Source: an uncultured cyanobacterium (GTDB lineage Bacteria > Cyanobacteriota > Cyanobacteriia > Cyanobacteriales > Microcystaceae). From it: a stretch of DNA of 46,933 nucleotides. A program made the position numbers and the translations under genes. The stretch lies in the NCBI GenBank assembly GCA_963807635.1, contig CAWEDJ010000050.1, positions 1-46,933 on the forward strand. Reading direction: 5' to 3'. Below, one piece after another: positions 1 through 46,933 of the stretch. The stretch's first letter is position 1, and each line of letters opens with the position of its first letter. Below the pieces are notes generated by a model. It searched no databases. It saw nothing but the letters and a program-made list of their open reading frames with translations, and was not told where the DNA came from.

Positions 1-71
1 ACTCCTAGCAACTCAAAGAGGAGAGAGTGGAAAGTTAAAAATAATTGGTAAAAGATAGTATCAGTACGCAT
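1..71 (-). CDS. 5' end of an Rpn-family/DUF2887-like protein (runs off the window edge)
   Basis: Manual translation from ATG at 71 gives MRTDTIFYQLFLTFHSLLFELLG, the typical N-terminus of this cyanobacterial family. Not in the ORF track. Confidence 0.75.
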   Translation of the reverse strand, partial: MRTDTIFYQLFLTFHSLLFELLG

Positions 72-228
72 AATTTTTAGAATAGCAGACCCCGTTTAAA
101 AATTAAGGTAATTTCCTATAACGGCCAAAAGTCAATAAACCCAGATAAATAATAGAGGTACGATCGCGGATAAACCTTATAAAATAGGTGGGATTCAAAT
201 TACCGATTCATTTCCTGGGACACCGCTT

Positions 229-3200
229 ATGCCACGCCGCACAGACTTAAAGAAAATTTTAGTATTGGGAGCTGGCCCGATTGTTATTGGGCAAGCCTGT
301 GAATTTGACTATTCGGGAACCCAAGCCTGTAAAGCCTTACGGGAAGAGGGTTATGAAGTGGTATTAGTGAACTCTAATCCCGCTTCGATCATGACCGATC
401 CAGAAACAGCCCATCGCACCTATATCGAACCGCTCCTCCCTGAAATGGTGGAAAAGGTGATCGAGAAAGAACGGCCCGATGCTTTGTTACCGACAATGGG
501 CGGACAAACGGCTCTTAATCTGGCAGTGACCTTGGCGAAATCGGGTGTCCTAGAAAAATACGGCGTTGAGTTGATCGGGGCCAAATTAGACGCGATCGAA
601 ATGGGGGAAGACCGAGAACTGTTTAAGGAAGCCATGGCCCGCATTGGGGTTCCCGTCTGTCCTTCAGGGATTGTGAGTAATATTGAAGATGCTCGCCGTG
701 TAGCCAAGGAAATCGGTTCCTATCCCTTGATTATTCGTCCCGCCTTTACTCTCGCAGGAACAGGGGGGGGGATTGCCTATAACCAGGAAGAATACGAAGA
801 AATGGCTCTCTATGGATTAGAGCAATCGCCTGTTTCCCAAATTCTCGTCGAAAAATCCCTCTTAGGCTGGAAAGAATACGAATTAGAGGTCATGCGAGAT
901 TTGGCAGATAATGTGGTAATTATCTGTTCGATTGAAAATTTTGATCCGATGGGGGTACATACAGGGGACTCGATCACCGTTGCCCCTGCCCAAACTTTGA
1001 CAGACAAGGAATATCAACGGTTACGCGATTATTCGATGGCAATTATCCGAGAAATCGGCGTAGAAACGGGCGGATCGAATATTCAATTTTCCGTGAATCC
1101 TGCCAATGGGGATGTGATTGTCATTGAGATGAATCCCCGTGTTTCCCGTTCTTCTGCTCTAGCATCTAAGGCAACGGGTTTCCCGATCGCGAAATTTGCG
1201 GCGAAATTAGCGGTAGGTTATACGCTGAACGAAATTTCCAACGATATTACCAAGAAAACCCCTGCATCCTTTGAGCCGACCATTGATTATGTGGTCACGA
1301 AAATTCCCCGTTTTGCCTTTGAAAAGTTCCCTGGCTCGGAACCGATTTTAACGACCCAAATGAAATCTGTTGGGGAAGCCATGGCCATTGGTCGCACTTT
1401 CCAAGAGTCTTTCCAAAAAGCGTTACGTTCTTTAGAAACTGGTCGTTTTGGGTTTGGTTGCGATCGCGTCGAAACCCTGCCGACCTTGCCCCAGGTGCGT
1501 TCCCAACTGAGGACACCCAATCCTGATCGGGTTTACTCGATTTATCACGCCTTCAGTCTGGGCATGACCGTCGAAGAAATCCATGAATTAACCGCGATCG
1601 ACATCTGGTTTTTGGATAAATTAGCAGATCTGGTGGAAACAGAAAAAATCCTCAAAAAAACGCCCCTCAAATCGATCACGGCGGCAAAAATGCGCTCGGT
1701 TAAACAACAGGGATTCAGCGATCGCCAAATTGCCTTTGCCACCAAATCCAGCGAAGACGAGGTGCGAGCCTACCGTAAGAGTTTAGACATTATTCCTGTG
1801 TATAAAATGGTGGATACCTGCGCGGCGGAATTTGAAGCCCTTACGCCCTATTATTATTCCACCTACGAACCCTCAGATTCAGAGGTTTTACCCTGTGATA
1901 AGCAAAAAGTGATGATTTTGGGCGGTGGGCCGAACCGTATTGGTCAGGGCATCGAATTTGACTATTGTTGTTGTCATGCCGCCTTTTCTCTCAGTGATGC
2001 GGGTTATGAAACGATCATGGTCAATTCCAACCCCGAAACCGTTTCCACCGACTATGACACCAGCGATCGCCTCTATTTTGAACCGCTAACCAAGGAAGAT
2101 GTTTTAAATATCATCGAAGCCGAGCAACCTGCGGGGATTATCGTGCAGTTTGGTGGTCAAACCCCGTTAAAACTAGCGGTTCCATTGCAAAAATACCTCA
2201 ATAGTCCTGATTGTCCCGTCCAAACTAAAATCTGGGGAACTTCACCCGATTCCATTGATGCTGCCGAAGATCGGGAGCGTTTCGAGAAAATTCTCCGTGA
2301 ATTAGACATTAAACAACCTGCTAACGGTATTGCCCGTAATTACGAAGAATCTCGCGTGGTTGCTAATCGTATTGGGTATCCTGTGGTTGTGCGTCCTTCC
2401 TACGTTTTAGGCGGTCGGGCGATGGAAATCGTCTATTCCGATGAGGAATTGGAACGTTACATGGTCTATGCGGTGCAGATCGAACCCGATCACCCCATTT
2501 TGATCGATAAATTTCTCGAAAACGCGATCGAGGTTGACGTAGATTCCCTGACTGATGCGACGGGTTTTGTCGTTATGGGGGGCATTATGGAGCATATCGA
2601 AGAAGCGGGCATCCATTCAGGAGATTCTGCCTGTTCTCTGCCCTATACGAGCTTAACAGATGAAGTTGTCACGACCATTCGCCAATGGACGGAACAGTTA
2701 GCCAAGTCTTTAAAAGTCATTGGTTTGATGAATATTCAGTATGCGGTGCAAGGCGATCAGGTTTATATCCTAGAAGCCAATCCCCGTGCCTCTCGGACAG
2801 TTCCCTTTGTTTCTAAGGCAACGGGGCGGCCTTTGGCGAAAATTGCGTCTTTAGTGATGTCGGGCAAAACTTTGACGGAACTGGGCATTACGGAAGAATT
2901 AATTCCCAACCATGTTGCGGTTAAAGAAGCGGTTTTACCCTTTGCTAAGTTTCCTGGCACAGATACCTTGCTTGGCCCTGAAATGCGTTCTACGGGTGAG
3001 GTGATGGGGATTGATAGTGATTTCGGGAAAGCCTTTGCTAAGGCTGAATTGGGAGCCAGTGTTAATCTATCAACAACTGGAACGGTGTTTGTTTCCATGA
3101 GCGATCGCACTAAAGAAGCAGTAGTCCCTGTCGTTCGGGATTTAATTGCTTTGGGCTTTAAAGTGGTTGCGACATCGGGAACCCAACAAGTCCTGAAAGA

Positions 3201-3471
3201 TAATGGAATTGAGGGAATTGAAGTTGTCCTCAAACTCCATGAAGGTCGTCCCCATGTAATTGATTGGATCAAGAATAATCAGATCCAATTTATTATTAAT
3301 ACCCCTAGCGGTGAAGAGTCCCAATTAGACGGGCGATCGATTCGTCGGGCGGCTTTGGATTATAAGTTACCGATTATCACGACCTTAGCAGGGGCGCGGG
3401 CAACGGTGGCGGCGATTAAGAGTTTGCAGGATCATCCTTTGGAGGTTAAGGCTTTACAGGATTATTTTTAG
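229..3471 (+). CDS. carB: carbamoyl-phosphate synthase large subunit
   Basis: 1080 aa with N-terminal [23 protein letters not shown], two ATP-grasp halves ([21 protein letters not shown]) and a C-terminal MGS domain. Confidence 0.99.
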
Positions 3472-3522
3472 TTAGTTCTGTTAATATAGATGGGATGGGT
3501 TAAACTTTTTAGTCTGGCCTGT
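3339..3522 (+). repeat. 184-bp direct repeat, copy 1 (carB 3' end plus 51 bp downstream)
   Basis: Aligns without gaps to 4455-4638; 11 mismatches by manual alignment. Confidence 0.95.
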
Positions 3523-3548
3523 CTCATTTAATAAAGCTAAGTATTTTT

Positions 3549-4007
3549 ATGTCTTTAACGCTTACTTCTAAAAGTTTGTACGAAACTGATTATATGCTTT
3601 GGTTGGAAACAACTTTAGAGCAAGTTAAGCATCGGCAAGTTGAACAGCTAGATTGGGATAATTTAGCAGAGGAGATCGAAGGTTTGGGGATTGCATTACA
3701 CCATAAAATAGATAGTTATCTACGACAGCTTTTAATTCATTTACTACTTTATAAATACTGGACAAGTGAACGCGATCGCTGTGGAAACGGTTGGAAAATT
3801 GAAATTCGCGCTTTTAGAGATGAACTAGCTTCTTTATTTGAATCGAAAACACTCTACAATTTTTTTCTAACTCGCATGGATCTGATTTATTCCAGAGCAA
3901 GAAAAGCGGTAATTGAAAAAACAGATTTATCTTCAAAAATTTTCCCCGAACAATGTCCATTTTCGGTTTCTGAATTGCTAGACTCTGATTTTTATCCTGA
4001 ATCATAA
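3549..4007 (+). CDS. DUF29 family protein
   Basis: LYETDY..W, LDWDNLAEEIE.LG, LLIHLL and FPEQCPF..ELLD.DF motifs. Confidence 0.92.
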   Translation: MSLTLTSKSLYETDYMLWLETTLEQVKHRQVEQLDWDNLAEEIEGLGIALHHKIDSYLRQLLIHLLLYKYWTSERDRCGNGWKIEIRAFRDELASLFESKTLYNFFLTRMDLIYSRARKAVIEKTDLSSKIFPEQCPFSVSELLDSDFYPES

Positions 4008-4019
4008 TCATGAGGTTTT

Positions 4020-4244
4020 ATGACTTTAATACTAACTAAGATTTTTCAAAAAGTTCCTGAAGGATATATCGGTTTTGTCGAGGAATTACCTGGTGCATAT
4101 TCCCAGGCTAATACTTTGGAAGAATGTCGAATTAATCTGGAGGAAGCTATTCAGTTAGTTTTAGACGCAAATCGCGTGTTAGCTGAAGAGCAATTACAAG
4201 GTCAAGACATCATTCGTGAAGCTATTTCTTATCAGGTGGCATGA
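4020..4244 (+). CDS. hicB: HicB-family antitoxin
   Basis: 74 aa, GYIGFVEELPGAYSQANTLEECRINLEEAI; GTGGCATGA stop/start overlap with hicA. Confidence 0.88.
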   Translation: MTLILTKIFQKVPEGYIGFVEELPGAYSQANTLEECRINLEEAIQLVLDANRVLAEEQLQGQDIIREAISYQVA

Positions 4245-4435
4245 AACGATTAGATCTTATTCGTCATTTAGAGTCTCATGGTTGCCAATTTCTGAGAGAG
4301 GGAAGCAATCATACTGTTTATGTAAGTCGTGCTACTCAAAGATCAGTTGCAATTCCTAGACATCGAGAAATTAATAACTTCTTAGTTCGAGGTATCTGCC
4401 GCGATTTACAAATACCTATTCCCAACAAAAAATAA
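4241..4435 (+). CDS. hicA: HicA-family mRNA interferase toxin
   Basis: 64 aa basic protein, LESHGCQFLREGSNH...IPRHREI. Confidence 0.9.
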   Translation: MKRLDLIRHLESHGCQFLREGSNHTVYVSRATQRSVAIPRHREINNFLVRGICRDLQIPIPNKK

Positions 4436-4454
4436 GGTTACAAAAAGTGGTAGT

Positions 4455-4638
4455 GATTCGTTAGGCGGCTTTGGATTATAAGTTACCGATTATCACGACT
4501 TTAGCAGGAGCGCGGGCAACTGTCGCGGCGATTAAGAGTTTGCAGGATCATCCTTTGGAGGTTAAGGCTTTGCAGGATTATTTTTAGTTAGTTCTGTTAA
4601 TATAAATGAGATAGGTTAAACTTTTTAGTTTGGCCTGT
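4455..4638 (+). pseudogene. 184-bp direct repeat, copy 2: orphan carB 3' fragment
   Basis: Encodes [40 protein letters not shown], identical to the CarB C-terminus. It is preceded by an in-frame TAG and has no start. Confidence 0.93.
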
Positions 4639-4715
4639 TCAGAAAAAACGAGATTAAATATCATACTAAATTACTTTAATCTACTAAACATAAATTAGTA
4701 TTACTCGATCAATTT

Positions 4716-6209
4716 TTAGATTATTAGGATAGCTAAAGGATGATCAGGATCGGTGACTAGACTAATTGAAAAGGATTCGTTTTCACTAGGATTAACAATA
4801 ATCGTTATTTCACGTTCCTGCTCCTCATAGACGAATTGAGTAGTACCAATCCATCCCAAGGCATTGTCTCTAAATTCTTCACGATAAACAAAACGATTAA
4901 ATGGAATAGAAATAGATTCTGGCTTACAGTACACATTCAGCTTAATAAGCCAATCCTCAATTATGAATTTATGACCATTGTTATAAAAATAGAGTTCAGG
5001 GAAGTGGCTACTAAGATTGACTTCTAAATTGGATGAAGAGGAAATAATATCTTTAATTGTTGGCAATAATATTGTATTGAGAATATTATTTAAGCTAGTA
5101 AAATTAGAATTATTTGCGATAGATAGACTTTGGGCATTAGGATCAAAATTCAATTCGTACGTATCAAAACAATTTGTTTCTAAGTTAGGGTCTTGTTCTT
5201 TTCGGTCATCTATGTTTCCGAGTTTAATATTCCCAATATCTAGGATTTCATATTCAGGGTTAACGAAAGTCAATTCATAATCAGAAGTTGGAAAGAACCC
5301 ATTTAATATTTTTTCTTTTCCTAAATCTTCCAATGTTAAAAGTTTAACTGTTGGCCCTTTTTCCTTTTTAACATACTCGATAATTGATGACGGATAACCC
5401 AAAGCGGAAACACAAAATAAGTGCTGCGCCCCTACTTCTTCCATTTTTTTACACCACCCATGAAAAGTGGTTATACTAGGTTTTGTTGCTCTTTTCTGAA
5501 CTTCTACAATAGCAAAAGTTTGTCGAGGATATTTGCCGAATGTAATTACTACATCACATTGTCTTGGCTTTCTGTTTGGGTTGTTAATAACAGGCAGCTT
5601 AACATTGTGTTCGACTTTAGCCTCTGGTGATATAGCTTGTTCGATAAGTGCAACAATCTTTTCTGTAGATTCCCATGACAATGAAACCTTTTTGTTTTTT
5701 TCATCTCGAATCATGATTTCTAAAGGCTGAACTAAAATATCTTCTGTATCTTCTGGAAGAACTTCCCGCCTAACAATTTTAGGCCATAAATCAACAGGAG
5801 GTCGTAAAATTAAGTCACGTTTAAGTTTAATATCTTCAAAATCATCATGCAAATGAAGTCTTTTAGCACAGTGAAAAGCATCACAATTTCCCCTTGGTTC
5901 ACAAATACGCCAAGGACAAGTTCGCCCCAAATATTTTCCTCTCGGATTAGCTAAAAAAGCATCTACCCCTGCATTATTACGTTTATCTTGCAAACGACCA
6001 CTTAGCTGACGAGCCATTTTGGCAAGCGGAGCTAAATCAGCTTCATCAGTCACTCGTATCAATAAATCTACATCTTTGGGATAAGACTTTTGTCGTGTCA
6101 AGGAACCAATTAGAGAAATTTTTTTAATTCCATTAAGTTTACAAGCTTGCTTAACAAATTCTAAGGTTTCAGCAAGAATTACAGTACGATAAGTAGATTG
6201 CTCCGTCAT
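4716..6209 (-). CDS. fusion of a minimal nucleotidyltransferase-like domain, a Cys/His cluster, a PD-(D/E)XK restriction-endonuclease-like domain and an unknown C-terminal domain
   Basis: SLIGSLT..K..PKDVDLL (GS..DxD); CPWRIC..CDAFHC; RQCDVVI...IVEVQKR...CVSALGY (Mrr-cat-like pattern). AT-rich. ATG at 6209 is preferred over TTG at 6224. Confidence 0.65.
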   Translation of the reverse strand: MTEQSTYRTVILAETLEFVKQACKLNGIKKISLIGSLTRQKSYPKDVDLLIRVTDEADLAPLAKMARQLSGRLQDKRNNAGVDAFLANPRGKYLGRTCPWRICEPRGNCDAFHCAKRLHLHDDFEDIKLKRDLILRPPVDLWPKIVRREVLPEDTEDILVQPLEIMIRDEKNKKVSLSWESTEKIVALIEQAISPEAKVEHNVKLPVINNPNRKPRQCDVVITFGKYPRQTFAIVEVQKRATKPSITTFHGWCKKMEEVGAQHLFCVSALGYPSSIIEYVKKEKGPTVKLLTLEDLGKEKILNGFFPTSDYELTFVNPEYEILDIGNIKLGNIDDRKEQDPNLETNCFDTYELNFDPNAQSLSIANNSNFTSLNNILNTILLPTIKDIISSSSNLEVNLSSHFPELYFYNNGHKFIIEDWLIKLNVYCKPESISIPFNRFVYREEFRDNALGWIGTTQFVYEEQEREITIIVNPSENESFSISLVTDPDHPLAILII

Positions 6210-6332
6210 AATCGCCCATCTCAACAGGAGGGATAAATTTAAGATAAATTATACTAAATTAAGTGTGATCGCCGCTCCCATAAACCAAATTAACGCAAAG
6301 AAACCCAAACTTAATTATTGGGGAAAACTTAA

Positions 6333-6506
6333 ATGAAAGCCGAACTAACCGCAATCATTGAAGCCGCAACAGAAGGAGGCTATTGGGCAATCTGTCCAGA
6401 AATTGCTGGAGCTAACGGTCAAGGCGAAACGATCGCAGAAACTAAAGCCAGTCTAAAAAGTGCGATTGAACTCATCATTGAAGATCGTCTAAGTGAAAAA
6501 AATTGA
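6333..6506 (+). CDS. orphan short HicB-like antitoxin (57 aa)
   Basis: Manual translation MKAELTAIIEAATEGGYWAICPEIAGANGQGETIAETKASLKSAIELIIEDRLSEKN; no hicA partner beside it. Confidence 0.8.
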   Translation: MKAELTAIIEAATEGGYWAICPEIAGANGQGETIAETKASLKSAIELIIEDRLSEKN

Positions 6507-6539
6507 AAATTTATCTTAAATAATAGTCAGGAGTAAATT

Positions 6540-6989
6540 ATGTTAGCATTAAAGACACTTTATGAAACCGACTTTCATCTTTGGCTCGAAGAAACAGCCC
6601 AAGCCCTTCGAGATGGCAATTTAGAACAATTAGATAGAGAAAACCTATTAGAAGAAATCGAAGCAATGGGACGTAGCGATCGCCGAGCGATTAGACGAAA
6701 CTTAGAACAATTATTAATGCACCTGCTTAAATGGCATTATCAATCCGATAAATTAACGAATAGCTGGAAATATTCAATTCGGGAATATAGAAAACGCCTT
6801 TTAGAAGATTTTGAAGAAAGTCCCAGTTTAAAGCGATATTATGAAGAAGTCTTTCCTCAGTGTTACCAAAATGCACGAGAAATGGCATCCGATGAAACAG
6901 GTTTAAAATTATCCATCTTTCCGTTATTATGTCCATTTAATCAAACGGAAATTCTAGATATTCGTAATTTACCCGATCAAACATATTGA
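6540..6989 (+). CDS. DUF29 family protein
   Basis: LYETDFHLW, LDRENLLEEIEAMGRS, LLMHLLKW.YQ, SPSLK and FPLLCPF motifs. Confidence 0.93.
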   Translation: MLALKTLYETDFHLWLEETAQALRDGNLEQLDRENLLEEIEAMGRSDRRAIRRNLEQLLMHLLKWHYQSDKLTNSWKYSIREYRKRLLEDFEESPSLKRYYEEVFPQCYQNAREMASDETGLKLSIFPLLCPFNQTEILDIRNLPDQTY

Positions 6990-7000
6990 AATGTTTAATC

Positions 7001-7126
7001 TATCTTGACAAGCGATTACACATCCTCTGTTTTACAGAAACATTAACAGGAATTCGTGTGATTAGTTTTCGTAAAGCAAACCCAAGAGAGGCTAAAAAAC
7101 ATGGAAAATCCAAAACCCTTGACTAA
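7001..7126 (+). pseudogene. C-terminal remnant of a BrnT-family toxin
   Basis: YLDKRLHILCFTETLTGIRVISFRKANPREAKKH contains the IRVIS.RKAN.RE motif; no start codon and no N-terminal half. Confidence 0.75.
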
Positions 7127-7274
7127 TTCAGAAGGAGAAGTTCGTGAACTGACAGAAGAAGATTTCCAAAGAGGAATAAACTTCTCTGAATTACCTAAAA
7201 ATCTTCAAATCAAGTTAAACAAAACCGAAGCTAATTTATCCTATCCAACTCACCTTCAACCAATCAGTAAATAA
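7101..7274 (+). pseudogene. truncated BrnA-like antitoxin (N-terminal part)
   Basis: MENPKPLTNSEGEVRELTEEDF..FSELPKNLQ overlaps the BrnT remnant and lacks the GRP/RHH C-terminal region. Confidence 0.55.
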
Positions 7275-7352
7275 ATGAACTTAAAAATGAGTCAAAAAGA
7301 TGACGCGTTTTTAGGGAGTTTGTAAATGTTCGTTGAGCGATCGCGAATAAAT

Positions 7353-7379
7353 AAAAAAAGGGACGATTAAACTCGCCCC
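7353..7379 (-). terminator. intrinsic terminator of infC
   Basis: Minus strand GGGGCGA-GTTTAA-TCGTCCC-TTTTTTT, 35 bp past the infC stop. Confidence 0.75.
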
Positions 7380-7414
7380 ATACCTAGAAAAATTTTTAGC
7401 AGGTAAATTGACAA

Positions 7415-7941
7415 TTACTTTTTCGATGAGAGTAGCATCATCATATTGCGACCCTCTTTTTTAGGAGCCTGCTGAACATCAGCAACTTCACCCAGATCCG
7501 ATGCCATCCGTTTGAGCAAAGTTTCGGCTAAGTGGGAATGTTGAATTTCCCGACCCCGAAAGGTAATGGTCACCTTAACTTTGTCGCCAGCTTTGAGGAA
7601 GCGTACCGCCTGATTGATTCGCACTTGATAATCGTGTTCATCAATTTTGTAGCGCATCTTCACTTCTTTGACATCAGCCGTGTGTTGCTTTTTCTTAGCT
7701 TCCTGGCCTTTTTTTCCTGTTCAAATTTGTATTTGCCGTAATCCATGATTCGACAAACAGGAGGGACAGCCGTTTCGCTTACTAAGACCAGATCCAGTTC
7801 TCTTTCTTCTGCAACCTTCAGGGCTTCGTCTGGAGTCAGGATTCCTAATTGGGCACCGTCGCTATCAATGACACGAATTTCAGGGAAACGAATTCGCTCA
7901 TTAATTTTCGGTAAATCGCGCTGACTACGTTTTTTGTCGAT
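7415..7941 (-). CDS. infC: translation initiation factor IF-3 (one apparent 1-bp deletion near 7703; start codon uncertain)
   Basis: [28 protein letters not shown] and [14 protein letters not shown]. Adding one base joins the two ORFs as [20 protein letters not shown]. Confidence 0.95.
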
Positions 7942-8191
7942 TAGGGGTGTGTTTTGCAAATCTCGAACCAATGATGTGGATATAAAGGAATAAATTGTTT
8001 GATCAGTTAATAGCTATTCTACCTAGTCTTTAGAAATTTCGGCCTTAATTTTTCTTTAATTTTTCTTACATGAGATTGTACAGGGCAAAAAAGCCCAAGC
8101 TTGTCGAGAAAGCAGCTTAAGCGATCGCTATCAAGATCGAGAGAGTTGCCTGTAAAATAAGAAAAATGTAAAGATTTATAAATTTTAAGCT

Positions 8192-9106
8192 GTGATAGAG
8201 TCACTTCCCTGGCAAAAACGCATTGGTCATCAACGGGATTGGGTCTGGCAGGGACAGCAAACTCGTTATAGTTTTCTCCATCCCCCCGATCGCGATCATG
8301 CCAAACATCCCCCCCTGATTTTGTTACACGGATTTGGGGCGGCGATCGAACATTGGCGAAAGAATATTCCTGAGTTAAGTCAAAATTCTAGTGTTTACGC
8401 CCTGGATTTACTCGGTTTTGGCGGATCAAAGAAAGCAGATACCCAGTACAGCGTTTATCTCTGGGCGCGACAAGTCTATGATTTTTGGCGGACTTTTATT
8501 CAAGAGCCAGTTATTTTGGTGGGAAATTCCATCGGCTCTTTGGTTTGCTTAACGTTGGCCTACACCTACCCCGATATGGTGGCAGGTATTACGATGTTGA
8601 GCTTGCCCGATGTTGCCATTCGTCAAGAAGCGATTCCCAAACCCTTACAGCCGATTGTGATGGGGATTGAAGGTCTGTTTGCGTCCCACTGGTTATTAAA
8701 AAATTTATTTCTGTTTCTCCGTCAACCGTCGGTGATTCGTCGTTGGGCGGGAGTTGCCTATATTGATCAAAATGCTGTTAATGAAGAATTAATCGCCATT
8801 TTAACCCTTCCCGCCCAGGATAAAGGAGCCGATAGGACTTTTTATCGTTTATTTGATGCGGTGCGATCGCCCAATTTCGCGCCGTCAGCCAAGGTAGTGC
8901 TTCCCCGTTTACACATTCCCATCTTATTAATTTGGGGACTCCAAGACCGCATGGTTCCGCCCCTATTGGCCCCTATTTTCGCTAAACTAAATCCTTTGAT
9001 TGAATTGGTGGAATTAGCAGGAGTCGGCCATTGTCCCCAGGATGAATGTCCCGAAAAATTTAATCTTATTTTGAAAGATTGGTTAACACGGCACTTTAGC
9101 CATTGA
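8192..9106 (+). CDS. alpha/beta fold hydrolase
   Basis: LLHGFGA, GNSIG nucleophile elbow, WGLQDRMVP and GHCPQDE. Confidence 0.92.
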   Translation: MIESLPWQKRIGHQRDWVWQGQQTRYSFLHPPDRDHAKHPPLILLHGFGAAIEHWRKNIPELSQNSSVYALDLLGFGGSKKADTQYSVYLWARQVYDFWRTFIQEPVILVGNSIGSLVCLTLAYTYPDMVAGITMLSLPDVAIRQEAIPKPLQPIVMGIEGLFASHWLLKNLFLFLRQPSVIRRWAGVAYIDQNAVNEELIAILTLPAQDKGADRTFYRLFDAVRSPNFAPSAKVVLPRLHIPILLIWGLQDRMVPPLLAPIFAKLNPLIELVELAGVGHCPQDECPEKFNLILKDWLTRHFSH

Positions 9107-9155
9107 CAAACCGTTGAATCATTGCCGTTGGAATTAAAGGATTTTTGCTGACATT

Positions 9156-9530
9156 ATGACCATTGTAGATTCTGATTTAGCTAAACCTGTTCAGCGTTTA
9201 TATTTATTACATCTGTATGGGCGTTGGCTCCTGACCGCGATGGCCTGGTTGTTGGTAGCTCCCTGGGCAATAGGACGACTATGGGATGATATTCAACTGA
9301 TGACCGAATATTTTACCTGGGCTTCTGTCCGTTATAGCTTGATGTTTAATTTGATTCCTGCCTACGGTTTTCTTTTTTGTATCGGTGTCACGGTTTCAAC
9401 CTTAATTTGGCATGGTCTTTATCTGTGGAAAGGAATTTCACCGAGGGAACAGTTTCGTTTAGCAAATCAGGTTAAAAAAATTCAATTAACAGGCCCCAAA
9501 CATATCCTTTGGAAATGGGTTTTTAAGTAG
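9156..9530 (+). CDS. conserved cyanobacterial membrane protein
   Basis: 124 aa with two hydrophobic segments and YFTWASVRY; lies in an operon-like run. Confidence 0.7.
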   Translation: MTIVDSDLAKPVQRLYLLHLYGRWLLTAMAWLLVAPWAIGRLWDDIQLMTEYFTWASVRYSLMFNLIPAYGFLFCIGVTVSTLIWHGLYLWKGISPREQFRLANQVKKIQLTGPKHILWKWVFK

Positions 9531-10376
9531 ATGAATGTATCGTTATTAAATCGCTTCCAAGGATGTCTCTATGGCAGTTTCCTTAGTCCCCAAATTCAGG
9601 ATTCTGATGCGATCGCCGTTAGGAATTCTATTTTGATAGAAATTATCAATACTCTTGGTCATTCAGGAAATATTGCTCTAGAAAAATGGCAAAATTTAGC
9701 CCAAACTAACCCTAGAGAGTTTCCTGTTACATTGATTCCCACCGCCCTATTTCGCCATGATTATCTAACGGGTTTTCAAGATGAGTTAGGGATTTTAAGT
9801 GAAAATCAACTCATTAGCCCCGATGATGCCCTGGCTCTTTTGGGTTGGGGTTATATGCTTTCTTTGATTGTTAGAGAAAAGTTTCCATCTAAAAATAAGG
9901 TTGAATTTTGTCTTTCTTCCCTTCAGGCTTTTACCCAGGGAACTGTTTGGGAAGAATCTTTAATCGGGATAAAACGAGCTATTCAGGAAGGGTATTCCCC
10001 CGAAAGAGTTGTTGAAACGTTAGGAGCCTCTGAACTTTTATCTGCGATCGCCCTATCCCTTTATTTTTTTCTGGATACTCCCGAACATTTTGACTTGACG
10101 CTTAAACGAGCCGCCCTGATCAAGCATCCCTTGGTTTTGCCTTTCACGGGCGCATTAGCAGGAGCCTATCACGGTTTTACGGGCATTCCCCTGGCTTGGC
10201 GATTAACTCAACCAGAGCCGATATTTTCAGAGCGTATTCATCAATTTTGGGGTCAATGGTCAGGGGTTTTATCCGAAAAGACTTTACTCCTTGCGATCGC
10301 GATCGCCTCTCCCCTGGTGATCCAAGCTCGCCCTAATGTTCCCCTAATTTCCCAAGGCGAATATGTTGAAGGCTGA
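9531..10376 (+). CDS. ADP-ribosylglycohydrolase-fold protein (degenerate)
   Basis: NRFQGCLYG N-terminus and TGALAGAYHGFTGIPLAW C-terminal motif. Confidence 0.7.
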   Translation: MNVSLLNRFQGCLYGSFLSPQIQDSDAIAVRNSILIEIINTLGHSGNIALEKWQNLAQTNPREFPVTLIPTALFRHDYLTGFQDELGILSENQLISPDDALALLGWGYMLSLIVREKFPSKNKVEFCLSSLQAFTQGTVWEESLIGIKRAIQEGYSPERVVETLGASELLSAIALSLYFFLDTPEHFDLTLKRAALIKHPLVLPFTGALAGAYHGFTGIPLAWRLTQPEPIFSERIHQFWGQWSGVLSEKTLLLAIAIASPLVIQARPNVPLISQGEYVEG

Positions 10377-10705
10377 AAATTTGCCATCAATTTATTTTTC
10401 GGGACAATTCCAGAAAAGACTAGACAAAATCAAGTCTAAGCGGATTTAACCTCTTTTTTACTCGAAAACGATGATCAAGAAGCAAGGAACCATTGGAAAT
10501 TTATGCCAACTATTGCTAGAGTGGTGGGGTGGGTAAGGAGTAAATTGGTTGCAAACAAGAGCCATAGACGTTTAATTAATCAAGCTTTGAAAAATAAGAT
10601 TGAAACAAAGAATCAATTTCATTGGATAATAGGGATTATCGTCTTTTAATCCCCTAAGCCGCCAATGACATCGGTTTTTATAGCAATCCTTACCCATTGT
10701 CCAGC

Positions 10706-13226
10706 ATGAAACCGTTTCAGACTGTCCATCAATCCTTGCAGGGCTGGTGGCGCGATTCAAAGGATCACCAGACAAAAGCTCCTCTCTGGTTGCGTCTTCT
10801 TCCCCCTAAGCCTTCGTTGTTCCCTAAAACCGATAAGTCTGCACCGAACGTTTTGCAGAAAGTTTGCTGTTCTCGCAAAATACGAAAAATCCATTCCCCT
10901 GTCATGTTTGGCATCACAGTGGTTTCTATGACGGGAGTGATCGGTTATCGCTTTTATAATCAACCCCAATTAGCCGTAGGTAATATTTCTCCGATTACCG
11001 TAGTGGCTCCCAAAGATGCAAAATTTGCCGATCAAAAAACGACAGAAGACAGACGAAAGGATGTTCGTGCAGGGATTATTCCCCGTTTAAAGCGAGATGA
11101 TCAATTAACTCAATCCCTGAAACAAAACCGAGGGGTGTTGTTAGATCAAATCAACCAATTAAGAAGGATTGGCTCTCCTTTTCCGTTTATTTCTACCAAT
11201 ATCTTAAGTTTAGCTGACCAACAATATCTCCGCAATTGTCCCGAAGAGCAATGGCAACTCCTCCTCAAAACGCTCCAATCTTCAACCCCTTCCAGGGATC
11301 TCTCGCCCCAACTTCAAAAAATTAGTAAACGTTTAGGATATTTCCTCCAAGAGTCTTCTCAATCCGCCTCAAAAACCGAATCGACTCAAAAATTGGATAC
11401 AGAGTTAAAATCCTTAATTCTCAAGGTAGAAAAAGCCCGCGAACAATATGCCCAGGTCATTAGTCGATTGGCGATCGCTAGAGTGGATCAGATCTCTCCT
11501 GAAACCCTAGTCACGGCTTTGCAATTAAATGACTCTACTTGGAAAGTGACTGAACAAACCATTATCCAGGTATTTGATCGAATTTTGATTCAAGGTCTGG
11601 CTCCAGGGATTTCTCCCGAACTTTTAGCAGAGACCATTCGGTTTCATTTACGCAACGTTTTACCGACAAATGCCGACAATGTTGCCCAGGAGGTACTCTT
11701 GGCCCTTTTAAAAGAGGGGCATAATTTAACCATTGATAAGGAAGAAACTAGGCGATACGCGGAACGAGCGGCCCTTGCCATTGAACCCGTAATGGTTTCC
11801 ATCAAAAAAGGAGGGCCCGATTATTAAAGCTGGTCAACCCATTGAGCAAAGTCAGTTTGTGGTACTAGATGGCTTGGGTTTGAGTCAACGGCAAACCAAC
11901 TGGTCTGGCCTCGCACTTTCGGCGGGATTAGTTTCTGCGGGGGTTTTGATTTTTTGGGGCATTAGTCAACGAGTTCACCGTCCGCTCCGTCGTCGTGATC
12001 ATATTTTGTTGTGTTTATTGAGCATTAGTACCCCCGCCATGTCTCTGCTCCATCCCCGTTATGCCGATTTACCTGCGGTGGGATTATTGGTCAGTAGTTT
12101 CTATGGCCGACTTTAGCGGTTTCCCAGGTGATCCTAGTCGGCGGGCTTTCGACTTTTGCGACGGATAATGTCAATTGGGAATATACTCTGGGGGGCTTGG
12201 CAGAGTGGGATCATGGCGGCTTTGATTGCAGGAAGATTGCGATCGCGGGATGATTTGGCTCTGTTGGGAGCGGGCGTAGGGATTTTGCAAGGTGGGGTTT
12301 ACTTGGTTAGTTATCTCATTCTCAGTACAACAGCAACTTCTGTTTGGTATGCGGTTTTACCTGGAGCCGCAATTTATGGACTTTTGGGCATGGGCTGGAG
12401 TATTGTTGCGATCGGGATTTCTCCCTATTTAGAACGATTTTTTGATGTTGTCACCCCCATCCGACTGGTGGAACTCGCAAATCCCAATTGTCCCCTCCTC
12501 AAACGATTGGCGATGGAAGCCCCTGGAACCTTTCAACATACTTTATTTGTCGCTTGTCTGGCGGAATCGGCGGCACGGGAATTGCGCTGTAATGTGGAGT
12601 TAGTCCGAACAGGAACGCTTTACCATGACATTGGAAAAATGCACGATCCCTTGGGTTTCATCGAAAATCAGATGGGCGGCCCCAATAAGCATGACCTCAT
12701 TCAAGATCCCTACGTCAGTGTGGACATTATTAAAAAACACGTTTCCGAAGGGTTAGAAATGGCCCGTCGCTACGGATTACCCCAGGTTGTGCGTGATTTT
12801 ATTCCTGAGCATCAAGGATCGCTTTTGATTTCCTATTTTTATTATCAAGCCAAGGAAGCGGCTGAAAAATCGGGACAGGAATTCGTGGATGAAGTCAGGT
12901 TTCGCTATGACGGCCCCATTCCTCAATCCAGGGAGACGGGAATTGTCATGTTAGCCGATAGTTCAGAAGCCGCCTTGCGATCGCTGAAAGATGCCACTCC
13001 TGAGACCGCAAGCGTCATGATTAACCGTATTTTCAAAGCCCGTTGGCGGGATGAACAACTCAAGGATAGTGGACTGAAATACGAGGAGTTACCGATTATT
13101 GCCGATGTTTTTGTACGAGTTTGGCAACAGTTCCATCATCAACGCATTGTTTATCCCAAGGCCGCCTTGGAATCTCCCGAACCTGTTGAGTTAGTGAATC
13201 AATCCCATAAAGTCAGCGCGGAATAA
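10706..13226 (+). CDS. 7TM-HD (HDIG) phosphohydrolase, PgpH-like putative c-di-AMP phosphodiesterase; three apparent indels (~11815, ~12107, ~12203)
   Basis: N-terminal TM and extracellular domain, multi-TM segment, then EAPGTFQH, YHDIGK, FIENQ, HQG, FRYDGPIPQSRE and MLADS.EAA. Confidence 0.88.
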
Positions 13227-13277
13227 GTTCAAAGCCTGATCGCATCAGAGGCATGGTTTTTTACAAGCATTGCCAAC

Positions 13278-14026
13278 CTAAATCAAGCCTTCTAACTCCA
13301 AATCTTCAATTGTTTGTAGTCCACGAGGATCACCCACTCGCAATAAAGCGGATTTCGCATCTTCTTTCACCCCATAGTCTTCATCTTCTACTAATGCTTC
13401 CAATAGGGCATCGATCGCGGTGGCATAGACCACATTAGACGGTAATTCCCGACAGAGTTGACCGATCGCCCAGGCGCAATTACTCCGCACAGCCCCCATG
13501 CTATCCCGTCTGAGACCTTCAATCAACGGGGGGAGGGTGGCAAGCACATCTTCATATCCTAAACTTGCGATTTGGGCCAAACTACTCGCTGACCAAAGAC
13601 GTACCGCCAGAAATATCCGTTCTCAAGGCATGGATCAGGGGATACAAGGCACGGCGATCGCGACAATTGCCCAGGCCAGGCCACACCTTTACGGACGTAG
13701 CCATTCCAATCATTTTCCAAAAGATGAATCAGAGGAGCAACCGCATCAAGATGGGTATTGCGTCCCAAAGCATAGGCCGCACTGACTCGAACCAGGGGAC
13801 AAACATCCGCTAATAACTGGATTAAATGGGGAATTGCCCGCTCTTCCTGAAGTTCACAAAAGGCTCTCGCGGCCAGCATCCTCTGTGACGCATCAGTCGA
13901 GACAAGAAGCGTCAACATCATTTCGGGATCAGGGGGGGGAGTTTCCGCTAGTCCATCGGCATCTAATTGGTCTAGGGGGTCTTCTAATTGATCCTCAAGT
14001 ATGCTCAGTTCATGGTTTTTGTGCAT
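13278..14026 (-). CDS. HEAT-repeat (PBS lyase/NblB-like) protein; apparent indels at ~13675 and ~13608
   Basis: LVRVSAAYALG, YVRKGV.W.LG, AVRSNCAWAIG and VKEDAKSALL. The middle frame reads GNCRDRRALYPLIHALRTDIS. Confidence 0.85.
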
Positions 14027-14171
14027 ATTGGATAAATTATCGCATTAGGGGGAACCTCTAGGAAACTGGATGTTATTTTTTTTAAGCAGTTAGCACTCAG
14101 AGTCCCCCATCTTCAGGGCGTTAATCCCGATTTAATCTTTTGTTTATGATAGATTTTGCGCGGAGAATCAA

Positions 14172-15512
14172 CTAAATTGACCAAGCTTTCATTTTTCCTG
14201 GATTCATTAAACCGTAGGGATCAACTTGTTTTTTAAAGGCTAATTGCTCAGGATTAATCTGACCCGATCCACCTTCTTCGATGGTATAAACATGGGGATT
14301 GGCAATGCCCGTTCCTTGGTTTCGGTGGTAGGCAATAATTTCATTTAAGCGTTCTTCGGTGGTAAAACGAACCAGGGGCAAGCCCGCAGGAATAACTTTA
14401 CCATTGACTCGGATAAATTCTAAGTGAATTATTACCTCATCCCCAAAATATTGATGGAGTTTTTCAACGGTTTCCACTGTCCAATAAAAAACTTGTAAAT
14501 AGGTCAAACTGGGATCAATACTGCGAGCCAATAAAGTTGTATGGTTCCAGTTAAACTCTAAGAGATTATAACTTTTAGTAGCCTCTTCGGTATTTTTGAG
14601 ATAGGTAATCTCTCCCGAATATTCTTGAATTAAAGCTTTAACTGCTTCTAGATCGTATTCAGAAACCATTAATAATGCACAGGCTTTTTGGGGTGAAAGA
14701 TAATCTTTTAAAGCCGTAAAATATTGGGACATGGGAGCGGCATGAACAGCGACTTGTTTTTTGACAATACCACTACTCTCGCTTAGTGCTTGACCAAAAT
14801 TTACCGATTGACTGAAATGATCAAAGGTGACGATTAATTCTGCCCAGGGATAGACGGGAGCCAGGGGAATTTCGAGTTGGGTAATAATACCGTTAGTTCC
14901 GTAGGCATGAATTACCGCTTGGGTGTCATCGCCCCGTAATTCAATAATTTGGGGAGTATCCTCTAGGGTGACAATGCGTCAGGCCCTGCACATTGCCGCG
15001 ATCGCTGATTAAGCCGTAATTAACTGATCCCATGCCCACACTACCCCCACCGATAAAGCCGCCCATCGTTGCCGTGCGGTAGGTAGAAGGAGCCATCCGT
15101 AGTTCCCAACCCATTGGTTGACTTTTTTTATCAATATTAGCCATTTTGACCCCAGATTCGACCCTAGCGACCCCTGTTTCAGGTCAAGAATTTGATTAAG
15201 CTGGCTCAAATCCAAGATAATGCCACCGTCGAGGGGGATACATTGGCCATAGTTCCCTGTTCCTGCGCCTCTAACGGTCAGAGGAATACGATAGTTAACA
15301 CAGGTTTGGGCAACTATTATTACCTCTGCTTCTGTTTTTGGGCGAACAACGAGATTTCCCCGTTTTTCTCGGAGTTGGCGGTCTAAAACGGGACTAAAAT
15401 GAAAATAATCTAAGGAAAGTTTGTCCAGTTGACCGCGATCGCTAATAACGGTTAGATTCTGGTCGATTAGTGCTTGCTGAATTTCTGGCCAGGAAAAAAG
15501 TGGAGATGTCAT
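14172..15512 (-). CDS. FAD-binding oxidoreductase (GlcD/FAD_binding_4 type); two apparent indels (~15175, ~14980)
   Basis: RGAGTGNYGQC, ATMGGFIGGG, HAYGTNGII (third frame) and C-terminal DPYGLMNPGK. Confidence 0.88.
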
Positions 15513-15535
15513 AGATTTTGATATTTTTTCAGTAA

Positions 15536-15638
15536 TAAATTATCGCACATTTAGATTGAATGGTAACTTTTCATTAAACTTTGATAACAAGGGGCTTAAG
15601 CCCCTTGCCTCTGTGCATTTTTGATAATTAACAGCTTA
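15536..15638 (-). mobile_element. ~103-bp MITE-like element with central 20-bp perfect palindrome (copy A)
   Basis: Reverse complement is collinear with 24494-24595; contains CAAGGGGCTTAAGCCCCTTG and ends ACAGCTTA. Confidence 0.7.
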
Positions 15639-15649
15639 CTTAAGCATAC

Positions 15650-18600
15650 TTAAAATTGTCTTTCATAGCGGACTTTGACTTCATTAAAACTGTAATCATA
15701 GGATAACCGAACATAGGTACTTTTATCAACTTCGTAAATCGCTTCTAGGAAAGGAACAATTCTAATATCCGTTGTTCCCACCACATTACTAATGGAAGTT
15801 TCTACATCATAAACCAAACCTTGAAAAATCATCGGAATTGCTAATTGGGTAATGCCAAACTGGAGTAATTGACTGGTATTTTTTCCCTGTACTGCATCGG
15901 CTACGACCAGAAGTTGTTCCCCCAATAATCTAACAATTTCCCCTTGGCTCCGAGGAGGATTACTGGTTAATCGAATGACTGGATTAGATAATAATTGAGC
16001 ATCTGTTGCCTCTTGGGAAGCAAGAATTCGTAAACAATCTGTCAACCGTTTTAATCTTCTTTCAGATAGATTTGCTGATTTTTTGATTGGTCTAAATCGA
16101 TTCCTCATTCCACAAATATCAGCATTCTTTTCATTCAAATTAGGTAATAATTGATTTAAAGAACCTTTGAGTCCTAAATTAATATCAATCCGTGCTACTT
16201 GATTGAGGGTATCATCGGGGATCTCGCTACTTTCAGCAGAACGAATACGACTGGTCTGGGGAAGCTCTGAAACAATCGTCCGCATTTTTATGTCTAAACT
16301 GGGATTAAACAGGCCCTGATTCGGTTTAAAAACAATCGCATTTTTATAGCGTCTTTCTAATAAAAAACGAGTGTCAAGAAAACTGATTCTTCCTCGATTT
16401 AAGATAATCGAACCCTGGGATTGAATCCTACTCAAATTATCTAAGGAACCATTTAAGGCTAACTGACCTCCAAAGGAGAAATCGTAGAGGGGGGTTTGCT
16501 CTATAAATAAATTTTCTAAGGTAATTTGAAGATCTTCTAAGCGGGAAAAATCAGGGATTTTGTTTGACGCGGCTTAGACCAGGGATTTGTAAATGTTGTG
16601 GGTTCGGTCGCGACTTCTTCAGGTAAAAATATTTGACCATTCGCTAATTTAATCGCTCCACTCAACACAGGTGAAAAAGCGGTTCCCTTAACCCGAATAT
16701 TTCCTTCAAAATTACCTTTATATAGACGATTAATATCTAATACGGTCTTATTAATCACTAGGTTTAGGGGATTTTCAAGGGCATTTTGTGGTCGGAAAAT
16801 AGGTAAATCCCCTGCGACGAGTAACTGACCTTGGGCAAAGTTTCCAACTAACTGTTCTACTCGAATGAGTTCGTTATTTAGGGTAATTTTTCCCGTTAAA
16901 GTCACGGGACTGGGCAGGACAGGACTTTTGATCACACCATTGTTGAAATTGACCGTGCCTTGGGCTTGAAAGTCATAAAGACGAACTTGATTGGTTAGGT
17001 CTAATTTACCGATCGCGGAGAGATTAACTTCCCCATCCCCACTGATCCAGGTGAGTTGGTCTTGCGTCAATTCATCCAGTAATTCTAGGGCTGAGTTTTG
17101 TAATTTAACTTTGACTTCAAATTGATCAAACTTATCAAATTTATCTCCTTCATCAGTGGATTTTCTCCGAGTTGGATCAATGGGATAGGGAACACTGGCA
17201 TAGAAAAATAGCGGAGAATCTTGGTCTGTGATAATCTGAAATCTTGCATCGGTATAGTTAAAATTACCCGCGATCGTTCGATCTAAAGACCGAGCATTAA
17301 TTGCTCCATTAACAAAAGAAAATTCCCCTCGTAGTTCGGGTTTATCAAAGGTTCCTGTGATACTCCCCTGAGCATTGAGATCTCCTGCAAATTCCCCTGG
17401 TAAACGGACAAAATTACTAATAGTATCTAGAGATAAATTTTCGATTTGCCAAATTGCCGAAGTCTTTTCAGGAGAGAAGTTTCCTTCTGCGGAAAAAAGA
17501 GAATTTTTAATCTGGATAAAGGAAGGTTTAATGGTTAAAATTCCATTGGCTAACTGGGCTTGTAAATCAACTTGATGAATGGGAACAAATCGAGTATCTG
17601 TCATTACCAAACCCAAGGGAGGAACAATATCCGCAAAGGCTCTTTGGGGATACCAACTCCAATTTTTTCCTTGAAAGTTTAGATTAACCGTTGGATTATT
17701 GAGAGTTCCTGCCAGAGTTATTTCCGTATCAAATAAACCATCAATCTTTAATTCGTTAGGAATACCTCCTGCTTGATATTGCAGAGCTAATTCCCGAACC
17801 TTTTTATCAATTTGGTACAAAAGATTCACTTGATCCGCCAGATCATTACCCTCATTTCCGACAACAATGGGGCCTATTTGTTTGGCGATCGCCGTCGGTT
17901 GGGGTCTAAGTTGCAACACTCTGAGTAAAGAATCCACATCAAAAATTCTCAGACCTACTAATAATTCATAAACCCTGCCCTTTTCAACATTGAGACGGGC
18001 TTGAACTTCTTGGGTTTTAAGATTTAAACCCGCACTGAGGCGATACAAACCATTATTTAATTGAAGGACGGTATTATTAAGCTGTAAAAAATTATTTTGG
18101 TAACTAATCTCTGTTTTTAAAGATTCAGCAACCAGGGTTCCTACTCCCAAATTCTCTATCTGAAGGGTTCCTTTTCCTGTTAAATTTTTAACATTAATAT
18201 TTAATTGAGCATTGATTTCTCCTTTTAAATTTCCTGGAATATTATAGAGTTTGCCAGGGGTGAAATTCAGGATCGCTAGGGGAAATTGACGAATATTCAG
18301 CGCAAAGCGATCGCCTTGCCGTTGACCTTCTGCCATGATCGGCGTTGAAGTTTGGTAGGTTTGACGGAAGCTAAAGGAAGCGGGAATATAGGGAAAAATG
18401 CAATTAATACAGGGTTCTAGGGCAACTGTAATAATATCCTCTTTTCCTCTTAAGTTAAAAGCTAATTTTTCCCCTTGACTAAAATTGACAGTTCCCGTTA
18501 ATCGGGGTTCAAATTGCTGGTCATTGAGGACTAAATTATTCACTTGAAGATTGCCCAACAGATTCACATCCCGAATGCTTTTGACCTGAATTCCGTTTAA

Positions 18601-21579
18601 ATTCCCCTTAAATTTAGCAATTCCACTTAATTCAACCGCCGATGGTCGAACTTGTTCGTTGATATTCACTAAAGATTTCTGGATCACTTGATTAATCAAC
18701 GGATCATTCAGGTTCGCCTCGGCTTGGAGAGCTAAATTCACCTGCGCGAGCTTTGGTTGACGCAAAACATCCGTTAATAAAAGCGTTCCCTGGGCTTGTA
18801 ACTGTTTTTTACCCGATCGCACGGAAACGGATTCGGCTTGAATAGGTAAGTTCCCATTGGGTTCTAAAAGATTTTTAATACTTCCCGATAATTTTAATTT
18901 CGCGGCGAGGCTAGAGGTAATTAAGCGGCTCATTTCTGGGGATAATCCAGGTAATGCGGCAATTTTATCAACACTAGCAACTTGAATCAGGCTTTTCCAT
19001 TGATTATTGATTAAATTTGTTTTGGTATTAACTTCTATTCGATCAACGGTTCCCCGAATATCCGCGATCGCCTGAATACTGGCTAAATTCGGTTTGGCGG
19101 CCAAAACACTTTCCAAATCAGCAATGACATTCACCCGTCCTTGGGTAATTTGGGCAGGAACTGTTAATTGGGGTAAAACTTTTTTGAGTGAGATTCTTCC
19201 GACATTCGCGATCGCGGTTAATTGTCCCTGGGCGATTTCACTGCGAAGATTAAGCGGACTTCCTGCAACGGCTAATTGGAGATTGGCATTGCCTGTGAGG
19301 GTTTTTAGTTTTAAATTAGCATAATCTGTGATATTTCCCGCTAAATTGATTTTTCCTCGGACTAATCGACTAGGAACGGGCAGATTTGGCACTAAACTAT
19401 TGAGATTTAACGCCCCCAAATTGGTCGCCGTTTTCAGAAAACCCTGATTGAGACTCGCTTTCGTACTCACAGGATTATTGGCAACCTGTAACTGAGCATC
19501 GGCGATCGCCTGAAATCCCTTGAGATTAATGCTCGAACCCGCCAACAAATTTTTTAGCGATCCTGTCAGATTTATCTGGGTTTTCTGCACGGTCACAGGA
19601 ACCGTCAGTTGGGCGACATAGGGATTAAGCGGTAAATTTCTCGCTAATATATCGGCTTGAATATTTCCCTGATTTAAGTTTCCCTTGAGCGCAACGGTTT
19701 CTGTTTTTCCTTGAATCGCAATATTCCCCCCTCCTTGCCATCTTTCGGGTTCAAAGCGATCAAATTGTCCCCTTAAATTCAAATTCGCATTGGTGACGAT
19801 TAAGGGTCGCGTTTTAAAAGCCGTAGGACAATTTTGAATAATTTGTTGCTCACAAAATGAACGAATAAAAGGCGTTAAAATGAACTGATTGGCTTTAATA
19901 TTGCCCTGCCATTGATTGCGTCCAAAATTACCATTGGCATCAACCAGAAGTTTTCCTTCATTAGTTTTTAAAGTGGTATTACGAAGGAGAATATCTTGAT
20001 TAAAAGTAACAATTTCTCCCTTTCCTGAAACGGCAATTTGAGCCACAGAAGCGGGCTTTTCCGTATTCCATTTTATTTCAGTTATCGCTTTTCCTAATGT
20101 GCCACTAATTTTTCCCGTTGCCGCGATCGCCGACAAACTAACATTTTGCGGAAGGAGATAGTAGGGAGTAATTAATTTTTCGGTGGGTAATTTTGCCTGA
20201 AAACCAAAGGAGAGAGGCATTTTTTGCCATTCGATGGGCTTCTGGTTCTTGATAAATTTTAGGAGATTGATCCCAACCGTCCCAACGGCCCTCACCTCAC
20301 CCCCTTTACTGGGTTTAATACTAATTTTTTGAAAAATAATTTGATCTAAGCTGGCACGAATATCGGTGTTAAAAGCTTGAATATTAATTTTATCAACAGC
20401 AAGAGTATTGCTATTTTTAATCGTTCCTGCAACGAGGGGATTATTTAATAAACCACTAACTTTAAATGTTCCTTGAATATTACCTTTTGGAGTTAAACTC
20501 GTTTTAATGGCAAAGGTATTAAATAAATCTTTAATGCTGATATTATTGGTGATAATTCCTAGATTATAACCATTTTTCCAATCAATCAATCCCGTCAACT
20601 CTGTTGATAATTTACCCAGTTGGATTTGTCCCTGTTGAATCACTACTTTTTGCCCTTCTAAGGCGATCGCGAAATTAACCTGAAGGGGATCTTTAAAGGC
20701 ATCCACTTTTGCTTGTAAATTATTTAAGTTGAGATTACCCAAGGTCTGCATTTGATCCAGCTTTTGGAACGAAGGCAGATCAACTTTAACGATGCCATTG
20801 CCGATTCCTTGATTGACAGTGGCGGGAAAATTGGGAATCAGAGCGATAATTTCGGGCAAACTTAGTTTTTTAAGAGATAAAGCGACCTTACTTTCTCCTG
20901 TTTCAATGATGCTATGACCCTTGGCTGTCATCTGGGACTGATTGAACGCGATCGCGACATCATATTCAATCCGTTGTTGTTGGGTTTGACGACGATTTTG
21001 ATAACCCACTGTCCCGTTGATGTGTAGGGGAACCGCTTGTTTTAGGGCGTAGGGGTGGAGAATAACCTTGGCATTTTTCAGGGTGATATTGGCTTCAATA
21101 TCGACGGGTAAATTAAACTTCTCTCCGCCTTCGGGCAAATCTAACTTAATCCATTTTCCCTGTCTGTCCTGTTTGAGAGACAGAATCGGGTCGATCAATT
21201 CCGCATTAAAGGCGATCGGTTTACCCACTAAAAATCCCAAAGGATTAAAAGTCACATTCATCGACGGAATCGACAACGTACTCGGATCAGTCCCCGTTGC
21301 AGGAATAGTGGATGGCCCCACACGGACTTGATTGAGATTAACCTGTTCAACTTTGCCGATTTTGACGGGTCGCTTGAGTAGTTTCGTTAATTCTGATTCC
21401 ACTAGGGGCGGTATTTTCTCAGAAGCAAAGCGTTGGACTCCCACCACTCCCGCGATCGCCACCACCGCCGTAATCCCACCAAAAATCAAAGTAAAAGGCC
21501 GAGTCAACCAACGTACCGTGACTGAATGACCTGAAGGTTCCCGTCTTTCGGGAGGCGGATTGGGGGGGGAGTTGGTCAT
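15650..21579 (-). CDS. TamB/AsmA-like (DUF490) translocation and assembly module protein; one apparent 1-bp deletion in a C-run at ~16543
   Basis: N-terminal TM anchor, long beta-rich repeats, GTAFSPVLSGAIKL and L.SNPPRSQGEIV.LLG. Adding one C joins the ORFs as IFPRLEDLQITLE. Confidence 0.88.
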
Positions 21580-21831
21580 AGGAAAAAACGCTGTTTCAAT
21601 AACTGAGAAATTAGACCCTACCAAGCGGGGTTAAGTTTCTAACGTCTGCTTGAATCGCTTGTACCAATTATAAATGAATCATTTTTCACCATCTTTTCAG
21701 AAAATATGTGACAATCACTAACCGAAGAGATTGATCGACACTCCAACAGAGGCTGGAGTTCACTCCATTGGCCTATTAGTCTATCCAAATAATTGTTGGA
21801 CTTTCCAGTTATTCCCATAATCTCCCCTCTC

Positions 21832-22297
21832 ATGAAACAATTTTTCCTACTTATTTACGGTTTATCCTTCATTTTTAGCTTAAATTTACTGCCTAGCCTC
21901 GCTCAAAACAACAAGAGTCCCGTTCTTTATCGGTGCAAGGGAGGCAAAACTTTTCAGGCGGAATTTATGGGCAACACCGTTAATCTCCAACTAAAACAGG
22001 GTCAAATCCTGAAGTTAACTTCTGTCGCAACAGGCTCTAGTGTTAAATATACCAATGGTAAGGTTACACTCTATACCAAAGGAGAAGATGCTTTTATCGA
22101 AGCCAACAAAAAAACAACCCATAACGGTTGTACTAGCAGTATCCGTAAAAATCAGGATGCTCTTGAAGTCTATTATAATTGTGATTCCCAAATCGCGCCC
22201 TTTTCCGCGCAAAGAAGATCTCAGCTTGAACGAAGCAGAAAAGCTATTAACCCAAAGAGATGGGGATTTATTTATTTATCACTGCTTTCCCCGTTAA
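21832..22297 (+). CDS. exported MliC/PliC-domain protein (probable 1-bp indel near 22185)
   Basis: Signal peptide MKQFFLL..SLAQ, then YRCKGGKTF...TGSSVKYTNG..LYTKGEDAF...C. The alternative frame gives a plausible end YHCFPR* at 22297; the ORF-track end is 22329. Confidence 0.7.
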
Positions 22298-22305
22298 AAA
22301 ACGTA

Positions 22306-22428
22306 GGCGTTGCTGATGAGAGTGGATGAATCAGGAACAATAAGAGAGTCAAGATTTAAAAACATGAAGAATTTATGCTTTTAAATGACTGAGTTAATTG
22401 CGATTCACCCTGTCCGTTAAGCAACGCC
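22306..22428. mobile_element. 123-bp MITE-like element
   Basis: Terminal inverted repeats GGCGTTGCT/AGCAACGCC, extendable imperfectly to 27 bp (both arms end TGAATC). Confidence 0.65.
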
Positions 22429-22470
22429 CAGGGAAAACAAGTTCGTTAAATCCAAAAAAATTAACGAGAC

Positions 22471-22845
22471 TTAGGCTTCGGCGGCCTGAGCCGATTTTTT
22501 GTTCTTACCCAGTTTTAGTTTTTGTAAAATACGGCACATTGTAGGAACACTGACCCTGATGCCTGTTTTCGCTTCGATTTGCTTGCACAGAACAACAAGA
22601 GTAATGTTGTTATTTTCTGCGATCATGCTCTCGACTAGAACATAATGTTCTTCGGTCAACTTTGCGGAAGCACCACCACTGTGGGGTTTGGGTTCAATTC
22701 CCCCCGTTTCCTGATGGCGTTTCAGTAATTTGCGGACGAAGCTGTCGCTCACCCCAAATTTTTCCGCGATCTCTCTGATACTGGTCTGGTTTTTTAAGTG
22801 CGCGTCTAGCACTTTTTGCCGTAAGTCAATGGAATAAGGTTTCAT
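22471..22845 (-). CDS. IS630-family transposase N-terminal HTH domain only (no DDE domain)
   Basis: MKPYSIDLRQKV, SIREIAEKFGVS.SFV.KLLKR..ETG.I.PKPH.GG and VSVPTMCRILQKL; no catalytic ORF follows. Confidence 0.85.
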   Translation of the reverse strand: MKPYSIDLRQKVLDAHLKNQTSIREIAEKFGVSDSFVRKLLKRHQETGGIEPKPHSGGASAKLTEEHYVLVESMIAENNNITLVVLCKQIEAKTGIRVSVPTMCRILQKLKLGKNKKSAQAAEA

Positions 22846-23271
22846 TATTGTTATGGGTGAATAGGTCTTTCTTTATTGTATTTTATTCAAGCGAAAACGC
22901 CCACCCTAAAAACAATTGATACAAATTGGGGATCGAATTTCACTCAAACAAAAAACTTTTCAGGGAAAATCATACCATTAAACCTGTGGTTTGACGCTTT
23001 TATTAGAAACTCAGATCAAACGACTGAGTACTAATTCTCAAACTTAAGTTCAGTTTCTAAGGATTTTAAGCCTCTGGCCGAACGCTCAAGCCCAAAAGTT
23101 TACTTTTCAAAGTTACCATAAGATCTAAAATTTTTCTAGCATTTGCGAAAATAGCCTTAGTCTTTAAATGAATTTGCTGATGATTGCCCCCTACCACAAC
23201 GGATGTTTACAGGCTTCAAATGCAGACAAATTAACAAGTGTGATAGTTTTAAGGGTTTTACAAAACTGAAT

Positions 23272-24229
23272 TTAGGAAGGAGGAGGGACTGGCATTTTAC
23301 TTCCCCTTCCCAGATTTGAGGACGGAGGTTGATCCTCAGAAAGGATTTTTTTGAGGTTGCCTGTTCGTTGTTTTTGTTCCTGTTTGGCCCGTTTTTCTGG
23401 GGTTAAAAAGGGAAAACAATGGGGGCAGTAAATATCGGCTTGGTACTGGGGCGATCGCTTTTCTTGCTCGGAAAGGGGATGGCCACAGGCAGTACACAGA
23501 TCGAAGGTACCTTCTGCTAACCCGTGCTGGACGGCTATGCGTTGATCAAAAACAAAACATTCTCCTTGCCAAAGACTGTCTTCAGGAGGGATTTCTGAGA
23601 GGTAATTTAAGATGCCGCCCTGGAGGTGATAGACCTCCTGAAAACCCTGACTCAGTAAAAATGCCGAAGCTTTTTCACAACGAATACCGCCCGTACAGAA
23701 CATGGCAATTTTAGAGTGACGTTGAGGATCTAAATTTTGCTGGACATATTCTGGGAATTCTCGGAAGGAATGGGTGTGGGGATTGGTGGCTCCTTGAAAT
23801 GTCCCTGTTTCGACTTCGTAGCTGTTGCGGGTGTCTAGGACTAAAACCTCTGGATCTTGGATTAAGTCGTTCCAGTCTTGAGGTTTTACATAATGACCAA
23901 CGCGCTCGGTAGGGTCTGCTTGGGGTTGGGCAAGGGTGACAATTTCGGATTTAATTTTGACTTTCATCCGTTCAAAGGGGCAGTTATTCGGCCCAGGCAT
24001 CCCGTGTTGTTAGGTCATTCAGTTCGGTTTCTGTTTTGAGTAACGCTAGAACTTCCGCGATCGCCTCTGGTAATCCTGCGATCGTGGCGTTAATGCCCTC
24101 TGAAGCTAACAAAATCGTTCCTTTAATCTCTTTTTGCTGACAATAGGCCTGCCAATCTTTTTTCTTTTGCTCAAGATTAGTCAATCGGACAAACTTATAA
24201 AAGCTACTCACCAGATAGGTCATGGGCAA
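23272..24229 (-). CDS. trhO: tRNA U34 hydroxylase (YceA/rhodanese family); apparent 1-bp insertion at ~23986
   Basis: [50 protein letters not shown] and GECFVFDQR. Confidence 0.9.
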
Positions 24230-24243
24230 ATCTAAAAAAAAAC

Positions 24244-24273
24244 TTGATTATTTTCGCAGTCTATGATTATAAT
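24244..24273 (+). promoter_or_regulatory. sigma70-type promoter for tRNA-Ala
   Basis: TTGATT-N18-TATAAT, 47 bp upstream of the tRNA. Confidence 0.65.
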
Positions 24274-24320
24274 AGCAAAGGCAGTGAAATCGTTATCGTT
24301 CACTAAGCCAAAGACCTAAT

Positions 24321-24393
24321 GGGGGTATAGCTCAGTTGGTAGAGCGCCTGCTTTGCAAGCAGGATGTCTGCGGTTCGAGTCCGCATATCTCCA
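24321..24393 (+). tRNA. tRNA-Ala (anticodon TGC)
   Basis: Full cloverleaf: acceptor GGGGGTA/TATCTCC with G3:U70, D arm GCTC/GAGC, anticodon arm CCTGC-TTTGCAA-GCAGG, T arm TGCGG-TTCGAGT-CCGCA. Confidence 0.98.
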
Positions 24394-24493
24394 TCTTTAA
24401 ATTTTAAACAATATAGCCTAGTGAGAAACTAGACTAGTCTTTTTGGGTTGCAAGAAACTGAAAGGAATGCAATATTTTAGGATAAACACAAGG

Positions 24494-24595
24494 TAAGCTG
24501 TTAATCATCTAAACTGCATACAGGCAAGGGGCTTAAGCCCCTTGTTAAAAAGCTTTTAGAAAAAACATTATGTAATTTAAATGCGCGACAGCTTA
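24494..24595 (+). mobile_element. 102-bp MITE-like element with central 20-bp perfect palindrome (copy B)
   Basis: Ends TAAGCTGT...ACAGCTTA with central CAAGGGGCTTAAGCCCCTTG; homologous to 15536-15638. Confidence 0.75.
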
Positions 24596-24865
24596 ACCTC
24601 AAGTTTGAGGAAAATTTTCGGCTTTCCCATGAGTTCCTGCTATTGGTACTTTTGGCTCCATTTGTTGGATTATGCGATCGCCCTTTTAACCTTAACTGTC
24701 AATCCGAACCGCGATCGCCGTTTAAAATGCACCATTGAAAGAAGATAGAAGCTTAAAAAATAGGGTCGTCGATTAAATCAAACGCAATTAATTAAGGTCA
24801 ATCGCAAAATTAATTAAGGGCGAAGGTAATTCTCTCCTGCAAAAATTACTTAAAATAATTAAGAT

Positions 24866-26107
24866 ATGACTCTTGAACCCGATTCTCAGACTAATTTGAA
24901 CAGCCAGGAACGCGATCGCCTTACTAACATTCAACCCGCATTAGCTGAAAACCTGCCGATTCCCATTCCTCCGCGATCGCTTTCTAAACCTTTTTGGACG
25001 AAACCCGTAGAAACGTCCGATCCCTGGTTGTTGTTAACCGCAGTGGGTTTAATGGCCATTGGTTTAGTTTTTAATCTTGCTTGGCTGGGATTTACTGCCG
25101 CAATTGTGGCCCTAATGTTGGCTCTTCAGGTCATTTTACCCTCATTTAAAAGCTGGATTCTGCGGTATTTAACGGTTCAAGAACGGCGATCGCTGATCGG
25201 TAGTCTGAGTTTTATTTTGGCGATCGCGGGAATTGCGAAATATATCGGGTTTTATGATCTCGTTAGCCAATGGCTAAATACCTTTAAATATGATGAATTT
25301 GGCTCTTGGGCTGAATGGGTGGGAGCTTTGGGTCAAATTATGATTGCCGTCTTAGCGGTTTATGTCGCCTGGCAACAATACGTGATTTCTAAGGATTTAA
25401 CCATTCAACAAAATCGTATTACCCAGCAACAAACCATTGACGCTTATTTTCAAGGAATTTCTGATCTGGCACTGAACGAAGAAGGAATGTTAGAAGATTG
25501 GCCCCAGGAAAGAGCCTTTGCTGAAGGTAGGACAGCCGCGATTTTATCCAGTGTGGATTCCAACGGAAAAGCCAAAATTTTACGTTTTTTATCCCAGTCC
25601 AAACTACTGAGTCCCATTCGGCGGGATCATTATCTCGGTCGTCCCATTTTTGATGGTTTAGGGGGCTATCAAGAAGATCGAGCGGAAGGCATACGAGTGA
25701 TTAGTTTAGGGGTTATGTTAGTGGCCGCCGATTTATCCGAACAGGATTTGCGCTGGGTCGATCTGAGTGATATTTATTTAATTCGCGCCAATTTAGGTTA
25801 CACCGATTTAGTTAAAGCCAACCTATCTCGCACGGTTCTTTATGAAGCAAATCTGGAAAATGCTGACCTGAAAGGCACTCGTTTATTCTACGAACCCTTA
25901 GAAACCGCCACTCCCCGCGATCGCGGTCATCACCCTAATTACGAAACAGGAGAAAGAACGGGAACCGTCATCGAAAATGCTAACTTCAGGGGAGTTAAAA
26001 ACATGAGCGAAGAACAACGTTGCTATTGTTGTGCTTGGGGAGGAGAAAATACCCGAAAAACAATCCCTGGTGGGTGTGAAGGGATTCCCAATAAGCTAGG
26101 ACGTTGA
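24866..26107 (+). CDS. membrane pentapeptide-repeat protein
   Basis: Several TM segments followed by ADLSE/QDLRW/ANLGY/ANLSR/ANLEN/ADLKG repeats. Confidence 0.88.
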   Translation: MTLEPDSQTNLNSQERDRLTNIQPALAENLPIPIPPRSLSKPFWTKPVETSDPWLLLTAVGLMAIGLVFNLAWLGFTAAIVALMLALQVILPSFKSWILRYLTVQERRSLIGSLSFILAIAGIAKYIGFYDLVSQWLNTFKYDEFGSWAEWVGALGQIMIAVLAVYVAWQQYVISKDLTIQQNRITQQQTIDAYFQGISDLALNEEGMLEDWPQERAFAEGRTAAILSSVDSNGKAKILRFLSQSKLLSPIRRDHYLGRPIFDGLGGYQEDRAEGIRVISLGVMLVAADLSEQDLRWVDLSDIYLIRANLGYTDLVKANLSRTVLYEANLENADLKGTRLFYEPLETATPRDRGHHPNYETGERTGTVIENANFRGVKNMSEEQRCYCCAWGGENTRKTIPGGCEGIPNKLGR

Positions 26108-26126
26108 TTTGGGGGAATTATCAATC

Positions 26127-27333
26127 TTACTGTACAGGAAAAGCTTCTGGACGAATGGCAATCATTTGTATTTTTTGTTGCCGATCAATTTCTAATTGCA
26201 AAATTTGACCAATTTTACTAAATTCAACCTGTTCTTGAACGTCGGTCGCCGTTTCAACGTTCGTTCCTCCCACCTTCAGAATAATATCCCCAGGCTTTAA
26301 TCCTGCCTGGGATGCGGGAGAATTTTTAGCAATTTGAACGATTAAAACTCCTTTCTCTGCTTCAATTTTGAAAGGTAACTCTTTTTGAGTCAGTAATTCT
26401 TGTTTTAATTCAGGGGTGAGCGTCACCATTTGTATTCCTAGGTAAGGATGTTCCATTTTGCCTCGACTAAAGAGTTGATCCGCAACCCGTTGGGCAGTTT
26501 GAATGGGAATGGCAAAACCGAGTCCCTGGGCATCAGCACGAATGGCAGTATTGACTCCGATCACTTCTCCCTGGGCATTTAATAAAGGGCCACCAGAGTT
26601 GCCTGGGTTAATCGCCGCATCGGTTTGAATAAATTTGACTCGTTTATCGGGAACACCCACTTCGACATTAGACCGTCCCAAGGCACTAATAATTCCCACT
26701 GTCACCGTATTATCTAGTCCCAGGGGATTGCGATCGCGATCGCCCATTCTCCTGGTTGTAGTTTATTCGACTCTCCAATGGAAACAGTGGGTAAATTTTG
26801 GGCTTGAATTTGAACAACCGCAATATCGGTCATCGGATCAACCCCCATCACCTTACCCTGATAGATTTTTCCATCCTTGAGGGTGACTTTCACCTGGGTT
26901 GTGCCTTCTATGACGTGGGCATTGGTCAAAACGCGACCATCCGCCGACAGAATGAATCCTGAACCTGTTCCCCGTTCTAAATGCTCCCTGTTTTCCTTGG
27001 GAATCGGTCTTTCTTGCCCAAAAAAACGCCGAAAAAATGGTTGATCAAAGGGATCATTTTCGCCATCGCTCACCTGACGAGCCGCATCAATCCGAACGAC
27101 TGCGGGGCCAGTCTTTCCTGGGCCGCCTTGGCAATAAAGTTCAAATCATTGGGGTTTGTTTCTGGGGCAGTAAAAGGAAAGGATTTAACGGAAGTGGCGA
27201 TCGCGGGTGAGGAAGTTGAAGCAGTATCCGCGTCCAAGGACGTAAAGAGATAACGAGTGCCAAAAACCCCCAAACCGCCTCCGAGAAGCAATAAAACGGT
27301 GGCGGCACCAAGCTGTTTAAAAGAAAGGTTCAT
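26127..27333 (-). CDS. HtrA/Deg serine protease with PDZ domain (HhoA/HhoB type); two apparent indels (~27115, ~26730)
   Basis: [18 protein letters not shown] and [16 protein letters not shown], followed by a PDZ domain. Confidence 0.92.
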
Positions 27334-27423
27334 TGGATTCGGCCCAGATAGGTTGGAGAGTGCGCTTATCTAGTATAAAGACTCAATAAAGTTTTGGCTG
27401 AAATTTAGCTTAAAAAATACTTT

Positions 27424-29280
27424 TTAGACCAAACGAGTATTCGGATCAAAAGTTTCTAATAAGGGTTTTAATTTTTTGATTTTTTCTTGTACGGATTTCT
27501 TTATTTCGTCACATTTAACTTCTTGAAATTGCAAGTTATTGCCTATTTTTTTTACAAAAATAACACTCTCTAATTCTTCAGGAGGAGTTCCCAAGAGATG
27601 AAAGAGCAGATGGGCAACGGGAATTTCGACAATATCCGTTGTACGAGGATCAACTGCTAAAAATTTGCCCGCGATCGCAATACTTGGAAAGGCATAAATG
27701 ACTTTTTTGGTCAGTTTAGGGTTAGCGCGATTCTCTAAAACAGTAATGATTAATTCTCCTTGTTCTTGTTCATTATCACTTTTATTTTGCCAAGCATAAT
27801 AAACATTTTGTAAAGGTTTAGCAAATTTTACGAAAACAGGAGAAACAGCTTTTTCAATAAGAATAGGAGAAATATTAAATTTTGAAGAACTATCGATAAT
27901 TCCTTGCAGTTGTTCTTTTAAGTTCATAGGTTTATGGTGATTAATGGCGTTTAACTTGGCCGCGATCGCCGTCAGGACTTTATTGGTTAGCTCAGGAAAT
28001 TGAACGAGTTCGTACATCAACGCTGATTTTTCCTCTTCTGAAAAGTGCATAATCATTGAGATGACCTGTTGAACGCGATCGCCAGAGGGCAAAGTTTCTC
28101 GACTTCGATCCTTGGGAGCCGGGGGAGCGATCGCAAAATTATCTTGATTTTGTCGTATGTCATTAACCGGAGTTAGGGGGGGGAATTGATCCAAGGGAAA
28201 TTCTTCCAATGGCTCTAAAGGAGAAGATGCGGGCATGGAAATCGAACCTTCTTCCAATCCTGGCCAAGCAAACATTGATTCCAAGGTATCTAGGGGAGAG
28301 ACGATCGCTGAATGAGATTCAATGTTTTTGGAAAACTGAAAATCTTGGGGTTCAACCAGGCGGGTTTCTCGATTTTCATTTTCTACATCAATCACTTCCA
28401 CATTTCCGAGATCAATGTTTTCTCCAGGGAAAGAAAAGAAAGCTGAGAATTTTGACGGTAGGAAGCATCCTGTCCAAAGGCATCATGTACTCCCTGCAAT
28501 TGGCCTTCCCAAGGAAGTTTTTCGTCCGCAGGTATTTCGTAGGTTTGTCTTTCTAGGCTAACGCGACGAATGGCCATTTCAGGCGGTAAACCCCGAAGAT
28601 ACCAGCGATACATTTGGGCGAGTTCTTCTTCGTCTCCCATCCATTGTAAAGCGATCATGTCTTGAATCACGATCGGCACCAGGGGACGCAGTTCGGGTAG
28701 GGACTTGAGGGAAAAATGATCCAATTCTTTGCCAATTTTCAGATAATCCTCATCCGTTGCTTGAGGACCCTAACTGAATTAAACGAAGCACTTCTTCAGA
28801 ACTAGAACTCAGATTCTGAGTCCCGCCATGCTCTGGGATATTCCGTTCAATGGATTCTTCTAGACAACGACGAACGACCTTGCGGGCTGAACGATTTTGT
28901 TCTGCGGAAATCCATTCCACACTGGCACGATCAAATTGACGCATTAATCTTAAAACTTCTCGAAAAAGAAAGCGGGATTTATCGGCTTTGACTTCAGCCA
29001 GTCCATTGACCTGATTAAAAATAGTCTCACTGTTTCCCTTGATTTCAAGAGATTGAATACCCAACTGGATAGATTTGCGTAATCCGATGATTAATCCGTG
29101 ATATTCCGCTTCTTCATTGGTCGTAAAAGAGAGAATCTGACTGACGGTGAAGCGTTTGCCGTTGGGCATCAGAAGAATGGCGGCGGCGGCTCCTTGTCCT
29201 TGTTCTCCGCGAGATTCCCCTGCAAATAACATGATGGGTAATAGATTACCTCTGATCGTTTGGCTGGTAGGATTAGACAT
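27424..29280 (-). CDS. RNase HI-like domain (degenerate active site) fused to a long C-terminal region; two apparent indels (~28778, ~28428)
   Basis: TNEEAEYHGLIIGL, LEIKGNSE.I.NQVNG and EWISAEQN. Single-base fixes join the three ORFs (LGPQATDEDYLKIGKELDHFS; SPGENIDLGNVEVID). Confidence 0.7.
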
Positions 29281-29313
29281 CGTAGATTAACACAGTAGGG
29301 AATAATCAGGAGA

Positions 29314-29436
29314 TAAGTAGCTGGTTATAATTACACTGAACAATACATTGTCCGCTCGATCCCCCCTGCCCCCCTTGATAAGGGGGGTGTCTGTAGGACG
29401 GGGGGATCCTACATTTTTTTAATGACCACCTACTTA
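29314..29436. mobile_element. 123-bp MITE-like element enclosing a GATCCCCCC...GGGGGATC hairpin repeat
   Basis: Ends TAAGTAGCTGGTTAT and (reverse complement) TAAGTAGGTGGTCAT match 13/15; internal CCCCCCTTGATAAGGGGGG at 29358-29408. Confidence 0.6.
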
Positions 29437-29444
29437 ACAAGCCA

Positions 29445-30104
29445 ATGGAACGAATTCTTGAACCCGAAGTGATGGATACGGAAGCGGAAGCCCTAGAATA
29501 CGACTCGATGGATTTCTTGGCGGTTAATGCGGTTTTTGCTCAACGGACGGTTGAACTAGGCTCACGAATCGCTCAAGTCTTAGATTTGGGAACGGGAACA
29601 GCACGTATCCCCATTTTAATCGCTCAGGCCCGTCCTGAATGGCAAATTGTGGCAATTGATTTAGCAGAATCGATGTTGACGATCGCGAGACAAAATGTTG
29701 TTAGTGCCAAGCTAGAAACCCAGATTCAATTAGAACTAATGGATGCCAAACAGTTACCCTATCCATCTTCTTCTTTTGACGGGGTGATTTCTAATAGTTT
29801 AATTCACCATTTGCCCGATCCGTTACCTTTTTTTCGAGAATTAAAACGAGTTTTAAAACCCCAGGGATTTTTGTTATTACGAGATTTACTTCGTCCCCAT
29901 AGTCCTGCGATCGCCGATGCAATGGTGGCAGAAATTGGGACAGAATATGGCCCCCATCAAATCCAACTCTTTCGGGATTCTTTGGGGGCTGCCTTTACCT
30001 TGGAGGAAATCCAGTCCTTTGTGGAAACCGTCGCTTTATCCGATGTCAAAGTCTATCAATCCTCAGAACGCCATTGGACAATCGAAAGAGCCTTTTCTGC
30101 TTAG
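29445..30104 (+). CDS. class I SAM-dependent methyltransferase
   Basis: VLDLGTGTA, AIDLAESML, FDGVISNSLIHH and RVLKPQG. Confidence 0.92.
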   Translation: MERILEPEVMDTEAEALEYDSMDFLAVNAVFAQRTVELGSRIAQVLDLGTGTARIPILIAQARPEWQIVAIDLAESMLTIARQNVVSAKLETQIQLELMDAKQLPYPSSSFDGVISNSLIHHLPDPLPFFRELKRVLKPQGFLLLRDLLRPHSPAIADAMVAEIGTEYGPHQIQLFRDSLGAAFTLEEIQSFVETVALSDVKVYQSSERHWTIERAFSA

Positions 30105-30110
30105 TGCTGA

Positions 30111-30140
30111 AAGTCCCCCAGAATTGGGGGATTTAGGGGA
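30111..30140. repeat. short cyanobacterial dispersed palindromic repeat between convergent genes
   Basis: AAGTCCCCCAGAATTGGGGGATTTAGGGGA with hairpin TCCCCCA-GAAT-TGGGGGA. Confidence 0.6.
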
Positions 30141-30157
30141 CATTTCGAGCCTATTCT

Positions 30158-30892
30158 TTACCAACCACGCTCTGACCAAACGGGGTGGGAAAAAATCGAA
30201 TCTGCTACCCTCACTCCCCTTAATTGATTTAACAAAGGCAAGTGACCGACGGGCGCATTCAAATCCCAAATAAAACCCCTGGGATATTTTGTCCAACTGT
30301 TGCCGTCTTTCCAGCCAATTTTTGGCCAGAGTTTCACAAAATCCCTGCCCATGCCTAACCACAGCTTGCGTTGCACCGAAAAGCCAAATCGACCTTCCGA
30401 ATGTACCCACCAAAGGGCATTAACTGTGTTTAAATCTTCACTTGGAAATCCAGTGACTTCCGTAAAATAAATCCATTTGCGTTGGATCGCGCCGTCTCCT
30501 GCTAATTCACAGAGTTTTTCGCGGGTCAAGTTGTCGGCCAACTCAAATTTTCTCTGGACTAGAGCCTGTTGGAGGGGCGTGTAATCAATATTACGGGCGG
30601 AGGCGAGGGGAACAACACCCTTGGGAAAATGGGTGGTCAAAAAAGCCTGAATAGCCTCGTTATCAATGGCATACAGGGTTTGATAGGCTTTCCCTACCGC
30701 CAAATTCGGAGAGACGGCTTCTTTTTGGGATTGCAAAAATTCTTTTAAAATCTCCCAACCCGATTCCCCGAAGGTTTCTAGCTTGGAAATGAGGGGTAGT
30801 TGATTTTTTTCTGATTCCCCAAAAAATTGGGTCGCGAATGCTTGGATATCTACCGATGGGTCAGGGACGGATAAGGAAGAGAGATCAGTCAT
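30158..30892 (-). CDS. gun4: GUN4 (Ycf53) Mg-chelatase activator
   Basis: IDY.PLQ..L, AIQRKWIYFTEV, LWWVHSEGRFGFSVQR, WTKYPRGFIWDLNAPVGHLPL and NQLRG. Confidence 0.93.
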   Translation of the reverse strand: MTDLSSLSVPDPSVDIQAFATQFFGESEKNQLPLISKLETFGESGWEILKEFLQSQKEAVSPNLAVGKAYQTLYAIDNEAIQAFLTTHFPKGVVPLASARNIDYTPLQQALVQRKFELADNLTREKLCELAGDGAIQRKWIYFTEVTGFPSEDLNTVNALWWVHSEGRFGFSVQRKLWLGMGRDFVKLWPKIGWKDGNSWTKYPRGFIWDLNAPVGHLPLLNQLRGVRVADSIFSHPVWSERGW

Positions 30893-31026
30893 TTTGAACA
30901 ATTAATTGTCTGCCATAACTACTAATAGCACTAATTTCACTGCTTTGCCGAAAAGTTACTCTAGGCAGGTGTGAGCTTTCGATATAATATACCCTAACCA
31001 TTAACTTTTGAAGCCTAGAACCCTCT

Positions 31027-31665
31027 ATGAGTCTTAAACTTTACTTTCTGCGACATGGAGAAACGGCTTCGAGCCAAACAGGAACCTACTGTGGACGGGT
31101 TGATATTGATCTGACAGAGGCGGGTTATCAAATGGCTGAACAGTTTGCCCAGGCTTACCATGACCTGCATTGGGCGGCGATTTTTGCCAGTCCCCTACGG
31201 CGTACCATCGCCACGGCCCAACCCTTGAGCGATCGCATTGGCTTAAAAATTCAACGTCGAGAAGGATTAAAAGAAATTGCCTACGGAAAATGGGAAGGGA
31301 AAACTCCCGCCGAGGTAAATATGGAATTCCATGATGACTATGTGCGCTGGTTAGCTGATCCAGGCTGGAATGCACCCACAGGCGGCGAAAAGGGTATTGA
31401 TATTGCGCGGCGCAGTTCGGAAGTGTTAGAAGAAATTGAACAAACCTTTGATAGTGGCAATATTCTGGTGGTTTCTCATAAATCCACGATTCGTATTATT
31501 CTCGGTTCCCTGTTAGGCATTGATATCGGTCGTTATCGCGATCGCATTGGAATGCCCGTTGCATCGGTCAGTATTGTGGAAATGTCGGAACACGGGCCGC
31601 TCATCCATGTCATGGGCGATCGCGCTCATTTGGATAAAGATCTCAGAGAACGGTTTGGAACTTGA
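31027..31665 (+). CDS. histidine phosphatase family protein
   Basis: LRHGET, SPLRR..TA, LKEIAYGKWEG and VVSHK. Confidence 0.92.
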   Translation: MSLKLYFLRHGETASSQTGTYCGRVDIDLTEAGYQMAEQFAQAYHDLHWAAIFASPLRRTIATAQPLSDRIGLKIQRREGLKEIAYGKWEGKTPAEVNMEFHDDYVRWLADPGWNAPTGGEKGIDIARRSSEVLEEIEQTFDSGNILVVSHKSTIRIILGSLLGIDIGRYRDRIGMPVASVSIVEMSEHGPLIHVMGDRAHLDKDLRERFGT

Positions 31666-31690
31666 TAGTTAATCGGTGAATTAGATTTGC

Positions 31691-32336
31691 ATGGGCTTAA
31701 AACTCTATTTTCTTCGGCATGGACAAACGGCCTATAGTGCAACGGGGGGCTATTGTGGTACACCCGAAAATGATCCTGGTTTAACTCCCCAGGGTTTTGA
31801 AATGGCAGAAGCCTTTGCCGATGCTTATTGTCATCTTCCCTGGCAAGCGATTTATACCAGTCCCTTGCAACGAGCGGTACAAACAGCCAAACCCCTGAGC
31901 GATCGCCTAAGTATGCCAATGGATTTACGACATGGCTTAAAAGAAGTGGCCTATGGGGAATGGGAAGGAATGCACCCGAATGAAATTTATGAAAAATTTA
32001 CCGATTCCTATGTACGTTGGTTAACCGATCCCGCTTGGAATGCGCCACCCAAGGGAGAAAGAGGCATTGATATTGCCCGTCGTTGTTCCCAGGTTTTAGA
32101 AGAAATTGAAGATCGTTTTCCATCGGGGAATGTGTTACTGGTTTCCCACAAAGCCACTATCCGTATCATGCTCTGTGATCTGATGGGGATTGATATTGGT
32201 CGGTATCGCGATCGCTTTATGTTGCCCGTTGCGGCGTTGAGTATTGTAGAACTCTGTGACCGTGGCCCTTTTTTTCCATGTCATCGGCGACCGCGCCCAT
32301 CTCAGCCCCTATCTCCGCAGTTTACCCAATACATAG
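31691..32336 (+). CDS. histidine phosphatase family protein (paralogue); extra T in a run at ~32270, true stop probably TAG 32334-32336
   Basis: LRHGQT, SPLQRA and LVSHK. Removing one T gives GPFFHVIGDRAHLSPYLRSLPNT*, matching the upstream paralogue (GPLIHVMGDRAHL). Confidence 0.88.
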
Positions 32337-32352
32337 CAGAGAAAATTTTCCG

Positions 32353-32685
32353 ATGTCCTACTTAATTTTATTCATTGCGATCGTTGCCGAAGTGATCGCC
32401 ACCAGTTGTTTAAAAGCATCAGAAGGCTTCACCAAACTGATACCGAGCCTGGTCGTTATTGCGGGCTATAGCACAGCGTTCTATTGCTTAAGTTTGACCC
32501 TAAAAACCATGTCTATTGGCATTGTGTATGCGATTTGGTCGGGCGCGGGAGTGGTACTGGTCGCCTTAATCGGGAAAATATTCTTCCAGCAACAGCTTGA
32601 TTTCGCGGCTCAGGTGGGAATTGGGTTGATTATAGTGGGTGTTTTGGTGATCAATTTATTATCCAAATCTGTTGCCTCCCATTAA
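32353..32685 (+). CDS. SMR-family (EmrE-like) small multidrug transporter
   Basis: From ATG 32353: MSYLILFIAIVAEVIATSCLKASEGFT...GIVYAIWSG; four TM helices with the conserved Glu. Confidence 0.92.
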   Translation: MSYLILFIAIVAEVIATSCLKASEGFTKLIPSLVVIAGYSTAFYCLSLTLKTMSIGIVYAIWSGAGVVLVALIGKIFFQQQLDFAAQVGIGLIIVGVLVINLLSKSVASH

Positions 32686-32728
32686 TTTGTGACACCCGCA
32701 TCTGATAATGAAAAGAAGGTAATTTTCG

Positions 32729-33466
32729 ATGAAACCCCTTGAGCTAAATCCATCGATGACTCAAACCAGCATTCCTCCCTCTACGGAAATACAAGAAATT
32801 TTTGACCGCATTGCTCCTGTTTATGACCAACTCAATGCCTGGCTAAGTTTTGGGCAACATCGGGTCTGGAAATTGATGACCGTTAAATGGTGCAATCCTA
32901 AGCTTGGTGACAAAGCTCTAGATGTCTGTTGTGGAAGCGGTGATTTGACTCAGCTTTTAGCAAAAAAGGTCGGTTCCCAGGGTCAAGTGATGGGATTAGA
33001 TTTTTCTGCCAATTTACTCGCGATCGCAGCCCAACGAATTTCTACCCAAACGCCCCCTTTACCGATTGAATGGTTAGAAGGAGATGCCCTCAATTTACCC
33101 TTTGAAGCTGACACTTTCGACTGTGCTACGATGGGATATGGGCTACGAAACGTAACGGATATTCCCCGTGCCTTATCAGAGTTACACCGAGTTTTAAAGC
33201 CAGGGAGCAAAGTTGCTATTCTCGACTTTCATCATCCAAACCAAGCCTGGATACAGCTTTTTCAACAATGGTATTTACAAACAATTGTCGTTCCCACCGC
33301 TAATTATTTTCAAGTTACCGAAGAATATGCCTATATTTATCCCAGTTTAGAACGCTTTCCCAATGGTCGTAACCAAGTAAAATTAGCCTATGATGCAGGT
33401 TTTTCTCAGGTTGTACATTACGCGATCGCAGGGGGATTGATGGGGGTTTTAGTTGCCGAAAAATAG
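32729..33466 (+). CDS. menG: demethylphylloquinone methyltransferase (UbiE/MenG family)
   Basis: FDRIAPVYDQLN..LSFGQHRVWK, LDVCCGSGD, GYGLRNV and RVLKPG. Confidence 0.88.
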   Translation: MKPLELNPSMTQTSIPPSTEIQEIFDRIAPVYDQLNAWLSFGQHRVWKLMTVKWCNPKLGDKALDVCCGSGDLTQLLAKKVGSQGQVMGLDFSANLLAIAAQRISTQTPPLPIEWLEGDALNLPFEADTFDCATMGYGLRNVTDIPRALSELHRVLKPGSKVAILDFHHPNQAWIQLFQQWYLQTIVVPTANYFQVTEEYAYIYPSLERFPNGRNQVKLAYDAGFSQVVHYAIAGGLMGVLVAEK

Positions 33467-33605
33467 TTTTTATGATTTTTTAAACCTAATACCAATTTAA
33501 TATGATTGAAATGCAAATACCATTTTTAGTGAGACTCCTCTACCTCCGACTTCTTCCTTTATTAAGCTACTTTATACAGACATCTCCTTATATCTTCAGA
33601 AGTTT

Positions 33606-33696
33606 GATCCCCCTGCCTACGGCATCCCCCTTAAAAAGGGGGACTATGTTACTGATGAAAATTTAGCCCCCCTTATCAAGGGGGGTTGGGGGGATC
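33606..33696. repeat. GATCCCCC...GGGGGATC double-hairpin dispersed repeat
   Basis: Contains CCCCCTTAAAAAGGGGG and CCCCCCTTATCAAGGGGGG; same family as 29358-29408. Followed by TGTGTACACAGTAG, which recurs at ~39626. Confidence 0.7.
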
Positions 33697-33827
33697 AAGA
33701 CTAAAAAATTTAGACAGAAATACTTGTGTGTACACAGTAGTCTTATCAAGGAAAGATAATCAACTGAAATATTTTCTGTTTAATTCGGTATAAGTAAAAT
33801 TTAATTTAATTTTTCAGATTTGAAGAA

Positions 33828-35069
33828 ATGATAGAGTTATCAACGTTATGGCCGTTAGTCGTTCCACCGATCGCTGGAGCAATTATTGGCTATTTTACCA
33901 ATGATATCGCCATTCAAATGTTATTTCGTCCCTACAAAGCGATTTATCTAGGTAAAGCCCAACTTCCCTTTACGCCTGGTTTAATTCCCCGCAATCAACC
34001 CCGTTTAGCGAAAAGAGTTGCTGATACCATTATGGGGTCTTTATTAACCCCCGAAGAACTACAAAGATTAGCCAAAAAACTCTTAGAAACCGAACGAGTA
34101 GAATCCGCTTTAACTTGGTTATTAAATTTAGCTCTTAAACAAATTCGTAGTGATAAAGAGCAAAAAACCGCAAAAATTCTTGCCAATATTTTACGGGATT
34201 TGTTCAGTGAGTCCCTGCCCCGATTATTAAAAGTTTTTTCCCGTCGAGAAGATTTTTTAGAATCTCAAATTAATCAAATCTTTGAAAAAATTCTACTAGA
34301 TTTTCAGTTTTCAGAAGTTCAATCCCGACAATTTGTAGATTGGTTATTAGAAAGTATTTTACCGCCCAATACCCTCCGTTTAGCCCTAATTGACTTCCTC
34401 ACAGACCGAAATATTCAGGTGATTGATGAAGGATTCCGCGAAAAAACCAGTGGAACCTATTGGGTCGTCGCCAATTTATTTGGAGTTCGTAATACCTTAA
34501 TTCGTTTGCGGAGTTTTTGCATCGAAGAAAAGGAAGTTGCTAATACGCGATTAAAAGAGTTAATGCTTTCGTTGGAAGTGCGGGGTCGCCTACGCAATGG
34601 ATTACATCGTTTTTCTTTACAAAATTTACCCCTATCAACGGTTAATCAACTGCGTAAAACCACAGGAGATGCCGTTCGTGCCTATATACGAGATAGTGGA
34701 GCCGATTTTTTACAGGATTTTGGTCAATCGATTGACTGGGATAATTTGGCGATTATTATTATTAACCGTTTACAAGTGTCCTCAACCTTTACAGGATCTT
34801 TAGGCGTGATTAGTCAAGAATTAGCGGCAATTTTAGAGCGTTATCTAGAGGAAGATTTAGAAAAAATTGTCCAACAAGCGATTCCTATTCTTTCCATTGA
34901 TCAAGTTATTGTTTCCCGTATTACAGGAACTTCTCCAGAGGAATTAGAATTAGCGATTCAAGGCATTGTTAAAAGTGAACTTCAGGCGATCGTCAATTTG
35001 GGCGGTGTATTAGGCTTTTTGGTAGGATTATTACAAACTTTCTTTTTTCTCTTTTCTAATCCGATTTAA
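33828..35069 (+). CDS. DUF445 family membrane protein
   Basis: [32 protein letters not shown] and [17 protein letters not shown]. Confidence 0.92.
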
Positions 35070-35078
35070 CAATCCATT

Positions 35079-38000
35079 ATGAAAATTCTTCACGGTACTT
35101 GGATTCCCAACGAAACAGACGAATTTGTTCAATCTGGCGGCTTTTATCTCTGGGTTGAAACGGATTCTATTGCTAAACAAACCAAAAAACTATCAGAAAA
35201 TCATCATCCTCAACAATTAATCAAAGACAAATTAGCGATTTTTTTGAAGGAAGAATTAGGGATTCCCGCGCCCAAATATGGCAGTTTTAGTCAGGAAATT
35301 TTTAGTAAATGCTTTATTCTTCCTAGTACCGAAAATGAACCCTTGCCGTCCTCAGAACTCATTCGTTATCTCGAAGTTGAACCGCTAGAAGCGACAAAAT
35401 GGAAAGCCTGGGAAATTGACTGTTATGAGGTCACGTCAATTATTAAAGTCCTCAATGACTTAAATTTCTTGTGTCGCTACACCACATCAGACATTCAACT
35501 AGGTTCAGATTTACTCTTTTGGTATCATTACACCCAATCCTTTAAACAGATTTTACTTAAAGATCAATATATTCCTGCCCTTAAATATCGAGAAATTGCT
35601 AAAAAAAAAGGTACTAAAAAAGTCACTTCCTCTTTTGAAATTTATCCTGGTTGGGAAATTATTTCTGAAACCTACGAATCGAATATTCAACAATTTATCG
35701 ATTATATGCCCCTTGCCTGTACTTCAGGTTTAGATAGCTCTACAAAAAACATTGAATTTTATGATAAAGAAACCCTTTTACGTCACTTTTCTGAGTCGTT
35801 TCTTCATAGTATTGTAACTCATACCCCGACGACAGCCGCTTTCGATAAAAAAATATTTGGCTCTAATCTTCTACTCGGTTGCATGAATTCTCAAGGTATT
35901 AATACTCCTGCAAAAGATAGTGATGCCCTAGAAGAATATAAACAATGGCAATCCTGGCAACAAAAATTGGCGATCGCCCAAAATCATTCAGGATTCCATC
36001 TCGGTTTTCAGTTACAAGAAGCTTCGGATAAAAATCCCGATGATTGGTATCTCAAATTTGTGGTTTCCCTCAAAAAGATCCTTCCTTAAAACTCGAATTA
36101 GATGATTATTGGCAACTGAATACGAAAAGTAAACAAGCTCTTAAACAACAATTTGGTCAGGATTTTGAAAAGGATTTACTACTGAATTTAGGCTACGCGG
36201 CCCGAATTTATCCCCAGGTTTGGCAAGGTTTGGAAACGGATAAACCCGTTGGTTTTTCGCTGAATTTATTGGAAGCCTTTAATTTTCTGAAAGAAAGTGC
36301 CTGGGTTTTGGAAGATGCGGGTTATAAGGTGATGATTCCTGCTTGGTGGACTCCCCAGGGCAGACAACGGGCAAAAGTTCGTCTCAAGGCTTCTGCTAAA
36401 AAATCTGCTCCCGCCTCTGTTGGGAAAGGTTATTTCCAATTAGATAAAATTATTCAATATCAGTATGAATTAGCGATCGCCGATCAAGCGATTACTCCCG
36501 AAGAATGGCAACAGTTGGTTAATGCCAAAACGCCCTTGGTGAAATTTCGAGGACAATGGATGGAATTAGACCAGGCGAAAATGCAACAAATGTTAGAGTT
36601 TTGGCAAAAAAATCAGGGAGAAACCCAGGAATTAACCCTGATGGAATTGATACAAAAAGCTTCCCAAATGGGGGAAGAAATGGACATCGAGCCTGATGAA
36701 ACTTTAGCAGAAATGATTGCTAAATTAAATGATCCTAGTCGTCTGGAAATTATGGATGATCCTGAGCAATTACAAGGAACACTCAGGGAATATCAAAAAC
36801 GAGGCGTTTCCTGGATTCAATACCTCGAAAAATTGGGGTTAAATGGTTGTCTTGCCGATGATATGGGATTAGGAAAAACGGTGCAAGTTATTGCTTCTTT
36901 AGTAAAAGAAAGAGAAACTTCAGCCGATATTTTACCCACTTTATTAATTGCCCCAACTTCAGTAGTGGGCAACTGGAAAAAAGAAATTGAAAAGTTTGCT
37001 CCCCATCTTAAAGTGATTGTTCATCATGGCAGCGATCGCATTCAAACTGAAGCTGAATTTAAGACCGCAAGTTTAAAACAGGATGTGGTGATTACATCCT
37101 ATACCCTAGCCCGAAAAGATAGCAAACTCTTAAACAGCTTAAATTGGCAAAGAGTCGTAATTGATGAAGCTCAAAATATTAAAAATCCCAAGGCTGCCCA
37201 AACTAAAGCAATTTTAAGTTTAAAATCTACCCATCGATTGGCTTTAACGGGAACGCCTGTGGAAAATCGATTATTGGATCTCTGGTCAATTTTTAATTTT
37301 CTTAATCCCAATTATCTCGGAAAAGAAGCTCAATTTCGGAAATCTTTTGAAATTCCTATCCAAAAAGAAAATAATCGAAACTCAATCGACCGTTCTCAAA
37401 AAATTGGTTCAACCGTTTATCCTGCGACGGGTCAAAACTGACAAACAAATTATTAAGGATTTACCCGACAAAATTGAACACAAACAGTATTGTAATTTGA
37501 CTAAAGAACAAGCTTCTCTTTATGAAGCGGTTGTTAAAGATGTGATCGATCAATTAGAAGATGCTGAAGGAATTCAACGTAAAGGATTAATTTTATCTAC
37601 CTTGATGAAACTCAAACAAATTTGTAATCATCCCAGGCAATTTTTGCAAGATGGAAGTGAATTTACACCAGAGCGATCGCATAAATTGGAACGATTAGGA
37701 GAAATGCTAGAAGAAGCAATTGCCGAAGGAGAAAGTTTATTGATTTTTACGCAATTTACGGAAATTGGTGAAGCAATCTAGACGTTATCTCAAACACAAT
37801 CTTCATTACAATACTCATTATTTACACGGGGGAGTTCCTCAGAAAAAACGGGAACAAATGATTACCCAGTTTCAAGATCCTGAAGGGGAACCATCGGCTT
37901 TTGTGCTATCCCTAAAAGCGGGTGGGGTGGGGATTACTTTAACGAAGGCAAATCACGTTTTCCATTTTGATCGCTGGTGGAATCCTGCGGTAGAAGACCA

Positions 38001-38217
38001 AGCGACCGATCGCGCTTTTCGGATTGGTCAGAAAAAAAATGTATTTGTCCATAAATTTGTGACCTTGGGGACACTGGAAGAACGCATTGATCAAATGATT
38101 GAAGATAAGAAAAAAATTGCTAATCTAGTAGTCGGTTCTGATGAATCTTGGTTAACTGAATTAGATAATGATAGTTTCAAAAAATTGATTGCCCTGAATC
38201 GACAGACGGTTATTTGA
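35079..38217 (+). CDS. SNF2-family helicase-like ATPase; three apparent indels (~36073, ~37378, ~37778)
   Basis: LREYQKRG, LADDMGLGKT, DEAQNIKN, LTGTPVENRL, LRRVK, SLKAGGVGITLT.A and WWNPAVEDQATDRAFRIGQ. Confidence 0.93.
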
Positions 38218-38229
38218 TTTTTTGTCCAG

Positions 38230-38358
38230 GCGATTGCGTCTCCCCGTGCGGCCCAACTCTATGATTTACCGACTTTAGCGACGAATATTAATGATTATCC
38301 CGATAATTGCACCCGATTTTGGGTTTTAGGTACTGAACCGTCTTTACAGGGAACTCAC
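38230..38358 (+). pseudogene. orphan internal fragment of prephenate dehydratase (pheA-like)
   Basis: Manual translation AIASPRAAQLYDLPTLATNINDYPDNCTRFWVLGTEPSLQGTH contains the PDT N.TRF motif; no start and no ACT domain. Confidence 0.8.
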
Positions 38359-38483
38359 AAATTGAATATCATAAATTGCTGACAATGGGACGGTTAGGGG
38401 ATTTTCAAGGAGAGGTTTTTCCTATGATGGGATTGTTTTACAAGTTATACTGCTAAAATCAAACAAAAGTAGAGGTTTTAGCG

Positions 38484-39101
38484 ATGTTAGTATCTATAGT
38501 CAAAAAACATTGGATCTTGGGTAGTCTAGTTATCGCAATGGTTCCCCTTTTGAGTTCGCAAGTTTTAGCTCAAAGCAAAATACTTGTTCAGCCCCAACCG
38601 CAGATTCTATCTCAACTTACCGCAATAGATTACTCTAATCGCGGAGTTGCCAAGGAGTTATCAGGCGATTATCAAGGGGCGATCGCGGACTACAATCAAG
38701 CCATTAAACTCAATCCTGACTATGCTGAAGCCTACAGTAATCGCGGAGGTGCCAAGGGAAAATCAGGAGATTATCAAGGGGAGATCGCGGACTACAATCA
38801 AGCCATTAAACTTCAACCTGACTATACTGAAGCCTACTATAATCGCGGACTTGCCAAGGGGTTATCAGGCGATAATCAAGGGGAGATCGCGGACTTCAAT
38901 CAAGTCATTAAACTCAATCCTGACCTTGTTTTTCTTGCTCGTGCCTACTATAATCGCGGAACTGCCAAGGGTTTATCAGGAGATAATCAAGGGGCGATCC
39001 CTGATTTTCGCCAAGCCGCTAAACTTTATCAACAACTAAATTTTCAAAATGGGTATCAAAACTCTATTGATAGACTTAAAGAATTAGGCATTTCCAATTA
39101 A
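38484..39101 (+). CDS. exported TPR-repeat protein
   Basis: Signal peptide ending VLA-Q, then four 34-aa TPRs (NRG.AK..SGD.QG.IAD.NQ.IKL.PD) on ~102-bp DNA repeats. Confidence 0.9.
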   Translation: MLVSIVKKHWILGSLVIAMVPLLSSQVLAQSKILVQPQPQILSQLTAIDYSNRGVAKELSGDYQGAIADYNQAIKLNPDYAEAYSNRGGAKGKSGDYQGEIADYNQAIKLQPDYTEAYYNRGLAKGLSGDNQGEIADFNQVIKLNPDLVFLARAYYNRGTAKGLSGDNQGAIPDFRQAAKLYQQLNFQNGYQNSIDRLKELGISN

Positions 39102-39107
39102 ATTCCC

Positions 39108-39279
39108 GTAGGGGTTTGGTCTCCAAATCCCCAATTTATTGATTCCTATCCCAAACCCCCAAAATTTCAATTCCTATCTCAATATCCCAAGTTTCAAACA
39201 ACAAAATTCGACAATAACATTTTTAAATATTGGGTGATTACCGTGAATTTGGAAATGGATTTGGAAACCAAACCCCTAC
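39108..39279. repeat. REPIN-like element: inverted pair of GTAG-type REP sequences
   Basis: GTAGGGGTTTGGTCTCCAAATCC (39108-39130) and the reverse complement of 39257-39279 match 22/23; each has an internal hairpin after GTAG. Confidence 0.75.
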
Positions 39280-39346
39280 CGTTTATAAAAATTAAAATGT
39301 GATTGATTATTATCAGCAAATAGTATTCTGTCTCTACAATAAAACC

Positions 39347-39460
39347 ATGACTCTAAAAGAACAACTCCTCCAAGAAATCGAACAGGCTCCCGAAATTCTA
39401 TTGCAATTCTGCTTGGAACTTATTCTCTCCCATAAACCCTCCGTTCCTTCCCCATCATAA
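39347..39460 (+). pseudogene. short DUF2281-like antitoxin fragment (37 aa)
   Basis: MTLKEQLLQEIEQAPEILLQFCLELI resembles the family N-terminal helices, then terminates. Confidence 0.45.
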
Positions 39461-39927
39461 ATGAAGTCAAAATCCGTAAAATGACTATCCCCACCAATCT
39501 CAATCACCAACTTTAACTTAGGACAATAAAATTATTAATCGATTTTTGTCGCCAGAATTTCACAGGAAAATTTCGTAAATATCCCCATAACTTACACTCT
39601 GCAAAGTGTGTCTTTTTTCAATATTTGTGTACACAGTAGCTTTGAGAAGGGAAAATATTTTTTTGTGAACTTTACTTTTTAAAAATGCGATCGCTGAGAG
39701 TATGATTTTTCGGTCGTATTCTAAATCTATAAAGATGAGTGCAAGAGGTTTACTCAGTAATCGCGCTTTCAATCCCAGCCTCTTTTCTGCGCTAGTGTGG
39801 AAAACCGTATCCCAGTGGTAGGGAAAATCTCAAATCGTTTAGGGACTGCGATCGCCCATAATAGGGGGCAGTACGAATAGATAACCGTACCCTCTAACAA
39901 GAACGTAATTTTAGAATTTGATCCATT

Positions 39928-41904
39928 ATGACAGTACTCGAAAAAGGCAATATTACAATCCACACCGAGAATATTTTTCCCATTATTAAAAAATCCCTCT
40001 ATACTGACCACGAGATTTTTTTACGGGAATTGATTTCTAATGGCGTAGATGCCATTTCCAAACGAAAAATGGCGGCTTTTGCAGGAGACGGTGGTGGCCA
40101 AGTCCCTGAACCTGAAATTAGCCTCGTTGTCGATAAAATCAATAAAACGCTGTCGATTACTGACAACGGCATCGGTATGACGGCTGATGAAGTTAAAAAA
40201 TATATTAATCAGGTTGCCTTTTCTAGTGCGGAAGAATTTATTGAGAAATTCCAAAAAAATGCCAATGATTTAATCGGTCATTTTGGCTTGGGTTTCTATT
40301 CTGCCTTCATGGTCTCTAAAAAGGTTGAAATTGATACCTTGTCCTACCAGCCCGATGCCAAAGCGGTGCATTGGTCTTGTGATGGATCGCCTGAATTTGA
40401 ATTAACGGAATCCGATCGCACTCAAGTGGGAACGACCATTACCTTGACCATCATGGACGAGGAAGAGGAATATCTGGAACCCAGTCGTATCCGTCAGTTG
40501 GTTAAAACCTACTCGGATTTTCTGTCTGTTCCCATTCGCTTTGAAGGGGAAGTGATCAATAAACGACGCGCTTTGTGGAAAGAATCACCCCAAAATCTCA
40601 CTAAAGAAGATTATCTAGAGCTTTATCGTTATCTCTATCCTTTCCAAGAAGATCCCCTTCTCTGGGTACATTTGAATACGGATTATCCTTTCCTACTCAA
40701 TGGAATTCTCTATTTCCCCAAACTCCGTCCCGATGTGGATGTGACTAAGGGACAAATTAAACTGTTCTGTAATCAGGTGTTTGTCAGCGATCGCTGTGAA
40801 GAAGTGATTCCCGACTTTTTGATGCCCTTACGCGGCGTTATTGACAGTACCGATATTCCCCTCAACGTTTCCCGCAGTGCCTTAACCAATCACCGCACCG
40901 TGCGTCGTATTGCCGATTATATTTCCAAGAAAGTCGGCGATCGCCTGAAAGCCCTTTACACAGAAAATGCGGATGAATATCTCAGATGTTGGGAAGACAT
41001 CGGCACGTTTGTGAAATATGGCTCCCTCAAGGACGACAAATTTAAGCAACAAGTCGAAGAAATCCTCCTCTATCGCACGACCTATCAACCGACTGTGACT
41101 GAAACTCCCACCGTAGAAGTCCAAACCGATGATGGCGATGCTTGGCAGGATGTGAATACCCATAAAGATGGTAATCCCTACGAAAAAGCAGGTTACACGA
41201 CCCTAAAAGCCTACTTGGAACGCAATAAGGCAAATCACGAAAATAGCGTCTTCTATTGCACCGATCAGGCAACCCAAGCCACCTACGTCGAGCTTTACAA
41301 AAACCAAGGTATCGAGATTCTATTTATGGACTCTTTTATTGATACCAATTACTTCATTCCTTTCCTCGAACAGGAATACAAAGATGTAAAATTCTCCCGT
41401 GTGGATTCGGATCTGGACAAAAATCTTTTACAGGAAGACAAAGCCAGCGAAATCATTGATCCCACGACGAATAAAACCCGTAGTGAACAGATCAAGGAAT
41501 TATTCGAGAAAGCTCTCAATAAACCAGGGGTCAACATTCGCACCGAGGCTCTCAAATCCGATAATCCCCAGGGAACGCCTCCTGCGATGATTTTGTTACC
41601 TGAAGCGATGCGTCGTATGCAGGAAATGACAGCGATGATGACTCAACAAAGTATGGCTTTCCCTGAGCAACATATTTTGATGATCAATACCAATCATCCC
41701 TTGATTCAAAATATTATGGAACTCAATCAAAGCAGTATTGTGCAAACGAGCGGTGGGGATTCACCTTCGGGAGAATTAGCTAAAAATCTTTGTCAATATG
41801 TTTATGATTTGGCGGTGATGGCTCAAAAAGGGTTTGATGCAGAAGGTATGAAGGGCTTTATTGAACGCTCGAATTCTGTTCTAACTCGTTTGACTAAACA
41901 CTAA
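39928..41904 (+). CDS. htpG: molecular chaperone HtpG (Hsp90)
   Basis: EIFLRELISNGVDA, ITDNGIGMT, LIGHFGLGFYSAFMV and DIPLNVSRS. Confidence 0.98.
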   Translation: MTVLEKGNITIHTENIFPIIKKSLYTDHEIFLRELISNGVDAISKRKMAAFAGDGGGQVPEPEISLVVDKINKTLSITDNGIGMTADEVKKYINQVAFSSAEEFIEKFQKNANDLIGHFGLGFYSAFMVSKKVEIDTLSYQPDAKAVHWSCDGSPEFELTESDRTQVGTTITLTIMDEEEEYLEPSRIRQLVKTYSDFLSVPIRFEGEVINKRRALWKESPQNLTKEDYLELYRYLYPFQEDPLLWVHLNTDYPFLLNGILYFPKLRPDVDVTKGQIKLFCNQVFVSDRCEEVIPDFLMPLRGVIDSTDIPLNVSRSALTNHRTVRRIADYISKKVGDRLKALYTENADEYLRCWEDIGTFVKYGSLKDDKFKQQVEEILLYRTTYQPTVTETPTVEVQTDDGDAWQDVNTHKDGNPYEKAGYTTLKAYLERNKANHENSVFYCTDQATQATYVELYKNQGIEILFMDSFIDTNYFIPFLEQEYKDVKFSRVDSDLDKNLLQEDKASEIIDPTTNKTRSEQIKELFEKALNKPGVNIRTEALKSDNPQGTPPAMILLPEAMRRMQEMTAMMTQQSMAFPEQHILMINTNHPLIQNIMELNQSSIVQTSGGDSPSGELAKNLCQYVYDLAVMAQKGFDAEGMKGFIERSNSVLTRLTKH

Positions 41905-41937
41905 ACGTTAAATATTTTAAGCTTGAAAAATTTCATT

Positions 41938-41965
41938 GAGGCAGGGAGTGTTCCTTGTCTCTTTT
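41938..41965 (+). terminator. intrinsic terminator of htpG
   Basis: GAGGCAGGGA-GTGT-TCCTTGTCTC-TTTT. Confidence 0.75.
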
Positions 41966-42005
41966 GTTTATTTATGACTTTTTAAAATCTTGAATTCAAA
42001 ACAAA

Positions 42006-42563
42006 CTAATAGGTTTGGGGATGAAAGTTTTCAGGAATATCAAGCTCAAATACTTGATCATGAATGCGTGCAACATATAGTCCTTCTTGCAGAATTTTTT
42101 CGCGTAATTCAGCAGATAAATCAACAGCCGCTAAAATACCGTAGAGTTGCTTATCTTTATGTTCGGGAAAAAATAGCCGAAAGCGTTGCAGAATATTTTT
42201 TAATTGCGTAATTGAATCTTCTCTAGGATGACTTTTAACTTCGACAATATAGGCGGTATTAATGGAACCATTGGCATAGGCAAGAACATCAATTTCCATG
42301 TGTTGACCTTCTTTACTGGCTCTTACACTAGGACTAATAATTTCCATGCCGAAGCGTTCCCGCAAAATAGTTTCCATTGAGGGCAGAGCCAATCCTTCAG
42401 TAAAGCTACCAAATTTAGAACCTAGTCCGCCAATTTGCTTGCCCAGTTCTTTGATTTGTCGGTTAAATTGTTGATTACTTTCTTTAAGTTGCTTTTCTGT
42501 CTCTTTTTGAGCAGTAGCTAATTCTGCTAAGAGTTGCCATACGTCGTCTGCGGTGGTTGCCAT
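42006..42563 (-). CDS. DUF3782-type coiled-coil plus PD-(D/E)XK nuclease-fold protein
   Basis: MATTADDVWQLL, KQIGGLGSKFGSFTEG and EIDVLAY...IVEVKS. Confidence 0.85.
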   Translation of the reverse strand: MATTADDVWQLLAELATAQKETEKQLKESNQQFNRQIKELGKQIGGLGSKFGSFTEGLALPSMETILRERFGMEIISPSVRASKEGQHMEIDVLAYANGSINTAYIVEVKSHPREDSITQLKNILQRFRLFFPEHKDKQLYGILAAVDLSAELREKILQEGLYVARIHDQVFELDIPENFHPQTY

Positions 42564-42729
42564 TGATAATTTTCCTCTTTGATATCCTCTATTCGCTATT
42601 CTATCGGATTTGAGTGATCACCTTCTTCTTAAAAATGAATCTAAAACGCGATCGCTTTTTGAAGAGATTGAAATGGCAATGTTATTTATGCTATTTTAGA
42701 GTTAATTAATTGAAGTCCCTAAAATATCT

Positions 42730-43179
42730 ATGATTGAACATATTTCGCTGGTACAGGCTGCACCGATTGTAATGATGATTTTAGACAAATTCTGGGACGG
42801 TGTGGGTTCTAAGTTAGGAGAGTTGGCAGTTGAGAAATTCCCAGAAAAGGTAAAGCAGTTAGGGCAATTTGTCTGGGAAAAGTGTTTGCGAGGGAAAACA
42901 GACACTAATAAGTTATTGGAGGGAGCTGCAAATGGTTCAGAAGAAGAACAAAAAAAGCTAGAGGCATACCTGTCTGAAATATTAATAAGTGATCCAAGTT
43001 TCAATCAAGAAGTTAAACAGTTGGCGACAGAGATTTATCAAGCCATTCAAGAGGTTGATGCCCATAATGTTCAGCAAGTTTTTGGTGGTCAAGGCTTACA
43101 GGTTAATGATCCAAAAGCACCTGTGATTCAAGCAGGCGAAAACGCTAAGTTTTATTTTGGGGGACAATCTCCTGACTGA
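42730..43179 (+). CDS. small helical protein with Q/N/G-rich C-terminal tail (Bell/HeLo-like effector candidate), in frame with the downstream NLR
   Basis: 149 aa: hydrophobic N-terminal helix, charged amphipathic helices, tail HNVQQVFGGQGLQVNDPKAPVIQAGENAKFYFGG. Confidence 0.7.
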   Translation: MIEHISLVQAAPIVMMILDKFWDGVGSKLGELAVEKFPEKVKQLGQFVWEKCLRGKTDTNKLLEGAANGSEEEQKKLEAYLSEILISDPSFNQEVKQLATEIYQAIQEVDAHNVQQVFGGQGLQVNDPKAPVIQAGENAKFYFGGQSPD

Positions 43180-45960
43180 CTGAAGCCGCCTGTCGTAGAT
43201 CAGGTTAAACAAAACTATTATGGTTTACCCCGAAGTGGAGTAATCCGTTTTGTTGGAAAACTTGAGGTTTTAGATGAATTAGATCAACAGTTAACAACTT
43301 CTGAACGCGTTGCTATTTCAACCTTAACGGGAATGGGAGGTATTGGTAAAACAGAACTCGCACTTCAATACGCGCTTAAGGATATTAAAAAAACGCCAGA
43401 GGATAGACGATATCAAGGGGGTATTTGCTGGTTAAACGCCCAAGGGAATATTGGAACTCAACTTTTAATGTTTATTAAAGAGTGTCTTCAGATCAACATC
43501 ACCGATGAGGGAACTTTAGAAGAGCGGATTGCTATTGCTTGGCAAAGATGGCCAAGAAAAGAATCATTGATTATTTTTGATGATGTCCAAGAACTAACAA
43601 AAATTGAACCTTTTTTGCCACCAAATCATGAAAATCACATTAAAGTGATTATTACAACAAGAAAACAGAAAATTGCTAAGAATTTTTCTCCTTTACCTGT
43701 TGAATTATTAAGTTTAGTTGATTCTCTAGAATTATTAATTTCCTTTGTTGGTAAAAATGAAGTTAATCAGGATGAAATTACGGCGAAAGCATTATGTGAA
43801 TGGTTAGGCCGTTTGCCATTGGGAATTGAATTAGTTGGAAGATATATCAGGGAAACCGAAGAAGAGTTAATCACTGTATTTGATAATTTAAAAGCTTTGA
43901 AATTAGCTGATGAAAGTTTAGATTATCCGACTGATGAAGTTATGACTGCTAAACGAGGAGTAGCGGCTGCTTTTGAATTGAGTTGGAAACAATTAAGTGA
44001 ATCGGCTCAAATTTTAGCAATGTCTTTAAGTTTATTTGCCATTGCTCAAATTCCTTCTGAACTATTGTTGTCAGATGAGAAAAATTTGAACCAAATTAAG
44101 AAAGATTTACGAGATTTAAAAAATTTGAGCTTAATTAAAGATATTGGTAATAAAAACTACGAACTTCATCCCTTAATTTGGCAATATTTTAGAGCAGAAT
44201 TAGATCAGTATAAATTATCAGAAGATTTAAAACGTCAGCATTGCAAATTAATTGCTTCTATTACTCGAAAAATACCTGCCAATCCTACTAAAATAGACAT
44301 TAAAGATTTAAGTTCTCTCGCTCCTCACTTGGAATTAATAGTTGAAGAACTTAATATATGGTTACAGGATAATGATTTGATTTTTCCTTATGTTGTGTTA
44401 GGAAGATTTTACGAATCACAAGGTTTTTATGAGCGTGCAGAACCTTATTTTGAAAATTGTCTTGAAATTTCTAAAAATCGCTTTGGTGAAAAATCACATT
44501 ATGTACTATTAAGTTTTAATAATCTTGCAACTTTATATCTCTCTCAAGGAAAGTACAAAGAAGCTGAAGTTATTTTTACAAGAGACTTAGCTTTAAAAAA
44601 TATTGAGGGAATGGAAGAAAACTTTATAAGTATAGTTTTTAACAATATTTCCCGACTATATACAAAACAAGGAAGATATGAAGAGGCAAAAGTTTTTTTA
44701 ATTAAGGCTTTAGAACTTACAAAAGAAAACTTAGGAGAAGAGACTCCTAATCGTGTTATCCGATTAAACAATCTTGCTGAAATTTATCGCTGTCAGGGTA
44801 AATATACGGAAGCTTTTTCTATTGCATCCAAAGCACTTACTTTATGTAAAAATTTATTAAATAATAAACATCCTTTTATTCCTGTTATCTTGAATAATCT
44901 TGCCAATACTTATCTCAGTCAAGGCAAATATAAAGAAGCAGAAGATTATTATTTGCAATCTTGTGAATTAGATAAAGAATTGTATGGCGAAGATAGTCTT
45001 GATATAACTATTGATTTCAATAATCTTGCCAATTTATATAAAATTCAGAAAAAATATGAAGAAGCAGAAAAATATTATCTTCAATCGCTGAACACATCTA
45101 GGAAGATTTTAGGAGAAGAACATCCTGATATAGCAGTCACTCTAAATAATTTAGGTTTACTGTATAAAAATCAAGGAAAATATGAAGAAGCAGAAAAATA
45201 TTATCTTCAATCGCTGAACACATCTAAGATAATTTATGGTGAAGAGCATCCTGACATAGCAATTGGTTTTGAGAATCTTGCTTCGCTTTATGAGACTCAG
45301 GGCAAAATCGGGGAAGCTAAAACCCTTTTTCTTAAAGCGTTAGAAATGAAAAAGAAACTTCTAGGAATCAAGCATCCTAGTGTAGCAACTAGCCTGAGTA
45401 ATCTCGCTGTTTTACATGACAATCAAAGAAAATATGACACGGCAGAGTTATATTACCATCAGGCATTAGAGATAATGCAAAATCTTTTTAATTTAGGTCA
45501 TCCTGACATAGCAAGAATCTTAGATAATTTAGCATTATTATATGGTAAACAAGGGCAATATACAAAAGCGGAGCCACTTCATCGCCAAGCATTAGAAATG
45601 AGCAAAAAGTTGCTTGGTGATAACTCTCCTGATGTAGCACTTAGCTTAAATAATTTTGCAACTTTATACCATTTTCAAAAAAAATATTCCCTTGCAATTC
45701 CTTATTATGAGAAAGCAATTGGGATTTTTCGACAAGTGTTAGCAACCGACCACCATGACATCCAAAAGGTTATTAATAATTATTTAACAATGCTCCAAGA
45801 AGCTCCAGAGAAAGAAATTTTACCGTTGGTTTCTCCAGAATGGAAAGTAAAACTTTCAAATATAAAAGCATCTTTTAAAACAAATAAAGCTCTTCCAAAA
45901 AAACGTAAATTAAAAACCAAAAAGAAAATTACAAAGAGAAGTAAAGGATTTGGAACTTAA
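43180..45960 (+). CDS. NLR-like STAND protein (NB-ARC ATPase plus 42-aa TPR repeats); the reading frame is open from 43180, not 43333
   Basis: The upstream in-frame segment encodes LPRSG..FVG...L..L and ISTLTG-MGGIGKT (Walker A). Walker B LIIFDDV, IITTR, LGRLPLGIELVG, LHPL and about 11 TPRs (HP..A..LNNL..LY..QGKY.EA) follow. Confidence 0.92.
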   Translation: MKPPVVDQVKQNYYGLPRSGVIRFVGKLEVLDELDQQLTTSERVAISTLTGMGGIGKTELALQYALKDIKKTPEDRRYQGGICWLNAQGNIGTQLLMFIKECLQINITDEGTLEERIAIAWQRWPRKESLIIFDDVQELTKIEPFLPPNHENHIKVIITTRKQKIAKNFSPLPVELLSLVDSLELLISFVGKNEVNQDEITAKALCEWLGRLPLGIELVGRYIRETEEELITVFDNLKALKLADESLDYPTDEVMTAKRGVAAAFELSWKQLSESAQILAMSLSLFAIAQIPSELLLSDEKNLNQIKKDLRDLKNLSLIKDIGNKNYELHPLIWQYFRAELDQYKLSEDLKRQHCKLIASITRKIPANPTKIDIKDLSSLAPHLELIVEELNIWLQDNDLIFPYVVLGRFYESQGFYERAEPYFENCLEISKNRFGEKSHYVLLSFNNLATLYLSQGKYKEAEVIFTRDLALKNIEGMEENFISIVFNNISRLYTKQGRYEEAKVFLIKALELTKENLGEETPNRVIRLNNLAEIYRCQGKYTEAFSIASKALTLCKNLLNNKHPFIPVILNNLANTYLSQGKYKEAEDYYLQSCELDKELYGEDSLDITIDFNNLANLYKIQKKYEEAEKYYLQSLNTSRKILGEEHPDIAVTLNNLGLLYKNQGKYEEAEKYYLQSLNTSKIIYGEEHPDIAIGFENLASLYETQGKIGEAKTLFLKALEMKKKLLGIKHPSVATSLSNLAVLHDNQRKYDTAELYYHQALEIMQNLFNLGHPDIARILDNLALLYGKQGQYTKAEPLHRQALEMSKKLLGDNSPDVALSLNNFATLYHFQKKYSLAIPYYEKAIGIFRQVLATDHHDIQKVINNYLTMLQEAPEKEILPLVSPEWKVKLSNIKASFKTNKALPKKRKLKTKKKITKRSKGFGT

Positions 45961-46084
45961 ATGAATATTTTTTTAAACTACGTCAGGTGAACTTAAAGCC
46001 ATTGAAACCGATGAAACTACCGTTACTGATTGGATCAACCAACAACTCTAAACCTTAAATATTCAAGTTTAAAAGGAAAAAATT

Positions 46085-46216
46085 ATGCAAACAGTCACCA
46101 AAGACACCAAAGAAACCCTTAAACAAGAACTAGATCGTCTTAATGATGAACAGTTAAAACAAATTTTAGATTTTATTGCCTTTATTAAATTTCAATCAAA
46201 ATTAAAACCAACTTAG
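46085..46216 (+). CDS. small DUF2281-like protein (43 aa)
   Basis: Manual translation MQTVTKDTKETLKQELDRLNDEQLKQILDFIAFIKFQSKLKPT, with AAGGA upstream. Confidence 0.6.
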   Translation: MQTVTKDTKETLKQELDRLNDEQLKQILDFIAFIKFQSKLKPT

Positions 46217-46234
46217 GAAAATAAGTCCCATAAA

Positions 46235-46567
46235 ATGAAACTTACTAACGGTGATCAAGCCCTTTTAGGAGACAAACTTGAACGCTATTGCCTTAATCCT
46301 GAACATTCAAAAGGAAAACATAAAGCCCGTCTTTTTGAAAAACGATTAGGAATCACCCTAACCAACAAAGATATTCTAGAAAATGCCCTAAAAAAAGCCG
46401 CAATAGAAGGAGAAGCTCAATTTTATAAAGTCGATCAATATGGCACTCATTTTGATCTCGTATTTACACTGCAAACCGAATGTGGAAAATCTCAGATTTT
46501 AAGCTGTTGGATTATCAGAAATACCGAAAAATTTCCCCGTCTTACCAATACTTACCCAGTTGATTAA
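46235..46567 (+). CDS. DUF6883-like protein (predicted toxin/nuclease)
   Basis: KLERYCLNPEHSKGKHKARLF..LG, YGT.F, SCWI and PRLTN.YP pattern. Confidence 0.75.
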   Translation: MKLTNGDQALLGDKLERYCLNPEHSKGKHKARLFEKRLGITLTNKDILENALKKAAIEGEAQFYKVDQYGTHFDLVFTLQTECGKSQILSCWIIRNTEKFPRLTNTYPVD

Positions 46568-46573
46568 CTAACT

Positions 46574-46816
46574 ATGAATACTATTAAAGAATACGATTTA
46601 GTTGCCCTAACCGAAGATGTAATGGCCACCCATAAAACAACTCATCAGCCAATTTTATTGCGTCGTGGACAAATGGGAACCGTTTTAATGTCCTTCGATC
46701 ACCAAGCCTTTTTGATTGATTTTACCGATCAACAAGGTAACACTTTTGCAATGGAAACCATTGAATCTGTTAAACTTTTACGCCTAATTACTGAACCTGA
46801 ATTAGTTTGTGCCTAA
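46574..46816 (+). CDS. DUF4926 family protein
   Basis: EYDLVALTED...LRRGQMGTV...F.D..G.T.AM; begins 6 bp after the DUF6883-like gene. Confidence 0.8.
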   Translation: MNTIKEYDLVALTEDVMATHKTTHQPILLRRGQMGTVLMSFDHQAFLIDFTDQQGNTFAMETIESVKLLRLITEPELVCA

Positions 46817-46933
46817 AAGCTATGGATTTTGAAAAACTTAACTACACAATTTCTACAAATACTAACCTTAAAATCTTCCTAAAAACCGCGATCGCAACTT
46901 AAAATTCCAAAATAGCAATGAACAAAATTAACT

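Follow-up and report, generated by a model that had tools for sequence, protein, structure and literature searches.

Organization of the locus

In the genome of an uncultured cyanobacterium (Microcystaceae; assembly GCA_963807635.1), a small ORF is followed in the same reading frame by a long NLR-like receptor region, the two being separated by a single TGA, and the question raised by this locus is whether the TGA simply ends a gene or is read through by some ribosomes, so that two products arise from one frame. The stretch of DNA analysed is a contig of 46,933 nucleotides (CAWEDJ010000050.1), referred to here as the window; the features of the locus are collected in Table 1.

The small ORF (42730-43179) comprises 149 aa and ends in the context GAC TGA CTG, and the frame beyond the TGA stays open until the stop codon at its far end (149 + 1 + 926 = 1076 positions). 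The 51 codons after the stop run into the Walker A motif (GMGGIGKT), and the earliest in-frame ATG, GTG or TTG past the stop is codon 52, an ATG (43333) that lies inside Walker A. These statements of the initial annotation, including the absence of any such start between the stop and Walker A, were all confirmed by translation of the window. Of the 1421 long open frames in the window's genome, 287 (20%) end in TGA and 58% in TAA; TGA-C is found at the end of 53, and TGA with CTA or CTG behind it at the end of two. The observation rises above chance because it is conserved across genomes.

A clean read-based check of the junction bases was not obtained from public reads, where no run has half of the sampled words. 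Two contigs of relatives, X3 (43176-43516) and X4 (43167-43700), cover the stop with no difference from the window among those listed there; 38 further differences fall outside that listing and one contig starts at the stop, so that the comparison is no independent confirmation. An RNA-library (metatranscriptome) contig of a relative covers 42761-42979 only.

Table 1. Features of the locus (positions in the window).
Feature	Position	Strand	Evidence
Bell-like helical domain, residues 1-113	42730..43068	+	AlphaFold2 model, homologous ORFs
Tail resembling bacterial amyloid signalling (BASS) motif, residues 114-149, ...QQVFGGQGLQVNDPKAPVIQAGENAKFYFGGQSPD	43069..43176	+	Model, NLR alignment
In-frame UGA, proposed read-through site	43177..43179	+	Translation; TGA in 38/38 distinct junctions
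8-nt spacer CUG AAG CC; family consensus CUR NAG YC	43180..43187	+	Alignment of 38 junctions
Conserved hairpin, arms 43188-43192 / 43201-43205, 8-nt loop	43188..43205	+	MFE structure, alignment, RNAalifold
50-codon linker from stop to Walker A, without ATG/GTG/TTG	43180..43329	+	Start-codon scan; pN/pS
NB-ARC NTPase domain, Walker A GMGGIGKT at 43330-43353	43270..43947	+	Pfam PF00931, E 2.9e-19
TPR repeat sensor region	44419..45789	+	Pfam TPR_10, TPR_12, TPR_19, DUF2225/TPR
C-terminal tail, Lys/Arg-rich at its end, then stop codon 45958-45960	45790..45960	+	Translation

The small ORF

The small ORF begins MIEHISLVQAAPIVMMIL; its N-terminal helix is hydrophobic, and residue 3 is acidic (MIE...). 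Bell domains are described as short proteins of about 120-140 aa that start with a hydrophobic helix, are negatively charged at position 2 or 3 and have a fold modelled as a globular bundle of five helices (bioRxiv 10.1101/2020.01.06.895854), and the 149-aa ORF is likewise short, with the helix and the charge in place. An AlphaFold2 model built on a 37-sequence alignment contains helices at residues 7-21, 26-36, 38-53, 59-67, 71-87 and 89-113 (pLDDT 73-89 for this six-helix block, residues 7-113), followed by a disordered tail (residues 114-149, pLDDT about 40). Homologous ORFs are present at 37 other loci, and 35 of the 37 aligned homologues start with M[ED]P or similar; a cut-off of E<=0.001 puts the family at 1373 representatives, with a length of 180 aa or less in 142 of the best 150.

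No significant match to the small ORF was found in Pfam, NCBIfam or PDB sequence searches, and Pfam and NCBIfam as searched contain no Bell model. With the structural model, the best hit was at E 1.2 in Foldseek against PDB and at Z 4.7, to generic helical bundles, in VIA-align against 48,161 chains; these fold searches neither back nor oppose kinship to Bab, HeLo, MLKL or CC domains. The junction profile (A4) aligns over the Bell ORFs of two conventional motif-sharing pairs (L139 and L142). By its resemblance to Bell domains the small ORF is a putative effector, with no family model or fold match confirming Bell membership.

The tail is rich in G, N and Q, with alternating hydrophobic residues, and aligns with the N-terminal motifs of five conventional NLRs (P0010, P0011, P0012, P0016 and P0031), each of which has its own Met. 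The shared interaction segment postulated in the initial annotation is therefore real, in that homology links the ORF tail with the motifs at the N-terminus of self-starting NLRs.

The receptor part

The NB-ARC domain covers residues 31-256 of the part after the stop and is followed by TPR matches (TPR_10, E 3.6e-109 in 11 stretches; TPR_12, E 2.2e-104) that extend from residue 414 (TPR_19) to residue 867 (DUF2225/TPR). An NB-ARC domain with Walker A and a repeat sensor behind it places the receptor part among NLR-like STAND NTPases. It has neither a motif copy nor a start codon of its own and does not by itself form the receptor half of a BASS motif pair; the locus would act as such a pair only if read-through provides the motif copy on the receptor side.

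The receptor part also matches NCBIfam NF040586 (FxSxx-COOH system TPR protein) at 369.3 bits (cut-off 300), with residues 23-607 on profile positions 7-595 of 830; this is the name that annotation pipelines give to such receptors. No FxSxx-COOH partner was recognised among the Pfam-annotated other ORFs of the window.

Conservation of the junction

Among the matches listed for a sample of 401 cyanobacterial genomes, 54 spanned the Bell part, the junction and NB-ARC; another 384 matches lie outside that listing. Exactly one TGA is found in 51 of these (34 genomes), one TAG in two and two TAA codons in one; no frame is open. Of the three exceptions, two (L139, TAA-TAA; L142, TAG) are conventional two-gene pairs with ordinary stops, in which the NLR starts at an ATG and carries a motif copy of its own, and the third (L143) is a locus of the junction type with TAG-CTA. 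Four partial matches (G221, G199, G176 and G013, the last being L025) have one TGA as well. The stop is not a strain-specific nonsense mutation, an alternative considered earlier.

In 38 distinct junctions and in contig C105 (position checked by script), the stop is always TGA and lies 48-63 codons ahead of the P-loop; TAA occurs at 0/38, though it is one transition from TGA. The next codon is CTA (21 junctions), CTG (13), or GTG, ATA, AAG or TTA (one each). C is found at +4 in 34/38, G at +8 in 35/38, and G at +11 in 37/38, in a codon whose first base is variable (Ser/Pro); third codon positions stay fixed where the encoded residue changes. As the junctions are mutually homologous, neither the 51 nor the 38 cases can be counted as independent events. 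The expected conservation of an in-frame TGA-C at this position across cyanobacteria was found, and the contrary pattern, homologues with the two ORFs in random frames and a proper NLR start, was not seen among the TGA-junction homologues.

Canonical starts are scarce behind the stop: between it and the P-loop, no ATG, GTG or TTG is present in the window or at five other loci, 34/38 junctions have none in the first 20 codons, and the RefSeq start of the receptor on Acaryochloris marina pREB4 is placed at ATT. Odd starts are also seen at L038, L051, L057, L059 and L060. The pN/pS ratio after the stop is 0.44 over codons 10-22 and 0.38 over codons 23-48 (67 pairs). On this evidence the stretch after the stop is translated and is under purifying selection at the protein level. 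The junction family thereby combines a conserved stop identity and context with a coding signature behind the stop, the pattern looked for in read-through.

The only NB-ARC fusions with a sense codon that were found, P0125 and P0204, have Trp exactly at the stop position. In a search with the junction as query, the Bell part is left uncovered by all of the best 120 out of 596 matches; true matches begin at the motif at the earliest. Judged from the two fusions, a fused Bell-NB-ARC state is viable, with Trp in place of the stop. For E. coli, an order of read-through TGA > TAG > TAA and, by mass spectrometry, insertion of mostly Trp at TGA are reported in PMC11126739.

The hairpin and the cassette

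In the window the hairpin has 5 bp and an 8-nt loop, starts 8 nt past the stop (-6.2 kcal/mol) and, taken alone, is thermodynamically ordinary (z = -0.76; 41/200 shuffles fold as well or better). In the alignment, the stem is paired in 96.8% of cells vs 9.8-42.6% when slid, and RNAalifold predicts the same stem independently. Two stem pairs covary, and 0/500 shuffles reach the observed score; the covariation is measured on a structure derived from the same sequences and in a coding region whose codon constraints could mimic pairing. Synonymous divergence (pS) is 0.15 over the hairpin (codons 1-9) vs 0.27-0.44 downstream. What had been noted as a weak hairpin is, then, a conserved and covarying element.

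A covariance model of the cassette found four sites in the window's genome, of which two, C69 (302 open codons) and C42 (97), are degraded downstream; in other genomes the cassette joins Bell ORFs to NACHT receptors. To our knowledge, bacteria have no read-through that is stimulated by a hairpin independently of SelB, and for a stimulator of read-through a stem of 5 bp is small.

Proposed mechanism

The comparison strongly supports the proposal of the initial annotation that read-through would yield an abundant effector and a rare effector-NLR fusion, and we put at roughly three in four the probability that the locus is a one-frame Bell/amyloid-motif/NLR cell-death system controlled by programmed UGA read-through. 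Most ribosomes would terminate at the UGA and release an effector of roughly 16 kDa with its motif. A minority would decode the UGA, most likely as Trp by near-cognate tRNA-Trp, aided by a poor release-factor context and by the hairpin at the mRNA entry channel, and would produce a Bell-motif-NB-ARC-TPR protein of 1076 residues. Once the TPR sensor is triggered, the NTPase would oligomerise and bring the internal motifs together; the clustered motifs would nucleate an amyloid fold that templates the free effector pool, and the membrane-targeting helical domain of the templated effector would be activated. The receptor-to-effector ratio would be set by the efficiency of read-through, and because a single motif copy would serve both partners, their specificity could not drift apart.

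ARAGORN found no tRNA-Trp in the incomplete assembly of the window's genome. As to Trp decoding in general, tRNA-Trp would not read the TAG of L143.

It is also conceivable, and rather improbable, that the cassette is an input to the immune decision beyond a fixed-ratio device, translation fidelity itself being sensed. Read-through at UGA-CUR with the hairpin would then depend on RF2 activity, tRNA-Trp supply, temperature and ribosome state; termination perturbed by phage takeover or stress would give more receptor-seed fusion and lower the threshold for amyloid cell death, and the cassette would be a portable RNA element common to NB-ARC and NACHT receptors.

Alternative readings of the junction

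Read-through was weighed against termination at the UGA with synthesis of a separate receptor through re-initiation or non-canonical initiation near the next codon (CUG/CUA, or the ATT of RefSeq), which we regard as unlikely. The hairpin would hold or position the ribosome, and a motif-less receptor would signal to the effector in another way. In conventional pairs, the Bell and NLR genes are closely coupled, with 57% lying within 10 bp of each other and 42% overlapping (bioRxiv 10.1101/2020.01.06.895854), and the near-cognate starts CUG, GUG and AUA follow the stop in 13, 1 and 1 of the 38 junctions. The commonest next codon, however, is CTA (21/38), two changes off AUG and not a plausible start, and one locus has AAG; ATG, GTG or TTG is one change away, yet GTG is found in only 1/38. 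Furthermore, a hairpin 8 nt downstream would impede initiation instead of helping it, the exclusive use of TGA is left unexplained because any stop would do for coupling, the receptor would be without the motif that conventional NLRs carry, and both sense variants join the two parts in frame through a Trp.

A nonsense mutation or sequencing error in a decaying pseudogene, its frame kept by accident, is highly improbable. The assembly does contain other broken genes (an SNF2 helicase in four ORFs, a split 7TMR-HD gene), and half of the cassette copies in the genome are degraded downstream; against this, the same stop is found at the same place in the 38 junctions of many genera, one finished isolate plasmid included, and the frames downstream in homologous loci stay open for 600-1200 codons and are under purifying selection past the stop.

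In bacterial SECIS elements, a conserved stem-loop whose loop contains G residues comes shortly after the UGA. The junction resembles this layout, but selenocysteine or other dedicated recoding can practically be dismissed and a selenoprotein gene was rejected, since ARAGORN finds neither tRNA-Sec nor a UCA anticodon in the window's genome, SelB (TIGR00475) reaches 92 bits there vs a cut-off of 242, SelB and tRNA-Sec (RF01852) are under cut-off in 5/5 near-complete carrier genomes, the sense variants have Trp and not Cys, and the linker position has no plausible redox role.

Comparison with known systems

The Bell/BASS/NLR pairs of filamentous bacteria, as described by Dyrka et al. (bioRxiv 10.1101/2020.01.06.895854), likewise combine a small helical protein bearing a short C-terminal motif with a collinear NB-ARC/TPR or NACHT receptor encoded just downstream. 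The taxa match (cyanobacteria), and L139 and L142 are conventional pairs with a homologous Bell in related genomes. In contrast to these pairs, the window's receptor lacks motif and start, and the parts lie in one frame over a UGA with an RNA cassette. The text of Dyrka et al. has no occurrence of readthrough, read-through, stop codon, pseudogene or frameshift, and the method as described there required the motif at the annotated NLR N-terminus, so that one-frame loci would be missed.

In E. coli, the Bab/Agp abortive infection system (Ibarlosa et al., bioRxiv 10.1101/2024.11.07.622273) relies on an effector that combines a cell-death domain with an amyloid motif and is activated by a motif-sharing partner, which, as reported there, gives amyloid-signalling systems of this kind an antiphage role. 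It differs in having two separate genes and proteins and a partner other than this NB-ARC/TPR protein, and no PDB entry matched the fold of the small-ORF model. 'All-in-one' NLRs of fungi and bacteria (effector-NOD-repeat) have the architecture of the predicted read-through product, and P0125 and P0204 are natural sense-codon versions of it; an 'all-in-one' NLR yields no free effector pool, whereas the window's locus would yield mostly free effector.

Programmed stop-codon read-through is known from A1 of phage Qbeta and from retroviral gag-pol. Viral and animal cases described in bioRxiv 10.64898/2026.07.14.738498, PMC13517186 and PMC4132726 involve a UGA-CUAG motif and stem-loops about 8 nt downstream. 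Shared with the present locus are a UGA followed by CUA or CUG, an 8-nt spacer, a structure and, as predicted here, two products at a fixed ratio from one frame; here, however, the family is bacterial (chromosomal and plasmid-borne), the hairpin is very small and the release factor is RF2, not eRF1. Bacterial selenoprotein recoding (UGA, SECIS and SelB) also has an in-frame UGA and a nearby downstream hairpin, but its machinery is absent from the carriers and the sense variants have Trp, not Cys.

In a literature search of sources other than subscription-only papers and supplements, no report of read-through in Bell/NLR or cyanobacterial STAND genes and no case of programmed read-through in a bacterial immune system was found. 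If confirmed, read-through at this junction would be a widespread and conserved programmed stop-codon read-through in bacterial cellular genes and the first case found in a bacterial immune/cell-death system; its cis-element, made up of UGA-CUR, an 8-nt spacer and the covarying hairpin, is defined and could be moved into reporters. For amyloid signalling, it would give a simple answer to two questions: how the prion-like motif stays the same in receptor and effector, and how a rare seed is balanced against an abundant substrate. One-frame receptors are at present mis-annotated with truncated or non-canonical starts (ATT in RefSeq for A. marina pREB4; ATG inside Walker A in the output of ORF callers), and surveys of N-terminal motifs in annotated NLRs will for this reason have missed the architecture.

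Other ORFs of the window

Two ORFs considered as paralogues by their length proved unrelated: the 1080-aa ORF at 229-3471 is CarB-like, and a second 149-aa ORF, at 6540-6989, is a DUF29 protein. The SNF2 helicase gene is split across four overlapping ORFs (35079-38217).

Organization of the locus

The frame of the small ORF, which is Bell-like and ends in a tail resembling an amyloid signalling motif, remains uninterrupted after its TGA (43177-43179) as far as 45960. The post-stop part of 926 codons comprises an NB-ARC domain (residues 31-256; E 2.9e-19) followed by a long TPR array, and would carry the NCBIfam name FxSxx-COOH-system TPR protein (369 bits). Re-reading of the window sequence bore out all coordinates of the initial annotation, including those of the hairpin behind the stop, as well as its claim that no in-frame ATG, GTG or TTG lies between the stop and Walker A; the earliest is codon 52, a Met within Walker A.

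Features and coordinates. C105, C69 and C42 are other contigs of the window's genome (G000); L025 is a homologous locus.
Feature	Location	Strand	Remarks
Small ORF	window 42730-43179	+	149 aa; ends GAC TGA CTG
Post-stop hairpin	window 43188-43205		5-bp stem, 43188-43192 with 43201-43205
7TM-receptor/HD-hydrolase gene	window 10697-11827 and 12156-13226	+	apparently two ORFs with a gap
SNF2-family helicase	window 35079-38217	+	DUF3670, SNF2-rel_dom, Helicase_C; four overlapping ORFs
DUF6883 and DUF4926 small-ORF pair	window 46235-46816	+	adjoins receptor downstream
Cassette copy	G000 C105:62907-62966		receptor intact
Cassette copy	G000 C69:12481-12540		receptor frame closed after 302 codons
Cassette copy	G000 C42:31183-31242		remnant; CCG after stop, 97 open codons only
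Upstream ORF at L025	L025 3906-4382	-	159 aa; in-frame TGA, next codon ATA

Elsewhere in the window, the four ORFs of the SNF2-family helicase suggest frameshifts, real or assembly-derived, and the 7TM-receptor/HD-hydrolase gene is also divided. The DUF6883/DUF4926 pair resembles a small two-gene module.

Conservation of the in-frame stop

The stop with its downstream cassette is a real and conserved feature. A 300-residue junction query, in which X replaced the stop, was run against 41 related genomes, and every junction-spanning match contained one TGA; the stop is not a private mutation. Nine loci were read by script: in each, an in-frame TGA 48-55 codons ahead of the P-loop closes the upstream ORF and is followed by CTG, CTA, GTG or ATA and then by a conserved peptide. 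Scanning with each species represented by a single genome yielded 79 loci; in seven of these, an in-frame stop lies at most 61 codons before the P-loop and adjoins an open frame 100 or more codons long. This stop is TGA in 7/7, and one of the seven lies on the finished plasmid pREB4 of Acaryochloris marina MBIC11017.

For a census across the phylum, a junction-spanning profile (A4) was run on 401 genomes, of which 124 matched at E<=1e-10. The listed matches include 54 that span the profile (position <=30 to >=230; 384 further matches lie outside the listing): 51 of them, in 34 genomes, contain one TGA, two contain one TAG and one contains two TAA; none of the 54 has an open, stop-free junction. 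Two of the three non-TGA matches (L139 and L142) are conventional pairs, i.e. a Bell gene and an NLR gene with the motif present twice, in which the first gene ends at an ordinary stop, an ATG belonging to the NLR follows three codons later, and the shared frame is coincidental. The third, L143, is a true junction-type locus, intact, with TAG-CTA and the hairpin. At another locus, L058, TAG likewise replaces TGA before CTR and the hairpin, and the upstream frame is broken.

From 43 junction-candidate loci scanned, 38 distinct junctions were kept, leaving out L122 (same place as L024), L138 (no P-loop pattern match), L139-L141 (not junction-type) and L113 (identical to L037). TGA is found in 38/38 and the downstream frames are open, which disposes of the strain-specific nonsense mutation considered in the initial annotation.

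Two further arrangements were seen. At L025, the upstream ORF precedes the same linker and NB-ARC, and is not Bell-like: it matches nothing in Pfam and lacks an obvious amyloid tail. In the NB-ARC loci L051 and L060, a conserved '...MERSR-TAG-C...' lies about 81-85 codons ahead of the P-loop and canonical starts are lacking nearby; these loci may represent a different in-frame stop arrangement.

The post-stop cassette

The consensus of the 38 distinct junctions after the stop is CTR-NAG-YCG-YCT-G, with CTA (21) or CTG (13) as the predominant next codon; position +11 is G in 37/38, despite Ser/Pro switching at the first base of that codon. The stem is paired in 96.8% of cells, versus 9.8-42.6% with the partner slid, and neither its score nor its percentage paired was reached in 500 shuffles (0/500), these statistics coming from related sequences, within coding sequence, in which the stem was first spotted. 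Two stem pairs covary (CG/UA/UG/AU/GC and UA/CG/UG/GC), and RNAalifold, unprompted, gives the same stem. Taken alone, the window's own stem has little stability (-6.2 kcal/mol, z = -0.76).

Among 67 of 703 possible pairs, picked for 60-97% identity over the first 48 post-stop residues, pS and pN/pS were 0.15 and 0.98 for codons 1-9, 0.27 and 0.44 for codons 10-22, and 0.44 and 0.38 for codons 23-48; a second computation gave the same picture. This pattern indicates that the post-stop stretch is kept as protein, with synonymous sites over the hairpin also constrained. The first 20 post-stop codons lack a canonical start in 34/38 loci.

A covariance model built from the cassette located four places in the window's genome, i.e. 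the window and the three copies in the table. In five other carriers it gave 11 matches; eight are known NB-ARC junctions, and in the remaining three (L160, L162, L163) TGA-CTR and the hairpin connect a Bell-like ORF with a NACHT receptor (PF05729, E about 1e-16).

Probable read-through and alternative explanations

Programmed UGA read-through that would link a putative amyloid-motif effector to its NLR is the best explanation of these comparative data, with a probability of roughly three in four. Synthesis of the receptor by initiation at the codon after the stop, raised in the initial annotation as re-initiation at CTG 43180, is unlikely, because CTA predominates at this codon, canonical starts are avoided there (GTG, 1/38) and TGA is the only stop tolerated. 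Within the reach of the tools used, selenocysteine insertion at the UGA is excluded: neither tRNA-Sec, nor a UCA anticodon, nor SelB above cut-off was found in the window's genome (93.7% complete), and tRNA-Sec and above-cut-off SelB were likewise not found in five near-complete carriers. A decaying gene is excluded by the conservation of the stop and the open downstream frames.

Sense-codon variants were sought with a Bell-ORF profile, which retrieved 1373 representatives at E<=0.001; 142 of the best 150 are at most 180 aa long, and a word-indexed search found three long Bell proteins. Within the best 150 of 1373 and the word-indexed search, only the proteins P0125 and P0204 continue into NB-ARC, and both have Trp exactly at the stop position of their relatives. 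TGA and TGG differ by one transition. For E. coli, one study gives TGA as the leakiest stop, with mostly Trp found there by mass spectrometry (PMC11126739). ARAGORN predicted 41 tRNAs in the 93.7%-complete assembly of the window's genome, none of them tRNA-Trp, the presumed decoder of the UGA, or tRNA-Cys.

In RefSeq, the A. marina Bell ORF closes at the TGA and the receptor is begun at an in-frame ATT 16 codons on. Read-through, stop codons, frameshifts and pseudogenes are unmentioned in the Bell/BASS preprint (whole-text term search), and its screen required the motif at the annotated NLR N-terminus (bioRxiv 10.1101/2020.01.06.895854). Full-text literature searches, within the main texts of the papers covered, returned no earlier description of such read-through.

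The small ORF and its tail motif

The N-terminus common to the 37 homologous ORFs has the form M-E/D-P-hydrophobic helix; at the other end, their short G/N/Q-rich tails are diverse. The AlphaFold2 model of the small ORF (mean pLDDT 72.2, pTM 0.59) places six helices in residues 7-113 and leaves the tail (residues 114-149) disordered, which fits the published description of the Bell domain; no family-model or solved-fold search with the small ORF confirmed Bell membership. The same motif as in the tail opens the conventional NLRs P0010, P0011, P0012, P0016 and P0031, each with its own Met and followed by linker and NB-ARC; the receptor-side motif of the window is therefore present only upstream of the stop.

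Public metagenome contigs of related strains have loose ends within window 43136-43207 (X4 at 43136, X1 before 43207), and this breaking or divergence hints at strain-level module exchange at the motif/cassette boundary. Other proteins (P0118, P0167, P0168, P0126/P0127, P0209) carry the Bell domain and/or the motif in fusion with TIR, HEAT-repeat, transmembrane and other modules; the C-terminal tail of P0118 (1701 aa), '...NVSGGTVNISPPTQQPD', is motif-like and resembles those of the ORFs ahead of the stop.
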